Source of the DNA: Candidatus Kapaibacterium sp.
Lineage (GTDB): Bacteria; Bacteroidota; Ignavibacteria; Kapaibacteriales; UBA4661
Length of the DNA stretch: 64,000 nucleotides
Assembly: GCA_025358765.1 (NCBI GenBank)
Contig: JANYIG010000165.1
Coordinates: 6,024-70,023, forward strand
Direction of reading: 5' to 3'
A program made the translations under genes and the position numbers. Within the stretch, counting starts at the first letter, position 1, and the number at the start of each line of letters is the position of its first letter. A model generated the notes under the pieces. The model ran no database searches. It saw nothing but the letters and a program-made list of their open reading frames with translations, and was not told where the DNA came from. Shown here piece after piece: positions 1 through 64,000 of this stretch.

Positions 1-1507
1 CAAATCACAAAATGTGACGACGAACACTATCCCACTTGACCTCGACGAGCCAGTGCGTGTGACCGATTCATGGGCTGATCACCATGATTTTGTTTTTTTG
101 CCTTCAAACCCTAATGTCATGCTGACGCTAAATGACGGCGGAATTTGGCGAACCAATGATTGTATGTCAGATACAATAGCATACACCTCACTCAATAATG
201 GCTATCGCACGACGCAGTTTTATACAGTGGCAATCAATCACGCCGTTCCAGGTGATAATACTGTGATGGGCGGTTTGCAAGACCGTACAACATATATGGT
301 ACGTTCCACAAAAGATGTGGGGTATCGAGTAGGGTTTGGCGATGGCTATACTTGTGCTATTAGCGAAAACGGTAAAAAATATTATACTTCATCACAATAT
401 GCTATACTGTATCGGTTTGAACTCGATAGCCGTGGCAATAGAACTCGTTTAATGAGGATAGATCCTTTTACAATGCCTTTTGAAGGAGCACGATATTTTT
501 TACTTAATCCTTTTATTCTCGACCCGAATGATGAAAGTATCATGTATTTAGCCGGCGGTACGCGCCTTTGGCGTAACAGGCTTATCAACGCTGTCGATGC
601 GTATTCTGTACAAACAAACTGGCAATCTATTACTGATTCGCTCAAAGGAGAAGTTATTAGTGCAGTGGCGGTGTCCAAACAGCCCGCCAATATTGTCTAT
701 ATTGGAACAAGCGCTGGTAAGATCTATAAAATACCCAATGCTAAGAATATATCTAGTCCTGCGCCGATGCAGAATATTTCCTCATCGCTATTTCCCAACA
801 GTTCCCTGACCGGCGCATTTATTTCATGTATTGCCGTTGATCACACAAATGCGGATTGGGCTATTGTCGCCTTTTCAAATTACAATGTTCAAAGTTTATT
901 TCTAACGACTGATGGCGGCGCAACATGGGTGCCAGTGGGGGGAAATCTTGAAGAGCGATCAAATGGCACGGGCAATGGTCCGTCAGTGGCATGGGTGAAC
1001 ATTGCGTTGGTTGGCGGTAAACCATGGTATTTTGCTGCAACCTCCGTAGGACTGTTTTCAACAAATAATCTGGACGGCATGAATACTGTATGGGAACGTG
1101 AAGGAGCGTCTACAATTGGCATCATGGATGTACGAATGGTGGATGTCCGCAAAAGCGATGGATTTATCGTAGCCGCAACGCATGGTAACGGCTTGTATGC
1201 TTCTACAATTGTCGTTGCTCCTGCGCGCTCTAATCCTGATTCCCCACAGCTTCAACTTTTGCAGAATTATCCAAATCCTGCCCAAGCCATGACATCCATC
1301 ACCTTTTTTCTCCCACAAAGTGCTCATGCACGGCTTGTGCTGTGGAATGCTCATGGTCAGGAAGTGCAAAAAATTATTGATGCTCCCCTGCCTTCAGGAG
1401 AGCATACAATACAGCTTAATACTCAACTGCTGGCGGCGGGTGCGTATTTGTTCCGCTTAGAGGCGAATGCTCAGTCTATTGTGCGAACAATGATAGTCAG
1501 TCATTAA
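1..1507 (+). CDS. BNR/Asp-box repeat (sialidase / Ycf48-like beta-propeller) protein with type-A T9SS C-terminal sorting domain; 5' end truncated by the window edge
   Basis: The reading frame is open from the window start, and the called GTG at 14 lacks any signal peptide, so the gene continues upstream. There are repeated SxDxGxTW-like BNR motifs (TDGGATW, SWADH). The C-terminus YPNPAQAMTSITFFL...GAYLFRLEANAQSIVRTMIV matches the T9SS CTD consensus. Confidence 0.6.
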   Translation, partial: KSQNVTTNTIPLDLDEPVRVTDSWADHHDFVFLPSNPNVMLTLNDGGIWRTNDCMSDTIAYTSLNNGYRTTQFYTVAINHAVPGDNTVMGGLQDRTTYMVRSTKDVGYRVGFGDGYTCAISENGKKYYTSSQYAILYRFELDSRGNRTRLMRIDPFTMPFEGARYFLLNPFILDPNDESIMYLAGGTRLWRNRLINAVDAYSVQTNWQSITDSLKGEVISAVAVSKQPANIVYIGTSAGKIYKIPNAKNISSPAPMQNISSSLFPNSSLTGAFISCIAVDHTNADWAIVAFSNYNVQSLFLTTDGGATWVPVGGNLEERSNGTGNGPSVAWVNIALVGGKPWYFAATSVGLFSTNNLDGMNTVWEREGASTIGIMDVRMVDVRKSDGFIVAATHGNGLYASTIVVAPARSNPDSPQLQLLQNYPNPAQAMTSITFFLPQSAHARLVLWNAHGQEVQKIIDAPLPSGEHTIQLNTQLLAAGAYLFRLEANAQSIVRTMIVSH

Positions 1508-1542
1508 AAGTTGCTCCATAGCGATAACGTTCACACATTCGT

Positions 1543-1572
1543 AAAGCCCGTTCACCATGGACGGGCTTTTTT
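1543..1572 (+). terminator. Rho-independent terminator (agcccgt-loop-acgggct followed by a T6 tract)
   Basis: A GC stem of 7 bp, a 9-nt loop, then tttttt, immediately 3' of the stop at 1507. Confidence 0.6.
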
Positions 1573-1637
1573 ATTGATGCTTTTTGCCATTTTCCTTCTG
1601 CCTGCGACTTTTTCCGTGCGCAATTGCTCTTAGCTGT

Positions 1638-2207
1638 ATGAGCCAACACGAAGCCCTCTTTGTATTCATGGAACAACGACCTATCGCTCTTGAGCCTGTC
1701 GTCCCTGCACAGGAGTCCACACGCCATATACGCCGTGACGACTTCACGCGCCTGCTTGCGCCTGTGCAAGACAAGCTCTTGCGCTTTGCCTATACGCTCA
1801 CCCGCAATCGGGACGATGCACAAGACATCACAGCCGAGGCAGTATTGCTTGGATATGAGCAGTTTCATACGCTCCGTGACGAAGCGCTCTTCAAGACGTG
1901 GATGTTTACCATTGCCCAGCGCGTGTTTTACCGCGCCCTGCGGCGCTCGAAACGATTCATTCCGCTTGCAGATTCCGATGAACAGACATCCTCCATGCCG
2001 CTCCCAGAGCGCTCCGCAGAAGTCTCCTTGCTCTATGCCGCACTCGACCGCCTTCCCCGCGAACAACGCGAAACGGTCGTTTTGTTTGAAATTGTGGGGC
2101 TGTCGTTAGAGGAAATTCAGGCGGTACAAGGCGGTTCGCTTTCCGGCGTGAAATCGCGCCTCGTGCGCGGGCGGGAAAAACTCAAGCACTTGCTTGGAGA
2201 GAAGTGA
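1638..2207 (+). CDS. ECF (sigma-70 family, sigma-24-type) RNA polymerase sigma factor
   Basis: Region 2 (LLRFAYTLTRNRDDAQDITAEAVL) and region 4 (LPREQRETVVLFEIVGLSLEEIQAVQGGSLSGVKSRLVRGREKL) motifs are present. Start moved to the first ATG (MSQHE); the alternative ATG is at 1668. Confidence 0.8.
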   Translation: MSQHEALFVFMEQRPIALEPVVPAQESTRHIRRDDFTRLLAPVQDKLLRFAYTLTRNRDDAQDITAEAVLLGYEQFHTLRDEALFKTWMFTIAQRVFYRALRRSKRFIPLADSDEQTSSMPLPERSAEVSLLYAALDRLPREQRETVVLFEIVGLSLEEIQAVQGGSLSGVKSRLVRGREKLKHLLGEK

Positions 2208-2239
2208 AAATTACGGTAATGACCAAATGACCAACAACC

Positions 2240-3895
2240 ATGAACTCTGAACATAACCTTGACAATCTCTTTGAGCAGGCACGACGTGATGCCGAACGGC
2301 TCCGCTTCGGACAGGATGAACTCGCGAGCATCCTCGATAAAGCTGATTCCGTGCGCGGTGCGCCAATGCCGGCTCCTAACTCACGTATTCAACGACTTTT
2401 TAACCGCAAAACAATTATGAAAACATCGTTGCTCACAACAGTGGCGATCGTGACGGCGCTGCTCTGGAACAATGGCGAACAACCGCCGATACAGCAATCT
2501 ATCACACAAGTACCGTCGCAACAGCTTATACAGCCTACACAACCCACAGCATCAGCCATTCAGCATGGCAGCCAGCATCAACGACACGACCGCAACGGCA
2601 CAGCACAAAGACCGACAATTCAGACGACAACGCCGTTGAACTCTGTAGCGCCTGTGGATTCTGTGAAAGAACCTGCACCGTACGATTTTGTGGCGGTTGA
2701 TGATGGTGGTGAACCGAATACCGACATGAACCGCCTTTCGGAAATAGCAATATACCCGCCGGAAGCACGGCAAAAGGGCATTGAAGGCAATGTAATGGTG
2801 CGAGTACTGGTTGGCAAAAACGGTAAAGCAAAGCGGTGTTTTGTCGAACAAACTGCTTCACCTTTGTTGAACCAAGCGGCAATGGACGCGGTGCTGCAAG
2901 CTCCGTTCACGGCTGCCATTCATAACAAACAGCCCGTGGATTGTTGGGTTTCGTATCCAGTGAAATTTAAGCTGAACGAGATTTCTAAAGGCGGAACGAT
3001 AGGCGGGGTTTTGCTTTTGAAGCTGAATGATGAGGAGTTACAAACGCTCGGTGTGAGTACCTCTCAGTCTTCTGGAGAAAATACGACAACACTTATCACG
3101 GGAAAAGATACAACTGTTTTTAATCATCATCCGCGCTCGTTGAGTTTTTTGATTCGTTCGGATAAAGAAGCTAAACGTGCAAGCGTTCGGATGTATTACA
3201 AAAGGGTACAAGGTGGAACAAATTTGCAAGTCATAGAAGATGGATTTGTCTTCACCTTAGATGAAAAAAGCTCTGAAAAAATACCAGACATCGTCCCCGT
3301 TTTGTTATCACAAGGCATCAATGGGCAAAAAATTTCTGTTTATGATGGGGTAGATACTGTGGTAGTATCAAAAACTGTCAACCATTTAGTCCCTGTTGCT
3401 GTTGCTATCAACACTAAAGCGGAGCAAGCCGTGGTTCTCTGGTACGAACCAACGCCAGCCGTTCTTGCAGCATTGCCCGAACGCTACCGCACGGCATTGG
3501 AGCGTGAGTTAAAAGCATCCGAAAAATATTCCTCGCTTTGCGACATTCAAAACCCACAAGAACGCAAAGAAATCGAAAATGCCATAGCAGGGCGACCGTT
3601 TTTTGATACGTGGCGCTCGTGTGCTGGGGTGCTGTCGGTGAAGTCCGTTTTCCCCAACCCCGCACGGGAACAATCAACGGTGCGCTTTCGGTTGGATGCT
3701 CCGCGCAATATCACACTTTCGGTACACGACATCTATGGGCAGCGCCTTTCGAGTATTCCCCGCACAAACGAGCTTCCAAGCGGTGAACACGAACTTCTTT
3801 TGGATTTAACGGGCAGAACAGCAGGAATCTACCTTGTTGTTCTGACCACAGACAACGGCGAACAAGCCGTACAACGAATCATCGTGGAACGATAA
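2240..3895 (+). CDS. Anti-sigma-like membrane protein with a TonB C-terminal domain and a T9SS C-terminal sorting domain
   Basis: The gene starts 33 nt after the ECF sigma gene. Its layout is a ~59-aa N-terminal region, one hydrophobic segment (MKTSLLTTVAIVTALLW), a P/Q-rich linker, a TonB_C-like block (IYPPEARQKGIEGNVMVRVLVGKNGKAKRCFVEQTASPLLNQAAMDAVLQAPFTAAIHNKQPVDCWVSYPVKFKL), a ~300-aa unknown region, and a T9SS CTD (VFPNPAREQSTVRFRL...GIYLVVLTTDNGEQAVQRIIV). In an alternative model the start is the internal ATG at about 2417, making the hydrophobic segment a signal peptide. Confidence 0.55.
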   Translation: MNSEHNLDNLFEQARRDAERLRFGQDELASILDKADSVRGAPMPAPNSRIQRLFNRKTIMKTSLLTTVAIVTALLWNNGEQPPIQQSITQVPSQQLIQPTQPTASAIQHGSQHQRHDRNGTAQRPTIQTTTPLNSVAPVDSVKEPAPYDFVAVDDGGEPNTDMNRLSEIAIYPPEARQKGIEGNVMVRVLVGKNGKAKRCFVEQTASPLLNQAAMDAVLQAPFTAAIHNKQPVDCWVSYPVKFKLNEISKGGTIGGVLLLKLNDEELQTLGVSTSQSSGENTTTLITGKDTTVFNHHPRSLSFLIRSDKEAKRASVRMYYKRVQGGTNLQVIEDGFVFTLDEKSSEKIPDIVPVLLSQGINGQKISVYDGVDTVVVSKTVNHLVPVAVAINTKAEQAVVLWYEPTPAVLAALPERYRTALERELKASEKYSSLCDIQNPQERKEIENAIAGRPFFDTWRSCAGVLSVKSVFPNPAREQSTVRFRLDAPRNITLSVHDIYGQRLSSIPRTNELPSGEHELLLDLTGRTAGIYLVVLTTDNGEQAVQRIIVER

Positions 3896-3940
3896 CGACC
3901 AATTCACGTATATTGCCCTCTGTACCGCTGAAGCCGATAG

Positions 3941-3967
3941 GTGCTCCGGGTCGCGGAGGGCTTTTTG
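3941..3967 (+). terminator. Putative terminator hairpin (ctccg-ggtcg-cggag) followed by gcttttt
   Basis: A short GC stem plus a T5 tract, 45 nt after the stop at 3895, between convergent genes. Confidence 0.35.
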
Positions 3968-4063
3968 TACTCATAATTTTGTAATTGGTCGTCTCTGAAT
4001 CGAGGAATGGAGCGATTATTTTAGCGATGAATGATGCACCGTCTGAGCCGCAACATAGCTCGG

Positions 4064-4612
4064 TCAAAAACTAATCGTCAGTACATTCGTTGCGGCATTA
4101 AAGCTGCTCGCAAAACGCTGAAGCGGTCCTGATGCCGGTCCACTAAGACGGGAACCATCTTTAGAAGAATATTCTGAGCCATGACACGGGCAAACCATCA
4201 CCGCGCCTGCCGAACTCGGCAAACCCACGTCGCAGCCCGTGTGCGTACACACCGCAGTCAGCACCAGAAACTCAGTGGTCGAGGAACGAATAATGATCAA
4301 GTTTCGCCCGCCATTGTTTGCGCCAAATTGCTTTGTCACGGCTCCACCCACATTCTTCAACGCCACTTCGTTGCTCACATTCAACGTAGCCGTAATGCCG
4401 GAACTTTTGATGGTCGTATTCTCGCAAGAATTAACGAGCGTTGTCAGCGCTCCGGCGGAAAGCGTCACGCCCAACATAGATGCGGCTTTCAGCAAAAAAT
4501 CGCGCCTATCGGTTGTTGTATTTTGTTCTGTGTGCTGAAATTCTTCAAAGCGTTCTGTAATCTGTGGTTCACGCTGTGGTTCACTGGTATGGTAAGGAGT
4601 TGTTAACGTCAT
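4064..4612 (-). CDS. Tat-exported Rieske [2Fe-2S] domain protein
   Basis: The Rieske boxes CTHTGC and CPCHGSEY lie 16 residues apart. There is a twin-arginine signal RRDFLLKAASMLGVTLSAGA. Start set at the first ATG (MTLTTPY...), 3 nt after a stop; the ORF-track start at 4759 is upstream of this. Confidence 0.75.
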   Translation of the reverse strand: MTLTTPYHTSEPQREPQITERFEEFQHTEQNTTTDRRDFLLKAASMLGVTLSAGALTTLVNSCENTTIKSSGITATLNVSNEVALKNVGGAVTKQFGANNGGRNLIIIRSSTTEFLVLTAVCTHTGCDVGLPSSAGAVMVCPCHGSEYSSKDGSRLSGPASGPLQRFASSFNAATNVLTISF

Positions 4613-4643
4613 AGTTCTGGGGCGAAAAAGTTGCGAAAAAAAA

Positions 4644-5852
4644 TTAATAAAAAATGTGAAGCTGCACCGTCCAGCGCGTGGATGTGTACGCATCGGTGTC
4701 CGTCCAACGGTATTCGGGGCGGAGTTCCACGTAGGGCAGCAGAAAGATTTGTGCTCCAACGCTAATTTGCTGGAATGCTAATTCCGTCACATCGTTCGGA
4801 ACGGCAATACGGGTGCGCCCTCGGTCATAGCGCACGAATGGTAGCAATCCCGTTACGGGTTGATAGCTAAGTTCTGCCGTCATATTTCGTGTTTGTCGCC
4901 CATCTTTAACCCCTGAAAGCGCATATTCACCCATCAACGAGAGCCTATCGGTTAAGCCAACACCGGCAAAAGCACTCAGGAACGTGAATGCTTTATTGTT
5001 CAGTACCGAAGCGCCGATGTAGCTGTTGATAACATGGTCTTCCGTGCGAAGCCAGAGCATGGCTTTGGCAGTCATGGTCGGTGATTTTGCCAATGTGGAA
5101 AAATTAGAATTTGAATCCAGCCCATCCAGCAGTGGTACGGTTTCGGATTTTTGATTAACGGTTTGCAGCTGCGAAAGAGATTTTGGCAAAAATGCACCCG
5201 CCGTAAGCGTGAGCCATTGGAGACCATCGTAGGTGATTTCTGCGCCATATTCCGCATAATTTGGTGCGATAAGTGGATTGTAATCTGCACCCGCAATTCC
5301 ACGCACAATCATCGTATGGTCGTCGTAGCGAACACCGATGGACGGCTGGAAAAACCCTACGCGAAGTTGTGGCGACGTGAGTGTCGGCTGAATCACCACC
5401 GATGCCGCCCATGACTGCTGACCGGCATAGCGAAGCGGTCCGGCATTATACGTACCTTCAAGAGTCAGCCAAGACGTTGCCTGCCATGCCGCGTAGAATG
5501 CCAATTGCATGGGAAAAATACGGCGTTCTGCTTCAGCAGAGGTTGGTTTACGGGCAGATTGCATACGAAAATCCAAACCGAACGTCAACGCCCCATCAAA
5601 GAACGAATTTGACTCACGGTCTAAATCGTAAAGCCAGCCTAAGCCGACGCTGCGTGGTTTTAACAACGCCATCTCTTTTTCCATGTACCAGCCAAGTTCT
5701 CCGCGCAAGCCAGAGCCTTGGTTGTTAACATGGCAGTTCAGACATTTATTCCCACTTAGCAAGGAAAATTGGGGCAGTGCGGTCACGCTGTACGGCACTA
5801 CAAGTACCAATGCAGCGCAAAGGGCGATAACGAAAACGTATCGTGATTTCAT
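4644..5852 (-). CDS. cyc2: Cyc2-like fused mono-heme cytochrome c / outer-membrane beta-barrel porin
   Basis: It has a Sec signal peptide (MKSRYVFVIALCAALVLVVPYSVTA). A single CXXCH (GNKCLNCH) sits 12 aa after the predicted cleavage site. About 350 aa of amphipathic beta-strand-like sequence follow, ending in the OMP C-terminal signature ...VQLHIFY. The 402-aa size fits short Cyc2 cluster-1 proteins. Confidence 0.6.
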   Translation of the reverse strand: MKSRYVFVIALCAALVLVVPYSVTALPQFSLLSGNKCLNCHVNNQGSGLRGELGWYMEKEMALLKPRSVGLGWLYDLDRESNSFFDGALTFGLDFRMQSARKPTSAEAERRIFPMQLAFYAAWQATSWLTLEGTYNAGPLRYAGQQSWAASVVIQPTLTSPQLRVGFFQPSIGVRYDDHTMIVRGIAGADYNPLIAPNYAEYGAEITYDGLQWLTLTAGAFLPKSLSQLQTVNQKSETVPLLDGLDSNSNFSTLAKSPTMTAKAMLWLRTEDHVINSYIGASVLNNKAFTFLSAFAGVGLTDRLSLMGEYALSGVKDGRQTRNMTAELSYQPVTGLLPFVRYDRGRTRIAVPNDVTELAFQQISVGAQIFLLPYVELRPEYRWTDTDAYTSTRWTVQLHIFY

Positions 5853-5912
5853 AATAGTTAGAGGGGTTGAATGATGATTATGATAAAATTCTCAATTCTT
5901 AATTCCCAATTC

Positions 5913-6344
5913 TCAATTATTCAACGCGCCCTGCCGCACCCACGAACGAATCTGGGCGATTTCGCACTCATTGAGCCTGCTGCCAAATGGCATTTGCGTA
6001 ATTCCGTCGGAGCCTTGCACGGCAAATACAATACGATTGCCGATAGTATTGCGCCGCACCGTGTTGTAAGCACTGAGGTTTACGCCGTTGATATTGCCAC
6101 CGGCATCGGAATGACACGATATGCAATTTTTGTCCAAAAGAGGTTGAATAGTCTTGCTGTAGCTCACGCTCGCTGTGTCGCACGGACCAGCTGGAATAAT
6201 AGTTGTCGTATCTTTTTTTTCAATGCCGCGTGCGGGTCCGCTAAAATTATCACAGGATGTAAGGTAGAGCGTACAAACACTAATAACGACCAATGCGATC
6301 AAAATACATAGTTGCGACGGGCGCTTGAGCCAAAAAATAGTCAT
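5913..6344 (-). CDS. Lipoprotein mono-heme c-type cytochrome
   Basis: The signal peptide carries a lipobox (ISVCTLYLTS-C). There is a single CISCH heme-binding motif. The protein is 143 aa and sits immediately upstream, on the same strand, of the Cyc2-like gene with a 60-nt gap. Confidence 0.6.
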   Translation of the reverse strand: MTIFWLKRPSQLCILIALVVISVCTLYLTSCDNFSGPARGIEKKDTTTIIPAGPCDTASVSYSKTIQPLLDKNCISCHSDAGGNINGVNLSAYNTVRRNTIGNRIVFAVQGSDGITQMPFGSRLNECEIAQIRSWVRQGALNN

Positions 6345-6490
6345 AGATTCCTCCTAAAAAATCATTGAATTGGTGTTGACTACGGGAATTATCGTGGTTG
6401 TGGTCAACTTACGAAAAATTTTACGGTTCTTCATCCTGCACGTTTGGGAATTTTTAGATAAGTTCTTCGACAAAAGTAATTCGGTATCGG

Positions 6491-6514
6491 CAACAAGGCA
6501 GCATGCTGCCTTGT
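6491..6514. repeat. 24-bp perfect palindrome aacaaggcagcatgctgccttgtt
   Basis: Seen directly. A near-copy (aggcagcgcatgctgccttgtta) occurs at about 44640..44668, downstream of the RM gene. Confidence 0.3.
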
Positions 6515-6555
6515 TCACAAGATTGTATCGGAAAATTATTGATGACAAACTTAGG

Positions 6556-6763
6556 AACTGAAGTTACGCTTTGCTTTGAAATTCCCCGCTTTTTCCTAAA
6601 AGAGGGGTGTCCTGCCGTCTTCCCTGACGCATTGCGTCAGGGGACGGGGTGTTTCCCCCTCCGGCGATGAAGACCTACCCCGCCGCCCCGAAGACGGTGC
6701 GCCACCCCTTCATCACCGAGGACGGCTGACGAAGGGGAATTGTATCCAAGCGTAACTTCAGTT
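6556..6763. repeat. GC-rich ~208-bp element bounded by 16-bp perfect terminal inverted repeats (aactgaagttacgctt); MITE-like or structured RNA
   Basis: The TIRs are seen directly and extend imperfectly to ...aattcccc / ggggaatt.... The interior is strongly GC-rich compared with its flanks and holds several perfect hairpins (e.g. ccctgacgca-ttg-cgtcaggg). Confidence 0.4.
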
Positions 6764-6788
6764 AGGAACCATGAACGCTGTTTTTATT

Positions 6789-8216
6789 TTAACATTGCGC
6801 CAAACGACCGAGTGTTGTAAGCGCCTCATCTATTCCTGACGAAAAAGGAAACCCACAATTAAGGCGAATGTAATGGTAATATTCCTGCTTTTTCGAGAAA
6901 ATTGGTCCGGGCGCAATGCTGATTTTTTCCTGCAACGCCCGTTGATGCAGCGTTACGGCATTGACGTGTTCCGGAAGCTCCACCCACACGACATAACCAC
7001 CTTGCGGGCGAGTCACTTTTGTACCTTCGGGGAAATGCTCGCCCACCGCCTGAATCGTTTGCTGCACTTGGCTTTGAAGCGATTTCCGCATTGAGCGGAG
7101 ATGGTGCTCGTAGCCTCCGTTTTGCAGAAACCGTGCCAACACAAGTTGCGGAAGCGTTGATGTGGCAAGGCTTGTAGCGATTTTCTGATGAAAAACTTCT
7201 TTGTGGAAACGCCCGGGAACAATGAACCCAACACGCAACCCCGGCGAAATCGTCTTCGAGAACGAGGCACACAGCATCACCATTCCCTCGCGGTCGAAGG
7301 ATTGAAGCGGCTTCGGGCGTTTTTCGCCGAAATACAAATCACCGTAAATATCATCTTCAATCACAGGGATGCTGTATCGCGCTGCGAGTGCTGCGGTTGC
7401 TGCTTTGTGATTATCCGGCATACAGCTTCCGAGCGGATTATTGAAGTTTGGCGTAAGAACGCAGGCGCTTACCAAACCTTGTTTCATAGCGGTTTCGAGG
7501 TGATCGAGTGCAATGCCCGTTCGCGGGTCGGTCGGAATTTCTAAGGCTTTCATGCCCAAACCCTCGATAATCCGCAACACGCCGAAATAGCACGGGGACT
7601 CCACAGCAATTGTGTCACCGGCTCGTGCCACAGCTCGCAAGCACAAGTGCATGGCTTCCGTCGCGCCACAAGAGATAACAACCTCATCCGCCGCCGTTAT
7701 TGGTGCGCCCACACTGCCCCAGTCCATCGCCCGCAGCGCAATCTGTCGCCGAAGTTCAATATTCCCGCCCGAAGTTTCGTAACGGCTTATTTCCTGCACT
7801 TCCGTCCGCGCAATGGAGGCAAAAAGTTTGGAAATTTTGGTGAGTGGTAACAACTCCGGTGAAGGCACAGCACCACCAAGTGGCGCGAAATCGGCATACT
7901 GAGCAGCATTGATAACATCCTCGACTAGCGAAATCACGTTCACAGGAGCAGCGGGCGTGGGCGCAAAGCGCCGAATAGTTGGCTCCGGTGGCAGATTCCG
8001 TAGCTGCATTCGCACGTAGTAGCCGGATTGCGGGCGAGCATCTACCAAACCCATATCCTCAAGGTGCATGTATGCTTGCAACACGGTGGAAATACTCACA
8101 CTTTTTTGTTCGCTCATCCGCCGCACCGACGGCAAACGGTCGCCCGGTTGCAACACGCGCTGATGCACTTGGCGCTGGATTTCGCGGGCTATTTGTTCGT
8201 ACAGATGTGTTTCCAT
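6789..8216 (-). CDS. MocR/GabR-family transcriptional regulator (GntR HTH fused to a PLP aminotransferase-like domain)
   Basis: N-terminal GntR HTH (IAREIQRQVHQRVLQPGDRLPSVRRMSEQKSVSISTVLQAYMHLEDMGLV) followed by an aminotransferase class I/II fold. Confidence 0.8.
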   Translation of the reverse strand: METHLYEQIAREIQRQVHQRVLQPGDRLPSVRRMSEQKSVSISTVLQAYMHLEDMGLVDARPQSGYYVRMQLRNLPPEPTIRRFAPTPAAPVNVISLVEDVINAAQYADFAPLGGAVPSPELLPLTKISKLFASIARTEVQEISRYETSGGNIELRRQIALRAMDWGSVGAPITAADEVVISCGATEAMHLCLRAVARAGDTIAVESPCYFGVLRIIEGLGMKALEIPTDPRTGIALDHLETAMKQGLVSACVLTPNFNNPLGSCMPDNHKAATAALAARYSIPVIEDDIYGDLYFGEKRPKPLQSFDREGMVMLCASFSKTISPGLRVGFIVPGRFHKEVFHQKIATSLATSTLPQLVLARFLQNGGYEHHLRSMRKSLQSQVQQTIQAVGEHFPEGTKVTRPQGGYVVWVELPEHVNAVTLHQRALQEKISIAPGPIFSKKQEYYHYIRLNCGFPFSSGIDEALTTLGRLAQC

Positions 8217-8224
8217 TATGTGTC

Positions 8225-10231
8225 TTATGATTCGATGGTTGTAGTATCGTCAGAGGCGTTATTGAAGGTTTTTTCAGATTCTTGGATTTCCTCGGATTCA
8301 TTAACCGTTTCGCCGTCAAAGTATGCACGGAGCCTCTGTGCTGCCTTTATGCCAATAGCATTCTCGATAGCCTCGTGGGAAGCCGTTTTTACGCCTTCAA
8401 CCGAACCGAACGTGATGAGTAACTTTTGTGCGGTTTTGTCGCCGATTCCTGCAATGCCCGTTAGTTCCGTTTGAAGCGTGCGTTTGTCGCGCAGCAAACG
8501 GTGGAACTCAATCGCAAAGCGGTGTGCCTCGTCGCGGGCTTGTTGAATAAGTTTCAGGCTGCTGGAGGTTTTGGGCAGCAAAATAGAATCGGATTGTCCG
8601 GGAACGAATACTTCTTCTAACCGCTTTGCCAAGCCAATCGTGGGGATGTGTCCGTTTGCGGCTTCTTCGCCAAATGCGCCATCATGTAGCCCTAAGCCGC
8701 GCAAAATCTCGACCGCGTGGGAAAGCTGTCCTTTTCCGCCGTCTATCACGATTAAGTCTGGTCGCGCTGAGTTTTCTTCCAACATCCGCTTGTAGCGCCG
8801 CCCGACGACCTCTTGCATGGATTTAAAGTCGTCAATGCCTTCCACCGTCCTGATTTTATATTTACGATATTCCGATTTTTTCGCTTTGCCATCCACAAAC
8901 ACTACCATCGAAGAAACCGTTTCGCTGCCTTGAAAGTGCGAGTTATCGAAACAATCAATCCGGCGTGGTGGGTGCTTCAAACGCAAATCGCGCTGCAACG
9001 CCAGCACCGAACGCGGTAGAATGGAGCCTTTATCTTCCTCGCGCTTCAAACGCTGGAGTTCAAGTTCTCGCAACAAAAATTCCGCATTCGCCGCCGCCAT
9101 GTTCACAAGTTTACGTTTGTCGCCAATCTGCGGCACGGAGATTTCAATTTTGCTCCCACGTTTGTCGCGGAGCCATGTTTCAAGGATTTCCCGTTGTTCG
9201 AGTTCCACCGGCAGGAAAATTTCGTCCGGCACATCGTCGCTTTCAATGTAAAATCGCTCGAACGTAGCTTGCAATAACTCTTCGGTGGTTTTACCTTCGG
9301 AATTTGCTATGTAAAAATGTTGCCGCCCGATGAGCTTGCCGTCACGCACTTTGAAAATCACCGAACACGCATCCCGCTCGCTTTGGGCAACCGCCATGAT
9401 GTCGCGATCTATCAATTCCGTCGTGACCACTTTTTGTTTGTCGGAATATTCACGGAGCGATTGCAATCGGTTCCGCAACCGCAAGGCTTCCTCAAAGCGT
9501 AATTCCTCCGATGCACGCTCCATATCGAGCTTAATTTCTTGCTCCACCGAGCGCGTTTTGCCCTTCAAAATCTGCATAGCTTGTTTTATCATCGTTCCGT
9601 AGTGTTCCCGCGAAACAAAACCTTCACACGGACCTTCACATTTTTTGATGTGATAATCAAGGCAGACTTTGTGCTTACCTTTTTGGATGGAATCGTCCGT
9701 CAAATCAAGGCTGCACGAGCGAATCGGAAAAATCGAGCGCAATGTGTCGAGCATGGCATACATATACCTTGGTTCGCCGTAGGGACCGAAATATTTGCTC
9801 CCGTCGCGGATGATTTTGCGTGTAGCAAAGATGCGCGGATACGGCTCGTTCGTAACGCGGATGTACGGATATGACTTATCGTCCTTGAGCAAAATATTAT
9901 AGCGTGGCTTGTGCTCTTTGATGAGCGTATTTTCGAGGATGAGCGCCTCGACTTCCGAATCGGTGATGATAAACTCAAAATCCACAATTTTTTGCACCAG
10001 CACTTTCGTCTTCGCATCCATCGGGCGACCCGCTTGAAAATAGCTACGGACGCGGTTGCGAAGGTTTTTTGCTTTGCCGACGTAGATAATTGTTCCGTCG
10101 GCACTTTTGTGCAAATACACGCCCGGATTTTTCGGCAGGTTATGCAGCTTCTCCGCCAGCGTCGCACTTGGGATAAGGAGTTCTTCCTGTTCCGAAGCCA
10201 TTTCATGGTTTGGTTGTGCTTGGTCTTGCAT
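8225..10231 (-). CDS. uvrC: Excinuclease ABC subunit C (UvrC)
   Basis: GIY-YIG motif (GVYLHKSADGTIIYVGKAKNLRNRVRSY), a UvrBC-interaction domain, and a C-terminal HhH pair (GIAGIGDKTAQKLLITFGSVEGV). The ORF-track start at 10237 is TTG; the first ATG is at 10231, with another candidate at 10201. Confidence 0.9.
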   Translation of the reverse strand: MQDQAQPNHEMASEQEELLIPSATLAEKLHNLPKNPGVYLHKSADGTIIYVGKAKNLRNRVRSYFQAGRPMDAKTKVLVQKIVDFEFIITDSEVEALILENTLIKEHKPRYNILLKDDKSYPYIRVTNEPYPRIFATRKIIRDGSKYFGPYGEPRYMYAMLDTLRSIFPIRSCSLDLTDDSIQKGKHKVCLDYHIKKCEGPCEGFVSREHYGTMIKQAMQILKGKTRSVEQEIKLDMERASEELRFEEALRLRNRLQSLREYSDKQKVVTTELIDRDIMAVAQSERDACSVIFKVRDGKLIGRQHFYIANSEGKTTEELLQATFERFYIESDDVPDEIFLPVELEQREILETWLRDKRGSKIEISVPQIGDKRKLVNMAAANAEFLLRELELQRLKREEDKGSILPRSVLALQRDLRLKHPPRRIDCFDNSHFQGSETVSSMVVFVDGKAKKSEYRKYKIRTVEGIDDFKSMQEVVGRRYKRMLEENSARPDLIVIDGGKGQLSHAVEILRGLGLHDGAFGEEAANGHIPTIGLAKRLEEVFVPGQSDSILLPKTSSSLKLIQQARDEAHRFAIEFHRLLRDKRTLQTELTGIAGIGDKTAQKLLITFGSVEGVKTASHEAIENAIGIKAAQRLRAYFDGETVNESEEIQESEKTFNNASDDTTTIES

Positions 10232-10367
10232 GGTCAATTGTCCCGATTATCCATAATCAATTCGAGAAACGTGCAACTTTCGCAGGAAATTTTCGTTGTA
10301 ATTTGATAGGTTCTCGTGTAAATTCGAGACGTTACAATGTACTCATATTGTTTTTGGAGCTATCATC

Positions 10368-10580
10368 ATGGAATTTCTAAAGAAAATCGCCCTCTTTGGC
10401 GGGGCAATCGTCTTGGGCTATATTATGCTCAAACTTGTATTTGGTGTGTTAGGATTTGCATTTTCGATGCTGTGGATGGCAATTACCTTGCTGCCGCTTA
10501 TCATCATCGCTATCCCGATTTACCTGTATCTCAAGCGCAAACTACTCCCAAATCACGACGACCCATATCGTTTGCGCTAA
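10368..10580 (+). CDS. Small (70 aa) two-TM membrane protein, copy 1 of a tandem pair
   Basis: MEFLKKIALFGGAIVLGYIML... contains two hydrophobic helices and a basic C-terminus. Confidence 0.4.
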   Translation: MEFLKKIALFGGAIVLGYIMLKLVFGVLGFAFSMLWMAITLLPLIIIAIPIYLYLKRKLLPNHDDPYRLR

Positions 10581-10676
10581 TTCGTTTGGGTAAAATATCT
10601 TTCGTATTTGCTCGTTTGTGCATATCACATTGAATTCACTTTTGCGGAACTGATTGCTGAACACATTTCTGAACTC

Positions 10677-10880
10677 ATGGATATTCTCAAAAAACTTGCC
10701 GTCGGCGTAATATCACTCGCCGGCGGTTTTTGCATTATGTTCGCACTCTGGGCGTTGATGACGGGGCGCACCATTCAGATCGATCTCACCGACATTTCGG
10801 TTATCGCTTTTTGGCTGTTTTTCTCGCTGCCAGTCTATGCCTTTTTGAACAAAAAACTACTCTCCAAACGCAGGCGGTAG
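10677..10880 (+). CDS. Small (67 aa) two-TM membrane protein, paralog of 10368..10580
   Basis: MDILKKLAVGVISLAGGFCIMFALWAL... shares the M-[ED]-x-LKK-[IL]-A N-terminus and the KKLL basic C-terminus with the preceding ORF. Start moved to the internal ATG. Confidence 0.4.
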   Translation: MDILKKLAVGVISLAGGFCIMFALWALMTGRTIQIDLTDISVIAFWLFFSLPVYAFLNKKLLSKRRR

Positions 10881-10914
10881 CGATATTTTCGGAGTCTCGG
10901 GGCAAGTTCTCGCA

Positions 10915-12129
10915 TTACGATTTTTCCTTGAACTCCGCCGCTAATACTTGTACGCACATCACACGGAAGGTCTTGTGCGAACCGAATGCCACGCCCACAA
11001 GGTTATACGCCGGATTCAAGATATTTTTGCGGTGTTCCCTGCCAAGCATGCCATCGTCTATCAAAAGTTGCATTACGATGTCGCGGGCATTATCCGGTCC
11101 GTAGCTGCAATTTTCGCCCATGATGCCCCGGGAGCGTTGCCCAAAGCGCTTTGCTCGCTCGCTCGGTGTGCTTCGGTCTGAGCCGATGTGACCAATCAAA
11201 CCCTTCGCACCGCTATCATCCACGTGTACACGGGCAGCCTTCGAGAGTCCGAGTGAACTCTGGAGCGGGACAAGTTGTGGTGTAGTGGCGAGTGCACGAA
11301 TGGCATCATCCATCGCTTTTACGCCTTCTTTTGTTTTGAGGGGAATTCTGCCCGGAAACTGGAAAAGTTTTCCTTTGAAATACCGACGATATTCTTGCAA
11401 CCTCTTGGCATATTCTTGCGGCTTCGTGCGAACGATATTCAACTCATCTACCACAGCGCGTTCAAGAACCGACAAATACGGGGCATCGTTATTCAGTGTT
11501 GCTTGTGCAGCAAGGATTTGTGCTTTTTTGATGTCCTCTGCTGTCACGGTTAATGAGGTTGCTGGAAGTATTTTCCCTTCTGGAATCATCAATACGAACT
11601 GCTCCAGCGTACTTGCTGCCTCATCTTTCGGCAGTTCTTTTGGAAATAAGCGGTATGTCCCAAATTCTTCAATGCTCAGATACAACCCCTTTGCCGTGCG
11701 GAGCGTGTATTTTCCTGCGCCTTTAAGTTCAAACACTTCCGCTGCACCGAGCGTATCACTCATGCCAAGGGCAATGGAGCCGGCAAATCCTTCGCGTACT
11801 CCCAAGTACCTGCCATTACTGGCTTTGAGAGCAATGCGGTGGATAGTGGAATCACCTTCGCCTAATAATGCCAATTCAAATACTTCTTGCTCAGTGGCGC
11901 TGGTACGATTAGCGCTGAATGCTGTGTTGCCGTGGATATCGCGCCCGCCGGAAATATATTTTCCATTGCTGCCCATTATGGCTACTTTGCGGAAGGCGAG
12001 GGGTTGCAAACCTTGAGGTGCTGGAGATGAAGATACGTTTGCATGACAATACTGCATACTCAATAGTGTGCTTATCAGGCAAATACAAACAATCAGCGAC
12101 CGATAACAAATCAACATCATAATTCGCAT
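10915..12129 (-). CDS. Secreted CAP (SCP/PR-1) domain protein with an N-terminal fascin/beta-trefoil-like domain
   Basis: A signal peptide, then a repeated G-x-YL region, then a C-terminal CAP motif (GHIGSDRSTPSERAKRFG...HRKNILNPAYNLVGVAFG). Confidence 0.55.
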   Translation of the reverse strand: MRIMMLICYRSLIVCICLISTLLSMQYCHANVSSSPAPQGLQPLAFRKVAIMGSNGKYISGGRDIHGNTAFSANRTSATEQEVFELALLGEGDSTIHRIALKASNGRYLGVREGFAGSIALGMSDTLGAAEVFELKGAGKYTLRTAKGLYLSIEEFGTYRLFPKELPKDEAASTLEQFVLMIPEGKILPATSLTVTAEDIKKAQILAAQATLNNDAPYLSVLERAVVDELNIVRTKPQEYAKRLQEYRRYFKGKLFQFPGRIPLKTKEGVKAMDDAIRALATTPQLVPLQSSLGLSKAARVHVDDSGAKGLIGHIGSDRSTPSERAKRFGQRSRGIMGENCSYGPDNARDIVMQLLIDDGMLGREHRKNILNPAYNLVGVAFGSHKTFRVMCVQVLAAEFKEKS

Positions 12130-12143
12130 GGCTTGGGTGGTGG

Positions 12144-13256
12144 TTACAATGTGAGGATAAAAAGATAATCATAGTGAATAAGCGGTTTCTGGTTTTTCAT
12201 GCCGATAAGATTTTGTGCGCGTTCCGAGCCGTATTGCGCCACGCCAAAGCCAAGCGTGTTTCCATTTGTATTTTTTGCGTCTTCGCGGGCAATTTTCACA
12301 ATATCGCCTTTTACGAAATCGCCTTCAATGCGTGTGATACCAACCGGAAGCAAGCTGGAAGCCTTCTCCGGCGATAGAAGTTTTTCGGCAGCGCCTGCAT
12401 TCACGTACACCGTACCTTTTTCGTAGCCGTGTGCGTTCGCAATCCAACGTTTGACGCTCGAAGCATTGTTGGTCGGCAGGAACGTTGTTCCAAGCGACTT
12501 TCCGGCGACGATGTCCGTAATGGTGCTTGGGTTCTTGCCGTTGGCAATGTGTACGGTGATGCCGATGCTGGCAAGTTTTTGCGCGATGCTGGATTTTGTC
12601 AGCATTCCACCACGCCCGAACGATGATTTTTCTGCCGATACTGCCGTGCTAAGATTGAGCTTCGCTGCGGTTGCGGAGGCATCAATGATAGGAATAAGTT
12701 TGGCGGCGGGATTCGAGGGTGGGGCATCGAAAATTCCATCCACATTCGTGAGCAGCAACAGCGCATCGGCGCTCATCATCGAGGCAATTAAGCCCGCCAA
12801 TTCATCGTTGTCGGTGAACATCAGTTCGGTGACCGAAACAACATCGTTTTCGTTGACAACGGGTACAATACCACTTTGCAGCAATGCCGAAAAGCAGTTT
12901 TTCATGTTCAGATAGTGTTTGCGGTCACGGAAATCCTCCTTTGTGGCAAGTACCTGAGCGCAAACAAGGCGATGTTCACCAAAAAATTCACGATACGCAT
13001 GGAAAAGCTGAATCTGACCAACCGCCGCCCAAACTTGCCGTGCCGAAACAGCATCAACTTTGTCCGAGAGTTGTACCTGCGCCCTGCCCGCACCCACAGC
13101 ACCGGAAGAAACGGCAATCACGTCCACGCCTTGTGTGCGGAGCGTGGCAATTTGTTGTACCAAATTTTGCATCACCGCAGCATCAAGCATCCTATCGTTG
13201 CCCGTAATGACATTCGTGCCGACTTTAACAACAATTCGTTTATATACAAGTTCCAT
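12144..13256 (-). CDS. proB: Glutamate 5-kinase (ProB) with a C-terminal PUA domain
   Basis: RIVVKVGTNVITG...IAVSSGAVGAGR kinase motifs are present, and the C-terminal PUA domain is present. Start moved to ATG (MELVYKR). Confidence 0.85.
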   Translation of the reverse strand: MELVYKRIVVKVGTNVITGNDRMLDAAVMQNLVQQIATLRTQGVDVIAVSSGAVGAGRAQVQLSDKVDAVSARQVWAAVGQIQLFHAYREFFGEHRLVCAQVLATKEDFRDRKHYLNMKNCFSALLQSGIVPVVNENDVVSVTELMFTDNDELAGLIASMMSADALLLLTNVDGIFDAPPSNPAAKLIPIIDASATAAKLNLSTAVSAEKSSFGRGGMLTKSSIAQKLASIGITVHIANGKNPSTITDIVAGKSLGTTFLPTNNASSVKRWIANAHGYEKGTVYVNAGAAEKLLSPEKASSLLPVGITRIEGDFVKGDIVKIAREDAKNTNGNTLGFGVAQYGSERAQNLIGMKNQKPLIHYDYLFILTL

Positions 13257-13499
13257 CGAAAAAATGCTTTTGGTTGCTTGATTTTCTATTATTTCACGCC
13301 TCATACCTCGCGCCATCAAACCTCTACACTCCAAAACATTCACAAAGTTACAAAACATCACGGTTATACGTGTGGCTTTTTGCGGACAATGGCGCGGTCG
13401 CGTAAATTCGCAAGAAATTCAGTATATTGCACACCGTAGCTCTATCACTACTCATTCGTTTCCGTTTTGCTTTTACGGTAGTCGGGAATATAGCACTTT

Positions 13500-15710
13500 A
13501 TGCGTATCACCGTGATATTCGGACATATTATTACGATTACCGCTGCATTTTGGGTAATACTCCATACCGTTCCGGTCTATGCACAGACGAATCGGGTAGA
13601 TAGCCTTCATGCTTTATTACGAGCCGCACAGAACGCCACACAAAATACGTTGCAAGATTCCGTTGTTGTTACCATTCTCAATGACCTTGCCTTCGATTAC
13701 CGTTATCGTGCGCCGGATTCCATCCTTGCCTACGCGCAGCAAGCAGGCGAATTGGCAGAGCGTATTGGTTACAGCAAAGGATTGGCAAGGGCTTTGACGC
13801 TTGTTGGTTATGCTTACAACCAACAGGGCAGATATGATCTTTCGTTTGAGCGCTACTCATCGGCGCTGCAGATTTCGACCGAACTGGCGGACAAAAACGG
13901 TATTGCGAGCGCACAAAATTTTATTGGGAATCTTCACAAACGGCTTGGAAAGTATAATGATGCTTTAGAAGCCTATTTCAAGGCATTACAGATTTGCGAG
14001 CAGCTTGGACAACGTAATCGGTATGCGTTGGCATTAAGCAATATCGGTGAAATCTATGACTTACAAGGCAAGTACGACAATGCGCTGGATGCATTGTTTC
14101 GGGCATTGAATATTTTCCAGCAAACGGGTCATAACGACATAATACTTGTGCTTCATGGACTTGGGCAAGTCTATCAGCATCAAGGCAAGTACGACCAAGC
14201 ATTAGAGTATTACTTCAAAACGGTGGAAGCAAAAGGGAAAACTGAATACAGGCGATATATTGCTGCCGCACTCTACAATATTGGCTATATTTATGCAAAA
14301 CGAGGAAAATTCGACTCCGCAATCGAATACGCACGGAATGGCTTGAAAGCCGCTCAGGAATTAGGTTCGCAGTATGAACTTTACAATGCGTACAAAGCGC
14401 TTGCCGATACATACACCGAACTTCATAAATCTGCCGAAGCGCTGCAATATTACCGCCGCTACAGCGAACTCAAAGATTCGCTCCTCTCCGACCAACAGCA
14501 AAGCAATATCGCGCATTTGCAGGAAAAAGTAGCAACTGCTACCAACGAAAAGGAAATTCAACTTCTCAAACGTGACCGCGAAGTGCAAGCGGTCGTGCGA
14601 AATTCTTTCATTGCCGGATTTGTGCTTGTATCGGCAGTGGCGTTGCTGGCGTTCAATCGGTATCGCCTGAAACGCCGTTCTGAGGCGCTTTTGCAACAAC
14701 AAAACAATGAAATCAAACAACAGCGCGACAAACTCGAAGAGCAATCAACAGCAATCGCCTCTGCCAATGATGAATTGCAATACGCCAACCATGCGCTCTA
14801 CATCAAGAATAACGAACTTGCTCAATCCGTAACGCAGATTCAGACGCTCAATAACGTTCTGGCAAAGACGAACCGCCGATTAAACGAAATCAATAGCGAA
14901 AAAAATGAACTGCTTGGTATTGTGGCGCACGACCTGAAAAATCCACTTTCGTCGGTAATTTTCAGCACGGAAATGATTCGCACCTACGGCGAAAAAATGT
15001 CCCAAGAAGAGCGCGAGCATCGCTACCGAACAATTGTAACGACGGCACAGCGCATGAATCGTATTGTTACAAATTTGTTGGACATGAATGCTATTGAGTC
15101 TGGAGCCGTGAAATTCTCGATAGAACCCTTTGATATTTGCGAAGTGACGCAAGCAGTCGTCCTCGAATACGCCGAGCGTGCCGCCACCAAAAACATTCGC
15201 ATCTTTTGCGAACAGCCGTCACACGCAGTGTTGGTAACAGCAGACAAAAATTTTACGCGGGAAATTTTGGATAATCTTGTCTCCAATGCCGTTAAATATT
15301 CGCCCCTGAGTACGAGCATTTGGCTACGAGTTACAGAGCCGATGGCGGAAACGTTGGTTGGGCAGACGAGTCAACAGAAAGTGCAGCCGACGGGTGGTAA
15401 TGGTTTATTCACAAGAAAAAACGACGCACCAATGACACGTATTGAAGTGCAAGACGAAGGACCGGGCATTTCTCACGATGATCAGAAAAAACTTTTCAAT
15501 AAATTCGCACGGTTATCTGCAAAACCCACCGGCGGCGAGGATTCAACAGGTTTAGGGCTTTCGATTGTGAAAAAACTTACGGAATCCATGCACGGCAAGG
15601 TTTGGTGCGAAAGCAACCCAGAAAGTGGCAGCCTTGGTGCGACCTTTATTGTGAATCTGCCTGCACATATCCAGATGGAAAATAGCCTCACTTCGGTACA
15701 TTCGGATTGA
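13500..15710 (+). CDS. Sensor histidine kinase with periplasmic/N-terminal TPR repeats
   Basis: A signal peptide is followed by about 8 TPR units (repeated A..Y..A pattern). A TM segment and coiled coil follow. HisKA (HDLKNPLSSV) and HATPase_c (GLGLSIVKKLTESMHGKVW) complete the protein. Confidence 0.8.
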   Translation: MRITVIFGHIITITAAFWVILHTVPVYAQTNRVDSLHALLRAAQNATQNTLQDSVVVTILNDLAFDYRYRAPDSILAYAQQAGELAERIGYSKGLARALTLVGYAYNQQGRYDLSFERYSSALQISTELADKNGIASAQNFIGNLHKRLGKYNDALEAYFKALQICEQLGQRNRYALALSNIGEIYDLQGKYDNALDALFRALNIFQQTGHNDIILVLHGLGQVYQHQGKYDQALEYYFKTVEAKGKTEYRRYIAAALYNIGYIYAKRGKFDSAIEYARNGLKAAQELGSQYELYNAYKALADTYTELHKSAEALQYYRRYSELKDSLLSDQQQSNIAHLQEKVATATNEKEIQLLKRDREVQAVVRNSFIAGFVLVSAVALLAFNRYRLKRRSEALLQQQNNEIKQQRDKLEEQSTAIASANDELQYANHALYIKNNELAQSVTQIQTLNNVLAKTNRRLNEINSEKNELLGIVAHDLKNPLSSVIFSTEMIRTYGEKMSQEEREHRYRTIVTTAQRMNRIVTNLLDMNAIESGAVKFSIEPFDICEVTQAVVLEYAERAATKNIRIFCEQPSHAVLVTADKNFTREILDNLVSNAVKYSPLSTSIWLRVTEPMAETLVGQTSQQKVQPTGGNGLFTRKNDAPMTRIEVQDEGPGISHDDQKKLFNKFARLSAKPTGGEDSTGLGLSIVKKLTESMHGKVWCESNPESGSLGATFIVNLPAHIQMENSLTSVHSD

Positions 15711-15749
15711 CTTTGCATCGTGACCTTGATGCTGGTTTGGAAAATTTAA

Positions 15750-16241
15750 TTAGAGGATTGCAAGAGTGACCCGCGCAAATGGTGCAGAGTCAAGCGCATT
15801 GAGAATGGCGCTATGAAATACGATTGTCGCCTCGCGATGGGAAGGCAGCACGAGCATCGCTAATGTCTGCTCAAGCCCAAGCCACTGGTATTCGCTATGT
15901 TCCTCTGAAAGCTGTACCAAATCGCCAGCGTTATCACAATCATCTTCCGTCAACACCGCTCCAAAACACGGCACCAGAACCACTGCATTCCGTACCACGC
16001 TGAAAAAACTTCCTACGTAGGGCAGCACCCAAAGCTCTTGCGGCTGAATGCCTGTTTCTTCGTGGATTTCACGAAATGCCGTTTGCACGGCTGTTTCTCC
16101 CTCATCAACTCTGCCCGTGACGGGTTGCCAAAGGTTTGGATAGATGGATTCGCTGGGCGCACGACGGAGGCAAAGAAAAAGCCAATCGCCATCTTGATTG
16201 CGACGCACAATGTGCGCCTGAATCATTGTTGGAGTGTTCAT
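15750..16241 (-). CDS. NUDIX hydrolase
   Basis: Nudix box GRVDEGETAVQTAFREIHEETG. Confidence 0.7.
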   Translation of the reverse strand: MNTPTMIQAHIVRRNQDGDWLFLCLRRAPSESIYPNLWQPVTGRVDEGETAVQTAFREIHEETGIQPQELWVLPYVGSFFSVVRNAVVLVPCFGAVLTEDDCDNAGDLVQLSEEHSEYQWLGLEQTLAMLVLPSHREATIVFHSAILNALDSAPFARVTLAIL

Positions 16242-16365
16242 AGAACCAGTGCGAACAGAAGATGTGCGATACGATGATTTGTGTGACGCTGCGGGTTTTG
16301 AAGCCTTTTCATCAGCGATTGCGAGATTTTTCGTACATTTGCAGTTCGCTTAAAGCAGTTTGCTT

Positions 16366-16527
16366 AATTGAAGTTTAGATAAATTCCTGAAAACCGCATC
16401 AAACCTTACGCGCAAGAACCCCACTCAATCTCCCCTTATCAGGGGAGAAGCAAGACGCAACACGTCTTCGTGGCGGCTTGCAGAGGGATGATGCGCTTGA
16501 GGGTAGCCAAGGTTATCTAAACTTAAA
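16366..16527 (+). repeat. MITE-like element copy A (~155 bp; 12-bp TIRs aagtttagataa / ttatctaaactt)
   Basis: It is nearly identical, in reverse complement, to 58414..58575. An internal hairpin tcccct-tatc-agggga is present. The flanks carry cagttcgcttaa on both sides. Confidence 0.6.
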
Positions 16528-16580
16528 CTTAAAGCAGTTCGCTTAAAAATACGTAAAAAACTTCTGATGGACGAATCCCC

Positions 16581-18968
16581 ATGGCAAAACTTACGCTTAA
16601 CCGCGTCACTCCTAACGAACAGACTCCCCCATCATCAACCACAGGTGAGAATCTTCTGGCTCAACTGAACGATGTGCAGCGCGAGGCGGCAAGCGTGATT
16701 CAAGGACCACTCTTAATTTTGGCAGGTGCGGGAAGCGGCAAAACTCGTGTGCTGACGTTCCGTATTGCGTACATGATTGAACAGGGCATTGCCCCGTGGA
16801 ATATCCTCGCGCTGACGTTCACGAACAAGGCTGCAGGCGAGATGAAGGAGCGCATCGCGCATCTGGTGGGCGAAGACAAAGCACAGCGCATCTGGGCTGG
16901 TACGTTCCACTCGCTTTTTGCGCGAGTTTTAAGACGCGAAGCAGAGGTGTTGGGTTATACGTCGTCATTTTCCATCTACGATGGCGATGATTCGTTGTCG
17001 CTACTTCGAGCCACGATGAATACGCTCGGCATTTCGCAGCAAAATTTTTCGCCGCAAGCTGTTCGAGGTGCTGTTTCTGGAGCGAAAAATAAATTTATCG
17101 GTTGGCAAGAATACGCAAACACGGCGGGCAATGTGTTTGAGAAACAGGTCGGTTTGATTTACAAAGACTACGAAAAACGCCTGCGATTGAACAACGCTAT
17201 GGACTTCGACGACCTGTTGTTGAACATGATTCGTCTGTTGCAAAGCAGCCCGCAGATGTTAGAGAAATATCAACAGCAGTTCCGGTATATTTTGATAGAC
17301 GAATACCAAGATACGAACAAGGCGCAATATCTTGCTGTTAGCCTTCTTGCCCAGAAAGAGCGTAACATCTGCGTCGTGGGCGACGACGCGCAAAGCATCT
17401 ATCGGTGGCGCGGTGCTGATATCCGCAATATTCTTGATTTTGAGCGCGATTACCACGATACCAAAGTCGTGCGTCTCGAACAAAACTATCGTTCCACAAA
17501 AACCATCCTCGAAGCCGCGAATAATGTTATCAATAACAACCAAAACCAGCTTAAAAAGGCGCTTTGGACAGATAACGCTGACGGCGAAACAATTCAACTT
17601 TTGCGTTGCCGTGACGACCGCGAAGAGGCGGAACAAATAGTTCGCAATATCCAAACCGACCGCCGCACGAGCGCACGAGATTTACAAGATTTTGCCGTTC
17701 TGTATCGTACCAATGCTCAGTCGCAGGCGATTGAAGATGCGTTGCGCCGCGAGAATATTCCCTATTTGATTGTGGGTGGTGTGTCGTTTTACAAACGCAA
17801 GGAAGTCAAGGACACCCTTGCCTATTTACGTGTGGTAATGAATCCGAACGACGGCGAGAGTCTGCTTCGCATCATCAACGAGCCGTCGCGCGGCTTGGGC
17901 AAAACCTCACTCGACCATCTGATTCATTTTGCTGAAAGCCAGTCTGCTCCTCTTTTTCAAGCGTTTGCACAAGCAGAAGGCGTGATAGGCTTACAGCGAC
18001 GCGCCGTAACGTCGGCACTTGATTTTGTGGCGCTCATCACGCGATTTCGAGAACAGAAGGACGTTTTGCGACCCGACGAATTAGCAAAATCGCTCGTGGA
18101 TGCTTCGGGACTACTCCGCGCCTACGAGGAAGACGGTACGGACGAGTCGCTCGACCGTTGGAATAACATCCAGCGCGTGTTGTCGCATCTTGCCGAATAC
18201 TGCGAACGCAATCCTGAGGCGCTCTTGGAGCAATACCTACAAGAAATTTCGCTCTTGAGTGACGTAGATGAAGTGAAGGCGGGTGGAAAACACGTAACGC
18301 TTATGACGCTGCACTCCGCCAAGGGTTTGGAGTATCCGGTGGTGTTCATTGCAGGTTTGGAGCGGGGGTTGTTTCCTTTTGCAAAAGCGGAGCAGATGCA
18401 AGAGGAAATGGAGGAGGAACGGCGATTGTTCTACGTGGGCATCACCCGTGCACGGCAAAAACTCTACCTTTCCCACGCCGAAAAACGATACCGTTTTGGT
18501 GAACTTACGTACCCAATGCCGTCGCCATTTCTGCAAGAAATCAAACCGGAATTGATGAACAACCCTTCTAACACCACGCAAAATCGGCTTGGCAGCGCGG
18601 GTAGCCTTACCATGTCGTCAAAAAGTACACCCTCAACAACGGGCATAAATGTTATCCGTTCTATGGACGACCTAAAATCACGGGGATTTCAGCCACCCGC
18701 AGCAAAAAAAACGCCAGAACGTTCGCAAACACGAACGCCGTTTGACGACGCTCCCCGTGATGAATCATTCTCGCAAGTGCCGAGTAAATCTGCAAGTGAA
18801 TTGCCGCGATTGCGCGTGGGCATGCGGGTTAAACATGAGATGTTTGGCGTGGGGCAGATAGTAGGCACAAGCGGTACAGGCACAAGCGCTCAGGTGGAAG
18901 TGTCGTTCCCACAGGTCGGCAAGAAAAAACTCATGCTTAAATTTGCGAATCTGATGGTGATGGATTGA
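16581..18968 (+). CDS. pcrA: ATP-dependent DNA helicase PcrA/UvrD
   Basis: Walker A GAGSGKTRVLTFRIAYMI, then the UvrD motifs (ILALTFTNKAAGEM, DEYQDTN, VGDDAQSIYRWRGA, QNYRST, and so on). Confidence 0.9.
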   Translation: MAKLTLNRVTPNEQTPPSSTTGENLLAQLNDVQREAASVIQGPLLILAGAGSGKTRVLTFRIAYMIEQGIAPWNILALTFTNKAAGEMKERIAHLVGEDKAQRIWAGTFHSLFARVLRREAEVLGYTSSFSIYDGDDSLSLLRATMNTLGISQQNFSPQAVRGAVSGAKNKFIGWQEYANTAGNVFEKQVGLIYKDYEKRLRLNNAMDFDDLLLNMIRLLQSSPQMLEKYQQQFRYILIDEYQDTNKAQYLAVSLLAQKERNICVVGDDAQSIYRWRGADIRNILDFERDYHDTKVVRLEQNYRSTKTILEAANNVINNNQNQLKKALWTDNADGETIQLLRCRDDREEAEQIVRNIQTDRRTSARDLQDFAVLYRTNAQSQAIEDALRRENIPYLIVGGVSFYKRKEVKDTLAYLRVVMNPNDGESLLRIINEPSRGLGKTSLDHLIHFAESQSAPLFQAFAQAEGVIGLQRRAVTSALDFVALITRFREQKDVLRPDELAKSLVDASGLLRAYEEDGTDESLDRWNNIQRVLSHLAEYCERNPEALLEQYLQEISLLSDVDEVKAGGKHVTLMTLHSAKGLEYPVVFIAGLERGLFPFAKAEQMQEEMEEERRLFYVGITRARQKLYLSHAEKRYRFGELTYPMPSPFLQEIKPELMNNPSNTTQNRLGSAGSLTMSSKSTPSTTGINVIRSMDDLKSRGFQPPAAKKTPERSQTRTPFDDAPRDESFSQVPSKSASELPRLRVGMRVKHEMFGVGQIVGTSGTGTSAQVEVSFPQVGKKKLMLKFANLMVMD

Positions 18969-19118
18969 CAAAGGATTAGACAACGTTACGACTCTTTGCT
19001 GACTTATCCTCTCGACTTATCCTCTCTGCAATTCCTCCACATCTTACTTTGGCAATGGCGGTTGAGCTGAGATGTCGTATGCAAGGTTTCATGGAAATTC
19101 CAAAATTTTATCTCGCTC

Positions 19119-20819
19119 TCACTGTTTAATAAACTTTTGCATTGTGATGGCTTTTGTTTTTTTGTCCATGAGTCGCACGAAATAAACGCCGGAAGCAAAA
19201 TTGGCAACATCTATTCCATTCTCCAACTGCGGCTGCGGAAGCATAAGGATTGCACGTCCCAACGCATTTGTTACCGTTACATAGTAGGCTTCAGTGCTGG
19301 CATCGGCGAATTTGATCCATACCTTATCGTTTGCAGGATTAGGGTACAACGAAAATTTCAATGTGGGAGTATTATTGTCCAAAATTCCCGTCGTACTTGT
19401 CACCACAAACTGCCCCATCATACCTTGGTCTTCGTGAGTGGCAAAATGGCAGTGATACATAAACGGATGAATGGGATCAGAATAACTATTAAACTGCGTG
19501 ATAAACCGAATGGTTTCACCTGCTCTCACAAATACTTCGTCCTTCCACCCTTGCTCGGGTAATGGCGGAACAGAACCATTTCTACTGAGTATGTGAAATT
19601 GAACGTCATGGATATGAAACGGGTGCGCCAGAGTAGATGTGCTGCGTATTTCCCAAATCTCCGTACTGTTGAGCGGTATTTGATAGTCTATCCGTTTAAT
19701 ATCAAAAAATTGGTTATTGAGAATGGCTTTTAGCACACCACCACCAGCGTTAAAATCAGAAATTGAGAGGGTGCGCGTTATCGTTGCGTTGGCAGCATCA
19801 AAAAATTTATTGACGGTGAGTGCTGTAGGAATGGTCGTTACAGGCTTTGCCGTCGGGGATGTGATGTTCAAGCGAAGAATCTGAAAATCTTTCCCGGACA
19901 AGGCATCTTGAGTTACTTTAGAAGCAGTACCAGCTATATCACTCGCAAGCGTGGAGTTGTATGCCATCAGATTTACGACCTGTGATTGCTGGCTGGTACA
20001 ATTAACCAAGACCTCAATTCGTTCGCCCGAACATATCATATAACGGGTTATAGGAACTGGCGCGTCTAATAAACCACCATCCGAGGTAATAACATAAAAC
20101 GCTCGATTATCGCTAAAGCCAAGATTATAACACCGTTGAGTGGCAGAATTTAATATACGAAAACGTACTACTTGTGCGGGGATTGAGTATTGCGGGTTCA
20201 AAACACCATTGACCAACATAACATCAGGATGCGTTCCATCTAAGATAAATTGGTTGGTTGAGCTGAATCTACGGTCATTGATGACCAGTGGAATATCATC
20301 CACGCCATAGATGCGGGGTAGATTTAATGATGACTCAACAGAATCGCGGACAATAATGAATCCACCAACACCCGCTGTGGTTTGAGCTTCCGTTTTTTCA
20401 TGCAGATGCGGGTGATACCAATACGTTGCGGCATTATTCGTGACCTTCCAAAACGGTTGCCACGTCGTACCGGGCGGAATAACCTGATGCGGTCCGCCGT
20501 CCATCACCGCCGGAAGATGTATCCCGTGCCAATGCAGCGTAGTTGAATCGTTCAATGTATTTTTTACGTTCATACGAACAGTATCACCTTTGTTAAAAAA
20601 CAACGTCGGACCCCAAAAATTTGTATTGTTAATGCCGCCTGTAATAGTCTGGTTGCCTGTACGAAATTGTTTGAGGGTGTCCTTGATGGTGAGCGAAAAA
20701 TTTGTCCCTGAAAGTGTGTCGGGAATCCAGAGCGTGTTGTAGGTTTGACTTTGAGCGGATGAAATATGGCAAAGAAGTATGAGCGTAAGAAGCGAAAAAA
20801 ACAGAGAAGATGATTTCAT
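19119..20819 (-). CDS. Multicopper oxidase (laccase-like, three-domain) with a T9SS C-terminal sorting domain
   Basis: The copper ligand motifs HWHGIHL, HPHLHE, HPFHIHDVQFHIL and HCHFATHEDQGMMGQF are all present. It has an N-terminal signal peptide. The C-terminus carries a T9SS CTD (LYPNPANDKVWIKF...GVYFVRLMDKKTKAITMQKFIK). Confidence 0.8.
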   Translation of the reverse strand: MKSSSLFFSLLTLILLCHISSAQSQTYNTLWIPDTLSGTNFSLTIKDTLKQFRTGNQTITGGINNTNFWGPTLFFNKGDTVRMNVKNTLNDSTTLHWHGIHLPAVMDGGPHQVIPPGTTWQPFWKVTNNAATYWYHPHLHEKTEAQTTAGVGGFIIVRDSVESSLNLPRIYGVDDIPLVINDRRFSSTNQFILDGTHPDVMLVNGVLNPQYSIPAQVVRFRILNSATQRCYNLGFSDNRAFYVITSDGGLLDAPVPITRYMICSGERIEVLVNCTSQQSQVVNLMAYNSTLASDIAGTASKVTQDALSGKDFQILRLNITSPTAKPVTTIPTALTVNKFFDAANATITRTLSISDFNAGGGVLKAILNNQFFDIKRIDYQIPLNSTEIWEIRSTSTLAHPFHIHDVQFHILSRNGSVPPLPEQGWKDEVFVRAGETIRFITQFNSYSDPIHPFMYHCHFATHEDQGMMGQFVVTSTTGILDNNTPTLKFSLYPNPANDKVWIKFADASTEAYYVTVTNALGRAILMLPQPQLENGIDVANFASGVYFVRLMDKKTKAITMQKFIKQ

Positions 20820-21167
20820 AATGACAGGGAGAATGTTGTGAGAACATTAGTATGCCAAATGTAATGTAATTTTAAGTGAGTACGTCAGCAAATTTAGTTT
20901 ATGTTTGTCGTCGCTTTAAGTAATTGATCAATAGAAACAGGCTACCGAAGATAGCATCAAATATTTTTAGCGCACTACTTACTTCGATTCTTTTTTGTTA
21001 AAGCGGATAGGTTCGTGATGAAAAAAAACATAACCTTCGTTGGATTTTAAGTTAGAATAATCGGTTTTGTGGGAAAAATTGCGGATATTAGCTACGATTG
21101 TGTTTGTTTTACGAACGGGTGTTGGCACCCACAGAAGCTCCGCGAGCCAACAGATTACGGCATTCGC

Positions 21168-21183
21168 TGGCACATCCTTTGAC
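21168..21183 (+). promoter_or_regulatory. Possible sigma-54 (-24/-12) promoter TGGCACatcctTTGA
   Basis: The GG-N10-TTG spacing is correct but the -12 element is TTGA, not TTGC. It lies about 65 nt upstream of the ATG at 21249. A sigma-54-dependent activator is encoded at 56909..58291. Confidence 0.2.
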
Positions 21184-21248
21184 ATTATAATTTCAGATGA
21201 TCTTTATATCTTTAGCAATCATCCAAAACTTTATCCGAGGCATTTAGA

Positions 21249-21824
21249 ATGAGCAAAGGGCGATTGGAAGCATTTAGTGATGGCGTGATTGCCATTCTTA
21301 TTACCATCATGGTGTTGGAGATGAAAGTGCCACACCAAGCGGATATAGCCGCTTTGCGAACGTTGGCTCCTATTTTTCTGAGTTACGCGTTAAGTTTTGT
21401 TTTTCTTGGCATCTATTGGAACAATCACCATCATCTGCTCCAAGCTGTCAAACACGTAAACGGGCAGGTACTCTGGGCAAACATGCACCTGCTATTTTGG
21501 CTTTCACTCATTCCTTTTGCCACCGGCTGGATGGGTGAAAACTATTTTGCTCCGATGCCTGTTGCGCTTTATGGAGTGGTGTTGCTCTTTGCGGGCAGCG
21601 CGTACTACATTCTCGCCCAAATTCTTGCAGGGCTTCATGGCAAAGATTCCGCTTTGGCGAGGGCATTGGGTAGTGATTTTAAAGGGAAGGTTTCGGTGGT
21701 AATGTACTTGGCAGCAATTATTCTCACCTTTGTGAACTCATGGTTTTCTTGTGCCCTCTATGTGGCAGTTGCTATATTATGGCTTATACCTGACCGTCGT
21801 ATTGAGAATGTGCTGACGCAATAG
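21249..21824 (+). CDS. TMEM175/DUF1211-family membrane protein (putative K+ channel)
   Basis: N-terminal RLEAFSDGVIAILITIMVLE motif and six hydrophobic helices. Confidence 0.65.
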   Translation: MSKGRLEAFSDGVIAILITIMVLEMKVPHQADIAALRTLAPIFLSYALSFVFLGIYWNNHHHLLQAVKHVNGQVLWANMHLLFWLSLIPFATGWMGENYFAPMPVALYGVVLLFAGSAYYILAQILAGLHGKDSALARALGSDFKGKVSVVMYLAAIILTFVNSWFSCALYVAVAILWLIPDRRIENVLTQ

Positions 21825-21867
21825 CGCATAATATCCGACCAACGCTCTCTGTTATCCGCACCAACAA

Positions 21868-21910
21868 AAAGGCGGGAAGCCTCTTAATGCAAGCACTTCC
21901 CGCCTTTATC
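21868..21910. terminator. Bidirectional rho-independent terminator (aaaggcgggaag ... cttcccgccttt)
   Basis: A 12-bp stem flanked by an A-tract on one side and a T-tract on the other, between convergent genes. Confidence 0.5.
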
Positions 21911-21938
21911 ATTTGCTATTGCTCATTACCCATTCTTT

Positions 21939-23174
21939 TCATTCATACCTCAGCGCCTCAATCGGATCGAGGCTTGCGGCTTGCCATGCAGGGTAAGAAC
22001 CGAATACCACACCAAGCAGCGTACAAATTACCACACTGCCTACCACCCAATTCGTCGGCACAGACGCAGACAAACCCAACGCGCCACTGAGAGCCACACC
22101 ACCTAATAAGCCCAACAAAATCCCTACCGCCCCACCAAACTGACAAAGCGTGATTGCTTCAATCACAAATTGTGTCATGATATTGATTCGTGTTGCGCCA
22201 ATAGCTTTACGAATACCGATTTCGCGTGTGCGCTCTTTCACCGAAACGAGCATAATGTTCATAATCCCCACACCGGCTGCTATCAGGGCGATTGAGCCGG
22301 AGGCAAAACCAAAATAGGTTAGATAATCCGTAAACGACGCAAATGACGTTGCAAGCGATTCATTCGTCTCAATTTCAAAATTATTGTCGTCGCCCGGCTT
22401 CACATCTCGAAGCGTTCGCATGATGCCAATGGCTTCATCTATTGTTGCTGGTAGTTGAATTTTGTCGCCCGCTTTGACAAGGAGGTCAACATTGGGATTG
22501 AACTCGTCTTGATAAAACCGCAAATAAATGGAAATGGGGATTAAAACGAGGTTGTCAAGTTTCGCACCCAAAATTGATCCTCGTGCTTTCAGCAATCCTA
22601 TCACCGTATAATGGCGACCTTTGAGCGTCACATCTTGCCCAAGCGGTGAACCAAACGGGAAAATACGCGAAGAAACATCACGCCCAAGAATAATAACGGA
22701 GCGGTCTAAATTTACGTCTTCCTCCGTGATTTGCCGTCCTTCGTCCACTTCAAGGTTTGTACATTCAAAATACGGAGCGTCTATACCGTTCAGACTCACA
22801 TTTGGGTCGGTATTCAATCCATTTGCTTTGACGGTAAGGTTATTAGCATCGTTAGAAATACTGATTGACTCGGCACTTGTCATGCGGTCTCGGAAGGCTT
22901 GCGCTTGCGAATACGTAATGGGCTTGCGTTTTTGATATTTCATCCATTGTTTGTTGCCCATAATAATTCCCGGACGGCGGCGCACTTGGAACGTATTTTG
23001 CCCAAGCTCCGCAAGCTGCCCGTTGACGGTTTCGTTCAGCGACGTAACCGCCGTTCCCGCACCAATGATGGCAAAAATACCGATGGCAATGCTGAGAAGC
23101 GTTAGCCCCGAACGGAGTTTGTTCGAGCGCACAGCATCCATCGCCATAAAAATGCTTTCGAGGAAAGTTTTCAT
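21939..23174 (-). CDS. ABC transporter permease, MacB/FtsX family (permease 2)
   Basis: N-terminal TM (RSNKLRSGLTLLSIAIGIFAII), a large periplasmic domain, and a C-terminal FtsX 3-TM bundle ending ...LDPIEALRYE. Confidence 0.8.
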   Translation of the reverse strand: MKTFLESIFMAMDAVRSNKLRSGLTLLSIAIGIFAIIGAGTAVTSLNETVNGQLAELGQNTFQVRRRPGIIMGNKQWMKYQKRKPITYSQAQAFRDRMTSAESISISNDANNLTVKANGLNTDPNVSLNGIDAPYFECTNLEVDEGRQITEEDVNLDRSVIILGRDVSSRIFPFGSPLGQDVTLKGRHYTVIGLLKARGSILGAKLDNLVLIPISIYLRFYQDEFNPNVDLLVKAGDKIQLPATIDEAIGIMRTLRDVKPGDDNNFEIETNESLATSFASFTDYLTYFGFASGSIALIAAGVGIMNIMLVSVKERTREIGIRKAIGATRINIMTQFVIEAITLCQFGGAVGILLGLLGGVALSGALGLSASVPTNWVVGSVVICTLLGVVFGSYPAWQAASLDPIEALRYE

Positions 23175-23222
23175 AAAGAGAGAAAAAGAAGAAAAGGCGA
23201 CAATAAACAGATTCAGAAGCGC

Positions 23223-23591
23223 TTAAGAGCGATTCTGTCTGACCTTCCGAACAATCGTGACAAAAATTGCTGTGAGTTCTGTGTTTTCTTGTGTCAGAGG
23301 TTCTACGTGATGAAGTTCCGTTGCAATGCCAGATTCTACGAGAAGTTCAAGCCAATACGAGGTTTCATCTAATTCTTGAAGCGTGTCCTCAAGTTTCGTG
23401 ATAAACTCTGCATCCGATTTTGCTCGGCAAGCCTCGCGGTATTGCGCTCCGACGGATGTTCCCGATTGTACAATGCGCTCGCCAATAATTTGTGCTTCGG
23501 TCGTCTCGGGAAGCGCTTGAAGTAAGCGGATAACCCCAATGGCAAACTTTTTCGTGCGTTGTAGTAAATCCTCGCGTCCACGTTCCATCAT
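23223..23591 (-). CDS. Four-helix-bundle protein (23S rRNA intervening-sequence protein family, TIGR02436-like)
   Basis: 122 aa with the characteristic FAIGVIRLLQALPET...IGERIVQSGTSVGAQYREACRAKSDAEFITKLEDTLQELDETSYWLELL. It lies between two permease genes on the same strand. Confidence 0.7.
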   Translation of the reverse strand: MMERGREDLLQRTKKFAIGVIRLLQALPETTEAQIIGERIVQSGTSVGAQYREACRAKSDAEFITKLEDTLQELDETSYWLELLVESGIATELHHVEPLTQENTELTAIFVTIVRKVRQNRS

Positions 23592-23639
23592 AATTGACCT
23601 TTTGTACTATATTAAATTCATCTTTTCGTTGTATCTCAG

Positions 23640-24878
23640 TTACTCATACCGCAGCGCTTCCACAGGGTCGAGTTTTGAGGCACGCATTGCGGGAATCATG
23701 CCCGACAGCACACCAACGGCTATGGAAACGACCGTTGCAATCAGCAAAAGTTGCGGTGGGATGTATGGCGAAAGAAACGTTGCCCAATCCATGCGCGTTA
23801 CGCCAAACATAACCACCGAACAAAACACAAATGCGATCAATGCACCCAATAAGCACAGCGATGAAGCCTCTACAAGGAATTGGAACAAAATCGAGCTTCG
23901 CCGCGCACCCAGCGCTTTGCGAATGCCGATTTCTTTCGTGCGCTCCGTCACCGATACGAACATGATGTTCATAATCCCGATGATGCCCACAATAAACGAA
24001 AGCGTTGTCATGCCAATACCAATCGCCCACACAGAGAGTCGCAGCGTTTTTACGTTGTCGCGGAATGCCTCTGTTTCGTTGATGGCAAAATTTTCCTCTG
24101 CCTCGGGCGGAAGATTGCGGATTTGCCGCATAATACCAACTGTCTCCATCCGTGTGTTGTCAAGATTTGCCTCACCGCCAGCCTTCACAGCGATCGACAA
24201 GTTTTTTCCCGCGCCAAACAGCCCCAAAAATGATTTGAGAGGCATATAGATTTGATTGTCAATAAATGGCGGCGCAAACATAGAGGCTTGCTTTTCTACT
24301 TTGCCGATGATCGTAAACGTCGTACCCCTGATTTTAATAGTTTTCCCTAAACACGGCTCATCCTCGCCGAAGAAATTTTTTGCGACTTCGTAACCAATAA
24401 TAGCAACATTGGAGCTATACAAATCTTCTACCGGCGAGAAAAAACGCCCCTCTTTGATAACTCCAAGCGCAATACCGGAATAGACGCTATTGGTGCCGCA
24501 TACAGCAATGCCTTTATAACTTTGGTTGCCGGATTTCACAGTGGTTTGCCACTTGCGGGCAATGATAGACGTAACTTCGGCGCTTTTCAGGCGCTCCATC
24601 AATTCTTCACACTGTTTTAGCGTAATATCAGGACGGTTCATGGTTTCGCGCCATGATTTTTTGCCCGACCAATCAAATTTGTCAACATAAAGAACATCCG
24701 TGCCAAGCGAGGCAAACGCCATCTCCAGAGCGTCGTCTAAGCCTTGTAAAAACCAGCCCATCAGAATCACAAACGTGATGCCGATAACCACGCCAAGCGA
24801 GGTCAATCCCGAACGAAGTTTGTTCGAGCGCATAGCGCTAAGCGCGATTTTGATGCCTTCGAGGATTTGAGAAAACAT
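23640..24878 (-). CDS. ABC transporter permease, MacB/FtsX family (permease 1)
   Basis: A paralog of 21939..23174 with the same architecture, ending ...LDPVEALRYE. Confidence 0.8.
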   Translation of the reverse strand: MFSQILEGIKIALSAMRSNKLRSGLTSLGVVIGITFVILMGWFLQGLDDALEMAFASLGTDVLYVDKFDWSGKKSWRETMNRPDITLKQCEELMERLKSAEVTSIIARKWQTTVKSGNQSYKGIAVCGTNSVYSGIALGVIKEGRFFSPVEDLYSSNVAIIGYEVAKNFFGEDEPCLGKTIKIRGTTFTIIGKVEKQASMFAPPFIDNQIYMPLKSFLGLFGAGKNLSIAVKAGGEANLDNTRMETVGIMRQIRNLPPEAEENFAINETEAFRDNVKTLRLSVWAIGIGMTTLSFIVGIIGIMNIMFVSVTERTKEIGIRKALGARRSSILFQFLVEASSLCLLGALIAFVFCSVVMFGVTRMDWATFLSPYIPPQLLLIATVVSIAVGVLSGMIPAMRASKLDPVEALRYE

Positions 24879-24903
24879 ACGTGCTTGTCAGTAGGTAATA
24901 AAT

Positions 24904-25179
24904 TCAGCGATTAAGGAGTTTTTCTTGTACGGATTGGTTTTCTAACAAACTAATTTCAAGCTCAAGTTTTCGAGTTTCTAATTCTGTTTCTTTTTCCTGT
25001 AAAATCAGTTTACGTTCAGCTATTTCCAACTCACGATTGCCACGCTCCATGCTCTTTTCCATTATCTTCAAATACTTGACACCGAGTACGATTCCACCAA
25101 TAATTGTTGGTAAACCGATAAATGCTATCGACATTTCGAGAAGGCTTTTGATGGCGTAATCCATAAAACAAGGCTTCAA
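24904..25179 (-). CDS. Small membrane-anchored coiled-coil protein
   Basis: One TM helix (SIAFIGLPTIIGGIVLGV) followed by heptad-rich ELEIAERKLILQEKETELETRKLELEISLLE. It sits between the ATPase and permease genes. Confidence 0.35.
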   Translation of the reverse strand: MKPCFMDYAIKSLLEMSIAFIGLPTIIGGIVLGVKYLKIMEKSMERGNRELEIAERKLILQEKETELETRKLELEISLLENQSVQEKLLNR

Positions 25180-25231
25180 AATCTGACTAAATACGGAAAA
25201 AATATATCAAATCTGCTCCTTAAATACTTGC

Positions 25232-25978
25232 TCAGAGTGCTGGTTCTGCTTCAACTGCTTCCTCGTGCTTTTTGGGTATAGAAACACGATGTTCATTAAT
25301 CGTATCCGATTCAATCAAACCGTCACGGACGCGCAAGACGCGATGTGCATGAGCAGCGATGTCGGGTTCGTGGGTAACAACGATAATCGTATTGCCTTTT
25401 TCCCAGAGTTCCTCGAACATCCGCATCACGTCGTCGCCGGTTTTCGTATCCAAATTTCCTGTTGGCTCATCTGCAAGCAAGATAGAAGGGTCGTTCACGA
25501 GTGCACGAGCAATTGCCACACGCTGGCGCTGCCCGCCGGAGAGTTCATTCGGCTTATGTCCCATCCGATCGCCCAAACCAACGTTGCGAAGCGCTTTTTC
25601 GGCTTTTTCGCGGCGTGCGGCGTTGGAAATACCGGCATAAACAAGCGGTAATTCCACATTTTTCAGCGTGGAATAGCGTGGCAGCAGGTTGAACGTCTGA
25701 AAGATAAACCCGATTTCTTTGTTGCGGATTTCAGCAAGTTCATCGTCCACCATATCGCTGACGAGCGTTCCGTTCAACGTGTACGTGCCGCTTGTAGGCG
25801 TATCCAAACATCCAAGGATGTTCATCAACGTAGATTTGCCGGATCCAGACGGTCCCATAATAGCAACGTATTCGTTGCGATGAATCTGAACCGAAATATC
25901 CTTGACGGCATGAACTTTCTCTTCGCCCATCGTGTAAATCTTCGAGATACTCTGGATATCAATAATTGGAGCTTCCAT
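25232..25978 (-). CDS. ABC transporter ATP-binding protein (MacB/LolD-type)
   Basis: Walker [11 protein letters not shown]-loop, signature [15 protein letters not shown], Walker [13 protein letters not shown]. Confidence 0.9.
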
Positions 25979-26011
25979 TATGAGTTTTGAATTTTGAGGT
26001 AAATGTTGTGG

Positions 26012-27304
26012 TTATTTCTTTTTGGCTTTCCGTGCGGCACCCGCCGTGTCAATTTTCACCGCCATACCGTCTTCGAGCTCTTTGCTAATAGCGCGGAAAT
26101 TACCAGAGATGATGGACTGTCCTTCATTAATGCCGTTTTTGATCTCAATATAGCCGTTATCGCTGATACCAGTTTCTACTTGCACCATCTTAGCTTTGTT
26201 GTTGTCGTTTAGGAACACGACCGGTGTTGGCTTTTTCGTGTCTTTCGCTTTTGCTTTGTCCGATACTGGCTGTGCTGGCGCGTCGTCTGGTTTTTTATCG
26301 CCACCATCTCCCGTATTGCGACGAATGGTTACTGCCTGAAGCGGTACGGAGATGGCATTATAGCGAGTTTCCGTTTCGATATCCACATCGCAACTCATAC
26401 CCGGACGAAACCGTGCATCGGTGTCAATCAGTCGCACCTTGATGGTAAAGTTTACGACTTCCTCTTGCGTACCGGTCGCCAATTTTTTCGCGGAGTTGCC
26501 AATTTGATAGACATACCCTTTGAACACACGGTCAGCAAACGCATCTGCTTTCACTCGTGCCGTATCGCCGAGCGCAATCAACACAACATCGTTTTCGTCT
26601 ATATCAATTTCCGCATTCATTACCTTCAAATCGGCAATTTGCATAAGCTCTGTACCCTGCATTTGAGCCACACCGACGACTTTTTCCCCTGTTTTTACGG
26701 GCATCGAAACCACGATGCCGTCCTGCGGGGCATAAATAGTGGTTCGTGCTGCCGAAACGCTACTTTGCTTCACCGCAGCATATGAGCGTTCGTAATCCTT
26801 CGTAGCGCCTTCAAAACGGGCTTGAGCGGAGTTCATTGCTGCCGTTGCCGCATCTAAATCACCTTTCGAGGAAAATTGTTTGTCGTACAAACCCTTCACA
26901 CGCTCAAATTCGTTTTTTGTACGGTCAAGTTCTGCTTTTGCGGTGTTAATGTTTGCCTTAGCAGATTGGGCGGCAAACTGCGATTGCTCTAATTGTGATT
27001 GCACCAAATCTGGTTTGATGCGAACCAGTAATTGACCTTTGCGGACAGTGTCGCCTTCCTTCACGCCGAGATAAATAATTTCGCCACTTGCCTCGGACGA
27101 GATTTTCACAAGTGTTTCCGGCTGAATCTTACCCGTTGCTGAAACAGTTTGCACAATAGTGCGGCGCGAAGCAGGCTCGACGATAACTTCCAAGGATTTA
27201 TCTCGTTTGCCGAACACCGCAGCCGAAACACCGATGCCAACCACCACAAGGATAATCACGCCGAGAATGATACGATTCCGTTTAGTATTTTTTTTCTTAG
27301 CCAT
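26012..27304 (-). CDS. Efflux transporter periplasmic adaptor subunit (HlyD/MacA family)
   Basis: N-terminal TM, a long coiled-coil hairpin, and a biotinyl/lipoyl-like beta-barrel domain. Confidence 0.85.
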   Translation of the reverse strand: MAKKKNTKRNRIILGVIILVVVGIGVSAAVFGKRDKSLEVIVEPASRRTIVQTVSATGKIQPETLVKISSEASGEIIYLGVKEGDTVRKGQLLVRIKPDLVQSQLEQSQFAAQSAKANINTAKAELDRTKNEFERVKGLYDKQFSSKGDLDAATAAMNSAQARFEGATKDYERSYAAVKQSSVSAARTTIYAPQDGIVVSMPVKTGEKVVGVAQMQGTELMQIADLKVMNAEIDIDENDVVLIALGDTARVKADAFADRVFKGYVYQIGNSAKKLATGTQEEVVNFTIKVRLIDTDARFRPGMSCDVDIETETRYNAISVPLQAVTIRRNTGDGGDKKPDDAPAQPVSDKAKAKDTKKPTPVVFLNDNNKAKMVQVETGISDNGYIEIKNGINEGQSIISGNFRAISKELEDGMAVKIDTAGAARKAKKK

Positions 27305-27385
27305 TGCTGTCTATTGCGATTGTTGAATGAGGTATAAAAGAATTTGATGACTAAAATACAATTATTTCAGCCTGAAGACCGCTTG

Positions 27386-28801
27386 TTATTTCAAATCTTC
27401 GTCGAGCGTACCAAGTGCGAAGCGCATCTGATATTGTGCTGCAACGTAGTTGTAGAGCGTGTTAATGCGGTTAATACGTGCCGTCACGAGTGTTCCATTT
27501 GCCGTAGTATAATCCAAAATATTCGCTGCCCCAACTTTAAAACGCTCTTCGGCTGCATTAAAATTTTGTTCGGCAGATTTCAGCGAACGCGCCGTAATGT
27601 CGAGGTTTTTTTCAGCCGCCGCAAGCTGGATATATGCGTTTTGCACATCGCCCGATACAGCTTGCTCTACTTGGCGTTTTTTGATTTCGCTTTGTATGAG
27701 TTGTACCTGCGCTTGCTGAATCTGGTTGTCGCGGTTGAACCCATCAAACAACGTATAGCGCATGGTCAGACCAAAGGATTGCGAGGAACCATCATTAAAA
27801 GCACCAACATCATTACCAAACCAACTATAGCCAAAACTTGCGAAAAGGCTCGGAAACCAGCGACCATTCTGCGCTCTCACGCCTGCCGCTGCTGCATCCG
27901 ATGATATTCGAGCAGAAGATACATCAAGGCGTTTTTGCAATGCTTGGTTGAGCGCCATATTCACAGCCCCAACGGTTGCACGGAATTGAGCCATATCATC
28001 ATCGCCGACGGTTTCGGGAATTTTTACATCGGCAAAGTCGGCTGGCAAGGTAGGATTTAAGCCAAGTGTTGCTAAAAGCGTTCCTTTGGCAACTTCCAAA
28101 TCGTTTTCTGCCTGCACTATCGCAAGCTCGCGGTTGCTCACGTCGGCTTCCTGCGTGTAAACAGGTGCAATTGCTACTACACCTGCTTCGTATTGGGCAC
28201 GAACACGCTCAAGCTGTTTTTTACCAACCTCGAAGTCTTCTTTGCGCGTCTTCACCACTTGTTTTGCGCGGAGAATAGAAAGATATTGGCTGCGAACGGT
28301 ACTCAGCACTTTGCGACGCGCTTGCGCCAGACTCATATCCGCCGCGTCACGGTTCAGTTGTGCCTGACTATACGTTCCTTCACGATTAAAACCGTCAAAA
28401 ATCATGTAGTTAAGATTGGCATTTGCTGAAAACGAGTTGGGGTTAGAGATGGGGAACTCAACCCTTGCGCCGCCAATAGAGGACACAGATGTTGTATTGA
28501 GTTGCCGTCCGTAGCCCAAACTCATCGTTGCGCCTGGCAAATACTGCCCAAATGCCGCTTTTACACTGCTTTCAGCGCTATTGAGTTGTGCCATTGCGTT
28601 TTGCACGTCGAAGTTATCACCAGAAGCAATTTTCAAACATTCTTCAAATGTGAATGTCCGTGCGCCAGCACCGGCGGTGACTGTTTGGGCAGAAAGAGAA
28701 AATGGCAAAAGCAAAAGTAGAGCCACAAATACGGCGGTTGAAGTCGCTACAAGCCTTGATTGGTGCTTGGTTGGGGAGAGAGAAGAAGAAACAGGTTGCA
28801 T
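27386..28801 (-). CDS. TolC-family outer-membrane efflux protein
   Basis: A signal peptide and two repeated halves with the coiled-coil/beta pattern typical of OEP. Confidence 0.8.
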   Translation of the reverse strand: MQPVSSSLSPTKHQSRLVATSTAVFVALLLLLPFSLSAQTVTAGAGARTFTFEECLKIASGDNFDVQNAMAQLNSAESSVKAAFGQYLPGATMSLGYGRQLNTTSVSSIGGARVEFPISNPNSFSANANLNYMIFDGFNREGTYSQAQLNRDAADMSLAQARRKVLSTVRSQYLSILRAKQVVKTRKEDFEVGKKQLERVRAQYEAGVVAIAPVYTQEADVSNRELAIVQAENDLEVAKGTLLATLGLNPTLPADFADVKIPETVGDDDMAQFRATVGAVNMALNQALQKRLDVSSARISSDAAAAGVRAQNGRWFPSLFASFGYSWFGNDVGAFNDGSSQSFGLTMRYTLFDGFNRDNQIQQAQVQLIQSEIKKRQVEQAVSGDVQNAYIQLAAAEKNLDITARSLKSAEQNFNAAEERFKVGAANILDYTTANGTLVTARINRINTLYNYVAAQYQMRFALGTLDEDLK

Positions 28802-29167
28802 ACAAAATTCCGTGAAATAATTGTGAAATGGTTAAAGAATTGTCAAGCTTGTGTGTAATAGAGTGTCTTCCGAATTAGTTTTTATGTCATGCCAGCCTTG
28901 TACAATAATCGGAATAAACTCTCATATTTGAACTATCCATTCGATTAAATGTTTTTACAAGCAAAAGCCGCATGGACACTTGTTCCTACAGCATTAGAAC
29001 GGATTTTTCAAAAAATTGTTTCAAAAAAATAGAAGAGGTACAATGAAGTGCGGAAAATCAATAACCGGACGATAGCCTGATGATGGTCAGGCGACGGAAA
29101 AAATCTTGGCATCTGCTGTGACTTTGGTAAATTACAGGATTCATTTAAGAACAACAAGGAATCGCAG

Positions 29168-29818
29168 ATGGCATCGCTTATAGTGGAAATTCATTCGGTC
29201 ACGCCGCAGCCCAGAAAACTTCAGCAAGTTGCCGCCGCCGCTCGTGATGGAGCGGTGCTTTTGTACCCGACCGATACAGGGTTTGCGCTTGGGTGCTGCT
29301 TGGGGAACAAAACTGCTATCAGTCGTGTGCGTGAGATTCGGCGGATGCCACAGCATAAGAATCTGACATTTTTGTGCGATTCTCTCTCGAACATTGCTGA
29401 ATACGCCAAAGTGAGCAATATGGCGTACAGAAGCATCAAGCGGTTGATTCCGGGGCCGTTTACATTCATCTTACCAGCAACAAAACAAGTTCCGAACTAT
29501 GCCGTTGACCCTAAACGCAAGACCTCCGGTATTCGCGTTCCTGATAACCGCCTGGTGCGGGATTTGCTGAAAGAACACGGCAGCCCTCTTATTTCTATCA
29601 CGGCAAAGCATCCCGACAAAGATGCTGACAATAACGATGAACTCATTGAATTGCTCACGCCGCTTGTGGACGTTGTAGTGACAAGCGAAGAATATCATTT
29701 TGTGGGCGAATCCAGCGTGATTGATATGACGACCGAAGAATTTCTGCTCATCAGACGTGGCGCGGGCATGGGCGATGTTGAACGCAATCTTCCGCAATTC
29801 ATTGAAGAAACCGCTTGA
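29168..29818 (+). CDS. L-threonylcarbamoyladenylate synthase family protein (YciO/YrdC/Sua5-type)
   Basis: LLYPTDTGFALGC...FLCDSLSNIAEY matches the YrdC-domain fold. It lies immediately upstream of tsaD. Confidence 0.8.
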   Translation: MASLIVEIHSVTPQPRKLQQVAAAARDGAVLLYPTDTGFALGCCLGNKTAISRVREIRRMPQHKNLTFLCDSLSNIAEYAKVSNMAYRSIKRLIPGPFTFILPATKQVPNYAVDPKRKTSGIRVPDNRLVRDLLKEHGSPLISITAKHPDKDADNNDELIELLTPLVDVVVTSEEYHFVGESSVIDMTTEEFLLIRRGAGMGDVERNLPQFIEETA

Positions 29819-29842
29819 ATCCAAGCTGTATAATTAAATTTT

Positions 29843-30874
29843 ATGACTTCTTTTACCGAGCAAAGCACATTATTAGCGATTGAAACCTCGTGCGACGAGA
29901 CTTCTGCTGCCGTTTTCCGAGGACGCGAACTTGCGGCAAACGTTATTTCCTCACAGATGTTTCACACCAAATACGGCGGCATTATCCCAGAACTTGCTTC
30001 ACGGGCACACGTGCAGTCACTTCCGGCGGTTGTTGCCGAGGCGTTGCGGCAAGCGGGCGTAGGGATGCGCGATGTGGGCGGCATAGCAGTGACGGCGCAT
30101 CCGGGCTTGATGGGAGCGCTCGTAGTTGGTACGAGCTTCGCTAAAGGTTTGTCGCTGCGATACAACGTGCCGCTTGTGGCGGTGAATCACATCGAGGGGC
30201 ATATCTTCTCAGCATTTATCGAGAACGAATCACTTGCATTCCCGTTTCTTGCACTTGTGGTGAGTGGTGGACACACGAGCATCTTCCACGTTCGGTCGTT
30301 CGAGGATTACGAAATTATCGGCTCCACAAGGGATGATGCGGCGGGCGAGGCATTCGACAAAATTGCAAAATTATTGGGCTTAGGTTATCCGGGCGGTGCG
30401 AAAATGGATGCGGTTGCAAAACAGGGCAACCCGGCTGCCATCAAGTTTCCACGCGGGATGTACCATGAAGAACACTTCGATTTCAGTTTTAGCGGTTTAA
30501 AAACGTCCGTTCGTACCTACGTCCAGAACACCCTGCGAAATCAAGTGACGGCAGAACTATTGCCCGATTTGTGTGCATCGGCGCAAGAAGCGATTGTGGA
30601 TGTGTTGGTTCACAAAACTCTACGCGCTGCCGACCGCACTGATGCTCGTGCAATCGTGGTTGCAGGCGGCGTGGCGGCAAATTCACGCCTTCGCGCTAAA
30701 CTCCACGAGCAAGCTACGAAGCGCTCTATAGGACTTTTTATCCCTTCGATGCAGCTTTGTACCGATAACGCTGGCATGATTGGCATTGTTGGACGCAAAA
30801 AGCTTCTACACGGCATTCAGAGCGGCTTAGAGTTCACGGTGTCGTCGAACGCACTTCGCGCCAAACGAGCGTAA
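29843..30874 (+). CDS. tsaD: tRNA N6-adenosine threonylcarbamoyltransferase TsaD (Kae1/Gcp)
   Basis: LAIETSCDETSAAV N-terminus plus the HIEGH and SGGV motifs. Confidence 0.9.
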   Translation: MTSFTEQSTLLAIETSCDETSAAVFRGRELAANVISSQMFHTKYGGIIPELASRAHVQSLPAVVAEALRQAGVGMRDVGGIAVTAHPGLMGALVVGTSFAKGLSLRYNVPLVAVNHIEGHIFSAFIENESLAFPFLALVVSGGHTSIFHVRSFEDYEIIGSTRDDAAGEAFDKIAKLLGLGYPGGAKMDAVAKQGNPAAIKFPRGMYHEEHFDFSFSGLKTSVRTYVQNTLRNQVTAELLPDLCASAQEAIVDVLVHKTLRAADRTDARAIVVAGGVAANSRLRAKLHEQATKRSIGLFIPSMQLCTDNAGMIGIVGRKKLLHGIQSGLEFTVSSNALRAKRA

Positions 30875-30898
30875 AGCGAACATATATGTTTCCCTACA

Positions 30899-31333
30899 AT
30901 GTCTGTTCTTCGTATATTTGGCTTTCTGGGACTTTATAGCACGGAAAACATCGTTACGGTGGCTTCTCCAAAAACCACAAGCATTATGAATACACTATCA
31001 GCCTACCACGAAGAAGAAGTGACTCAGAATACAGACACGTACACGAAATCATTCTCATCATTTCAAAACGCTGAGATGGATATTCTGCTCCACTCTCCGA
31101 TGCAGTGCGACGTTCAAACAAGTGACGATGGCGTACATATTGCCTATCCGCCGTTGAATCTTCACTCCTTTGGTGTATCTGAAACTGAAGCTCTGGATGA
31201 TTTTACTAATGAACTTTCCTACATCCACGCTCACTACCTTCATGCACCTGATGAAACGTTAACGAGTTATGCTCGAAGCATCAAATATGGCGTTTTATCG
31301 GTAGTCAAAGAGGTACGACGTGGCAAGTCTTGA
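30899..31333 (+). CDS. HicB-like antitoxin candidate (alternative ATG start at 30986)
   Basis: DDGVHIAYPPLNLHSFGVSETEALDDFTNELSYIHAHY resembles the HicB N-terminal RNase-H-like fold (DG-Y-a-P.LpG....G.T.eEAl). It overlaps the next ORF by 14 nt. Confidence 0.4.
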   Translation: MSVLRIFGFLGLYSTENIVTVASPKTTSIMNTLSAYHEEEVTQNTDTYTKSFSSFQNAEMDILLHSPMQCDVQTSDDGVHIAYPPLNLHSFGVSETEALDDFTNELSYIHAHYLHAPDETLTSYARSIKYGVLSVVKEVRRGKS

Positions 31334-31598
31334 CAGCAGGAAAGTTGAACGTGCATTAAAGAAAAAAGGCTTCATCGAAGAAGCTGGCGATCATAAATAC
31401 TTTCGGCTCTATGTTGACGGCAAAGATACAGGCATATTTACAAAAATGAGCCGTAATAATCAAGATGTTGGGGATGGGCTAATAAAGAAAATGGCAAACC
31501 AACTCAAGATGGAACCCTCATTTTTTAAAGCCTTTACCGATTGCACAAAAACCAACAATGATTATCTTGAGGAGCTTTTCAAGCAGAACATACTTTGA
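31320..31598 (+). CDS. HicA/YcfA-like toxin candidate
   Basis: KKKGFIEEAGDHKYFRLYV...GDGLIKKMANQLKM loosely matches the HicA consensus (GSHhh.rh ... tl.kIlkqlgl). It is 92 aa and translationally coupled to the upstream ORF. Confidence 0.4.
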   Translation: MASLDSRKVERALKKKGFIEEAGDHKYFRLYVDGKDTGIFTKMSRNNQDVGDGLIKKMANQLKMEPSFFKAFTDCTKTNNDYLEELFKQNIL

Positions 31599-31724
31599 TC
31601 ACTTCGCCATTCTACGTACTCGTAAGTGCTTTCCCAGTATAATTTTATGGTAAATATCAACAAGGGAAAGCGGGAAACGTCAACGTCAGAATTACATGTT
31701 TTTATTTTTTTTCGTAAACAGCGC

Positions 31725-32849
31725 ATGAATACAAGTGTCCGTCCGATTACGTCCGCAGAGGTGATGAAATTCATCAAATGTCAGTGGAATTTCTACAAAG
31801 GCGATCCAAACTGGGTTGCACCGCTTATTCAGGAGCGCAAAAAACTCCTCAGTACCGAAAAAAATCCTTTCTACCAACACTCGAAGATTCAGATGTTTCT
31901 TGCCGAGCGTGGCGGTGAAGTTGTTGGGCGCATTGCGGCTATTACGAACGACAATCACAACAAGAAATTTAACGACAAAGTGGGATTTTTCGGTTTTTTT
32001 GAGTGCGAGGACAATCAAGACACTGCCGACAAACTCTTCGATGCGGCACACCAATGGCTCCGCACACAAGGTATGGACACAGTTCGCGGTCCGGTCAATC
32101 CTTCAATGAACGATGAAGCGGCGTTGCTCGTGGATGGTTTCGATGAACCTCCGGTGATTCTAACGACCTACAACCCTCGCTACTACATGCAGCTCATCGA
32201 ACAAGCGGGCTACGCAAAGGCGAAGGATATGTTTGCGTACATCCTGAAACATGAGAATTACCAATCTGATAAAATGAAACGCCTACAAGCAGCTATCCGA
32301 GAGCGTTACAAGATTACTATCCGCGAGGTAAACCTGAAAGATAAGGCGCAACTGAAAAAAGATACGGACGCTATCAAAGACATCTACAACGCCGCATGGC
32401 AGAACAACTGGGGTATGGTTGCCTTCACCGATGATGAATGGGCAGCGCTTGTTAAGGATTTGAAGCCTATTGCCGACTCGCGCATTATCTACCTTGCAGA
32501 GGTGGGCGGAAAACCTGCGGGCTTCACGCTCGCGCTTCCGGATGTGAACCGTGCGCTCATTCACAGTCGTGGCGGCGGTTTGCTCGGCGCGGGTTGGGCG
32601 CTCGTGACCAAACGCAAGAAGGTCAATCTTTGCCGCATCATCGTGATGGGCGTATTCCCAGAATATCAAAAACTTGGCATAGATGCTGTTATGTATTCTG
32701 AAATCAGCGAGCGTTCCCGCGAGAAATATACCGAAGGCGGCGAAGCATCGTGGATTGCTGAGGACAACACGGCGATGAACCTTGCTCTGACAAAAGCAAT
32801 GAATGCTAAGATTTACAAGACATACCGGGTTTACGAACGCGGGATTTGA
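31725..32849 (+). CDS. Hypothetical two-lobed acyl-CoA N-acyltransferase (GNAT-like) protein
   Basis: Two repeats of a GNAT-like beta-alpha pattern (VGRIAAITND... and GKPAGFTLALPD...). Start moved to the internal ATG (MNTSVRPI). Confidence 0.35.
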   Translation: MNTSVRPITSAEVMKFIKCQWNFYKGDPNWVAPLIQERKKLLSTEKNPFYQHSKIQMFLAERGGEVVGRIAAITNDNHNKKFNDKVGFFGFFECEDNQDTADKLFDAAHQWLRTQGMDTVRGPVNPSMNDEAALLVDGFDEPPVILTTYNPRYYMQLIEQAGYAKAKDMFAYILKHENYQSDKMKRLQAAIRERYKITIREVNLKDKAQLKKDTDAIKDIYNAAWQNNWGMVAFTDDEWAALVKDLKPIADSRIIYLAEVGGKPAGFTLALPDVNRALIHSRGGGLLGAGWALVTKRKKVNLCRIIVMGVFPEYQKLGIDAVMYSEISERSREKYTEGGEASWIAEDNTAMNLALTKAMNAKIYKTYRVYERGI

Positions 32850-32913
32850 GATCACCACTTTGATTATCACCACGTCGTTCAACCAACGATGAAATTACCT
32901 TTTTTAACTTTCT

Positions 32914-33810
32914 TTGGAGAAGAGCTTTATGCGAACAATTATGCTGAGAACCGCAATTGCCATATCATTTATCGTATCGTTGTATGGATGCAGCAAATGT
33001 GGCGGCGGTGCGGAGCAAAAAATAACCGAGCAAATCAATGCGGAAAAAGGCGTATTGACGAGTGAAAAAGATCGAACGGATAGTCTGTACCGTGAGGCGC
33101 TCAAACAAGTGGATGAAATGATGAGTGTTTTAAGTGCTCTCGAGGCAGAAGAAGGTATCGTCCGCACAATGGGTCAAGAAAAAGGCGAGTCGGCAGCTAC
33201 GTTCAAGCAGCGCATGGAAGATATTGCGAAACGTTTGAATGACAAAACCGCGACAATCCGCAAACAAGCAAATGAAATCACTTCGCTCAAGAGTAAACTT
33301 GCCGCAACCGAAGTAAAACTTGCCGCCGTAACAAAACGCGCCGATTCGCTTGGAGCGTTAGTCAACGTACAGCAAAAAGAGATTGTGCAACTCCGCGAAC
33401 AGCTTGTATCCTCGCGCAGAACGATTGATTCACTCAAAACAAAACTTGCCGAAAAAGATGCCATTATCGCAAGTAAAGTCAAAGACCTGAACCGCGCCTT
33501 TTACATCGTGGCGAGCAAAGATAACCTTTTAGAAAAAGGCATTGTTGACAAACAAGGCAAAGTGCTGTTCTTTGGCGGTCGGATTGCGATGAAGCAAAAT
33601 TTTGACACAAAAGATTTCACGAAAATTGACATCTCTGAACTGAGGGAAATCCCCATTAACGCCGCAAAATCTGACGTAACGCTTGTTTCCACGCACGACG
33701 CAGACACGTACCAACTGGTCGAAGCTGGCGACGGTAAATCTACGCTCAAAATAAAAGATGCTGATCGTTTCTGGAAAAGCGCGAAATATCTGGTTGTGAT
33801 GACCGAATAA
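32914..33810 (+). CDS. Coiled-coil lipoprotein of unknown function
   Basis: Signal peptide with lipobox (LYG-C), then about 180 aa of heptad-rich sequence. Confidence 0.5.
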   Translation: MEKSFMRTIMLRTAIAISFIVSLYGCSKCGGGAEQKITEQINAEKGVLTSEKDRTDSLYREALKQVDEMMSVLSALEAEEGIVRTMGQEKGESAATFKQRMEDIAKRLNDKTATIRKQANEITSLKSKLAATEVKLAAVTKRADSLGALVNVQQKEIVQLREQLVSSRRTIDSLKTKLAEKDAIIASKVKDLNRAFYIVASKDNLLEKGIVDKQGKVLFFGGRIAMKQNFDTKDFTKIDISELREIPINAAKSDVTLVSTHDADTYQLVEAGDGKSTLKIKDADRFWKSAKYLVVMTE

Positions 33811-33833
33811 TTATTATTCATTCAAACGGACTC

Positions 33834-35399
33834 TTGGAGGAGTACATGCGTCCAGCATTTATCAACGAAACGTACTATAATTTTAGCGACCCCGCCATAG
33901 CCGCCAAACAACGGGCGGCTGTGGATGAGGTTCGCAGCCGTTTTGGTAAGGAATACCCAAACATCATTGATGGCAAGGAAGTGACAACCGAGAAAAAAAT
34001 CACGTCGCTTAATCCATCGAACATCAGCGAGACTGTTGGCGTATTCCAGTCTGCCACGCAACAGGACGCGGAAGCGTCTCTACAAGCCGCATGGAAAGCA
34101 TTCGAGTCGTGGAAAAAGGTCCCTGCCGAAGAACGTGCGGAGTATTTTTTCAAAGCCGCCGACCTGATGCGGAAGCGGCGAATGGAAATTAATGCATGGA
34201 TGGTATCTGAAGCTGGCAAAAACTACCTCGAAGCAGATGCTGACACGTGCGAAGGTATTGATTTTCTGGATTTTTACGCTCGCGAGGCTATCCGCTACGC
34301 ACAGCCACAACCGCTCACGCCCTCGCCGCTTGAAGGCGAGAAAAACTCATACTCTTATATCCCGCTTGGTGCGGGTTTTGTGATTCCACCGTGGAATTTT
34401 CCGTTTGCGATTTTGGCGGGCATGGCTTCAGCCGCAATGGTTGCGGGCAACACGGTTGTTCTCAAGCCGGCAATTGAAACCCCGATGATGGGCTGGCTGT
34501 TTGTAGAGATTATGCGCGAGGTAGGGCTTCCGGCGGGTGTATTGAACTTCTTGAACGCCGACCCACGCGAGGTGGGTGATTATCTGGTTGGGCATCCGAA
34601 AACACGCTTTGTGTCGTTCACCGGTTCGATGCAAGTTGGATTACATATCAACGAACTTGCCGCAAAAACGGCTCCCGGACAGATGTGGATGAAACGTGTC
34701 ATCGCTGAAATGGGTGGCAAAGATGCAACCGTCGTTGCCGATGATGCTAATCTTGACGAGGCGGTAAAAGGCACGGTCGCGGCAGCATTCGGTTTCCAAG
34801 GGCAAAAATGCTCCGCATGTTCACGTGTGATTGTTGATGAAAAGATACATGATGTGTTCGTCGAAAAACTCGTTGCCGCCACAAAAGCGCTTCAGATGGG
34901 CGATGCGAAGGATGATGCACCCGTTGGACCTGTTTCCAGCATCAAAGCAGAAACAAAGATTTTGGAGTGCGTCGAAATCGCTAAAAGCGAAGGTATAGTG
35001 CTTACGGGTGGTAAAAAGGTGGAAGGTTTGAACGGTTATTACATTGAACCAACAATAGTCGCGGGCATTGCGCCCACTGCACGCACGGCGCAAGAGGAGA
35101 TTTTTGGTCCGGTGCTGGCGGTTATCAAAGCAAAAAATTTCGACCACGCACTTGAAATTGCCAACAATACGAAATTTGGACTCACGGGCGGTTTATACTC
35201 CGCCAGCGAAGAGCGTTTGGAGCGTGCTCGTAACGAGTTTCACGTAGGTAATTTGTACTTGAATCGCAAGTGTACAGGCGCATTGGTGGATGTGCATCCG
35301 TTTGGTGGTTTTAACATGAGCGGCACGGACTCGAAGGCGGGTAGCCGTGATTATTTGTTATTGTTCATGCAAGGCAAATCTGTTGCGCGTAAGTATTGA
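33834..35399 (+). CDS. pruA: L-glutamate gamma-semialdehyde (1-pyrroline-5-carboxylate) dehydrogenase
   Basis: Aldehyde dehydrogenase motifs EMGGKDATVV and FGFQGQKCSACSR. Confidence 0.85.
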   Translation: MEEYMRPAFINETYYNFSDPAIAAKQRAAVDEVRSRFGKEYPNIIDGKEVTTEKKITSLNPSNISETVGVFQSATQQDAEASLQAAWKAFESWKKVPAEERAEYFFKAADLMRKRRMEINAWMVSEAGKNYLEADADTCEGIDFLDFYAREAIRYAQPQPLTPSPLEGEKNSYSYIPLGAGFVIPPWNFPFAILAGMASAAMVAGNTVVLKPAIETPMMGWLFVEIMREVGLPAGVLNFLNADPREVGDYLVGHPKTRFVSFTGSMQVGLHINELAAKTAPGQMWMKRVIAEMGGKDATVVADDANLDEAVKGTVAAAFGFQGQKCSACSRVIVDEKIHDVFVEKLVAATKALQMGDAKDDAPVGPVSSIKAETKILECVEIAKSEGIVLTGGKKVEGLNGYYIEPTIVAGIAPTARTAQEEIFGPVLAVIKAKNFDHALEIANNTKFGLTGGLYSASEERLERARNEFHVGNLYLNRKCTGALVDVHPFGGFNMSGTDSKAGSRDYLLLFMQGKSVARKY

Positions 35400-35576
35400 C
35401 GCTTGTTCAAGCATCGCACAGGTATTTTCAAAAGAGCATCCAAAAAACAACAATGTCCGTTTCACCACATCTTCGTGCTGGAACGGATTTTGTTTTTGTA
35501 TTTTGGTAATCATCCGTTGTACGAGGATTATAGCGCTACCCAGAACATTTCTGACGAAAAAACCACAACAAACAAT

Positions 35577-35610
35577 AAACCAAGCTCTTTGAAGGCTTGG
35601 TTTATTGTTT
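35577..35610. terminator. Bidirectional rho-independent terminator (aaaccaagc-loop-gcttggttt + T-tract)
   Basis: Lies between convergent pruA and the 105-aa ORF. Confidence 0.6.
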
Positions 35611-35639
35611 GTCTGACGTAACCTTGCGTCAAACAGCTA

Positions 35640-35957
35640 TCAGTCAATCATCAACGTCGGCGTATTGCCGCACTCTGGCGGACATGACACACCCAACGAA
35701 GCAACGTGACCGTTCACAAGTTCGCTACCGTCTTCCTTCACACCCACAAGAATCAATTGGTCTTTGCCGCCAAAGTCTTTGCCGAAATAGAAGCGAATGC
35801 CCACGCATTCTGCTTGTCCAAGAATAGCGAGCAATGATTGCTTACCGAAGAATGTCCCGTAAATACTGCCTTTGCTAGCCTTTTCACGGTAATTTTCTAT
35901 CATCTGTTTGCCGTCGGCAACGTCAATAATGTGTTTTTCTTTGCCTGTAAAGGTCAT
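35640..35957 (-). CDS. Hypothetical 105-aa protein with a C-terminal CPPECG motif
   Basis: An ORF of plausible composition bracketed by a terminator. No recognisable family. Confidence 0.35.
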   Translation of the reverse strand: MTFTGKEKHIIDVADGKQMIENYREKASKGSIYGTFFGKQSLLAILGQAECVGIRFYFGKDFGGKDQLILVGVKEDGSELVNGHVASLGVSCPPECGNTPTLMID

Positions 35958-36021
35958 AGTTCCTCCGTAGAATGGATAATGGATAGGGAATAATGGAAAT
36001 TGCTTGTCTAAAATTATTTAT

Positions 36022-37131
36022 CTATGGGTGAAATAATAAATCAGATGTAATCTCGTGCAAGGTGCGGCAACCTGAAATCGCCATTGCATTATCAAATTCG
36101 TCGCGGATACAATGGAGTGCAGTTTCCACACCACGTTCGCCATCCGCCGCTAAACCCCATAAAATGGGTCGTCCGAGCAAAACAGCCTTTGCGCCTAACG
36201 CAAGCGCCTTCAGTACGTCCGTGCCGCGCCGAATACCTCCATCCACCAAGATTTCGAGCGAGGAAATGGATGAATCCGCCGAAGACCGCACGGCTGCGAC
36301 AACTTGGGGCAATACTTCTATCGTTGCTGCCGACGTATCGAGCTGTCGTCCGCCATGGTTCGAGACAACAATCCCTGAAGCACCGTGTCGTGCGGCTTGC
36401 AGGGCATCGTCCGCTCGCATCACGCCTTTGACAAGCACAGGAAGATTTGTGATAGAACAGAGCCATTCCACGTCCTTCCACGTCAGCGAAGCATCTATAT
36501 TCTGAAAAAAATGGTTCGATAAGCCTGAACCCGCACTCACGGTATCAACGCTTGTTGCACCGATGGCGCTGTAATTTTTTGTCTGTATATCCGGCGGCAA
36601 ATGAAATCCGTTGCGAATATCGCGTTCACGTTTGCCAAGCATCGGCGTATCCGCCGTGAGTACGAGCGCTTTGCAGCCTTCATGTTCTGCGCGTTGCACC
36701 AGATCGCGTGATGCAGCACGGTCTTTGAATACGTATAATTGAAACCACAAGGTTCCGCCTACCTCGCGTGAGGTTGCCGCTACTTCTTCCAATGAATATG
36801 TCGAAGTCGTACTCAAAATCATCAACGCTCCGGCACGAGCCGCAGCGCGGGCTGTAGCAAGCTCGCCTTCTGGATGTGCGAGCCGTTGCAGCGCCGTTGG
36901 TGCAATAGCAATTGGAGTAGAAAACGTCTGCCCAAACAATTCCACATTCATCGAGCGCTCACCCACGCCACGCAACATACGGGGTGCAAGTTTGAGCCGC
37001 TTATATGCTTCGGTGTTTTCGTGGACGGTGAGTTCGTCGCCTGCACCACCAGCATAATAATCGTAAAACATTGGCAGCATTGCTTCACGAGCGAGTTGCT
37101 CAAGATCGAAGATGTTGGTGATAGTCGTCAT
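36022..37131 (-). CDS. FMN-dependent alpha-hydroxy acid dehydrogenase (L-lactate dehydrogenase / glycolate oxidase family)
   Basis: TIM-barrel FMN motifs (VSNHGGRQLD, substrate-binding region) and overall length of 369 aa. Confidence 0.85.
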   Translation of the reverse strand: MTTITNIFDLEQLAREAMLPMFYDYYAGGAGDELTVHENTEAYKRLKLAPRMLRGVGERSMNVELFGQTFSTPIAIAPTALQRLAHPEGELATARAAARAGALMILSTTSTYSLEEVAATSREVGGTLWFQLYVFKDRAASRDLVQRAEHEGCKALVLTADTPMLGKRERDIRNGFHLPPDIQTKNYSAIGATSVDTVSAGSGLSNHFFQNIDASLTWKDVEWLCSITNLPVLVKGVMRADDALQAARHGASGIVVSNHGGRQLDTSAATIEVLPQVVAAVRSSADSSISSLEILVDGGIRRGTDVLKALALGAKAVLLGRPILWGLAADGERGVETALHCIRDEFDNAMAISGCRTLHEITSDLLFHP

Positions 37132-37303
37132 TGCTCATTCATCAATTGGTGCTTTGGACATTCGGCGTTCGCTTTTTGTGCTTTGTTTTTGTATATTCAC
37201 AACTAATATATTCAGCGAAATTCTTCCGTTTAGCGAAAAAATGGAATGTTTTTCGCTATAAAAATATAGTAATCTACTAATATCGCAGTTTTTCCGCAAT
37301 GTA

Positions 37304-40132
37304 ATGAACATTAAATCAGAACTTACGACGCAATCGAGCAAATTTCAAACAACCAAATTTCAGGATGATGCCTCGTTTATCTTTGCGTGTTTCCGTGAGG
37401 TACTCTGCGAGGTCGGTGAAACGGCGCTTGCAGGTCTTTTGCCTTGGCAGGAAAGTGATAACGATGCCGATACATCACCAATTGCTCCCATTACTCATAC
37501 TGCGGGTGGAACGTTTGAAATTTCCGAACGCATGGCGCGGATGTATTCTATTGCCTTCCAATTGTTGAATATGATTGAAGAAAACATCACCGTACAGTAC
37601 CGCCGCCAACAGGAAAATCAACACGGACTTGCACAAGGTCGGGGCTTGTGGGGTAACGTCCTGAAGCGCTTAGTGGAAGACGGTTTCACCGAACAGGACA
37701 TAGCCGAGGCATTATCCAACGTCAGGATTGAACCCGTTTTGACGGCACACCCAACCGAAGCAAAACGCGCCACGGTGCTTCAACATTACCGCGAACTCTA
37801 TTTGCTGCTTGTGAAACGTGAAAACCAGATGTGGACACCTTTTGAGCGCGAGATGATCCGTGAGGATATCAACAGTACGCTTGAACGGATTTGGCGCACG
37901 GGTGAAATTTACCTCGAAAAGCCGGATGTGCGCTCGGAATTGCGAAATATGATTCATTATTTACAAAATATTTTTCCCGAAACGCTTCCCGTTGTGGATT
38001 CACGGCTCCGCGAAATCTGGCGTGGTATGGGTTTTTCAACTTCCACAATACCGCAAAACACGCCTGCAATATCGTTCGGGAACTGGGTGGGTGGTGACCG
38101 TGATGGGCATCCGTTTGTAACGGCAGAGGTGACGCGGCAGACGCTTCAGGATTTGCGATTAGCGGCGCTTGTGGTGCAACGCCGCCGATTGACCGACCTT
38201 GCCTCGAAACTTAGCGTCTCTGCACGGTTGCAACCCACGCCACCGGTATTGATGGAACGAATTGATGAATATATTGAGCTTTTGGGCGAGCGAGGGCAAA
38301 CCGCCGTCGAGCGGAACCCCGAAGAACCGTGGCGACAGTTGTTGAACCTGATGGTCACGCGGCTTCCGGTGGATGTGATGCGCGACCACGCTACGCAACT
38401 GAACGACCGCGAAGGCTCGTACCGCGATGCATGGGAACTCTACAAAGACCTTGAGATTCTGTCGCATTCTCTTGAAAACATCGGCGCGGGCAAACTCGTT
38501 GAACTTGAAGTACAAAAGGCTGTGCGGTCGGTGCAGAGCTTTGGGTTTCATTTGGCAGTGTTGGATGTGCGGCAAAACAGCGCTTTCCACGACAACGCTA
38601 TCGCACAACTGCTCGTGATGGCAGGGATGGACGGCGCAGATTTCCCTACGTGGTCGGAAGAACGGCGGTTACTGTTTCTGAACAAAGAACTCCTCTCGCC
38701 GCGCCCTTTTGCGCTTTCGGGCGCACGAATTGGCAAGGAGGCGGACGCAGTGTTAGATGCGTACGGGGTTTTGGCGGAACACTACAACCGCTACGGTGCT
38801 GCGGGGCTTGGTTCCTTGATTGTAAGCATGACGCGAAGTTTGTCGGATTTGCTCGTCGTGTATGTACTTGCCCGCGAAGCAGGACTTGCCTTCAACACGC
38901 CGGAAGGACTTGTGTGCAAGCTGCCCATCGTACCGCTTTTCGAGACGATTGACGACCTGCAAGGCAGTGCAGCAATTGTGCGCTCGTTTTTGGAGCATCC
39001 TATCACGCAGCGCAGCGTGGCGCACATCCAGAACGTACAGACATATTTACATCACCGTAAACTGCCGGAACAGCAAGTGATGGTGGGTTATAGCGATAGT
39101 AACAAAGATGGCGGCATTCTTGCCAGCCAGTGGAATCTCTACCGCGCACAACGCGCCGTTGCAGACGTTGGGCGCGAGAAGAAAACGGAAATCCGCTTTT
39201 TTCACGGGCGTGGCGGCACCGTCAGTCGTGGTGCGGGACCAACGCACTCGTTTATTGAGTCGCTTGCTCCCGGTTCGCTCACAGGCGATTTTCGTCAAAC
39301 GGAACAGGGCGAAACGATTGCTCAAAAATATGCCAACGTCCCAACAGCCGCTTACAACCTTGAAGTACAGCTTGCGGGCGTTACGGACGCGGTGATGCGG
39401 AATGCACGCGGCATGAAGCGCCCGCATCCGCTTGACGGTTTGTTTGGAGAGATTGCCGACCAAAGCCGCACCACATATGAGGCGTTAATTCAGACGGATG
39501 GATTTATGACGTTTTATGGACAGGCAACGCCGATAGACGCGCTCGAACAAAGCCGCATCGGTTCGCGTCCGTCGCGGCGCACAGGCAGCCGTAGCCTTGC
39601 GGATTTACGTGCCATCCCGTGGGTGTTCGCATGGAATCAAGCGCGGTATTTTCTGCCAAGCTGGTATGGCGTGGGTTCTACGCTCGAATCGTTTATGAAC
39701 GAGCGTCCAAGTGATTTTCAGGCGATTCAAGAAGCATTTCCCACGTGGTCGTTGTTGCACTACATCCTCACAAACGTGGAAACAAGCCTTGTGTCGGTCA
39801 ACACCGACGTGATGCGTGATTATGCAGGTCTGGTAGAGGATGAATCCATCCGAGAGCGCTTTTTTACCAAAATTCACGGCGAATATGAACGTACAACTCG
39901 CATGGTATCGCTGCTTTTTGGCGCATCATTCAGGGAACGCCGTCCACGCTTGAGTATTTCGCTGCATCTGCGCGACCGTACCTTGAGCGTGTTGCATCAT
40001 CAGCAAATGCTCTTGCTGAAACAATGGCGACGCGAACAGGCGGAAGACAATACCGATGGGGCGCAGCGCTCGTTGATGCAGCTTTTTATTACGATTAATG
40101 CGATTGCGAGCGGATTACGGAATACGGGGTGA
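37304..40132 (+). CDS. ppc: Phosphoenolpyruvate carboxylase
   Basis: VLTAHPTE and FHGRGGTVSRGAGP signatures, GYSDSNKDGG, and the canonical C-terminal ...RNTG. Confidence 0.9.
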   Translation: MNIKSELTTQSSKFQTTKFQDDASFIFACFREVLCEVGETALAGLLPWQESDNDADTSPIAPITHTAGGTFEISERMARMYSIAFQLLNMIEENITVQYRRQQENQHGLAQGRGLWGNVLKRLVEDGFTEQDIAEALSNVRIEPVLTAHPTEAKRATVLQHYRELYLLLVKRENQMWTPFEREMIREDINSTLERIWRTGEIYLEKPDVRSELRNMIHYLQNIFPETLPVVDSRLREIWRGMGFSTSTIPQNTPAISFGNWVGGDRDGHPFVTAEVTRQTLQDLRLAALVVQRRRLTDLASKLSVSARLQPTPPVLMERIDEYIELLGERGQTAVERNPEEPWRQLLNLMVTRLPVDVMRDHATQLNDREGSYRDAWELYKDLEILSHSLENIGAGKLVELEVQKAVRSVQSFGFHLAVLDVRQNSAFHDNAIAQLLVMAGMDGADFPTWSEERRLLFLNKELLSPRPFALSGARIGKEADAVLDAYGVLAEHYNRYGAAGLGSLIVSMTRSLSDLLVVYVLAREAGLAFNTPEGLVCKLPIVPLFETIDDLQGSAAIVRSFLEHPITQRSVAHIQNVQTYLHHRKLPEQQVMVGYSDSNKDGGILASQWNLYRAQRAVADVGREKKTEIRFFHGRGGTVSRGAGPTHSFIESLAPGSLTGDFRQTEQGETIAQKYANVPTAAYNLEVQLAGVTDAVMRNARGMKRPHPLDGLFGEIADQSRTTYEALIQTDGFMTFYGQATPIDALEQSRIGSRPSRRTGSRSLADLRAIPWVFAWNQARYFLPSWYGVGSTLESFMNERPSDFQAIQEAFPTWSLLHYILTNVETSLVSVNTDVMRDYAGLVEDESIRERFFTKIHGEYERTTRMVSLLFGASFRERRPRLSISLHLRDRTLSVLHHQQMLLLKQWRREQAEDNTDGAQRSLMQLFITINAIASGLRNTG

Positions 40133-40163
40133 TTGGGAAATTAAGAATTAAGAATTACAACTC

Positions 40164-41225
40164 ATGAGAGATTACATGAAATGCAAACTGTATCTGACGT
40201 TACTGGCATTCTGCTTTGCCACGCCGTTGCTCAACGCCCAAATCACCATCAAAGCTGTTGGCGACGTACTGCCCGGCTCGCTTACACCGCAGCGTTTTGT
40301 GCCCCCGGACTCCGGACGTGTATTCGTCCAGAATGTCAGTGAATACTTGCGTGGCGCGGATATTACGTTCGGCAATTTTGAGGGAAGATTTGTCCGCGAA
40401 GATGACAAAACAATGAAACCGCAAAAATGCTCCGAAGCCTCGCGCCGCAAAGGGATTTGTTTCGAGTTTGGTGTGCCGCCGCATCTGGCTCCAATGCTGC
40501 ACGGATTAGGATTCACGGTAATGAGCGTTGACAACAACCATGCCGACGATTACGGCACGGTAGCGGCAGAATACACCAAAACTACCTTGAAAGAACAAAA
40601 CATTCAACCCGCTCCAAAACAGGGGTTTGTGGCATTAACGGTCAAAGATAAAAGCGTGGCGATTGTTGCCTTTGGTTTCTCGAATTCGTCGTACAATGTT
40701 GCAGAGCCGGAAGCCGCAGCGGTCATCGTTGCAAAGTTGAGACAGCAATACAACCGTGTGATTGTGTCGTTTCACGGCGGCGCGGAAGGCAGGGGCGCAC
40801 AGCATGTTTTTGATAAAACAGAGATGTTTTACGGCGAGAATCGCGGGAACCTCGTGAAGTTTGCCCATGCGTGTGTGGATGCGGGTGCGGACATGATCAT
40901 CGGTCACGGACCGCATGTTCTCAGGGCGATGGAGGTGTACAAAGGCAAGCTCATTGCTTATTCGTTGGGAAATTTTCTCACCTACGGAAACATTAACGTC
41001 AAAGGTGTGAGCGGCGTAACGTGCGTGTTAGAAGCCAGCATGGACGAGGCTTCGGGGAATTTTATTGGAGGGCGCATCATTCCTGTTGTGCAGCGTGAAC
41101 CGGGTATTCCTGAGTTTGACCGCGAAAAACAAGCCATAGCGTTGTTGCAAGCACTTTCGCAAGCCGATTTCCCGCAAACAGGCGTTCTTATTGATGCAGA
41201 GGGGAATTTTATCGTGAAGAAATAA
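40164..41225 (+). CDS. CapA-family (PGA_cap) metallophosphatase-like protein
   Basis: A signal peptide, then HGGAEG...GADMIIGHGPHV...YSLGNF motifs. Confidence 0.8.
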   Translation: MRDYMKCKLYLTLLAFCFATPLLNAQITIKAVGDVLPGSLTPQRFVPPDSGRVFVQNVSEYLRGADITFGNFEGRFVREDDKTMKPQKCSEASRRKGICFEFGVPPHLAPMLHGLGFTVMSVDNNHADDYGTVAAEYTKTTLKEQNIQPAPKQGFVALTVKDKSVAIVAFGFSNSSYNVAEPEAAAVIVAKLRQQYNRVIVSFHGGAEGRGAQHVFDKTEMFYGENRGNLVKFAHACVDAGADMIIGHGPHVLRAMEVYKGKLIAYSLGNFLTYGNINVKGVSGVTCVLEASMDEASGNFIGGRIIPVVQREPGIPEFDREKQAIALLQALSQADFPQTGVLIDAEGNFIVKK

Positions 41226-41354
41226 TATGCAGTTCAGGCTCTTTCTCATGGCGCGTCAATAGTATTGCGCCAAAGCCGTGAATACTGTATTTTAGAGAGT
41301 TATACGACGCAATTCTGTGTTGATGATTTCCTGATTTATTAGATTTCATGCTCT

Positions 41355-44300
41355 ATGCAGCCAATTTTTCTCCCGAACGATTACAACACCATCCTTGTTG
41401 ACAATTTTTTCCGCAACGTACCCGAACTTGAACGTAAACGCAGCCTGATAGCACAGTGGCAGGAGAACCTTCGCACGGGTTTCGTGGGTGACCACAAAGA
41501 GGAATCGCTACAATCGCTTTTCCTGACAACTATCTTTGCAGAAGTGCTTGGCTACTCGTATCAAGGTGATGTATGGAATTTGGAAATCGAACAAAGAACC
41601 ACGCACGATACCACCAAAAGCGACGGCGCATTAGGATTTTTCCGTGTTGGTGCAGAGCCAGACGTGCGTGCCGTGATTGAACTCAAAGCACATGGCATCA
41701 ATCTTGACAAACCTCAAAGCCAGCGCAGCGACACCCATACACCCGTCGAACAAGCATTTGACTATGCTCGCAAAATGGGTGCGCGGTGCGAGTGGGTAAT
41801 TGTGTCGGACTTTGAGGAATTGCGGCTTTATCGCTATCCCGATGCGCGGCGCTACGAAGAGTTTTTGATACCGAACCTCCTAAACCCCGCAACCGATGAC
41901 GATACAGGGATTGAAGCCTTCCAACTCAAGCGATTTTTCTATTTGCTCGCCAAAGACCGCCTTTTTTACGAGCGTGAAAAAGACTATGACCAAGCGCCCG
42001 TCAGGGTGCTTTACACGGGCAGAATCAACAGTTTGAAGACCATTACCGCAAAATTCTACGATGGTTACCGAACCCAGCGCGAACAGCTTTTCTTCACGCT
42101 GCGCCGCATGAATCCTACAACTGACTTTGATGAAGTTTTACAAGCCGCACAAAAACTTATTGACCGACTACTGTTTATGCGATTCGCCAGTGATGTCGGG
42201 CTAACCCTTAACGTGCTGGACGTTTCACGGAAATATTTAACAGCGCTCGCCGAACCCGTGCCGCTTCATGAACTGAATTTGGGCTGGCAATATGTCCGTT
42301 TGCTGTTCCGTTCGTTCGACAAAGGCTATAACAACAAGATTCCACCCTTCAACGGCGGTTTGTTTGCGCCCGACGAGCGTTTGGAGCAACTTCGTGTTCC
42401 CGACGAAGCGATAGAGACATTAGAGCGATTTTTGCTGAGTTACAACTTCAAGCATGACCTCAAAGTAGATATTTTAGGGCATATTTTTGAGCAATCTATC
42501 ACGGACTTAGAGCGCCTACGTCGCCTTAAACCAAGCTCTGCCGAAGCCGTGGACGCAAAGCGTACCGAAGAAACCTCTCAAGAGATTTCTAAAGAACACT
42601 CCACTTCTAAACGCAAACAAGAGGGCGTGTTCTACACACCCGAAGCCGTTACCGAATACATCATTCGCCAAAGCGTTGGCGCATGGCTCGCCGACTGCAA
42701 AAGCGAGATTCTGAACGTACTCGGCGTGGATGATATTTCTCAACCAGAGGATGATTTTTTGCGGTGGAAAGCCGACAACGCAGCAATCATGCCGGATTTG
42801 ACGTTTGCGCGAACAATCGAACTCCACCTTGCCTTCTGGGAGCGCTACCAGAGCGCTTTGGAGAGCATAAAAATTCTCGACCCCGCTTGCGGCTCCGGTG
42901 CGTTCTTGACGCGGGTGTTTGATTTTCTTTGGGACGAGTGGCGGGTGTTGCGAGCAGAAACAATCGCACTGCGTTCGTTGCTTGTGGAAGAACAGGCAAA
43001 AACACAGACTACACTTCTGCCGCTCCGCTCTGGCAATGACGGAATGTTAGCGCCAAAGTCTCGCAAAAAAGCCGTTCCCAAAGCAGCGACGAGTAATGAA
43101 ATTACAATGAGCATAGACGAGCATACAAACGAACGTGAAGAAATTCGCCTGAAAAAACGCATTATCACGGAAAACCTCTTTGGCGTTGACCTCAATATCG
43201 AATCGGTGGAAATCACGCAGCTTTCACTCTGGCTCAAAACTGCACATAAACAAGAATCGCTTGCAAACCTCTCCCACGCCATCAAGCGTGGCAATTCGCT
43301 CATCAGCAAACGCAGCGTTGCGGGTGATACGGCATTCAAATGGGATAGCGAATTTCCTGACGTGGCGATGGCGGGCGGCTTTGATGTGGTGGTTGGCAAT
43401 CCGCCGTACGTTAGCGCAAACAACATGGATTACCGCGAACGCGAGTATTTGAACAAGGAGAAGGATTTTACGACGCTCGCCGGAAAGTGGGATTTGTACG
43501 TTGCGTTCATCGAAAAAGGCTTGCGCCTACTGAAACCAAACGGCTATCTGTCGTTCATCGTTCCTTACGGGCTGCTTAATCAACCATTTGCAGAGCAGGC
43601 GCGGGCATTCATCCTCGACCATTATATGCTTTGCTCCATTGCAGATTTACACACCGTGCGTATCTTCGAGCAAGCCACTGTGCCGTGTTGCATTCCCGTC
43701 ATCAAACACGTGCAAAGCAGTAACCACGAGGTTTCTATCGTTATGTTGGAGGGTGACGAGTTCGTGGAGCAATATCGTTTGCCCGTGTCCACATATCAAA
43801 CAACAGCGTTGCGAATGTTTCGCACGGAAAATCTTGCGCTCACTACGGGCTTATTGGAACGCATCAAAAAACGCGGAACCTCGCTTGGCAACTTGTTTTA
43901 CGTCTCGACTGGTGCGGAGATTCATGGAAAAGAACATCGCTCCGAGCGCGGCAAACTTACAAGCGGTGCAAGCAAGTTTGATCGTCTGTACGACACACAA
44001 CGCGAGGGTTTGAAGCCTTATATCGAGGGCGCTGCCATTCCAAAATCGCCACTTGGACGCTACTGTTATCCCAGTATCAACTCCTGGCTTGATTACTCTA
44101 ACCCAGATGCCATGCGCTCCCCAAAGTTCTCCGAGCTGTTTGATAGCGAAAAAATTATTGTGCGGCGTAGCTCCGGCTTATTGGGGATTTTGGCAACATA
44201 TGATGAGAGAAAGGTCTATACATCCGAAAAATGTCTGCTTATCGTGAGCAAAACCGATGTGCCGCATGACCATGAACAGCACACGGAATCAAGCCCATAC

Positions 44301-44591
44301 TCGCTGAAATACCTTCTGGCTGTGCTAAACAGTCGTGTGATGGATTTTTACTACAAATCAGTGTATAGTGGTTTTATTGATGTGTATCCAAATTACTTGA
44401 AAGCCCTGCCCATTCCAGCTATCTCGCCCACCGAGCAAGAACCGTTTGTGCGACTTGTAAATGAAGTATTGGAATGCCGCAAGGCGGGTGAAGAGACGTT
44501 TGCACAGGAGCAAGCCATAGAGCGGCTTGTGGAGGCGTTGTTTGGGGTGACGGATGCGGACAGTGCGCTCATACAAGCTAATGCTCTATAA
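41355..44591 (+). CDS. Type IIL/IIG restriction-modification enzyme, MmeI-like (fused endonuclease plus gamma-class N6-adenine methyltransferase plus TRD)
   Basis: N-terminal PD-(D/E)xK-like block GFFRVG...VIELKAHGINLDK...EQAFDYA. Methyltransferase motif X (GVFYTPEAV), motif I (LDPACGSGAFL) and motif IV (VVGNPPYVS). A ~400-aa C-terminal region is consistent with a target-recognition domain. Total 1078 aa. Confidence 0.7.
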   Translation: MQPIFLPNDYNTILVDNFFRNVPELERKRSLIAQWQENLRTGFVGDHKEESLQSLFLTTIFAEVLGYSYQGDVWNLEIEQRTTHDTTKSDGALGFFRVGAEPDVRAVIELKAHGINLDKPQSQRSDTHTPVEQAFDYARKMGARCEWVIVSDFEELRLYRYPDARRYEEFLIPNLLNPATDDDTGIEAFQLKRFFYLLAKDRLFYEREKDYDQAPVRVLYTGRINSLKTITAKFYDGYRTQREQLFFTLRRMNPTTDFDEVLQAAQKLIDRLLFMRFASDVGLTLNVLDVSRKYLTALAEPVPLHELNLGWQYVRLLFRSFDKGYNNKIPPFNGGLFAPDERLEQLRVPDEAIETLERFLLSYNFKHDLKVDILGHIFEQSITDLERLRRLKPSSAEAVDAKRTEETSQEISKEHSTSKRKQEGVFYTPEAVTEYIIRQSVGAWLADCKSEILNVLGVDDISQPEDDFLRWKADNAAIMPDLTFARTIELHLAFWERYQSALESIKILDPACGSGAFLTRVFDFLWDEWRVLRAETIALRSLLVEEQAKTQTTLLPLRSGNDGMLAPKSRKKAVPKAATSNEITMSIDEHTNEREEIRLKKRIITENLFGVDLNIESVEITQLSLWLKTAHKQESLANLSHAIKRGNSLISKRSVAGDTAFKWDSEFPDVAMAGGFDVVVGNPPYVSANNMDYREREYLNKEKDFTTLAGKWDLYVAFIEKGLRLLKPNGYLSFIVPYGLLNQPFAEQARAFILDHYMLCSIADLHTVRIFEQATVPCCIPVIKHVQSSNHEVSIVMLEGDEFVEQYRLPVSTYQTTALRMFRTENLALTTGLLERIKKRGTSLGNLFYVSTGAEIHGKEHRSERGKLTSGASKFDRLYDTQREGLKPYIEGAAIPKSPLGRYCYPSINSWLDYSNPDAMRSPKFSELFDSEKIIVRRSSGLLGILATYDERKVYTSEKCLLIVSKTDVPHDHEQHTESSPYSLKYLLAVLNSRVMDFYYKSVYSGFIDVYPNYLKALPIPAISPTEQEPFVRLVNEVLECRKAGEETFAQEQAIERLVEALFGVTDADSALIQANAL

Positions 44592-44714
44592 TGCTCTCTA
44601 TAGGATAGTGTTCAGTCATGATGAATAAATTGTCAACACCAATGCCGTGCGTTAGGCAGCGCATGCTGCCTTGTTACAAAGATAGAATAGCGGCTTCATT
44701 TCAGAATAGTATTC

Positions 44715-46100
44715 TTAATCCATAATCCTCCGCAGAAACGCGGGTTTGGTAGCTTGCTCTTGCTGGGTGAGTTGCCCATCCTCATCGGTAGGGAATTCGT
44801 CCGCGTCAATTTTATTGATTTTAATGCTGTTCACACCCAAACGTCGTTTGAATGCGGGTTCATCATATTTTTGCAATTCCTGAACACCGCTTGGGCTGCT
44901 CACGGGAATATTCCGCGTAACAGTCATTGTGCCAGTAGTAACAGTTGTTGCTGGAACAGTGCGTGAAGGCATTTGTATTGTAGTATTACCATTGCCGTTC
45001 GCTGCGGCAGAGCCTTGACGCTGTTCCGAATGCTCTGTCCCGCTGCCATTGCTGTGTACGACGTGTGCAAGACTATTGGAAGCGCCATTAGAACCACTTA
45101 CCTCGCCATTGACAGCAATTGTTTGGTGTTGCTCGCTCGCTACCGTTTTGCCAAACCCTGTTGCCACGACTGTTACCATGACCGAATCACCCATTGCTTC
45201 ATCAAAGACGATACCGTGAATCAAGTTTACATCGGCTCCCGCAGCCTCTTTAACTGTTGCAACAGCTTCGCCCATCTCGAACATCGTCATATCGGAACTT
45301 CCGGTAATATTCACTAATACGCCTTGAGCACCGTGAATAGAAACGTCATCCAAAAGCGGCGAAGCAATAGCGTTTTGAGCGGCTTCCACGGCGCGGTTCT
45401 CACCTTTGCCAAAGCCTGTTCCCATCAGCGCATCACCGGTATTTTTCATAATTGTCCGAACATCAGCAAAATCGAGGTTGACATACCCCGTGCCGGAGAT
45501 AATATCCGAAATGCCGCGTGTGGCATTGTGCAAAACTTCATCCACGCGCTGGAAGGCATCGCGGATAGATGTATGCTTGTCAATAACGGACATCACACGT
45601 TGGTTGGGGATAACGATAAGCGCATCCACATGTTTACGGAGTTCCTCAATGCCCCGTTCAGCAACGGCTCCACGTTTGCCTGCTTCCCATTTGAAGGGTT
45701 TTGTGACAATTGCTACGACGAGAGCACCGAGGTCTCGTGCAATCTTTGCCACATACGGTGCCGCACCCGTACCCGTGCCGCCACCCATACCAGCCGTTAC
45801 AAAAACCATATCGCAACCCATCAGGATTTGCTTGATTTCCTCAGCGCTTTCTTCGACGGCTTTATGACCGAGCGCAGGATCAGCACCTGCCCCCAAACCA
45901 CGTGTGGAGCCTTTGCCCAGTTGGACTTTGATGGGAGCGAGATTTTGTTGCAACGCTTGAATATCCGTATTCGCCGCGACAAATTCCACGCCAGCCAGTC
46001 CCTTGCTAATCATGCTGTTGATGGCATTGCCGCCGCCGCCGCCAACGCCGACCACGCAAATTCGAGCGCCGTGCGAGAGTGTTGATTCAAGCTCTATCAC
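44715..46100 (-). CDS. ftsZ: Cell division GTPase FtsZ
   Basis: GVGGGGGNAI tubulin signature and a long disordered C-terminal linker. Confidence 0.95.
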   Translation of the reverse strand: MIELESTLSHGARICVVGVGGGGGNAINSMISKGLAGVEFVAANTDIQALQQNLAPIKVQLGKGSTRGLGAGADPALGHKAVEESAEEIKQILMGCDMVFVTAGMGGGTGTGAAPYVAKIARDLGALVVAIVTKPFKWEAGKRGAVAERGIEELRKHVDALIVIPNQRVMSVIDKHTSIRDAFQRVDEVLHNATRGISDIISGTGYVNLDFADVRTIMKNTGDALMGTGFGKGENRAVEAAQNAIASPLLDDVSIHGAQGVLVNITGSSDMTMFEMGEAVATVKEAAGADVNLIHGIVFDEAMGDSVMVTVVATGFGKTVASEQHQTIAVNGEVSGSNGASNSLAHVVHSNGSGTEHSEQRQGSAAANGNGNTTIQMPSRTVPATTVTTGTMTVTRNIPVSSPSGVQELQKYDEPAFKRRLGVNSIKINKIDADEFPTDEDGQLTQQEQATKPAFLRRIMD

Positions 46101-46212
46101 TGTTGTATCCCTTCAAAAAAGTTAGTACACGTGTTTCATACTTACTGTTTGGCGTTGATAGCATAACAACATTTTCTCCCCAGATTTTGTCGTTGGCTAC
46201 CCGTCGTTCACG

Positions 46213-47589
46213 TTATAATTCTTGGAAAAATGATTTCATGCGTTCCAATACATTGACTTTGGACGCATCATGACCATCAGTTTCGTGTATGCCATTTTCA
46301 TACGCTATTTCTGGTATTCCTGATTCCATCGGTTGTACAGCTGCATCAATCGTCACATACTGCCGATGTCGCATAGCGTAGCGAATTAATCCCACACCTG
46401 TTGCATATTGCGGGTTTTCGACCTCAGGAGCAAGCCCTGTGCGTCCGACACCACCCGGAATACCGATTTTCACCGGCAGACCAAAAATTTCGCCAGCAAG
46501 GTCTTCCGCACCACGCAGCAGCGAACCACCACCGGTCAATACAACACCAGCAGACAAGCGGTTTGCGTAACCAGAGCGACGGATTTCAGCAAGAGCAAAT
46601 TCTAATAATTCTTCCATGCGTGGCTGAATAATCTCGCAAAGTAGGCTTTTTCTTATTTCCATCGGCTTACGACCACCCACACCCGGGATCATAAATTCTT
46701 CATCTTGCATGATGGAAGAGTAATATGTATGCCCAAATTCACGTTTCACGCGCTCTGCCTGTGTGGCAACGATGCCAAGACCTTGACGAACATCATCTGT
46801 TACTTGTTTGCCTGCAATGCCGAATACTGCGGTATGCCGAATAATGCCGCCTTCAAAAATTGCAATATCGGTTGTGCCGCCGCCAATATCAATCAGCGCC
46901 ACACCGACTTCCTTTTCTTCATCATCCAAAACGGCATAACTGCTTGCAAGCGGCTCCAATACAAGGTCACGTGCACGCATCCCGACGCGCTCTACGCACC
47001 GATAGATATTCTGCGCTGCCGTCACAAGCCCTGTCACAACGTGTACGCGAGCCTCCATCCGAATGCCGCTCATCCCAACTGGCTCTTGGATACCGTCTTG
47101 CCCGTCAATAATGTAATCTTGCGGAATAACGTGAAGAATCTTGCGATCGGCTGGGAGCGGGAGCTTACGGGTTTCTTCAAGCAAACGGTCAACATCATCT
47201 TGGGTAATTTCGCGGTTTGGGTTGGGAATCGAAATAATGCCCGTTGTTTGGAAGGATTGGATATGGTCGCCTGCGATCCCCACAACGACTTCCTCAATGG
47301 CAATGCCAGATTGCTGCTGCGCCTGTTCGATTGCTTGTTGAATAGCATCAACCGTTTCATTGATGTTTACCACAACGCCACGATTTAAGCCCTTGCTTGG
47401 AGCTTTGCCAATGCCTAATATGGTCAATGAGTTATTGGTATGAACCTGAGCAACAATCGCACACACTTTTGTTGTGCCAATGTCCAAGCCCACAACAATA
47501 TTGCGCGAACCGCCCGTGTAGGCGCTCGATTCCTCGTGGAGAGGTGTCTCAGGTATATCATGTTGTCTGCGTACTCGGCTCATAACCAC
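46213..47589 (-). CDS. ftsA: Cell division protein FtsA
   Basis: Actin-like ATPase (IVVGLDIGTTKVCAIVAQ, DIGGGTTDIAIF). Confidence 0.9.
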   Translation of the reverse strand: MVMSRVRRQHDIPETPLHEESSAYTGGSRNIVVGLDIGTTKVCAIVAQVHTNNSLTILGIGKAPSKGLNRGVVVNINETVDAIQQAIEQAQQQSGIAIEEVVVGIAGDHIQSFQTTGIISIPNPNREITQDDVDRLLEETRKLPLPADRKILHVIPQDYIIDGQDGIQEPVGMSGIRMEARVHVVTGLVTAAQNIYRCVERVGMRARDLVLEPLASSYAVLDDEEKEVGVALIDIGGGTTDIAIFEGGIIRHTAVFGIAGKQVTDDVRQGLGIVATQAERVKREFGHTYYSSIMQDEEFMIPGVGGRKPMEIRKSLLCEIIQPRMEELLEFALAEIRRSGYANRLSAGVVLTGGGSLLRGAEDLAGEIFGLPVKIGIPGGVGRTGLAPEVENPQYATGVGLIRYAMRHRQYVTIDAAVQPMESGIPEIAYENGIHETDGHDASKVNVLERMKSFFQEL

Positions 47590-47661
47590 ACTTATGTAAA
47601 ATTGACGAACGACGGCTCCAGAAGAAAGTTTACGAATTTGATAGTATTCAACACTATTTAT

Positions 47662-48462
47662 CTATAATGGAAAAACAACCACTTGACCAGACCACCGCAC
47701 ATCAATATAAGAGAATGCTCGTTTGTTAATACTCGATACTTTTTGCTTCCAAAAGGCGCTAAGACGGGCGATTTTCGCCTGCGCGTCGTCTGCCTTACCA
47801 AAGAGAATTGGTGTGGCTTGCGCGATTGTCACAAGCACGTATTCACCGTTTGGCATCACCTGAACCTCAGAGATATTTCTGGAAAGTTCTTTGTCATTTT
47901 CGTTCAATGTTTGCAGAATCGCCAAGGCTCCACGCAAGGTTGTACTATCTAAAACACTCCGCTGGATGTAGGTTATCATCGGAATATCTAATACGCTACC
48001 CACAAGACGGTATGGCAACAACGCCCCTTCGGTATCAACATAATATTGCTTATTTCGGTACAGAGCGTAAGCAATCGGTTTTCGTTCCTGAACTTGCAGC
48101 ATAATGGCATCGCCACTGCCTCGAAATGCGGATACTGTCCTGACAAACGGATGCTTTTGCACACGGCGTTCAATTTCGCCAAACGGAGCATCACGCACGG
48201 TCATCGAATCCACAGGAATATTCACCATCTCCAGAATTTCGTGCGATGGAATCAATGACGTACCAGAAACGACAATACGACTGATCCTCCGAGTGCTTTG
48301 CCAGCGCATTGCCGCAATAGTCAACAATAGCCCTATAATCACCACTACGGCTAAAAATCGTAGCGACAATGTTCTGCTCCGTATCGGTATAGGCTTTGCA
48401 GAACTCACAGATAAATTGTAGTAAACAGCGTTTATGAAAAACCAATGATGCCGTCTGCTCAC
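47662..48462 (-). CDS. ftsQ: Cell division protein FtsQ/DivIB
   Basis: N-terminal TM helix (FLAVVVIIGLLLTIAAM) followed by a POTRA-like domain. Confidence 0.7.
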   Translation of the reverse strand: MSRRHHWFFINAVYYNLSVSSAKPIPIRSRTLSLRFLAVVVIIGLLLTIAAMRWQSTRRISRIVVSGTSLIPSHEILEMVNIPVDSMTVRDAPFGEIERRVQKHPFVRTVSAFRGSGDAIMLQVQERKPIAYALYRNKQYYVDTEGALLPYRLVGSVLDIPMITYIQRSVLDSTTLRGALAILQTLNENDKELSRNISEVQVMPNGEYVLVTIAQATPILFGKADDAQAKIARLSAFWKQKVSSINKRAFSYIDVRWSGQVVVFPL

Positions 48463-48843
48463 AAACAGCTATGCTATACCGAACCACGTACCACAATTGC
48501 TGAGGGGCATATCGTGAATACGCCATGCAATTGGCGCTATAGTCATATCTATTTGGAATCGCTCAGATTTTGAACAGAGCAGAGACTTTTTGGGAGTTTT
48601 GCACAACGATGCTGCTTCGCAGTGCAAGGAATATGACAGTTGATGTATATTCGACATGCAAGGTACAAGTCTTTATAGGTATTTTCCAAGAAATTTTTTC
48701 GATACTTGCCGTTTTCTACTCAAATTTCACATTTTCACCACGTTCAACACGATATATCTCTGCTTCTGGCATCAAAGTTGAAGATTACATTACAATATTA
48801 TTGGCGATTTCTCGATGAACCTCATAAATCTCTTAAATCCGTT

Positions 48844-49755
48844 ATGAACGAACTATATCTTTCCATTCGCCATTTTCTTGAATACTGCGAAATTGAACGG
48901 GCGTACTCCCCGCGTACTGTTGATGGTTACAGGCTTGCATTAGAGCAGTTTACCGACTGCATGAAAGACCTCTATGGCGAACTGCCCACAGTCACGTCTA
49001 TCACGGCACACGATATTCGCGTTTTCCCTGGCTGGCTCCACGATAACGGTCAAGTGAACAATACAATTCGGATGAAAATCGCGGCTGTGAAGTCCTTCTT
49101 TAAATATTGCCTTAAAAAATCTATCACGACCAATAATCCGGCAGCGGTTGTCTCTTCGCCAAAACATGACAAAAAACTGCCCTCGTTTCTTCAGCAAGAG
49201 GAAGTTTCGGCACTGATGGATACATTCGACACAACCACGCCCAAAGGCGCACGAGATGCGGCTATTGCTGAACTATTGTATAGTTGCGGGCTACGCGTGA
49301 GCGAACTCACAGCACTCAACGCGGATACAGTGAATGTAAACGACCAGCAAGTAAAAATTATCGGAAAAGGTGGTAAAGAGCGCATTGTTCCCATAGGAAC
49401 TCGCGCCATTACTGCGCTGCGGCACTGGCTTTCGATGCGAAACCAGCTTAGAAGCTCGTCCTACAAAGGTGCGCCGGAGAATGCCTTGTTTTTATCAGTG
49501 CGAGGCTTACGAATCAATTCTGCTGAGGTGTATAGGATTATTCATGCTTCGATGCGTGAGGTAACGGAAACGCGCCAGAAAAGTCCCCACGTTTTGCGGC
49601 ACAGCTTTGCGACGCATCTGCTCGACAACGGTGCGGATATTTATGCGGTAAGCCAGATGCTCGGTCATTCATCGCTTTCAACCACACAAATTTATACGCA
49701 CGTTTCGATAGACCGTCTAAAACAATCGTACAAAATGGCGCATCCAAGAGCGTGA
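48844..49755 (+). CDS. Tyrosine site-specific recombinase, XerC/XerD family
   Basis: SAM-like N-domain. Catalytic C-domain with R...HxxR...Y (LRHSFATHLLDNGADIYAVSQMLGHSSLSTTQIYTHV). Start moved to ATG (MNELYLS). Confidence 0.8.
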   Translation: MNELYLSIRHFLEYCEIERAYSPRTVDGYRLALEQFTDCMKDLYGELPTVTSITAHDIRVFPGWLHDNGQVNNTIRMKIAAVKSFFKYCLKKSITTNNPAAVVSSPKHDKKLPSFLQQEEVSALMDTFDTTTPKGARDAAIAELLYSCGLRVSELTALNADTVNVNDQQVKIIGKGGKERIVPIGTRAITALRHWLSMRNQLRSSSYKGAPENALFLSVRGLRINSAEVYRIIHASMREVTETRQKSPHVLRHSFATHLLDNGADIYAVSQMLGHSSLSTTQIYTHVSIDRLKQSYKMAHPRA

Positions 49756-49816
49756 AAAAATGCAGTTGTATGAGTGAGTATGTGTTTACAAGTATTGTTA
49801 TGCTTTCCCCCCTTCA

Positions 49817-50340
49817 TCTGTCATTTCGGCGCTGTGGTGAATCATAGTGAAAAAATAACGAAGTGACGCGGGTGAGGCATCACTTCGTATTCGTGCGCGG
49901 TGAAACACACGAGTTCGTTCCATACCTCCAATCGTCGCACAAAACGCCTTTTCACTCCCGTACAGGGTCTCATTCTGTCGGCGTTCTTCGTCTTGCGCTG
50001 CGTGGCTCTTCGATGTGTTCCTGGCATAATGAAGCGTTGGTGGCGCTTGTGGTGCATCATGGCAAACTATCGTGGTGGATAGCTTCCTTGCGTTGTGATG
50101 GTGTTTGGTGAGTCTATCGTGGTGATTTATCTGTGGTGATAGACACGTGGTGTTCAATCAGGCGTTCAAATCAATCGCGCCGAAATGACAGCGTTGGGAA
50201 ACTATGGTGACGGCATGAGACAGCATGAGTGCATTAGGTGAAGCGTGGTGGATGCTGTGGTGAAATCGTTCAAATACATAAGCCATCAAATTTCTCTGTG
50301 GTGATTTGCGGGATGTCAAAGAACACTATACTCATTTGGT
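49817..50340. repeat. Non-coding region with at least 10 copies of a YGTGGTGR heptamer family, bracketed by a 14-bp perfect long-range inverted repeat (tgtcatttcggcgc / gcgccgaaatgaca, ~360 bp apart)
   Basis: Seen directly. Copies include ctgtggtgaatcat, ttgtggtgcatcat, cgtggtggatagc, cgtggtgatttat, tgtggtgatagac, cgtggtgttcaat, tatggtgacggc, cgtggtggatgc, tgtggtgaaatcg and tgtggtgatttgc. Confidence 0.5.
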
Positions 50341-50537
50341 GCTTGACATAATACAAACATCGTGCCAGTACACATTTGACAGAGACATTTGCCTTTAAGT
50401 TGTTGTTGTACCTTGCTTTCATCGAATCGGCATAATCCGATTACCTTGTAGCCGTCTCGGAATCTAATGTCTCAAAAAGAAACGTTGAATCAAAACAAGA
50501 CAGATTACAACAGAGCCTTAAAATCAGATATTGAACA

Positions 50538-51593
50538 ATGAATACCCATACAGATTCGATAAAACCTCGTATTGTGGTGATTGGCGTTGGGCATTTAGGC
50601 GCAATTCACGTTAAACTTTGGACGCAGAATGCTCAGGCAGTGTTGGTAGGTGTTTTGGACGAAAATGCAGAGCGTGCTCAGGCAGTGCTTTCTGAAGTTG
50701 GAAATCTTGACAGCCGCGTTTTTACGTCATTGGCGGAAGCATTGAAAAATGCCGATGCTGTGAGCATCGTTACGCCAACTTCGACACATTTTGACATTGC
50801 TACATTAGCTCTCAGCGCCGGCAAACACTGCTTTATCGAAAAACCCATCACGACGACTTCCCTACAAGCTCTGGAGCTTAATACACTCGCCGAGCAGAAC
50901 GGATGCGTCATTCACGTCGGACACGTAGAGCGCTTCAATCCAGCGCTACGGGCGTTCCAAAGCTCCACGCAACACTATGATTTTGCACCACTCTTTATTG
51001 AGGCACACCGTTTGGCACAGTTCAAGCCCCGTGCAACGGATGTTTCCGTGATTTTAGATTTGATGATTCACGATATTGATATCGTACTTTGGCTCGTGAA
51101 ATCGCGTGTGGTACAGATTGATGCTAATGGCGTTGCTGTGCTGACGGACACGCCAGATATTGCCAATGCCCGCATCCGCTTCGAGAACGGTTGTGTGGCA
51201 AATCTGACCGCCTCGCGCATTACGCAAAAGCCAATGCGGAAAATGCGCGTGTTCCAACGCGATGCCTACGTCTCGATGGATTTTGCTGAAAAAAGTGTGG
51301 AAGTGTTCCGATTAATGGACGAAGAAGGTGCTGGAAACGCTATGCAAAGCAGCCTTGCAGGCGGTGTGCCGGCAATGATGTTGGGCAATATTGAGGCAGG
51401 AACACGCAACCGTGCTATCCTTTTTGAAAAACCGATTGTGACTGATTCTAACGCTATTGCCGCCGAACAACAGCATTTTCTGGATGCCATTCGACTTGGC
51501 GATGCGTCGGCTACACCACCTGCCACCACTGCCCTCGAAGCCGCCGAAGCGCTCCGCGTTGCAGAAATCATTACTGCACAGATGATGGGGTAG
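50538..51593 (+). CDS. Gfo/Idh/MocA-family NAD(P)-dependent oxidoreductase
   Basis: Rossmann GxGxxG (VIGVGHLGAIH) and the Gfo/Idh/MocA C-terminal domain. Confidence 0.85.
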   Translation: MNTHTDSIKPRIVVIGVGHLGAIHVKLWTQNAQAVLVGVLDENAERAQAVLSEVGNLDSRVFTSLAEALKNADAVSIVTPTSTHFDIATLALSAGKHCFIEKPITTTSLQALELNTLAEQNGCVIHVGHVERFNPALRAFQSSTQHYDFAPLFIEAHRLAQFKPRATDVSVILDLMIHDIDIVLWLVKSRVVQIDANGVAVLTDTPDIANARIRFENGCVANLTASRITQKPMRKMRVFQRDAYVSMDFAEKSVEVFRLMDEEGAGNAMQSSLAGGVPAMMLGNIEAGTRNRAILFEKPIVTDSNAIAAEQQHFLDAIRLGDASATPPATTALEAAEALRVAEIITAQMMG

Positions 51594-51601
51594 TTGTACG
51601 A

Positions 51602-52039
51602 TTATCGTTCTACGGTCATCATCGTGGCTTGCATCAGCGCCACCGCTCGTTCTTCGCCGTTTTTTACCGCGAGTACTTCGCCCGTACAGATGGTGAGCGT
51701 CTTCCCAGCTTTTACGACCTGCCCGCGAGCAATAAAGCGCTCTCCGACGGCGGGTGCGAGCATGTTAATTTTGAACTCCACAGAAACCACATCCGCATCA
51801 TCGGGCATCAACGTCAAAGCAGCATAACCACAAGCACTATCCACGATCGTCGTCGTCACGCCCGCATGAAGAAAACCTTGTTGCTGGAGAATATGCGGCG
51901 CGTACGGCAATTCGATAAGAACCTCGCCCGCACGAATGCTCACAAGTGATGCTCCAAGCGTTGCCATGATAGTTTGTTTTGTAAAACTTTCCCGCACACG
52001 GTCTTCAAATGCGGGGTTAGAGGGAGTAAATATGTTCAT
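51602..52039 (-). CDS. PaaI/hotdog-fold thioesterase
   Basis: 145 aa, with the HAGV...GD hotdog pattern. Confidence 0.7.
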   Translation of the reverse strand: MNIFTPSNPAFEDRVRESFTKQTIMATLGASLVSIRAGEVLIELPYAPHILQQQGFLHAGVTTTIVDSACGYAALTLMPDDADVVSVEFKINMLAPAVGERFIARGQVVKAGKTLTICTGEVLAVKNGEERAVALMQATMMTVER

Positions 52040-52067
52040 GTCAAGATTTGGGTTTCAAATGAAGGTA

Positions 52068-53075
52068 TTACCAGCGTTCGGGAAGAACTGCTCCAGAAAG
52101 CCGCACAGGTACTGGTGGTGCAGGGGCAATGTACGGCGTTCGTGCCACAAGGCGCTTGCCGTCAACTTCAGATCGCCATTCTGCTGCGCCGGAACGTACT
52201 ATCTCTGTCAATAGATTTTCTGCAAAGATCGCGGGTGCTTGGTTGAAGATATGTCGGCTAAAATCCAGTAACCACAAACATTCCAGCAAATAAGGCTCCA
52301 CATCAGCTTCTTGCAACCCGTCGCGGAGCATCAGCGCATACGCGAAAATCCGCTTTGCACCGTGCCACGCCATTTTTTCTGGCTCCGTAAGCCACGAGCG
52401 ATACCGTTTGAGCGCAGCCTCTATTGCTGTCTTTGGCTCATCAATCACAGCCCCATGCCCAGAATATGCCACGCGAATCGACATGACTGCAAAGCGCTCT
52501 AATACTTCGATGGAGCGTTCGAGTGTACCCGCGCCCTCGCGGAAAGGATTCAACCACGCAACGTCGTCGCGTTGCAATACATCACCACACAAAAGTACCT
52601 GCTCATGCGGCTCGTAGAGCGCGATATGACCAAGCGTGTGTGCCGGAGTGTGCAATACGCGTAGAGTGACAGAGCCAGTGGAAAGTTCATCGCCTTCGGA
52701 CAATACTTGTTGCACGGTATAGGACTCTATGGGTTGGTCGAGCCAAGCAGCCGTGCAGGCTTCACGGTCGCGGCGATTGACGAGACTTGCATCCCATCGG
52801 TGTGCTGCAATAGGCGTTCCAAAGCGGTTTTGAAAAAAATGGTTGCCACCAACGTGATCGGAGTGATAATGCGTGTTGACGATGAGAGCGATTTTTTCTG
52901 GTGGAACACCCGCAGCACCTATCAATGCTTGTGTTTCGGCGATATCACTACCAAAACCTGTATCCACGAGAATAGGGCGTTCGCCATGCAAAAGGACGCT
53001 GTTTGCGCTTGGGAAGCGGCGTTCAAGGAAAGTCAGCCATAACGGAGGGTTCATCGCCACTTTCATGCTCACCAC
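52068..53075 (-). CDS. MBL-fold metallo-hydrolase
   Basis: HYHSDHVGG zinc-binding motif. Confidence 0.8.
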   Translation of the reverse strand: MVSMKVAMNPPLWLTFLERRFPSANSVLLHGERPILVDTGFGSDIAETQALIGAAGVPPEKIALIVNTHYHSDHVGGNHFFQNRFGTPIAAHRWDASLVNRRDREACTAAWLDQPIESYTVQQVLSEGDELSTGSVTLRVLHTPAHTLGHIALYEPHEQVLLCGDVLQRDDVAWLNPFREGAGTLERSIEVLERFAVMSIRVAYSGHGAVIDEPKTAIEAALKRYRSWLTEPEKMAWHGAKRIFAYALMLRDGLQEADVEPYLLECLWLLDFSRHIFNQAPAIFAENLLTEIVRSGAAEWRSEVDGKRLVARTPYIAPAPPVPVRLSGAVLPERW

Positions 53076-53707
53076 GGATAGCCTTGTAAGTCAATAGCGG
53101 TAGGGGTAAATTGTCCAGCCGTACCGGTGTGCAGCATCGTATTTGCTTGCCATGTTTCTTTGCTGCCATCAGGCTTGTTGAATTGGAGCGAGCAACCTAC
53201 GACGTACCATCCTGCGTGTTCGTAATACGGTACTAAGTGGTCACGACAGAGCAGCAAGCCGCATTCTGCCTTGAGTTCATTAAACATAAAGCGATAGACT
53301 TCCTCTAGCACGGATGTTGCGTAGCCTTTGTGACGATGCTCTGCAGGCGTGACGGCATTGCTGAGTCCTGCAACTTTGACGGCTTCGGCATCGAAGAGGA
53401 CGCGCTTATTGACAATGCCTACAAAACTCACAATCTCTCGCCCACGCCGTGCAACTGCCATCCAGTCCGGCTCTGCCCATTTGTAGCGACGCACAATATC
53501 AAGATGCCCAAATTCCTGATGCGTGAGCATATCAATCTGCTGACGCAGTGCTGGCGGCAGGTCTTTGGTTCGTTGAATGGCAATTGTAATCTCAGGTTCC
53601 ATAGTCGTAAGCCCAAAGAAAGTGGAAAATTCCTGACGATAAACGCGGAGGAGCAATGCTAAAACAATGTTAAAAGATACAACACCGTTTGAGCCGGAGC
53701 AACACAA
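53069..53707 (-). CDS. GNAT-family N-acetyltransferase
   Basis: Acetyl-CoA binding pattern (R/Q-x-x-G-x-A/G-like HRHKGYATSVLEEV). It overlaps the preceding gene by 7 nt. Confidence 0.6.
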   Translation of the reverse strand: MCCSGSNGVVSFNIVLALLLRVYRQEFSTFFGLTTMEPEITIAIQRTKDLPPALRQQIDMLTHQEFGHLDIVRRYKWAEPDWMAVARRGREIVSFVGIVNKRVLFDAEAVKVAGLSNAVTPAEHRHKGYATSVLEEVYRFMFNELKAECGLLLCRDHLVPYYEHAGWYVVGCSLQFNKPDGSKETWQANTMLHTGTAGQFTPTAIDLQGYPW

Positions 53708-53843
53708 AAAACGATAGTACGTTATTTTCTTTCGCCGAACGCCAACTGCACCGCCAAACCCGCTAAAATTGAACCCATCACATGCTTCTGAACCCCTCTT
53801 TCCGCGAAGGAGAAATTTCCTATATGAAGCGTCGCTTTACGCT

Positions 53844-55022
53844 CTACGATTGACCAGAGTTCTCAATAAATATGCGCTGCGCTGCGGCAACGCCGCTTCC
53901 CGGCTTGAACGAGTGTTCAACGCGCTTTAAGGCATGTTCGATAGCACCCAACACTGTGAGCATATCGCCTTCATCGTAGTAGCCTAAATGTGACACACGA
54001 AAAATCACATCTTTGATACTGTCCTGCCCCGAGGTCACGGTGATGCCGTAATCTTTTTTGAGCATCGTCAGGAACTGTTTACCCATTGCGGGTTGGTTGA
54101 TGGCAGTCACGGCGTGGGATGGCGATTCGCTGAACAGCGAGAGGTTTAATGCCTGCACGCCTGCACGAAGACCTTTTGACAAAGTTTCATGGCGTTTCCA
54201 GACGTTTTCTACGCCTTCATCTATAATCATTTGCAACGCGGGAGCAAGCCCCACAAAGAGCGTTACAGCTGGTGTCCACGGAGTTGAATGTTCTTCCCAT
54301 GCGGCTTTTGCTTTTTTCAGGTCGAAGTAAAATTTCGGAAGTTTAGCAGTCGCGGCTTTATCCCACGCACGTTGGCTGAGGGCAACAAAAGCAAGTCCGG
54401 GTGGAATCATCAAACCTTTTTGCGAACCAGTAATCAACACGTCCAAGCCCCACTCATCCATGCGGCACTCATGCGCCCCGACGGAGGTGATGCCGTCAAT
54501 ACAAACCAGCGCGTTGGAATTTGCCCGAATTACTTGTGCCATACGCTTAATATCGGTGTATGTGCCGGTGGAGGTTTCGCTGTGTACGAGCCACACACAT
54601 TTCGCGTCGGGATGTTGTTTCAGCGTACTCGCAAGCTGATCTTCGCTCACTGCTTTGCCCCATTCGACAGCGATTTCCACGCTTTCCATACCGAAAGTCT
54701 TCATCATTTCCCCCCACCGCTCGGCGAATTTGCCATTATTGACGTTGATGCCTTTGTCGCCGGGTGAAAAAAGACTTGTCATCGCTGCTTCCGCCGCGCC
54801 CGTACCAGAAGACGTGAGTGACAACACAGGCTGCACGGTGCAAAAGAGTGTTTGCAGGTTTTGGTTAATACGCTCCATAATAGCGATAAATTCGGGATGC
54901 CGATGGTGGATAATCGGCTGCGCCATTTGCAGCATCACATGTTCAGGAACAGGCGTGGGACCGGGTGTGAACAGACGGGGTTTTCGCATAGAGGTGTCGT
55001 GCTTGGTTGCTTCGTGCTTCAT
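53844..55022 (-). CDS. Class V pyridoxal-phosphate aminotransferase (serine-pyruvate / alanine-glyoxylate aminotransferase family)
   Basis: AT class-V fold with a PLP-lysine region (ITGSQKGLMIPPGLAFV). Confidence 0.85.
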   Translation of the reverse strand: MKHEATKHDTSMRKPRLFTPGPTPVPEHVMLQMAQPIIHHRHPEFIAIMERINQNLQTLFCTVQPVLSLTSSGTGAAEAAMTSLFSPGDKGINVNNGKFAERWGEMMKTFGMESVEIAVEWGKAVSEDQLASTLKQHPDAKCVWLVHSETSTGTYTDIKRMAQVIRANSNALVCIDGITSVGAHECRMDEWGLDVLITGSQKGLMIPPGLAFVALSQRAWDKAATAKLPKFYFDLKKAKAAWEEHSTPWTPAVTLFVGLAPALQMIIDEGVENVWKRHETLSKGLRAGVQALNLSLFSESPSHAVTAINQPAMGKQFLTMLKKDYGITVTSGQDSIKDVIFRVSHLGYYDEGDMLTVLGAIEHALKRVEHSFKPGSGVAAAQRIFIENSGQS

Positions 55023-55306
55023 TACTTAGTTATTCGTTGGTTTTTTGACACACGAAGGTACGAAATTTGCACTTTCCACGCAAAAAGCTGTTTTTTTAGT
55101 TCTCCGTATATGCGCTTACTTTAGCCTACAGCAAGTACGAGACAAAATGTAAAAATGAGAATTGTTAGAATGATATGGGTTAGACGATCCATTCGTTCAT
55201 CACGTTCAGAACGCAATTCTACTCTCATAACGCACCTTTGGATGATTAAGAATTATTGTGTTGTTATTAGGACAAAAACAATGGGACGAAAAACAAGTAA
55301 CATTCT

Positions 55307-56464
55307 CTATAATGCTGTGCAGGGCAGGTCAATTGTGACAGTTGTTTCTTCCCCCAAAACGCTTATGATACTCAGGTTTCCTTCAAATACCTCCATAATT
55401 TTTTTAACGATTGCTAACCCCATTCCAATACCTTGTTGTTCAAATCGCGCACGATCAAACTGCATGAATGCACCGATGCTCGTTACTTGTTCCGGCGACA
55501 TGCCGCGTCCGTGGTTGTTTATGGCGAGATAACATCGCCCGAGGTTGTACCATAACGAAATGCTGATTGCCGAGCCTTGCGGCGAATATCGGCAAGCGTT
55601 TTCTACCAATTGTTCAACCGCAATCGTCATGTATCCGGGCGTTATTGACACATTGTAGTTTTGGTAATCGTGCCGCGTCTTTTGCTCCTGCGCCATGAGC
55701 GACTCGCGGGGAACTTCTATGTGCATATCACCCACGCGCTGAAACATATAGGCGATACTCATTGCTTTTTCAACCATAATCGGCTCTGGGAGTACAACCG
55801 ACTGCGTTCGCAACTGTTCAAGCTCGCAACGGTCGTGAGTCATAAATTCTAATTTTGCATATAACAAAATATCTTCCAGCAATTGATGAAGTCTTTGTGA
55901 AGAATGATGAATTTGGGCAAGAATTTCAAGCGAGTCCTTAACAGGCAGCGTCGGCAATATATCCTGAAGTAGTTCCGTACCCCCAAGGATAGACGTAAGA
56001 GGTGTGCGGAATTCGTGCGCCAACATAATATCCAACAGCGCGTTCCGATACAATCCCATCGTTTGGTGGGAATGATACTCCGCAATGACTGTATGGCGCT
56101 GTAGTCGCTGGCTCACAACATCAGCAACCTCCGACGGGTACAGCGGCTTAACAATAAAATCGTCTGCCCCATACCGCATCACTACTTGCGGGTTAGCATC
56201 TTCGTCAGGCTCAACCAAACACACGATGGGCAGATGTTTCCACATCGGAGATTGGCGAATAGCACACAAAGCATTCTCATGGTTACACAACGATGATAGA
56301 GAAACAGCCGCAACAATAATATCTGGCTTGAATTCATCGTCCATGCTCTCCACAGCCTGTGCAAACGTAGCCGCATACTTCACCCGATATGATAACGACT
56401 GCATCGTCTCCATTAGTTTCTGCGCCGTATCGCTATGCTGCTCAATAATAAGAATGTGTTTCAT
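55307..56464 (-). CDS. Histidine kinase with an N-terminal degenerate (pseudo-)receiver domain
   Basis: HisKA (LAHEFRTPLTSILGG) and HATPase_c (GIGMGLAIVKKIME) are present. The N-terminal REC-like fold appears to have its phospho-acceptor position occupied by Ala (PDIIVAAVSL). Start moved to ATG (MKHILII). Confidence 0.7.
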   Translation of the reverse strand: MKHILIIEQHSDTAQKLMETMQSLSYRVKYAATFAQAVESMDDEFKPDIIVAAVSLSSLCNHENALCAIRQSPMWKHLPIVCLVEPDEDANPQVVMRYGADDFIVKPLYPSEVADVVSQRLQRHTVIAEYHSHQTMGLYRNALLDIMLAHEFRTPLTSILGGTELLQDILPTLPVKDSLEILAQIHHSSQRLHQLLEDILLYAKLEFMTHDRCELEQLRTQSVVLPEPIMVEKAMSIAYMFQRVGDMHIEVPRESLMAQEQKTRHDYQNYNVSITPGYMTIAVEQLVENACRYSPQGSAISISLWYNLGRCYLAINNHGRGMSPEQVTSIGAFMQFDRARFEQQGIGMGLAIVKKIMEVFEGNLSIISVLGEETTVTIDLPCTAL

Positions 56465-56908
56465 TATCAGGTTGAGGTTATGGAAGACCTGAATCGGCGG
56501 AGCATATGTACTTAATCTTATGTTCGCGGTAAAATAGTAGAACGAACGGTATAAGACAATGAGGAATGAGTAAAAAGGGGGATTGAGTGAGTGAAACAGG
56601 TGAATCTGTGAGTGAAAATTCACAGGCAGTCGTCGGGGTATATTTTCGGCGGTTCTAAAAGTAAGCGCAAAAGATTACGGAAATTATCCAACGTCAATCC
56701 GGCGAGTTATCAGGTAAGTTATGTCTTGGAAGTTATTCTGACGTTGGCTCCGTACCCGCCTCCACTCTTTGATTCTACAGTTTCTGGATTCGTGCCTAAC
56801 CATCAGGTTCGCCATCGTAAAATTCTCAACGATAGAGCCTTTATGAAGCACGACCATATCAAGCGCTTGCACATTTTCGCGCAAACGGGCTTGATGTTTC
56901 ATCTACGT

Positions 56909-58291
56909 TTAATGCGTAGTTATCTCGTATTTCTCCAACATTCGGTAAAACGTCGCTCGCCCAATATTCAGTCGCTGTGCGGCTTCTTGGATATTCCCTT
57001 CAGTCACTTCCAGCGCGTGACGGATAGCGTGTTCTTTGATTTTATCCATCGGCAGGATGTCGCCGTTCGAGCGGAAAAGCGCAATTCTATCGCTCTCAGT
57101 ATTACCAGAGCCTGCGGTTTCAGATACGTCATCGGAAAGTTGCAGTTCTTGTTCGGAGATTAGGTCATCCTCGCTCAAAATTACGGCGCGTTCAATGGTG
57201 TGTTCGAGTTCACGAACATTACCGGGCCAATTATAATCATACATAACTTTCAGCGCTTTCCGCGCAAAGCCTTTGATGGAACGTTGATACTGTTCTGAAA
57301 AACGCTCCAAAAAATATTTTGCCAGCACTGGAATATCTTCGCGACGCTCGCGCAGGGGCGGCAATTTGATAGGAAACGATGCCAAACGATAATACAAATC
57401 CTCGCGGAATGCGCCTTGCTTGATGGCTTCGTGCAAGTTACGATGCGTTGCCGAGATGATACGGACATCTACATGCAACAATTCGTTGCCGCCCACACGC
57501 TCGAACTGCTTGGTTTGCAACACACGCAACAATTTCACTTGCAAGCTCATGTCCAACTCTCCGATTTCATCCAGAAACAGTGTTCCGCCGTTTGCTTGCT
57601 CAAATTTTCCGATTTTTCGTTGCACCGCTCCTGTGAACGAGCCGCGTTCGTGACCAAAAATTTCGCTTTCTAACAAATCGTGAGGAATAGAGCCGCAATT
57701 GAGCGCTACGAACGGACCATTTTTGCGACGGTCGCCTTCGTGCAATGCCAGTGCGATCAGTTCCTTTCCCGTTCCCGTCTCACCTTGAATCAGCACGGCA
57801 ATATCCGTATTCTGCACCTTGCGGATGAGCTTGAATACGCTTTGCATTGTGTCGCTCGTGGAGATGATGTTTGCAAACTTAATCTGTTCGGTTGTTGCTT
57901 CGGAGAGCTTTTTGACCTCGCTACTAAGCGCAAAGACCTGGAGGGCGTTGCGGACGGTAATTTCAAGTTTGTTGATATCGAGCGGCTTTTGGAGATAGTC
58001 GAATGCGCCGAGTTTGATGGTTTGCACCGCAACGTCAATTCTGCCTTGCCCCGAAAGCATAATTACGGGCGTATCAGGATACATTCTTTTGCATTCCTGA
58101 AGCGCTTCCACGCCATCCATGCCGGGCAGCATGATGTCCAGCAACACAAGTTCTGGAGCGCCGTTGGGCAGCGCTTGAACAAAATCATCGCCCCGCGAAA
58201 ACACGCGCACCTTGTAGCCCCACGACGTAAGGTTGTGCTCCAACAATAGCTGCAAATGCGATTCGTCTTCGACAACGTAAATGGTGTGCAT
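56909..58291 (-). CDS. Sigma-54-dependent Fis-family response regulator (NtrC-type)
   Basis: REC domain (LVLLDIMLPGMDG), AAA+ sigma-54 activator (GETGTGKELIA, GAFREDLYYRL), and a C-terminal Fis-type HTH. Confidence 0.9.
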   Translation of the reverse strand: MHTIYVVEDESHLQLLLEHNLTSWGYKVRVFSRGDDFVQALPNGAPELVLLDIMLPGMDGVEALQECKRMYPDTPVIMLSGQGRIDVAVQTIKLGAFDYLQKPLDINKLEITVRNALQVFALSSEVKKLSEATTEQIKFANIISTSDTMQSVFKLIRKVQNTDIAVLIQGETGTGKELIALALHEGDRRKNGPFVALNCGSIPHDLLESEIFGHERGSFTGAVQRKIGKFEQANGGTLFLDEIGELDMSLQVKLLRVLQTKQFERVGGNELLHVDVRIISATHRNLHEAIKQGAFREDLYYRLASFPIKLPPLRERREDIPVLAKYFLERFSEQYQRSIKGFARKALKVMYDYNWPGNVRELEHTIERAVILSEDDLISEQELQLSDDVSETAGSGNTESDRIALFRSNGDILPMDKIKEHAIRHALEVTEGNIQEAAQRLNIGRATFYRMLEKYEITTH

Positions 58292-58413
58292 AGAAGGATT
58301 GGTCAAATGTTGAATCAAATGTCAGAACCAGAGACAGTTAAATTGCATTGTGCAATTTACGGAATTTGTCTGATACTTATCATTTCTCTCGATATCTATC
58401 GGCAAGCTTCCTA

Positions 58414-58575
58414 TTTAAGTTTAGATAACCTTGGCTACCCTCAAGCGCATCACCCCTCTGCAAGCCGCCACGAAGACGTGTTGCGTCTTGCTTCTCCCCT
58501 TACAAGGGGAGATTGAGTGGGGTTCTTGCGCGTAAGGTTTGATGCGGTTTTCAAGAATTTATCTAAACTTCAATT
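58414..58575 (-). repeat. MITE-like element copy B (reverse complement of copy A)
   Basis: The same 12-bp TIRs and about 97% identity to 16366..16527. The hairpin loop reads tgta rather than tatc. Confidence 0.6.
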
Positions 58576-58770
58576 CCTAAAAAATAGACAAAAAATCATA
58601 TTTTTTGGGTAATCGGTTTTAGGAAATCAAATCACTTCTTTGGTATCTTTTTCATGCGATTCCCCTATTGCTCCGAGAATCACGTTTGAAAAATAATCGG
58701 AAATATTGTATATTTGAAATCTTTGCTGTGTGCAATCATTATGTACAACCAAACCGCGTTGTGACAATAT

Positions 58771-59298
58771 ATGCTTAAGTTCTCTATCAAAGGGTTAGCG
58801 GACGGAACTCATGCTATTCAAGCCACCGCAGAATGTCGCATGATTGCTGATATGTTCCCGGAATTTTTCGGGAGTATTCATGTTCGTGGCGAAGTACGAA
58901 AATTGGGCAAACGATATGTTGTTACGGGCGCTGCGGAATGTGATGCTCAGATGATGTGCGACTTGAGTGGTGAGGACTTTGTGGAGCGTATTCGTGCGGA
59001 ATTGGTGCTAAGTTATGTTGCCAATACACATTTGTTTCTTGAGCAACAGGGCGTTGCTGAACCTGTGCAGCCCTATTACATCCGCGAAGATGACACGGAG
59101 ATTGATTTGACCGAAGAAGTTCGCCAAGAATTAGGGGTAAATCTACCTCTGAAGCGCGTTGTACCCCAGTACCGTGACCGCGAGTTTGCAGAGTTATTCC
59201 CCGATATCGCGGCGGATACTCCAGAAAAAACGGACAATGAAACAGAGCATCCAATTGACGAACGCTGGGCGGCGTTAAAAAATATTTCGCTCAGTTGA
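58771..59298 (+). CDS. yceD: YceD/DUF177 family protein (large-subunit ribosome accumulation protein)
   Basis: Conserved position upstream of rpmF-plsX, with an acidic C-terminus and Cys pairs. Confidence 0.75.
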   Translation: MLKFSIKGLADGTHAIQATAECRMIADMFPEFFGSIHVRGEVRKLGKRYVVTGAAECDAQMMCDLSGEDFVERIRAELVLSYVANTHLFLEQQGVAEPVQPYYIREDDTEIDLTEEVRQELGVNLPLKRVVPQYRDREFAELFPDIAADTPEKTDNETEHPIDERWAALKNISLS

Positions 59299-59368
59299 AT
59301 ACCAAACAAATAGCGCACAATCATCAAGATATAAAACACACTTTTATCATTTTTTTCAGGATACTACG

Positions 59369-59563
59369 ATGCCAAATCCAAAACGCAGACACTCAAAATC
59401 CCGCAGCGCAAAGCGCCGCACACACTACAAAGCAGTGCCGTCAACAGTTGTTGCGTGTCCGAATTGCAGTGAATCAAAACTTGCTCATGCTGCTTGCCCG
59501 TCGTGCGGGTACTACAACGGCAGACGTATTGTGAGCGTCAAAGAAGGTTCCAGCGAAGCGTAA
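59369..59563 (+). CDS. rpmF: 50S ribosomal protein L32
   Basis: MPNPKRRHSKSRSAKRRTH...CPNCSESKLAHAACPSCGYY. Confidence 0.9.
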   Translation: MPNPKRRHSKSRSAKRRTHYKAVPSTVVACPNCSESKLAHAACPSCGYYNGRRIVSVKEGSSEA

Positions 59564-59636
59564 GAAGAACAATCTTCACCGTAAAGTATTTCTCTCGAAC
59601 CATAATTCCTTCTTCCCTCACTTTCTCCAAAGGGGC

Positions 59637-60731
59637 GTGGGCTTGGCTACTGAGGTAATTACGACCAATCAGACATCGAATGTCATCCGGATTGCGCTGG
59701 ATGCAATGGGCGGCGATTTTGCTCCACAGAACGAAGTTCAGGGTGCAATCGCTGCCTTGAAGCATTTCCGCCACGTGGGTGCGAATGTCGAGATTGTGTT
59801 TGTAGGCAAAGAGAAAGACATTCGTTCGGCTCTCGCGCAGCAGGACACGGGACAAGAATCATCCGGCGTAAATTACTCCATTGTTCATGCCGATGAGGTC
59901 GTGACGATGGATGATGACCCAACGCAAGCATTCCGAAAAAAGCGTAATTCATCGTTGTTTCAGGGTATTCAGCAACATGCAAACGGGTATGTGAATGCGT
60001 TTGTATCGGCGGGAAATACAGGCGCTGTTATGTCCACGGCAACACTTGTATTGGGGCGTATTAAAGGCGTGAGCCGTCCGACGATTGGTACGTTTTTGCC
60101 CACAACAGGCAAACTCCCTGTTTTGCTCGTGGATGCTGGCGCAAACGTGGATTCCAAAGCGAAACATTTGTACGAATTTGGCGTGATGGGAAGCATTTAT
60201 TGTCGTCAGATTCTAAACGTGGAGCATCCGCGCGTGGGTTTGCTCAACGTGGGCGAGGAGCCAACCAAAGGAACAGAAGTTGCACTGCAAGCACACGAAT
60301 TGCTTTCCAATGGCGTACTGAATTTTGTGGGCAATGTCGAAGGACGCGATATTCTCATAGGCGCGGCTGATGTGGTCGTGTGCGACGGTTTTGTGGGAAA
60401 TATCGTGCTGAAATTTGCCGAAAGTTTTCTGGGTTTCCTCAAAACCCGCTTCCGCGCGTTTGCCGACAAAAGCCTACTCAACAAGCTCCTTATGGCAGCC
60501 ATGAAACCCGTTCTCAGCAAAGCACTCAAGGATATGGATTATCAAGAATATGGTGGTGTGCCGCTTCTTGGCGTTAATGGTGTCGTGATTATCGGTCACG
60601 GTAAATCTACACCCCTTGCCATCAAAAATATGATTCTTCGCGCCGAAGAAGTTGTTCGCAAAGAAGTGAACAAAAGCATCGAAAACGCGCTGAATCCTCC
60701 AACAATTTCTACCAAAGAACCCCAATCGTAA
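59637..60731 (+). CDS. plsX: Phosphate acyltransferase PlsX
   Basis: IALDAMGGDFAP N-terminus and overall PlsX fold. Confidence 0.9.
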   Translation: MGLATEVITTNQTSNVIRIALDAMGGDFAPQNEVQGAIAALKHFRHVGANVEIVFVGKEKDIRSALAQQDTGQESSGVNYSIVHADEVVTMDDDPTQAFRKKRNSSLFQGIQQHANGYVNAFVSAGNTGAVMSTATLVLGRIKGVSRPTIGTFLPTTGKLPVLLVDAGANVDSKAKHLYEFGVMGSIYCRQILNVEHPRVGLLNVGEEPTKGTEVALQAHELLSNGVLNFVGNVEGRDILIGAADVVVCDGFVGNIVLKFAESFLGFLKTRFRAFADKSLLNKLLMAAMKPVLSKALKDMDYQEYGGVPLLGVNGVVIIGHGKSTPLAIKNMILRAEEVVRKEVNKSIENALNPPTISTKEPQS

Positions 60732-61729
60732 TGGCTACAAGACGTGCTGTTATCACGGCAGTATCGCACTACGCGCCGCCGGATGTTTACACTAATGCTC
60801 ACTTCGAGAGCTACATGGATACAACCGATGAGTGGATTCAAACGCGGACAGGCATCAAAGAACGCCGTTTTGCCAAAGCTGATGTTGCAACATCCGACCT
60901 TGCTTTGCCCGCAGCGCAAGATTGTATCGCCCAGCGCGGCATAGATAAAAGTGAGATTGGATGCATCATTTTCGCTACCGTCACGCCTGATTATATGTTT
61001 CCCGCCACTGCTTGTGTGCTTCAGCATAAACTTGGGATTCCTAACGCGTGGGGATTTGACCTTAGTGCAGCGTGTTCTGGGTTTCTTTATGCCTTAGAAA
61101 CGGCACGGCGCATTGTCGAATCTGATGGTGCGAAATTCGTTCTCGTGTGCGGTGCGGACAAAATGACCACAATTATCAACCCCAACGAACGCGCTACGGC
61201 TATTCTTTTTGGCGATGCTGGTGCGGCGGTGTTGGTGGAAGGCGTGGAAAATACGGATGTCGGAATCATTGATTCTGTCCTTCAAGTAGATGGGGCAGGC
61301 GGACAAGCACTCTACATGCCCGCAGGCGGAAGTGTCATGCCGCCGAGCCACGAAACAGTCGAAAAAAACCTCCATTACGCGCACCAAGACGGACAAGCTG
61401 TTTTTAAATCTGCCGTTACTCGTATGTCAGAAGTCTGCGCCCAAATTATGGAACGCAACAACCTTACGGGTGATGATATTCGCTGGCTTGCGCCACATCA
61501 AGCGAATTTGCGGATCATCGGCGCAACGGCGCAACGCATGGGTATTGACATCAGCAAAGTGATGATTAACATTGAACGCTACGGCAACACGACGGCAGCA
61601 ACGATTCCGATGTGCTTGTCCGAGTGGCAAAAAGCTGGCAAAATCAACTATGGCGACAATGTGATTCTGGCAGCGTTTGGTGGCGGCTTCACGTGGGGCA
61701 GTATGTATATGAAATGGGGCATAAAGTAA
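60731..61729 (+). CDS. fabH: 3-oxoacyl-ACP synthase III
   Basis: Active-site Cys in AACSGF, the His/Asn motifs (HQAN, GNT), and an overlapping start with the plsX stop. Confidence 0.9.
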   Translation: MATRRAVITAVSHYAPPDVYTNAHFESYMDTTDEWIQTRTGIKERRFAKADVATSDLALPAAQDCIAQRGIDKSEIGCIIFATVTPDYMFPATACVLQHKLGIPNAWGFDLSAACSGFLYALETARRIVESDGAKFVLVCGADKMTTIINPNERATAILFGDAGAAVLVEGVENTDVGIIDSVLQVDGAGGQALYMPAGGSVMPPSHETVEKNLHYAHQDGQAVFKSAVTRMSEVCAQIMERNNLTGDDIRWLAPHQANLRIIGATAQRMGIDISKVMINIERYGNTTAATIPMCLSEWQKAGKINYGDNVILAAFGGGFTWGSMYMKWGIK

Positions 61730-61753
61730 AATAACGTCGAGGCTACGAAAATT

Positions 61754-62674
61754 ATGACAGCACTTCTTTTTTCCGGTCAAGGTTCGCAATACGTCGGCAT
61801 GGCAAAAGACCTTGCACGGGAGTTCCCGCAAGCAAGCGCAATGCTTCAAAATGCTGATGCAATCATGGGTTTCAGCCTTAGTACGATTTGCTTCGAGGGT
61901 CCGGCAGAAACACTCAAAGAAACACGCTACACACAACCTGCACTTTTTGTTCACGAGGCAATTTTGGCAACGTTGTTGCACGACAGATTACCATTTCATG
62001 CGGTTGCTGGGCATTCACTCGGTGAATATTCAGCGTTGTTTGCCGCCGGTGTGTTGGACTTTGAAACGGCACTCACACTCGTGAAATTACGTGGCGAACT
62101 CATGTTCCGCGCAGGCGAAAAACAGCCCGGCACGATGGCGGCGGTTGTTGGTTTGGCAGACGAGAAAGTGCAAGAAGTTTGTGAATCGCTCAACAAACCT
62201 GACAGCGCCGATGAAATCATCGTTGCAGCAAATTTTAATTCGCCCGGACAGGTTGTTATTTCTGGCAGTGCCGACTATCTTCGTGCGAACATGGCTGCGT
62301 TCAAACAAGCTGGCGCAAAGATGGTGAAAGAGCTTCCCGTGAGTGGCGCGTTTCATTCGCCGCTCATGGCAAGCGCAAAGGATGAACTCGAAAAAGCGAT
62401 ATACCAAGCAACGGTGAGCGATACAATGGTGGACGTGTATGCAAACGCTCTTGCAAAGCCGCTCCGCAAGGCAGATGACATTCGCGCTGCACTCGTGCAA
62501 CAGCTCGTAGCACCTGTTTTGTGGACGCAAAGCCTTGTTGCCATGCGCGAGGCGGGCATTACAACGTTCTACGAAATGGGTCCGGGAAACGTGCTGCAAG
62601 GGTTGGTCAAGCGCACGGTTGAAGGCGCGACGATTGGTGGTTTTGATACGGCGGAGCAGGTGAAGGCATTATAA
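61754..62674 (+). CDS. fabD: Malonyl-CoA:ACP transacylase
   Basis: FSGQGSQ and GHSLGEYSA active-site motifs. Confidence 0.9.
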   Translation: MTALLFSGQGSQYVGMAKDLAREFPQASAMLQNADAIMGFSLSTICFEGPAETLKETRYTQPALFVHEAILATLLHDRLPFHAVAGHSLGEYSALFAAGVLDFETALTLVKLRGELMFRAGEKQPGTMAAVVGLADEKVQEVCESLNKPDSADEIIVAANFNSPGQVVISGSADYLRANMAAFKQAGAKMVKELPVSGAFHSPLMASAKDELEKAIYQATVSDTMVDVYANALAKPLRKADDIRAALVQQLVAPVLWTQSLVAMREAGITTFYEMGPGNVLQGLVKRTVEGATIGGFDTAEQVKAL

Positions 62675-62699
62675 ACCCTCCATTAACAAGCTGAATTTA

Positions 62700-63350
62700 A
62701 TGAATATCTTCTATCGTTGGTTAATACTTTTTACCCTTTTATTACCTCAAGTTGTATTTTCTCAAGTACCTCCAGATAGCCTTGGTCGTTCTGGCAATAT
62801 GGGTTTAGGAATTGTCTTAACGGGTGGGAGTACACTTATCCCAACTGCAATAGGTGGTGGGATTGTAGGTAAATATTGGTTGGGTAACCAAGATGCTTTT
62901 GTGGGCGGATTGATTTTTGATTTGATGGAAAGTTCGGAAAACAATGAAAAACAAGGTGTTGCTACTTCTGATAGTTCCTCAAAATCATCAGTTGGTATCA
63001 CCTTTATTGGGCGCTGGGAAAAACATTTCGCAATTAGTAAAACTGTATCACCATACCTCACACCTGGATTAGCATACAGTTTCTCCAAAGTGACGACAAC
63101 CTCGATAACTCAAAACATCAAAACAATAGAAGATGGATTGAGCATTGCAGCGACTTGTGGGATAGGCATTGAATATTTTTTTACCCCTTTGCTATCAATC
63201 GCTATCCAATCTGGTATATACGGCAGGTATTCAAGTATCCAGACATCAAGCAATAAGATTAACGACCCCGCAAAATCAAGTCTTAACAGAAAAACTTCAT
63301 GGACGCTCGGTATTAGTTCGGCAGCTATAGCTCTAACGATATATTTTTGA
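62700..63350 (+). CDS. Small outer-membrane beta-barrel protein (OmpW/OmpA-N-like)
   Basis: A signal peptide, about 8 amphipathic beta-strands, and a C-terminal ...ALTIYF aromatic terminus. Confidence 0.55.
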   Translation: MNIFYRWLILFTLLLPQVVFSQVPPDSLGRSGNMGLGIVLTGGSTLIPTAIGGGIVGKYWLGNQDAFVGGLIFDLMESSENNEKQGVATSDSSSKSSVGITFIGRWEKHFAISKTVSPYLTPGLAYSFSKVTTTSITQNIKTIEDGLSIAATCGIGIEYFFTPLLSIAIQSGIYGRYSSIQTSSNKINDPAKSSLNRKTSWTLGISSAAIALTIYF

Positions 63351-63422
63351 TTCGCTGGTTATGATAAAAACATTATGCCAATTTAGCGAACCCTATCTTG
63401 CAGAGACCAAAACGATGCTCCA

Positions 63423-63752
63423 ATGGCTGAAAACATTGCTTTAAGCGTTCCTCCGACCGTACGAACATATCTGCGAGCGGTACGACAGAAATTTCCGATA
63501 AAGAAAGCATACCTTTTTGGTTCATATGCAAAGGGAACGGCGAGAGAAGAAAGTGATATTGACCTTGCTATTATTTCGTCCGCGTTCGTGGGCAATCATT
63601 TTCAGGACGACGTACAATTAGGTTTAGTAAAATTAGATATTGACCTTCGGATTGAGCCAGTAGGGTTCCGCCCCGAAGACTTCACTGAAGAAAATATGCT
63701 TGCCGAAGAAATCCTTCGCACGGGCATTGAAATTTCGTTAGAAGATGTATAA
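63423..63752 (+). CDS. Minimal nucleotidyltransferase (MntA/Pol-beta superfamily) domain protein
   Basis: GS-x9-13-DxD motif (LFGSYAKGTAREESDIDLAII). Confidence 0.7.
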   Translation: MAENIALSVPPTVRTYLRAVRQKFPIKKAYLFGSYAKGTAREESDIDLAIISSAFVGNHFQDDVQLGLVKLDIDLRIEPVGFRPEDFTEENMLAEEILRTGIEISLEDV

Positions 63753-63796
63753 CATCAGTTGCAAAGCGTTCACATCAACAATCTCAACTAATTGGT

Positions 63797-64000
63797 ATGA
63801 CAAAACTTTCAGGCAAAACAGCCCTCGTCACGGGCGGCTCGCGGGGCATTGGCGAGGCGATTGTACGCCGCTTGGTGGCGGACGGAGCAACGGTGTTTTT
63901 TACGTACAACTCCGGTGCAGACAAAGCACAGGCGCTTGTGCAGGAGCTTTCTGCAAATAGTGCTTCAAGCAGTACGGTTGTTGCATTGCAGGCGAACGTT
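63797..64000 (+). CDS. fabG: SDR-family 3-oxoacyl-ACP reductase, 3' end outside window
   Basis: MTKLSGKTALVTGGSRGIGEAIVRRLVADGATVFFTY matches the TGxxxGIG Rossmann start of FabG. The frame is open to the window end. It is not in the ORF track because no stop lies in the window. Confidence 0.7.
   Translation, partial: MTKLSGKTALVTGGSRGIGEAIVRRLVADGATVFFTYNSGADKAQALVQELSANSASSSTVVALQANV

Follow-up and report, generated by a model that had tools for sequence, protein, structure and literature searches.

We consider the two adjacent genes at positions 1638-3895 of the window (the whole 64,000-nt stretch of Candidatus Kapaibacterium sp. DNA analysed here) to be best explained as a two-gene ECF sigma/anti-sigma operon in which release of the sigma factor would be coupled to the T9SS, a reading to which we assign a probability of about one half. 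The operon belongs to a large unnamed family of the Bacteroidota-Ignavibacteria-Kapaibacteria group. That the two genes form a sigma/anti-sigma (sigma-regulator) pair is, judged from sequence, quite probable, and secretion-coupled release as the mechanism is put forward more tentatively, at somewhat below even odds. An earlier sequence-only reading of this stretch had described an ECF sigma factor beside a 551-aa protein carrying both a TonB C-terminal domain (TonB_C) and a T9SS C-terminal sorting domain (CTD), and our ORF, Pfam, and NCBIfam analyses confirm both genes and both domains.

The sigma factor gene and the operon boundaries

The sigma ORF (1638-2207, + strand) is followed, after a 32-nt spacing, by the 551-aa ORF (2240-3895, + strand), and terminators lie on both sides of the pair, the 3' one being weak. 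The features of the locus outside the partner gene are as follows.

1543..1569, + strand: intrinsic terminator (12-bp stem and T-run) that ends the upstream CTD gene
1603..1631, + strand: ECF-type promoter-like motif TGCGACTTT-N16-GCTCTT (two-block motif common to related sigma loci)
1638..2207, + strand: ECF (group IV) sigma-70 factor gene (Pfam r2 and r4_2; TIGR02937)
3944..3958, + strand: terminator-like hairpin and T-run 3' of the operon (weak match)

Group IV ECF sigma factors consist of sigma-2 and sigma-4 only, in about 170-200 aa, and have neither region 3 nor region 1.1. The protein encoded here (179-189 aa, depending on the start) has this layout, with matches above the Pfam cut-offs to Sigma70_r2 (PF04542, 40.9 bits) and r4_2 (PF08281, 43.5 bits), a score of 59.5 bits against TIGR02937 (NCBIfam cut-off 42.9), and no match to region 3 in Pfam or NCBIfam. 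It could not be placed in any named equivalog or ECF group (e.g. SigP, SigW, or PG0214/GFO_1088), all NCBIfam scores being far below cut-off; the best of these were TIGR02954 (87 bits against 188.5) and NF058625 (75.7 bits against 130). The true start is likely the ATG at 1668, giving a protein of 179 aa, since the promoter-like motif extends to 1631 and the NCBI version of the protein is also 179 aa long.

The two-block promoter-like motif was found 5' of the sigma gene in 13/14 loci, a count that is partly circular since the pattern was built from the same loci, and chance would give 0.85 matches per 64 kb over both strands. The copy at 1603-1631 is probably an autoregulated promoter of the sigma operon. 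Scanning the window with the motif retrieved only two further matches (24381 and 29117), which is the chance level, and none near T9SS or CTD genes. The terminator at 1543-1569 bounds the sigma operon on its 5' side, and the 3' hairpin at 3944..3958 lies in a region where terminator-like sites are no more numerous than expected from shuffled sequence.

The gene preceding that terminator (14-1507) lacks its 5' end, which lies beyond the edge of the window, and encodes a T9SS CTD, as the sequence-only reading had reported; its description there as a BNR propeller fared less well, as the gene contains two Asp-boxes but returned no significant Pfam BNR or propeller model. Membership of this gene in the same regulon had also been suggested, and is unsupported because the gene is set off from the operon by the strong 12-bp-stem terminator; the motif is also absent from the vicinity of the other CTD genes in the window. 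A second further CTD protein is encoded at 19119-20819, and a PorP/SprF gene adjoins the homologue P0007, so that the host organism may use the T9SS. The promoter of the truncated upstream gene falls outside the window.

Architecture of the partner protein

The 551-aa partner protein can be divided into six segments.

2240..2356, + strand: conserved cytoplasmic N-terminal motif, aa 1-39 (alignments A1 and A7; HMM; AF2)
2414..2467, + strand: single TM helix, aa 59-76, N-in/C-out (hydrophobicity, AF2, Met59 conservation)
2468..2752, + strand: disordered Pro/Gln-rich periplasmic linker, aa 77-171, ~95 aa (pLDDT, composition)
2753..2974, + strand: TonB_C domain, aa 172-245, a clade-specific insertion (PF03544, TIGR01352, PDB sequence neighbours)
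3002..3646, + strand: family-specific module, aa ~255-469 (alignment A2; AF2)
3647..3886, + strand: type-A T9SS C-terminal sorting domain, aa 470-549 of 551 (PF18962, TIGR04183, AF2)

In the AF2 model of the whole protein, a helix is followed by the TM helix, then by a disordered linker, and last by folded domains. A single hydrophobic segment (aa 58-76) has four K/R on its N-flank and none on its C-flank, and a conserved Cys pair lies C-terminal to it. Together with the AF2 model, these topology signals indicate that the partner crosses the inner membrane once, N-in/C-out, and a single-pass protein with a cytoplasmic N-terminus is what is looked for in an anti-sigma factor.

The N-terminal motif follows the pattern [LI]-[DN]-x-[LY]-F-x-x-A-[RK]-x3-P-..-S-x-[ED]-E-[VI]-x-x-[LI] and is modelled by AF2 as a helix over aa 4-39 (pLDDT 71-85). 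An HMM built from 7 sequences matches 117/153 representatives of the family, and the motif is kept in both sequence and length over hundreds of clusters. We regard aa 1-39 as a putative sigma-binding (anti-sigma) segment. Searches of the N-terminus against Pfam and NCBIfam (E<=1-10) and by PDB profile detected no known anti-sigma domain (class I ASD/zf-HC2 with HxxxCxxC, RskA, FecR, DUF4179, etc.), which is why sigma binding is something that we purely infer; the first 58 aa contain no Cys. Weak profile matches of the motif to CpxP and to an effector (E 0.04-0.3) were taken as chance.

The sequence-only reading had allowed that the first 59 aa might not be conserved in homologues, with the internal ATG as the true start. 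We found the reverse: the motif is conserved across the family, it sits in uncalled DNA upstream of a mis-called start at locus L010, and the starts of several homologues overlap the stop codon of the sigma gene, all of which support the long N-terminus as real. Nevertheless, the internal ATG is of interest in its own right. The TM helix opens with a conserved Met59, offering a possible internal start codon (2414-2416), and a Met stands at the TM edge in 74/118 members, or 60/85 non-redundant ones (71%) against a background of 11%. In P0014 and some 12/153 representatives, gene callers had begun the protein at this Met. As a replacement for the long form the internal start is not upheld, but it possibly yields a second, shorter, secreted isoform beside it.

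Taken further, this suggests a dual-product model, in which the long form (from 2240) would be the anchored anti-sigma factor and the short form from M59 (nt 2414) would be a secreted T9SS cargo using the TM as its Sec signal peptide. The two isoforms could interact via their shared module and so create feedback linking secretion with sigma activity, and the conflict between anchoring and secretion would vanish. The conserved Met thus counts against our main reading to the extent that any secreted species may be a separate short isoform and not a cleavage product. However, Met is common at the membrane interface anyway, most short forms would lack a charged n-region, and a crude motif test found no conserved signal-peptidase motif after the TM, with any small-x-small sequence present in only 52/118 members. 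We therefore judge the dual-product model to be rather unlikely.

Beyond the membrane, the linker is predicted to be disordered (AF2 pLDDT < 50), its spacer region (aa 78-160) contains 13 Q and 11 P among 83 residues, and linkers across the family have a median length of 98.5 aa.

TonB_C is a clade-specific insert

The TonB_C domain scored above cut-off with both models used (PF03544, 62.7 bits, cut-off 24.6; TIGR01352, 50.3 bits), and its closest sequences in the PDB are those of TonB C-terminal domains (5lw8, 6sly). A local HMM census of the 153 top representatives of the family, however, found TonB_C in only five of them. The sequence-only reading had centred on the contradiction of TonB and T9SS domains in one polypeptide; both domains are indeed present, but their combination is not a core feature of the family. 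What the family has in common is a protein that is anchored in the inner membrane, coupled to a sigma factor, and provided with a T9SS CTD at its end, which is more interesting than the clash itself.

The domain order here (TM, Pro/Gln-rich spacer, TonB_C) mimics TonB, with which the partner shares the TonB_C domain and a proline-containing spacer behind an N-terminal TM. NCBI names the relative P0004 a "TonB family protein", and at locus L008 the sigma gene is preceded, at a distance of ~1.4 kb, by a gene for a TonB-dependent receptor. The protein could on these grounds be taken for a TonB paralogue, that is, an ExbBD-energised transducer for a TonB-dependent transporter with extra C-terminal domains. 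We rejected this because of the TM motif, the place of TonB_C in the protein, and its restriction to one clade, and hold it to be very improbable. The TM sequence (MKTSLLTTVAIVTALLW) contains no His, and the SxxxH motif of TonB occurs in 0/118 family members; TonB_C is internal and not C-terminal, with about 305 residues (aa 246-551) following it, and it is missing from 148/153 representatives. Among the window neighbours and the loci L001-L010 examined, no MotA_ExbB/ExbD gene adjoins the pair, the partner gene there being coupled to a sigma gene and not to exbBD, and the receptor neighbour of L008 is not conserved. Since the TM lacks SxxxH, TonB_C is best read from the sequence as a borrowed, clade-specific insert (Kapaibacteria/Ignavibacteria MAGs) in a protein that is not a real TonB.

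The family-specific module and the sorting domain

The domain that follows TonB_C had been put at ~300 aa and is shorter, about 215-225 aa (aa ~246-469). Its conserved module opens with L-x-L-x3-E-L-x3-G and closes with L-W-Y-E-P-T-x2-F-x2-A-L-P-E-R, after which comes the Cys pair (C434 and C460 here), present on the periplasmic side in 89/110 members. AF2 models the module with a pLDDT of 75.9 and a pTM of 0.73. No Pfam match and no significant PDB fold match to it were found (best E=0.16, TM < 0.2), and a weak resemblance to the NTF2/cystatin-like fold was rejected after the fold search against the PDB.

The CTD scored 35.1 bits with Por_Secre_tail (PF18962, cut-off 27) and 42.5 bits with TIGR04183 (cut-off 23), and is modelled by AF2 as a beta-sandwich with pLDDT > 90; it contains residues that are invariant over 118 members. 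Such a domain might not be exported. The beta-sandwich could remain periplasmic and either bind T9SS components, as a sensor or decoy, or compete with cargo; an anti-sigma factor of this kind would respond to T9SS jamming or to the load of cargo in an RseA/DegS-like way, with no export of its own. The architecture and the pairing with the sigma gene speak for this account exactly as they do for the main reading, the inner-membrane anchor and the absent cleavage motif suit a resident periplasmic protein, and the ~100-aa linker could span to periplasmic or outer-membrane parts of the T9SS. What speaks against it is a full-scoring type-A domain, the same as the CTDs of ordinary cargo, and we find a CTD that is never secreted unlikely.

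Family size and pairing with the sigma factor

Related loci were found with a 43-column alignment of the LWYEPT...ALPERYR segment. Word-indexed searches, with 7 and 4 matches, would have suggested a very rare protein, an impression that was abandoned when exhaustive HMMER searches (E<=1e-30) retrieved at least 551 clusters at 50% identity with the arrangement of N-terminal motif, TM, ~100-aa linker, module(s), and CTD. Members are labelled in the databases as "T9SS type A sorting domain-containing protein", "TonB family protein", or "hypothetical", and neither the N-terminal motif nor the module is covered by a Pfam or NCBIfam model (the Pfam domain check was made on a sample of 10 proteins).

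In 18/18 distinct loci the gene immediately upstream, in the same orientation, is one for an ECF sigma factor, while the remaining neighbours vary, which bears out the anti-sigma-like position that the sequence-only reading had proposed. The sigma factors form one orthologous clade (40-49% identity, 30 invariant columns), a member of which precedes every homologue of the 551-aa protein. Distances between the two genes range from -20 to +165 nt over the loci, with start/stop overlaps of 4-8 nt, and thus translational coupling, at L006, the P0006 locus, L010, L022, and L023. Adjacency to the sigma gene, co-transcription, and conserved pairing are operational marks of an anti-sigma gene, and the 18/18 count, the terminators, and the promoter motif supply them here. 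Strict adjacency with stop/start overlap is typical of stoichiometric sigma/anti-sigma pairs.

This pairing is also what weighs against viewing the partner as ordinary T9SS cargo. Known T9SS cargo has a cleavable Sec signal peptide, in contrast to the anchored partner protein, in which a crude test places the hydrophobic segment from aa 58-59, after the conserved cytoplasmic domain. The 58 aa and the TM could still act together as a long cleavable leader, comparable to the extended signal peptide of autotransporters, with the sigma factor merely transcribing the cargo gene. The genuine CTD, the N-terminus with no detected anti-sigma domain, and the database labels of plain T9SS sorting-domain proteins would all agree with this. 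A mere leader, however, does not account for an N-terminal motif conserved in sequence and length across hundreds of clusters, nor for the unbroken adjacency and frequent overlap with the sigma gene, and a conserved signal-peptidase site is missing. We consider ordinary cargo improbable.

Proposed mechanism and comparison with known systems

In the sigma/anti-sigma reading that we prefer, the conserved cytoplasmic motif, a two-helix segment of ~35 aa, would most likely sequester the cognate sigma factor. The periplasmic part would comprise the flexible ~95-aa linker, the TonB_C docking domain (in this clade only), the module, and the type-A CTD, and the CTD would address it to the T9SS (the PorV/SprA translocon). 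Engagement or export of this part by the T9SS would need or trigger cleavage of the linker (site 1), intramembrane proteolysis of the remaining TM stub would then set the sigma factor free, and the freed sigma factor would drive its own promoter (TGCRACTTT-N16-GCATCTT) and a further regulon. From this order of events, CTD engagement, proteolysis, and release, it would follow that sigma activity reports T9SS activity or capacity. Two points weigh against it: the partner is anchored where known T9SS cargo has a cleavable Sec signal peptide, and neither a protease site nor a gene for a site-1 protease was identified. In the Kapaibacteria/Ignavibacteria variant, TonB_C could tie the switch to an outer-membrane protein bearing a TonB box. 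That the whole family, with its at least 551 clusters, is a widespread class of ECF switch in which the anti-sigma factor is itself a T9SS substrate, freed of its sigma factor by CTD recognition and proteolysis, is possible, if on balance doubtful.

We found no description in the literature of an anti-sigma factor that carries either a T9SS CTD or TonB_C, and would like to note that the ECF reclassification supplements may mention one. Several known systems nevertheless share parts of the proposed design. RsgI/SigI of cellulolytic clostridia has a short N-terminal anti-sigma segment, one TM, and variable extracytoplasmic sensors, in many paralogous pairs. The order of an N-terminal segment, one TM, and modular extracytoplasmic domains is alike, but RsgI is a Gram-positive protein with no outer membrane to cross and no secretion tag, and RsgI_N is unrelated in sequence. 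FecI/FecR/FecA is alike in having an ECF sigma factor beside a regulator that spans the inner membrane once and that, as proposed here, reaches outer-membrane machinery with its periplasmic part; in the Kapaibacteria clade a domain of the TonB-box-binding type is a further likeness. In contrast, the partner here has no FecR domain (no Pfam match) and no conserved nearby gene for an STN-domain transducer, its periplasmic end is a T9SS CTD, and TonB_C is fused to the regulator where the Fec system relies on a separate TonB.

The proposed logic comes closest to that of secreted anti-sigma factors. FlgM, the anti-sigma factor of sigma-28, is secreted through the flagellar T3SS. BtrA of Bordetella is also a secreted anti-sigma factor, and its partner BtrS is, as here, an ECF sigma factor (PMC10732220). 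In these systems, and by proposal here, an anti-sigma factor carries a secretion signal and sigma activity tracks the secretion machine; the operon described here would transfer this FlgM/BtrA logic to a two-step secretion system. FlgM and BtrA are, however, soluble and cytoplasmic and leave in one step, whereas our candidate is membrane-anchored and has no sequence similarity to them. Proteolysis would be required here because only the periplasmic part of an anchored protein can reach the T9SS.

Two further systems connect ECF signalling with related periplasmic or surface components. In Porphyromonas gingivalis, PorA, a T9SS-CTD protein, informs the ECF sigma factor SigP about the T9SS through PorXY (PMC7712824). 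PorA is a small surface protein with a gene of its own and acts via a two-component system, whereas in our case one polypeptide, encoded beside the sigma gene, holds both the CTD and the putative sigma-binding segment. VreA of the Pseudomonas aeruginosa Vre (PUMA3) system uses a TolA/TonB-like C-terminal domain as a periplasmic docking module in ECF signalling (PMC2729926), but VreA is soluble and periplasmic, is separate from the anti-sigma factor VreR, contains an STN domain, and has no T9SS signal.

Significance

How T9SS-bearing bacteria match expression to secretion capacity is so far only partly understood. The known links are PorXY-SigP and PorA in Porphyromonas and an ECF-type promoter class for the T9SS genes of Flavobacterium (PMC7712824, PMC9723704). 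Gene callers often start family members at the internal Met, so that neither the regulatory N-terminus nor the coupling to a sigma factor shows in the annotation, and new family models would be worth building for the N-terminal motif and for the middle module. Members occur in cultured Bacteroidota, where the idea is readily testable. If the reading is true, a putative anti-sigma factor with a T9SS tag would be a direct and genetically simple link between a secretion machine and transcription, and the first secretion-coupled anti-sigma checkpoint of a two-step secretion system. The presence of this unnamed pairing in hundreds of Bacteroidota-group lineages hints that gene expression in them is wired to secretion.

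Sigma factor gene and downstream partner

ORF analysis bore out two consecutive genes, an ECF sigma factor gene and the gene of a 551-aa protein, separated by 32 nt. The features of this region are:

2-1507 (+), BNR gene, open to the window edge and 5'-truncated; two Asp-boxes (aa 42, 302) and a genuine T9SS CTD (C-terminal sorting domain)
1543-1569 (+), terminator with a 12-bp stem, 3' of the BNR gene and 5' of the sigma/partner pair
1603-1631 (+), two-block promoter-like motif upstream of the sigma gene
1638-2207 (+), ECF sigma factor gene (Pfam Sigma70_r2 and r4_2, TIGR02937)
2240-3895 (+), gene of the 551-aa protein, with TonB_C and type-A T9SS CTD
3539-3622 (+), Cys pair (aa 434-461) between module and CTD, a family-wide feature
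3944-3958 (+), weaker terminator-like site, 3' of the pair

The sigma factor scored 59.5 bits against TIGR02937 (cut-off 42.9), and no named equivalog was reached in the NCBIfam and Pfam comparison. The motif TG[CT][AG][AT]CTT-N16-18-[TA]C[TA]T precedes the sigma gene in 13 of 14 loci, a count that is partly circular because the pattern was built from these very loci; the chance level is 0.85 matches, both strands included, per shuffled 64-kb sequence. What is informative is that divergent loci carry it in the same position. Since its downstream block ends at 1631, the sigma gene more likely starts at the ATG at 1668, in agreement with the 179-aa NCBI version.

In the 551-aa protein, the TonB_C domain (aa 172-245, 62.7 bits, cut-off 24.6) and the CTD (aa 470-549; TIGR04183, 42.5 bits, cut-off 23; PF18962, 35.1 bits, cut-off 27) proposed by the sequence-only reading were both recovered above the Pfam and NCBIfam cut-offs. 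The only hydrophobic segment (aa 58-76) is flanked by four K/R residues on its N-terminal side and none on its C-terminal side, and is followed by a stretch with 13 Q and 11 P among 83 residues. AlphaFold2, run on the full-length protein with a 118-sequence alignment, predicted a helix at aa 4-39 (pLDDT 71-85), a TM helix at aa 59-76, and disorder over aa 78-172 (pLDDT <50); C-terminal to these it placed TonB_C, a module of mixed beta/alpha structure and, for the CTD, a beta-sandwich (pLDDT >90). The middle domain, previously put at about 300 aa, is about 215-225 aa long.

Family and sigma coupling

Word-indexed searches retrieved few relatives. The family profile used for an exhaustive HMMER search had lost the TonB_C columns, which are in the minority; it matched 551 clusters (50% identity) with E<=1e-30 and 1684 with E<=1e-10. 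Among the 153 top representatives, 118 carry a 40-75-aa N-terminal extension plus TM, 12 begin at the TM (two of these being artefacts), and 23 are apparent fragments. The common plan is a conserved N-terminal motif, TM, polar linker (median 98.5 aa), one to several copies of the module, Cys pair and CTD. The module begins with L-x-L-x3-E-L-x3-G and ends with L-W-[YF]-x-P-T-x2-F-x2-A-L-P; its fold was predicted with moderate confidence (pLDDT 75.9, pTM 0.73), with no significant fold neighbour in the PDB and no matching Pfam model. Exactly two Cys occur in 89 of 110 members (4.7-fold enrichment), spaced by 26 residues in the window protein versus a family median of 6. This pair is probably a periplasmic disulfide, and it supports an extracytoplasmic location of the C-terminal part. 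Members are named in databases as "T9SS type A sorting domain-containing protein", "TonB family protein" or "hypothetical".

In all 18 distinct loci with upstream sequence available (the window, L003, L001 (=L011), L008 (=L012), L006, the P0006 locus, L010, L013-L020 and, as distant members, L021-L023), the gene immediately 5' of the family member, on the same strand, encodes an ECF sigma factor. The two genes are separated by -20 to +165 nt and often overlap by 4-8 nt; the other neighbours vary from locus to locus. The partner sigma factors are orthologous by sequence: they are 40-49% identical, and 30 columns of their alignment are invariant. One pair, with a T9SS CTD in its family member, stands on a contig labelled "Patescibacteria group bacterium" (L020, DASPKH010000249.1); this contig most likely comes from a Bacteroidota-group organism and was mis-binned. 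At L007, a PorP/SprF-family gene (1902-2837, -) is immediately downstream of and convergent with the gene of homologue P0007, which hints at a physical link of some members to T9SS outer-membrane components.

The sequence-only reading had made its case depend on conservation of the first 59 residues. The long N-terminus is real: all full-length homologues share [LI]-[DN]-x-[LY]-F-x-x-A-[RK]-x3-P-[LV]-[LVM]-S-x-[ED]-E-[VI]-x-x-[LI], and an HMM built from seven N-termini matches 117 of the 153 top representatives. The apparent shortness of two homologues is an artefact: the P0007 frame is open to the contig edge, and that of P0014 (L010) extends 5' of the called start to an ATG overlapping the sigma stop codon, the extension encoding MTKHRQDIEGLFTQAR..., the family motif, in DNA left uncalled by the gene caller. 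This conservation, together with the strict sigma pairing and a crude search that found no conserved signal-peptidase motif, disfavours a plain T9SS cargo with an extended leader.

A Met stands at the cytoplasmic TM edge in 74/118 members, or 60 of 85 non-redundant ones, against a background of 11% (family alignment A5). In the window it is M59 (nt 2414-2416), the internal ATG flagged earlier, and gene callers often begin the ORF at this Met. Translation may also initiate here, in which case a signal-peptide-bearing secreted short isoform could exist beside the long form.

TonB_C as an insert

TonB_C is present in only 5/153 top representatives. In species-representative genomes it occurs in seven Kapaibacterium/Ignavibacteria-labelled MAG loci and one unclassified MAG, and is absent from relatives labelled Ignavibacteria UBA7675, Bacteroidales and Patescibacteria (the last probably mis-binned); its distribution across these sequences is that of a clade-specific insert. 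We rejected a TonB paralogue, and regard the domain as a borrowed docking module, because the TM lacks the SxxxH motif of TonB (found in 0/118 members), the domain is internal rather than C-terminal, no exbBD is adjacent to the pair in the window or in homologous loci L001-L010, and carriers are few. The contradiction first seen between TonB and T9SS features gives way to a more general paradox, that of an inner-membrane-anchored, sigma-coupled protein ending in a T9SS address tag.

Other window genes

That the BNR gene belongs to the same regulon is an unsupported possibility, since the strong terminator cuts it off from the sigma gene and the promoter motif was not found near other CTD genes of the window; its own promoter lies outside the window. 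No propeller model was significant on its product (Sortilin-Vps10 and Sema were sub-threshold). A multicopper oxidase (Cu-oxidase_3 and Cu-oxidase_2; 19119-20819, -) has a T9SS sorting domain (48 bits) at its C-terminus; this third CTD protein is consistent with an active T9SS in the organism.

Elsewhere, 4064-6344 (-) holds a Rieske 2Fe-2S protein with a TAT-signal match beside two ORFs without Pfam matches, each with one CxxCH haem motif (4644-5852, CLNCH; 5913-6344, CISCH); together these may form an uncharacterised redox module. Because the Rieske ORF overlaps its neighbour by 116 nt, its TTG start at 4759 probably lies too far upstream. The window also encodes a 1078-aa MmeI/Eco57I-like fused restriction-modification enzyme (41355-44591, +; MmeI_N, MmeI_Mtase, Eco57I, N6_Mtase and TaqI_C matches) and a 736-aa histidine kinase (13500-15710, +), in which a long array of TPRs precedes HisKA and HATPase_c.

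Proposed function

We count as observed the operon structure, conserved pairing, translational coupling, topology signals, domain order, promoter-like motif and family breadth. From these we infer, with a probability of roughly three in four, that the sigma factor has the 551-aa protein as its cognate anti-sigma factor or regulator. The protein's short two-helix N-terminal motif would tether the sigma factor to the membrane. No anti-sigma domain of known type was detectable in its N-terminus by PDB profile search or Pfam.

A tentative scheme, with the odds somewhat against it, is secretion-coupled release. The CTD would bring the periplasmic part to the T9SS, where its engagement or export would go together with cleavage at a putative site in the ~95-aa linker; intramembrane proteolysis would then free the sigma factor. 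One rival has the CTD remain periplasmic, where it would sense T9SS components or serve as a decoy for them; another is the two-isoform reading of the Met at the TM edge. A T9SS-coupled sigma checkpoint is possible, though less likely than not.

The proposed release would follow the logic of FlgM, a secreted anti-sigma factor. It would equally follow that of BtrA, also secreted (PMC10732220); unlike both, it would be adapted to two-step secretion, where the machine is accessible to the periplasmic half alone. PorA, a T9SS CTD protein signalling to PorXY-SigP (PMC7712824), shows that T9SS status can be conveyed to an ECF sigma factor by CTD proteins, and VreA that ECF signalling can use a TonB/TolA-like domain for docking (PMC2729926).

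In the searchable literature, taken without the ECF reclassification supplements, we found no anti-sigma-type protein described as having a T9SS CTD or TonB_C. ECF sigma/anti-sigma pairs are a known kind; the T9SS-CTD variant is an undescribed and widespread one, and the window gene, with its TonB_C, a still rarer sub-variant.

Follow-up and report, generated by a model that had tools for sequence, protein, structure and literature searches.

A conserved gene set for a cytochrome-porin, a Rieske protein and a cytochrome c: a candidate electron route across the cell envelope

INTRODUCTION

The cytochrome-porin Cyc2 is the main genetic marker from which microbial Fe(II) oxidation is inferred in genomes and metagenomes. 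A Kapabacteria-like bacterium harbors a three-gene set whose central protein resembles Cyc2 and whose last gene codes for a Rieske protein. This locus raises the question of whether the three products form an electron route across the cell envelope and whether that route serves iron oxidation. An original prediction, made from the DNA letters, had proposed an extracellular electron-transfer or Fe(II)-oxidation operon. Here, we analyzed the window, i.e., the whole 64-kb stretch of DNA, to which all coordinates refer, together with related loci. The trio looks like an undescribed electron route across the envelope; its link to iron oxidation is unproven.

RESULTS

Organization of the locus and the cytochrome c gene

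The genes, their gaps and the motifs of gene 1 are as follows.

5913-6344, minus strand: gene 1, predicted cytochrome c lipoprotein, 143 aa (ORF list)
6252-6254, minus strand: lipobox cysteine C31 of gene 1, in the lipobox L28-T29-S30-C31 (sequence)
6111-6125, minus strand: heme motif C74-ISC-H78, the sole CXXCH of gene 1 (sequence)
5991-5993, minus strand: probable axial Met118 of gene 1, in a QMP motif (sequence)
5853-5912, minus strand: gap of 60 nt between the cytochrome c and porin genes (sequence)
4644-5852, minus strand: gene 2, fused monoheme cytochrome c/porin, 402 aa (ORF list)
4613-4643, minus strand: gap of 31 nt between the porin and Rieske genes (sequence)
4064-4612, minus strand: gene 3, Tat-signal Rieske protein, 182 aa (ORF and choice of ATG)

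The proposed arrangement of three codirectional genes separated by 60 and 31 nt was confirmed. The listed Rieske ORF (4064-4759) begins at a TTG codon; the ATG at 4612, which is also the start called in public assemblies, yields the 182-aa protein and the 31-nt gap. Neither gap contains a terminator-like site. The 60-nt gap is AT-rich, with GAGAATT repeats, and is overlapped by two weak promoter-like matches (9 of 12), the count of promoter-like sites in the region being no higher than in shuffles.

The 143-aa product of gene 1 has the lipobox and the single CXXCH (CISCH) attributed to it, and it is predicted to be a monoheme class-I-type cytochrome c lipoprotein. Its matches to known families are weak, both to Cytochrome_CBB3 (PF13442; E 0.0015, 19.2 bits, under the cut-off of 27) and to the c550/c551/c6 families, and a search of the PDB returned cytochrome c6 as a weak match. 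Homologs with the same lipobox, CXXCH and MP motif are found in 31 of 84 related loci, often directly 5′ of the porin gene; CISCH and a conserved (Q/P)-M-P motif are common to the window protein and the homologs inspected.

Gene 2 encodes a heme motif fused to a predicted 16-strand barrel

Four features were located in gene 2.

5778-5852, minus strand: signal peptide, residues 1-25, ending VTA25 (read from the sequence)
5754-5780, minus strand: Cyc2-like N-terminal motif A25-LPQFSLLS33 (sequence)
5730-5744, minus strand: heme motif C37-LNC-H41 (sequence)
4647-5588, minus strand: barrel, residues 89-402 (predicted structure)

The signal peptide (MKSRYVFVIALCAALVLVVPYSVTA/LPQF), as read from the sequence, combines a positive n-region with a hydrophobic core and ends in the small residue A25 at position -1, without a full canonical A-x-A site. 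The only CXXCH of the 402-aa protein, CLNCH, begins at the 12th residue past the cleavage site, and the protein ends in the beta-signal LHIFY; these elements were all as first described. The barrel that had been suspected from the sequence was borne out by AlphaFold2, which modeled 16 long strands (pLDDT 80) with structural similarity to OprP/OprO. The model and the motifs support a fused monoheme-cytochrome/16-strand-porin architecture, the one that defines Cyc2.

Conservation of the heme motif in orthologs, on which the prediction depended, is strict: C37, C40 and H41 are invariant in 33 aligned homologs, and CXXCH is also present in distant members. H41 is followed by V-N-N-Q-G-S-G-L-R, in which Q45, G46, G48 and R50 vary little or not at all, and the motifs FPMQ, RYDDHT, ELRPEYR and QLH.FY are invariant in the barrel. 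No Pfam or NCBIfam family matches the 402-aa protein.

Gene 2 shares the Cyc2 design but probably belongs to a separate family

To assess membership in the Cyc2 family, we used the criteria of Keffer et al. (2021; PMC8406198). The protein has the signal peptide, the single N-terminal CXXCH and the OprP/OprO-like 16-strand barrel, and at 402 aa it exceeds the required length of at least 365 aa. Its N-terminal motif, A-L-P-Q-F-S-L-L-S, agrees with the Cyc2 motif AXPXFAR[Q/K][T/Y] at A, P and F but not at A-R-[Q/K]; at the last position, the family consensus has T where the window protein has S. The PXL expected about 4 residues past CXXCH is not present in the 402-aa protein, which has no Pro there.

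A comparison set of Cyc2-motif proteins was obtained by tblastn of a distant family member against plasmids, which matched a Polymorphobacter protein through its heme motif; from this protein, we reached Ralstonia, Acidiphilium, Paraburkholderia, Ideonella and Methylocystis proteins with the published Cyc2 consensus. Sequence criteria, rather than biochemical verification as Cyc2, define them as Cyc2-motif proteins. A second homolog search returned alphaproteobacterial relatives only and did not reach verified iron oxidizers. The N-terminal register is shared between the two groups (ALPQFSLLS-GNK-CLNCHV in the window, AVPAFARQT-GMA-CMACHV in Ralstonia), and distant superfamily members, with LPRFALQ(T/Q)G..C..CH, come nearer to the Cyc2 consensus than the window protein does. 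In hhalign comparisons, the gene 2 family matched the proteobacterial Cyc2-motif proteins with a probability of 92 to 93% (E 3.5e-7 to 5e-7), and an HMM built from 17 of the latter gave 15.8 bits on the 402-aa protein, in its N-terminal 40 residues only. Neither the profile-profile nor the HMM comparison aligned the barrel confidently with this set. Only the signal peptide and heme motif align; detectable homology to Cyc2 is confined to about 40 N-terminal residues.

The original designation of a Cyc2-like cytochrome-porin is thus supported for the architecture but not for membership in the Cyc2 family proper, given the lack of a Pfam or NCBIfam match, the partial motif, the missing PXL and the score of 15.8 bits. 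On sequence, gene 2 is best explained as a Cyc2 design in a separate family of Kapabacteria, Ignavibacteria, Latescibacterota and related lineages.

Gene 3 encodes a predicted Tat-exported Rieske protein with a lipobox

The motifs of gene 3 are listed below.

4490-4507, minus strand: twin-arginine motif R36-R-D-F-L-L41 (sequence)
4424-4426, minus strand: lipobox cysteine C63 (L-V-N-S-C63-E), after the Tat h-region (sequence)
4232-4249, minus strand: Rieske box I, C122-THTG-C127, with ligands C122-T-H124 (sequence)
4169-4192, minus strand: Rieske box II, C141-PCHGSE-Y148, with ligands C141-P-C-H144 (sequence)

Gene 3 had been taken for a Tat-exported soluble Rieske protein. The Rieske domain (PF00355; E 4.5e-11, 43 bits against a cut-off of 20.3) and the Tat signal (PF10399, UCR_Fe-S_N; 24.3 bits against a cut-off of 24) were both found. 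The term "soluble" does not stand: a lipobox-like cysteine follows the Tat h-region, and both it and the twin-arginine motif are kept in all 54 aligned partner Rieske proteins. The product is therefore predicted to be a Tat-exported, lipidated protein.

The Cys and His ligands of the cluster are likewise conserved in the 54 proteins, with a spacing variant of box II in four of them. The window protein has the Ser and Tyr of the high-potential signature, and its boxes (CTHTGC...CPCHGSEY) are the same as those of bc1 PetA. Both residues are kept in only 3 of 50 partner Rieske proteins, suggesting that the redox level of the relay varies.

The closest solved relatives of gene 3 are the bc1 PetA of Rhodobacter and the b6f PetC. 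Identification as a bc1 or b6f Rieske subunit or as AioB was rejected, as the scores fall far under the curated NCBIfam cut-offs (bc1 TIGR01416, 49.5 versus 97.4; b6f NF045928, 43.5 versus 250; AioB TIGR02694, 21.8 versus 95.65) and the ORF map of the window shows no partner gene. Nor were bc1, b6f or AioA partner genes found among the 14 commonest gene clusters of the conserved neighborhood.

The gene set recurs in relatives

The Rieske partner had been singled out as the unusual part of the locus. Our survey of gene neighborhoods identified it as a conserved feature rather than a local accident. A Rieske homolog lies within about 1.4 kb downstream of the porin gene, on the same strand, at 56 of 84 loci, and a Rieske gene is near the porin gene at 52 of the 65 non-Latescibacterota (Kapabacteria/Ignavibacteria-type) loci. 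Among relatives with long contigs, the closest one arranges the cytochrome c, porin and Rieske genes in the identical order. Two distant members carry Rieske genes directly upstream of the porin gene, one of them also with genes for a YceI protein and a small membrane protein, and tandem Rieske lipoproteins of two and three modules are encoded at loci L020 and L037.

The gene set of most relatives further includes YceI and a small membrane protein with two helices. At 29 loci, YceI (PF04264, E 1.3e-20) separates the porin gene from the Rieske gene, and it adjoins the porin gene in a distant marine relative. The Latescibacterota loci have the small membrane protein and almost never a Rieske gene, indicating that Rieske is not obligatory for the porin. 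Some porin paralogs stand alone, without partners (L012, L015-L017 and L086). Judging from the names of the metagenome-assembled genomes, the family inhabits hot springs, lakes, wastewater and groundwater.

The view that known cyc2 loci do without a Rieske protein agrees with six proteobacterial Cyc2-motif loci: c-type cytochrome genes adjoin all six, on the downstream side in five, and a Rieske gene is annotated at none of them, the Ralstonia locus carrying no annotation. Likewise, literature on Cyc2 together with Kapabacteria, Ignavibacteria, Rieske or YceI yielded neither a Cyc2-Rieske pairing nor such a module, in keeping with the suggestion of a relay not yet described. The invariance of CXXCH in the 33 homologs and the recurrence of the neighborhood in dozens of genomes place the trio beyond chance and support the view that the cytochrome c, porin and Rieske genes represent a conserved module.

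Upstream region and flanking genes

Upstream of gene 1, the following elements were found.

6345-6788, minus strand: noncoding stretch between the MocR and cytochrome c genes (sequence)
6492-6515: perfect palindrome of 24 nt, in the noncoding stretch
6556-6571/6748-6763: 16-nt inverted repeat closing a 176-nt GC-rich insert, in the noncoding stretch
6789-8216: MocR regulator (Pfam/NCBIfam profile matches)

Both the MocR gene and the GC-rich element within an inverted repeat had been anticipated. The insert folds at -110.8 kcal/mol (z = -6.8). It was rejected as a known RNA, having no Rfam match; it has no copy in related loci, and the repeat arm does not recur elsewhere in the window. Any role of the palindrome or the insert in the operon is putative. 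The MocR regulator recurs beside the porin-gene cluster in relatives.

An ECF sigma factor and a TonB-C/T9SS protein also adjoin the cluster (Pfam/NCBIfam). This pair, located beside the Rieske gene, was rejected as part of the system because it is not conserved beside homologs. The Pfam scan of the window covered the genes adjoining the cluster and one other, the remainder being assessed through the ORF map. No gene for cytochrome b, cytochrome c1/f or an arsenite-oxidase large subunit was recognized in the 64-kb ORF map, consistent with the reported lack of such subunits next to the trio. The window likewise has no oxidase, carbon-fixation or other respiratory genes, and the small membrane protein, YceI, a 364-aa lipoprotein and a large Ig-repeat protein are all absent from it.

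DISCUSSION

We favor, with a probability of roughly 0.55, an envelope electron conduit with a Rieske relay. Beyond the gene order, the cofactor motifs, the barrel fold given by AlphaFold2 and the conserved co-occurrence, we infer localizations, protein contacts, order of carriers, direction of flow and substrate. The trio would act as one functional module, an outer-membrane conduit with its own periplasmic relay. The 402-aa protein would be exported by Sec and form a 16-strand outer-membrane barrel, with one covalent heme c on a short N-terminal segment. On the periplasmic side, this heme would exchange electrons with a Tat-exported, lipid-anchored Rieske [2Fe-2S] protein with a cluster of the bc1/b6f type and also with a lipid-anchored monoheme cytochrome c, and these two carriers would link it with the respiratory chain. 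By analogy with Cyc2, the likeliest function of the conduit would be electron uptake: electrons would be accepted one at a time from a soluble donor outside the cell, for instance Fe(II), and would travel inward from the heme to the Rieske protein and/or the cytochrome c and on to a terminal oxidase. The Em of M. ferrooxydans Cyc2, +208 mV (PMC8406198), would be compatible with transfer to a Rieske center, judging from known Rieske potentials. Fe(II) oxidation specifically is a tentative assignment that rests on this analogy, and the carrier lineages, mostly not known as iron oxidizers and presented in the literature mainly as heterotrophs or Fe(III) reducers, count against it. The limited homology to Cyc2, the lack of respiratory genes in the window, the solitary paralogs and the Latescibacterota loci, almost all without Rieske, weigh against the conduit reading in general.

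The same conduit might run outward, which we consider improbable. The Rieske protein would then take electrons from (mena)quinol and deliver them through the porin heme to an extracellular acceptor (chelated Fe(III), humic quinones or oxygen species), assisted in most relatives by YceI, of a periplasmic isoprenoid/quinone-binding type, and the two-helix membrane protein. The position of YceI between the porin and Rieske genes or next to the porin gene argues for this direction. So does the fact that Rieske centers in bc complexes are natural oxidants of quinols. Menaquinol-type centers also lack the Ser/Tyr high-potential signature, as do most partner Rieske proteins. However, the window Rieske has both residues, the window keeps the trio without YceI or the small membrane protein, and a single heme in the pore would reach soluble acceptors only. 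Moreover, no Rieske protein known to us oxidizes quinol unless a cytochrome b supplies the Qo site. In favor of outward flow, Ignavibacteria are reported Fe(III) reducers yet have Cyc2-like genes (PMC6344600, PMC7914226), and isoforms of A. ferrooxidans Cyc2 have been discussed for Fe(III) reduction too (PMC10715153).

Less probable again is a nonrespiratory module for iron acquisition or protection, i.e., iron redox chemistry at the pore during uptake, detoxification of Fe(II) or reactive oxygen, or external redox sensing. The family is widespread in heterotrophic lineages and many habitats, and the Cyc2 literature cautions that homologs in non-iron-oxidizing organisms could serve other purposes (PMC8406198). 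Conservation of the barrel is unusually high by porin standards, in a pattern that suggests a specific internal site, and regulatory and envelope genes (ECF sigma, TonB-C/T9SS, the recurrent MocR) adjoin the cluster. Yet the ECF/TonB-C pair does not accompany homologs, the conserved neighborhood includes no FeoB, TonB-dependent receptor or iron ABC importer, and two or three dedicated one-electron carriers, together with tandem multi-Rieske chains, look like a wire rather than a sensor. That the genes are chance neighbors and the 402-aa protein an ordinary porin with an incidental CXXCH is scarcely credible and close to refuted by synteny: the weak promoter-like matches in the 60-nt gap and the solitary homologs would fit, but CXXCH and the motif beside it do not vary across phyla and the Rieske co-occurrence (52 of 65) persists through changes of gene order.

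Confirmation of the Rieske-relay conduit would extend the known electron routes across the Gram-negative envelope by an iron-sulfur relay. The corresponding gene set would be a defined one, with the porin-cytochrome and the Rieske lipoprotein as its core, to which cytochrome c, YceI and the small membrane protein may be added. We found no description in the literature of a free-standing periplasmic Rieske partner of an outer-membrane cytochrome. The gene 2 family, common in Kapabacteria, Ignavibacteria and Latescibacterota, is built like Cyc2, yet its annotation is just "hypothetical" and no Pfam or NCBIfam model covers it; marker HMMs may miss or mis-score it. More speculatively, the module could represent a distinct, so far unrecognized type of envelope-spanning conduit of FCB-group bacteria, in which a heme-porin is served by a lipid-anchored Rieske protein in place of multiheme or soluble cytochromes, by chains of two or three centers in some lineages, and in most by a YceI-type quinone/isoprenoid carrier and a two-helix membrane protein. 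Electrons would then cross the periplasm via iron-sulfur centers and perhaps carrier-bound quinone. Among FCB bacteria, such a conduit would correspond to the Mtr/Mto and Cyc2-Cyc1 systems and could explain part of the iron and humic redox cycling ascribed to Ignavibacteria and Kapabacteria.

Among known systems, Cyc2 is represented by A. ferrooxidans Cyc2, M. ferrooxydans Cyc2 PV-1 and Leptospirillum Cyt572 (PMC8406198, PMC7029218). The gene 2 family shares with it the signal peptide and CXXCH near the mature N terminus, the A-x-P-x-F ... [T/S]-G-x-x-CXXCH-V register, a length of about 400 aa, the 16-strand barrel most like OprP/OprO and a neighboring gene for a monoheme cytochrome c partner. 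It differs in that AR[Q/K] is replaced by SLL and PXL by an invariant Q-G-x-G-x-R, and in that its barrel is strongly conserved with motifs of its own, whereas poor conservation is reported for the barrels of Cyc2. Instead of Cyc1, cupredoxin or oxidase genes, those for a Rieske lipoprotein, for YceI and for a small membrane protein are its conserved companions, and its taxonomic range is that of FCB-group lineages.

Gene 3 resembles PetA, PetC and AioB in its Tat signal and in both Rieske boxes, CTHxGC (box I) and CPCHGS.Y (box II), including the disulfide cysteines. Unlike them, it has a lipobox cysteine in place of an uncleaved transmembrane anchor, no gene for cytochrome b, c1/f or AioA nearby, and tandem multi-Rieske forms in relatives. 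As in the YceI/cytochrome b561 pairs of Proteobacteria, YceI in relatives is encoded beside a membrane redox protein, but its neighbors here are an outer-membrane heme-porin and a Rieske protein, and the window has no YceI.

MtrCAB, MtoAB and PioAB likewise link the periplasm and the outside by redox cofactors in an outer-membrane barrel, in operons with periplasmic carriers. They thread a separate decaheme cytochrome through a 26-strand barrel, whereas the 402-aa protein combines a 16-strand barrel and a single heme in one chain, and an iron-sulfur protein is part of the relay. The A. ferrooxidans carriers HiPIP Iro/Hip, rusticyanin and Cyc1 follow the same principle: a small carrier of single electrons, in some cases an iron-sulfur protein, operates between the outer-membrane cytochrome and the inner-membrane chain (PMC10715153). 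In contrast to these, the carrier proposed here would be a Rieske [2Fe-2S] protein of a different fold, not a HiPIP [4Fe-4S] protein or a cupredoxin, predicted to be lipid anchored and encoded by a gene linked directly to the porin gene.

Organization of the three-gene cluster

As originally predicted, the cluster consists of three successive genes separated by gaps of 60 nt (genes 1 and 2) and 31 nt (genes 2 and 3), all read from the minus strand. The relevant features in the window are as follows.

5913-6344, minus strand: gene 1, cytochrome c lipoprotein, ORF of 143 aa
4644-5852, minus strand: gene 2, porin-cytochrome, ORF of 402 aa
4064-4612, minus strand: gene 3, Rieske protein, ORF of 182 aa from ATG
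5871-6311, plus strand: ORF of 146 aa overlapping gene 1 (150-587 in L001, a near-identical public contig)
6789-8216, minus strand: MocR/GntR-aminotransferase regulator, adjoining the module upstream

A mechanical ORF list gave gene 3 a longer frame, with a TTG start at 4759 and an overlap with the end of the porin gene; the 182-aa version is the one called in public assemblies having the identical 402-aa protein. In one public assembly, a spurious ORF was called on the opposite strand where the cytochrome c gene belongs, and homology identifies the minus-strand gene as the real one. No terminator-like sites were found in the 60-nt and 31-nt gaps, and simple promoter and terminator scans gave matches no more numerous than in shuffled sequence, which makes co-transcription of the three genes likely. 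The window has a G+C content of 48%, and type-9-secretion sorting domains are found on several of the proteins it encodes. The top relatives of the 402-aa protein are in MAGs of Candidatus Kapaibacterium and Ignavibacteria, and on these grounds the host is probably a Kapabacteria-like bacterium of the Bacteroidota/Chlorobiota group. The best homologue has only 60% identity.

Upstream of the cluster, the expected MocR gene is present. The stretch separating it from the cytochrome c gene carries a GC-rich insert some 176 nt long (6545-6775, minus strand), closed by a perfect 16-nt inverted repeat (6556-6571/6748-6763). Folded computationally as RNA, the insert adopts a highly stable structure with multiple branches (-110.8 kcal/mol, z = -6.8 versus shuffles). 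Rfam gave no match for it, the 98 fetched loci contain no copy, and a 25-nt search allowing up to 3 mismatches located no additional copy of its repeat arm in the window; the insert may be mobile, or it may be a structured leader. A 24-nt perfect palindrome, AACAAGGCAGCATGCTGCCTTGTT (6492-6515), is situated some 150 nt ahead of the start codon of the cytochrome c gene and may be an operator or the hairpin terminator of the MocR gene. A second MocR/GntR-aminotransferase gene was found downstream of a stand-alone porin-cytochrome homologue (locus L086, 7374-8876), and the presence of MocR beside the module could reflect residual synteny or a regulator of the module.

On the other side, a gene for an ECF sigma factor, followed by one whose 551-aa product combines a TonB C-terminal domain with a type-9-secretion tail (1584-3895, plus strand), is convergent with the Rieske gene. 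The pair is kept in L001 and is not conserved beside more distant homologues. About 13 kb from the cluster is encoded a secreted or surface multicopper oxidase of 566 aa (19119-20819, minus strand), with Cu-oxidase_3 and Cu-oxidase_2 domains and a type-9-secretion sorting tail. Multicopper oxidases of this class can oxidize Fe(II) or Mn(II).

The porin-cytochrome has the Cyc2 design

Cyc2 proteins are defined by a signal peptide, one CXXCH, a 16-strand barrel modelled on OprO/OprP and a length of at least 365 aa, with the motif AXPXFAR[Q/K][T/Y] directly before CXXCH and PXL shortly after it (Keffer et al., PMC8406198). The 402-aa protein has all the architectural features, and in this respect its description as a Cyc2-like cytochrome-porin holds. 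Its family consensus is A-L-P-Q-F-S-L-L-T-G-N-K-C-x-N-C-H-V-N-x-Q-G-G-G-L-R.

For comparison we used plasmid-borne proteobacterial proteins carrying the published Cyc2 consensus, exactly or nearly, which are thus Cyc2 by motif rather than by assay. They include proteins of Ralstonia (AVPAFARQT-GMA-CMACHVSFPEL), a genus named among those with Cyc2 homologues (Keffer et al., PMC8406198), Methylocystis (AVPSFARQT-GQP-CATCHTAFPEL) and Acidiphilium (AIPAFAAQT). Placed in the Cyc2 register, the 402-aa protein shares the A, P and F, the G after the motif, CXXCH and the V that follows, and the T is present in the family consensus, but neither A-R-[Q/K] nor PXL is present in it. A profile-profile comparison with the proteobacterial set gave a probability of 92-93% (E 3.5e-7 to 5e-7) over the signal peptide and haem motif only, the barrel being aligned without confidence, and an HMM built from the 17 proteobacterial Cyc2-motif sequences gave the 402-aa protein 15.8 bits. 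A whole-library profile search delineated a superfamily of 945 representatives at E <= 1e-3, 329 of them at E <= 1e-10, whose distant members carry LPRFALQ(T/Q)G..C..CH, nearer the Cyc2 consensus.

Cyc2 barrels are reported to be poorly conserved, whereas the barrel of the 402-aa family contains invariant motifs (F-P114-M115-Q, R-Y-D-D-H179-T, E-L-R-P-E-Y-R and Q-L-H399-I-F-Y), found in variant forms in distant members. M115, H179 and H399 are candidates for a sixth haem ligand or for a proton/electron path. We conclude from these comparisons that the 402-aa protein has the Cyc2 design but appears to represent a separate family; with a partial AXPXFAR[Q/K][T/Y] motif, no PXL and an unaligned barrel, its assignment to Cyc2 itself is not upheld. 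The haem segments of the two families probably have a common origin.

The partner proteins are predicted lipoproteins

Signal-peptide, lipoprotein and Tat assignments were judged by eye. Gene 1 codes for a protein with the lipobox LTSC31, a single CXXCH (C74-ISC-H78) and a QMP motif. The matches it gave in the databases, to class I cytochromes (c6, c551, cbb3 subunit III domain), are weak and under curated cut-offs. The lipobox, CXXCH and M-P motif are kept in its homologues.

Gene 3 encodes a Rieske protein (Pfam E 4.5e-11) with CTHTGC as box I and CPCHGSEY as box II. Among solved structures, it is closest to Rieske subunits of the bc1 and b6f complexes, and its scores against the NCBI models for bc1, b6f and the arsenite oxidase small subunit are far under their cut-offs. 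Its cluster is of the bc1/b6f type, but the protein is not a bc-complex subunit. It carries the twin-arginine signal DRRDFLL, with a PF10399 score barely over the cut-off, and past the Tat h-region the sequence L-V-N-S-C63-E. Both the RR motif and the lipobox cysteine are present in all 54 of the 54 aligned partner Rieske proteins, acidic residues usually coming after the cysteine. Since every partner has this combination, the gene 3 product is best read as a putative Tat-exported lipoprotein. The Tat signal and Rieske domain originally proposed are there, and only the description of the protein as soluble is not supported. In bc1-type Rieske centers, the presence of Ser and Tyr raises the potential. 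The window protein has both residues, as do only 3 of 50 partners, most of which carry Ala and/or Phe; the potential of the relay probably differs among lineages.

Pairing of the porin-cytochrome with a Rieske protein is conserved

The gene neighborhood is a stronger result than the likeness to Cyc2. Scanning one genome per species yielded 147 relatives, of which the best 80 loci were fetched; neighbors were counted among ORFs that we called ourselves, with phmmer at E <= 1e-3. Of 84 loci, 56 have a Rieske homologue downstream in the same orientation; by lineage, the figure is 52 of 65 loci of the Kapabacteria/Ignavibacteria/Chlorobiota type but only 1 of 15 from Latescibacterota. The unusual partner singled out at the start is therefore part of a conserved pairing. 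P0002, the closest relative on a long contig (59% identity), has the cytochrome c, porin and Rieske genes in exactly the order of the window. Homologues of the cytochrome c lipoprotein occur in 31 of the 84 loci, frequently directly upstream of the porin gene.

In those relatives whose Rieske gene lies about 1-1.3 kb from the porin gene, two genes stand between them, both absent from the 64-kb window. One encodes a small membrane protein of 100-140 aa, from a family of 87-141 aa proteins without a Pfam family, with hydrophobic helices at its N and C termini and a conserved W-x-D-x-F-x-(L/P)-G-L (e.g., L028 7164-7466, L006 7223-7648, L098 6816-7079). It is about as frequent as the Rieske protein, with more than 55 of the best 80 loci and all 15 of the Latescibacterota loci. 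The other encodes a periplasmic YceI-domain protein (PF04264, E 1.3e-20) and has this intervening position in 29 loci (e.g., L006 7675-8316, L098 6234-6815). Two further neighbors recur. In 22 loci (L031, L038-L040, L042-L044 and 15 more, e.g., L080 4886-5980), the gene immediately upstream of the porin-cytochrome gene codes for a 364-aa lipoprotein without a Pfam family. In 15-19 loci, an Ig-repeat protein of about 930 aa, with a C-x-x-C-H-like motif near its N terminus, is encoded downstream of the Rieske gene.

The pairing also occurs in other gene orders. In one distant superfamily member, two Rieske genes immediately precede the porin gene, and a distant marine scaffold reads Rieske, porin, YceI (adjoining the porin gene) and small membrane protein. 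Beside two porin-cytochrome homologues, the Rieske module itself is multiplied in tandem lipoproteins, with two complete modules (L020 7494-8429) or three, the middle one degenerate and lacking the His ligands (L037 7188-8372). The association has persisted through rearrangement and the redox module has been multiplied; taken together, these two observations favor a physical electron relay.

At six proteobacterial Cyc2-motif loci, c-type cytochrome genes flank the Cyc2-motif gene, downstream in five and upstream in Paraburkholderia, in agreement with the literature (PMC10715153). As anticipated for known cyc2 loci, no Rieske gene is annotated at any of the six, that of Ralstonia being without any annotation.

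A model for the module

The export signals, cofactor motifs, barrel fold and conserved linkage observed here lead us to propose the following arrangement. The haem-porin would reside in the outer membrane with both termini in the periplasm, as 16 strands imply, and its N-terminal haem segment would lie at or inside the periplasmic mouth. The Rieske and cytochrome c lipoproteins would be anchored in the periplasm, where electrons would pass between them and the haem-porin. Cyc2 PV-1 has an Em of +208 mV (PMC8406198), and by analogy inward electron flow from soluble Fe(II) would be thermodynamically reasonable. Outward, quinol-linked flow is kept alive by the YceI partner of the relatives and by reports that Ignavibacteria reduce Fe(III) (PMC6344600, PMC7914226). 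A non-respiratory role, in iron handling at the pore or in envelope redox protection or sensing, is also possible: many carriers are heterotrophs of ordinary habitats, some porin-cytochrome paralogues stand alone, and the 64-kb window holds no other respiratory genes.

Comparison with known systems

No description of a Cyc2-like/Rieske/YceI module was found in full-text literature searches. The pairing of a Rieske protein with the porin-cytochrome is conserved. The module differs from the Mtr, Mto and Pio systems in consisting of one fused haem and a small barrel. It would work like a Cyc2-type conduit, but PXL is absent, the motif before CXXCH is partial and the partners differ. In function, the closest precedent is the HiPIP of acidithiobacilli, an iron-sulfur carrier with a different fold that serves in a chain for iron oxidation.

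Follow-up and report, generated by a model that had tools for sequence, protein, structure and literature searches.

Among the described systems closest to the element reported here, Correia elements of Neisseria are bounded by terminal inverted repeats (TIRs) of about 26 bp and duplicate a TA dinucleotide, and bcr1 of the Bacillus cereus group, about 155 bp long, has inverted ends, a 5-bp duplication with the fixed target TTTAT and is found in mRNAs. Nezha of cyanobacteria and Chunjie of Geobacter are MITEs sharing their TIRs with known IS, and duplications of 5-7 bp occur in IS families such as IS1634 and the ISDol1 group of ISNCY. The window (the whole stretch of DNA that was analyzed, 64 kb in length) contains two copies, A and B, of a sequence which, judging by its structure and its relatives, is very probably also a MITE, i.e., a 160-bp non-coding, non-autonomous DNA transposon. 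The family is real and appears to be undescribed, yet it represents an ordinary kind of element; nothing relevant was found in the literature on its TIR sequence or on MITEs and IS in Ignavibacteria.

Copies A (16366-16527, plus strand) and B (58414-58575, minus strand) are identical in 158 of 162 aligned positions, and the initial annotation was right in describing two near-identical copies in opposite orientation. The identity ends sharply at both sides, the flanks being unrelated, and the pair is the sole long repeat revealed by self-comparison of the window (I1, 162 nt, 98%). The neighboring genes named at the outset agree with the Pfam assignments. Copy A occupies the divergent intergenic region between the genes of a NUDIX protein (15750-16241, minus strand) and the UvrD/PcrA helicase (16581-18968, plus strand), 53 nt upstream of the pcrA ATG codon, while copy B lies in the divergent region between the genes of an NtrC-type, sigma-54-dependent response regulator (56909-58318, minus strand) and YceD (58771-59298, plus strand). 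As to the limits of the element, the repeat as first described is real, but the element proper, with its bounds set by the TIRs of the family, is 160 bp long and spans 16368-16527 on the plus strand (copy A; nhmmer E = 8.6e-25 against the family profile) and 58414-58573 on the minus strand (copy B, inverted with respect to A; E = 2.4e-25). The extra shared AA (16366-67) results from the fact that the target-site duplications (TSDs) of the two copies, CTTAA and TAGGAA, both end in AA. The 12-bp inverted termini AAGTTTAGATAA / TTATCTAAACTT reported earlier are exact in A and B, but in the family consensus the TIR is 16 bp long.

The left TIR of copy A, TTGAAGTTTAGATAAA (16368-16383, plus strand), is the same as the family consensus, and that of copy B (58558-58573) reads TTGAAGTTTAGATAAA on the minus strand. 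Both left TIRs are thus perfect, while the right ones, GTTATCTAAACTTAAA in copy A (16512-16527, plus strand; consensus TTTATCTAAACTTCAA) and TTTAAGTTTAGATAAC in copy B (58414-58429, minus-strand element, given as read on the plus strand), are complementary to the left TIR in 14 of 16 positions, so that the window copies may no longer be mobile. The coding capacity of the element is nil, since stop codons break all six frames. The consensus TIR TTGAAGTTTAGATAAA (16368-16383 in the window) itself carries TGA, TAG, and TAA, each in a different frame; therefore, translation entering the canonical element from either side should end within 15 nt. The TGA is lost from the right TIR of the window copies, which allows a spurious ORF of 69-86 aa (58256-58516) to extend into copy B. 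In a protein search, the ORF overlapping copy B matched only itself, and the 69-aa “protein” in question has already entered public protein collections, which makes the element worth masking and annotating. The internal hairpin noted from the beginning is also present: an 8-bp stem, TCTCCCCT-TATC-AGGGGAGA (16429-16448, plus strand), in which the arms tctcccct and aggggaga enclose TATC in one copy and TGTA in the other, so that the loop holds two of the four A/B differences (16438 and 16440). Its counterpart in the related families is the homologous CCCTCTCCC...GGGAGAGGG module.

A scan of 185,579 species genomes (GTDB, one per species) for the TIR pair AAGTTTAGATAA-N(115-145)-TTATCTAAACTT retrieved 13 dispersed intergenic copies, 170-174 bp in length, on 12 contigs of the Ignavibacteria MAG JAAFIV01. 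Their inverted repeat is 16 bp, TTGAAGTTTAGATAAA ... TTTATCTAAACTTCAA, perfect in 11 copies and with one mismatch in the other two. The 12 copies of the main type share 91-99% mutual identity, which suggests a recent burst. Metagenome contigs, scanned with the 20-nt end pattern TTGAAGTTTAGATAAAHTYY, yielded 88 loci, mostly chance matches, of which four are true members: a 181-bp copy with the TSD ATTTG (L203), a 199-bp copy (L138), and two truncated ones (L181 and L208). Against the profile of all full copies, each of the two window copies scores E about 1e-25. The window elements have the TIR and the first ~43 nt (38/43) in common with the JAAFIV01 family, the overall identity being only about 50%; between species, the ends are conserved and the interior is replaced, as would be expected if the ends are transposase-binding sites. 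It is the A/T-rich outer TIR, and not the palindromic module, that varies least among the copies. In viral contigs, the 16-mer TIR gave 110 single matches and no locus with a plausible second end; the few second TIR matches (at most two mismatches) were on the same strand or 3.6-7.5 kb away, as by chance.

Several loci retrieved by these scans were rejected. A 1.7-kb “TIR pair” from the metagenome scan (L185) encloses BamD-, RpoZ-, and DapA-like genes and no transposase. Two matches of the genome scan (L011 and L017) lie at the start of an ORF for a 2Fe-2S ferredoxin-like protein; the DNA there is A/T-rich, a TSD is absent, and they are not regarded as members of the family. Nearly the same sequence occurs at L011 7-158 and L017 5743-5894, in MAGs assigned to two different phyla (Hydrogenedens and Nitrospirales), with a 13-bp perfect inverted repeat AAGTTTAGATAAA / TTTATCTAAACTT whose arms enclose the ribosome-binding site and the initial 38 codons of the ferredoxin-like gene. 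With respect to the MITE this repeat is probably a matter of chance; it could be a long-range mRNA stem.

Target-site duplications were sought as the longest exact direct repeats abutting both ends of the 17 full-length copies (two from the window, 13 from JAAFIV01, and two from metagenomes). Exact TSDs of 5-7 bp flank 15 of them (5 bp in eight, 6 bp in six, and 7 bp in one); one of the remaining two has a 4-of-5 match, and the other is without any repeat. As a control, the left flank of each copy was paired with the right flanks of the others, and none of these 272 mismatched pairs reached 5 bp. In the window, copy A is flanked by CTTAA (16363-16367 and 16528-16532, plus strand) and copy B by TTCCTA (58408-58413 and 58574-58579, plus strand; TAGGAA in the orientation of the element), and in general the duplicated sequence differs from locus to locus. 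All 15 copies whose gene context was examined are intergenic, in tandem, divergent, and convergent settings; of the ten lying between co-directional genes, six are oriented with the genes and four against them, i.e., without bias. Given TIRs conserved across genomes, TSDs in 15 of 17 copies, 13 copies in JAAFIV01, and the lack of coding capacity, the early suggestion of a MITE-like mobile element has held up well. From the TSDs and the dispersion of the copies we infer that the element is mobile.

The supposed course of transposition is as follows. A transposase encoded elsewhere, most likely of the DDE type, would bind the 16-bp TIRs TTGAAGTTTAGATAAA, excise or copy the element, and insert it into intergenic DNA at staggered cuts 5-7 bp apart, and repair of the gaps would then produce the flanking TSDs. 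The mover, acting in trans, is presumably a DDE transposase; its type and identity, like any continuing activity of the element and any effect on the neighboring genes, are matters of inference. The TSD length, which is not fixed (5, 6, or 7 bp), is unusual for one transposase and counts against the MITE reading. A mover other than a classical cut-and-paste DDE enzyme, for example a serine or tyrosine recombinase or an uncharacterized nuclease, would accommodate this variation (8 × 5 bp, 6 × 6 bp, 1 × 7 bp), as well as two insertions found within short tandem repeats (see below) and the lack of a partner transposase in the DNA examined. Still, TIRs combined with short TSDs are the signature of DDE enzymes, several IS families have variable duplication lengths, the partner of a MITE is often missing, and the search covered little of each genome. 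In addition, the sole recombinase in the window is a XerC/D-type enzyme of the housekeeping type, encoded beside ftsQAZ. Taken together, these points make a mover of this other kind very unlikely.

The statement of the initial annotation that the window encodes no transposase agrees with our search: none was found among the ORFs of at least 90 aa (54 in total), 49 of which were scanned against Pfam, the five ORFs left out being 90-109 aa long; for nine of the 49, those with no Pfam family or only a generic one, an NCBIfam scan was added. About 140 kb of related loci likewise contained neither an autonomous element nor a transposase with these TIRs, and no autonomous IS with these TIRs came out of the metagenome scan (20-nt end pattern; pattern span of at most 600 bp). 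There were no solo TIRs in the related loci examined, and the ORFs flanked there by inverted repeats were only host genes between two MITEs and two ORFs without a family match. Orphan MITEs are common, so that the missing partner weakens the MITE reading only slightly. The exact TIR sequence can be used to seek this partner. Seven window ORFs of 119-407 aa (at 4181-6311, 30899-32849, 49798-50157, and 62700-63350) have no Pfam or NCBIfam match; the largest two (402 and 407 aa) were compared with PDB sequences without a match, and there is no evidence of their being transposases. Other genes of the window that deserve mention are those of a 1078-aa Eco57I/MmeI-type (type IIG-like) restriction-modification fusion protein (41355-44591, plus strand) and of a homologue of the 23S rRNA-intervening-sequence protein (PF05635; 23223-23591, minus strand), the latter lying in an efflux operon with a MacB/FtsX permease gene on each side.

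Short-read contigs with pcrA or yceD from several samples end inside the element. It might be argued that A and B represent a segmental duplication or an assembly artefact, since the window contains only two full copies and short-read assemblies fragment at this very sequence. However, the identity stops exactly at the TIRs, each copy has its own TSD, and elements ending in these TIRs occur in assemblies produced independently by other projects. A dispersed repeat should itself cause contig breaks instead of arising from them, and the element thereby explains the breaks in short-read assemblies of this organism at both loci. The search for further copies gave 13 in a related MAG and four in metagenomes, and the unrelated flanks show that the two window copies are not parts of a larger duplicated segment. 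We see practically no probability in a duplication or an artefact, and the MITE remains the preferred explanation.

The subfamily to which the window copies belong is represented, in the window and the fetched contigs (part of the genome), by only two full copies, one extra junction, and one weak relic. The junction was found in GCA_043724355.1 (L218 1-160, JAYSMU010000447.1), where an unrelated flank follows the yceD side of copy B; the TIR at the join is a variant, TTTAAGGTTAG, and the flanks share no TSD. This could be a further copy, but is probably a chimeric join across two MITE copies. The possible relic, a decayed left end AGATAAAATT...CATGAAACCTTGCAT (19058-19115, minus strand), is without the outer TIR bases and is weak (nhmmer E = 0.026); it sits between the convergent pcrA and multicopper-oxidase genes. 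An empty site was sought via the neighboring genes, and every contig found with pcrA or yceD either has the element or breaks inside it; the NUDIX product had no record in this search. As for other pcrA loci, identity does not exceed 73% even in the nearest ones, which lack synteny: the closest named PcrA relatives, from Candidatus Kapaibacterium and Ignavibacteria MAGs, have 65% identity or less, and the best other match has 73%.

The flanks of copy A need a separate explanation. The sequence CTTAAAGCAGTT(T/C)GCTTAA is present on each side, which makes an apparent 19-bp direct repeat. When copy A and one CTTAA are removed, the site becomes GCAGTTCGCTTAAA-GCAGTTTGCTTAAA-GCAGTTCGCTTAAA, i.e., three tandem 14-mers. 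Copy A thus seems to have been inserted into a 14-bp tandem array GCAGTTYGCTTAAA, the left part of which occupies 16341-16367 (plus strand) and which resumes at 16533-16547. The most satisfactory account of the 19-bp repeat is a 5-bp TSD within this pre-existing array, since the array outruns the repeat, no mutation is needed, and the other loci show TSDs of 5-7 bp; a true 19-bp TSD would require one substitution and is considered less probable. The array GCAGTTYGCTTAAA lies directly downstream of a promoter-like box of pcrA and is composed of palindromes that overlap (AAGCA-GTT-TGCTT and GCTT-A-AAGC); the relatives do not have it in front of pcrA. It may act as an operator or be connected with the history of the insertion. 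A second case of this kind after copy A was observed in L006, where a copy of the second MITE family described below (4014-4169) also lies within a short tandem repeat, AAATTTCCTTGT x2, with the TSD CTTGTAA.

A promoter-like block, TTTTTCGTACATTTG (16326-16341, plus strand), with a TAnnTTTG-type -7 box at 16334-16341, is located upstream of copy A. In a longer form, AGATTTTTCGTA(C/G)ATTTGC (16324-16343 in the window), this block or a close variant of it precedes pcrA in four of five relatives (PcrA 69-73% identical), and its distance from pcrA in the window and in the relatives (L222 9946-9966; L223; L224; L225) is 49-117 nt; the TAnnTTTG box is found within it in the window and in three of the four relatives. 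The box fits the -7 promoter consensus of Bacteroidota-type sigma factors, which makes the block a candidate promoter. Copy A is situated between this box and the pcrA ATG and, therefore, is probably transcribed within the 5′ leader of pcrA, of ~235 nt, as a strongly folding hairpin (-62 kcal/mol). In other words, a 160-nt hairpin has probably been added to the leader of a repair helicase gene, a case of a MITE possibly altering expression. A weaker box of this type precedes the regulator gene, ~50 nt downstream of copy B; the two copies follow no shared positional rule and are therefore treated as passive insertions, the effect on the leader being regarded as a side-effect of insertion and not its purpose.

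The strong folding of the element raises the question of a structured RNA, i.e., of a duplicated small-RNA gene or a cis-regulatory leader, in which the hairpins would be under selection and the inverted termini would serve as a closing stem. Indeed, on both strands the element forms a single long hairpin whose stability greatly exceeds that of shuffled sequences (-62.3 kcal/mol, z = -6.1, on the plus strand and -63.7 kcal/mol, z = -5.4, on the minus strand), A and B each face the adjacent downstream gene, A being probably within the pcrA leader, and the hairpin loop accommodates half of the A/B differences. However, the strands fold equally well, as would those of any inverted-repeat DNA. In the alignment of 14 members (alifold), covariation contributes +0.28 kcal/mol, essentially nil beside the folding term of -79.04, and changes are compensatory in 2 of 57 pairs. 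The initial annotation had taken the drift of the loop with preservation of the stem for a feature typical of structured RNAs or recombination hairpins. Three of the four A/B differences are unpaired and one changes a C-G pair to U-G; with 52 of 160 positions unpaired, the probability of three or more unpaired differences is about 0.10, which is not significant, and on four differences this lends the argument no weight. No Rfam family was matched at the gathering score in the whole window and two related loci, and with E up to 10 the locus of copy A gave chance-level matches only (GlsR4, 21 bits vs. a cut-off of 70; whalefall-1, 15 vs. 37). The tRNA/tmRNA scan found nothing, and scans for sigma-70 promoters and intrinsic terminators, which do not cover Bacteroidota-type promoters, detected no site within A or B. 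An RNA gene would have no exact TSDs abutting its ends; the related copies between co-directional genes lie both with (six) and against (four) the direction of transcription, and the interior is swapped between species while the ends are retained. A function as structured RNA is hence very improbable.

The interior of the element has a history of its own. A profile search revealed that the interior of the JAAFIV01 copies also occurs without the TIRs of the family, in two forms. One is a second MITE family, 142 bp in length, with the TIR CTCACCTTACGCAC / GTGCGTAAGGTGAG and 7-bp TSDs, found in JAAFIV01 at L006 4021-4162 and L008 3857-3998; its core is the interior of the TTGAAG-ended family. The other is the bare palindromic core, CCCTCACCC...CCCTCTCCCAGAGGGAGAGGG...GGGTGAGGG, ~130 bp, which has neither outer TIR set and is present in several related genomes as a free-standing, REP/REPIN-like palindromic repeat (L223 2912-3042 and 20952-21079; L012 6766-6865; L019 7690-7808; L018 4732-4891). 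In the related families, the interior is made up of a pair of palindromic G/C-rich modules in inverted arrangement, CCCTCACCC..CCCTCTCCCAGAGGGAGAGGG. It is these modules, free-standing in intergenic DNA as well, together with the long hairpin made by the entire element, that speak for a REP/REPIN-type origin, i.e., for paired palindromes moved by a RAYT (Y1 HUH) transposase. Yet each family has its own TIRs with abutting 5-7-bp TSDs, and REP/REPIN elements are not known to generate TIRs and TSDs of that kind; no Y1-transposase/RAYT domain was found by Pfam in the 49 window ORFs, and the conservation is highest in the outer A/T-rich TIR instead of the palindromic module. We therefore give little credence to a REP/REPIN-type element. 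Elements derived from the palindrome-associated IS200/IS605 group have subterminal hairpins, insert beside a fixed tetra- or pentanucleotide, and lack both TIRs and TSDs; such a derivation was rejected in view of the TIRs and the variable TSDs.

As the window element holds a diverged copy of both the end and the core of the second family (ACCTTACGCGCAAGAACCCCACTCAATCTCCCC...GGGGAGA), the family looks chimeric or layered. A more elaborate version of the MITE reading could be built upon this: an outer A/T-rich TIR module would have taken over the end and the core of another MITE family, the latter having arisen around a free palindromic repeat; a hitherto unrecognized transposase would make variable staggered cuts of 5-7 bp and be able to enter short tandem or palindromic repeats; and insertions like A in the pcrA leader would act as strong RNA hairpins retuning the expression of DNA-repair and regulatory genes. 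We consider this full scenario rather unlikely.

The element can serve to trace recent transposition in Ignavibacteria/Kapabacteria-like bacteria, from which hardly any mobile elements have been described (no literature matches), and the understanding of how such elements work is left unchanged. Like Correia elements and bacterial MITEs in general, it is short (~100-160 bp), non-coding, intergenic, bounded by TIRs, and hairpin-forming, Correia elements being present in dozens of copies and often co-transcribed. However, there is no sequence similarity to Correia elements, the TIRs are of 16 bp and the TSDs of 5-7 bp, and the host phylum (Ignavibacteria/Kapabacteria-like) is different. With bcr1 it shares the intergenic location, the strong folding, and the lack of a linked transposase, but the duplicated sequence and its length vary here, and both the sequence and the host are unrelated. 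Nezha and Chunjie resemble it in the combination of a conserved TIR and subterminal part with a variable interior and in bursts of near-identical copies (91-99% in JAAFIV01), whereas no TIR-sharing IS was found for the window family. The inverted pairs of G/C-rich palindromic modules, the intergenic location, and the long hairpins are reminiscent of the RAYT-moved REP/REPIN elements; here, in contrast, outer A/T-rich TIRs and TSDs are present, and no RAYT gene was seen. IS1634 and the ISDol1 group are possible candidate partners judging by duplication length; the TTGAAG... ends matched no IS here. What is unusual in the family is the variable 5-7-bp duplication, the missing partner, and the layered tie to another MITE family and to a free-standing palindromic core.
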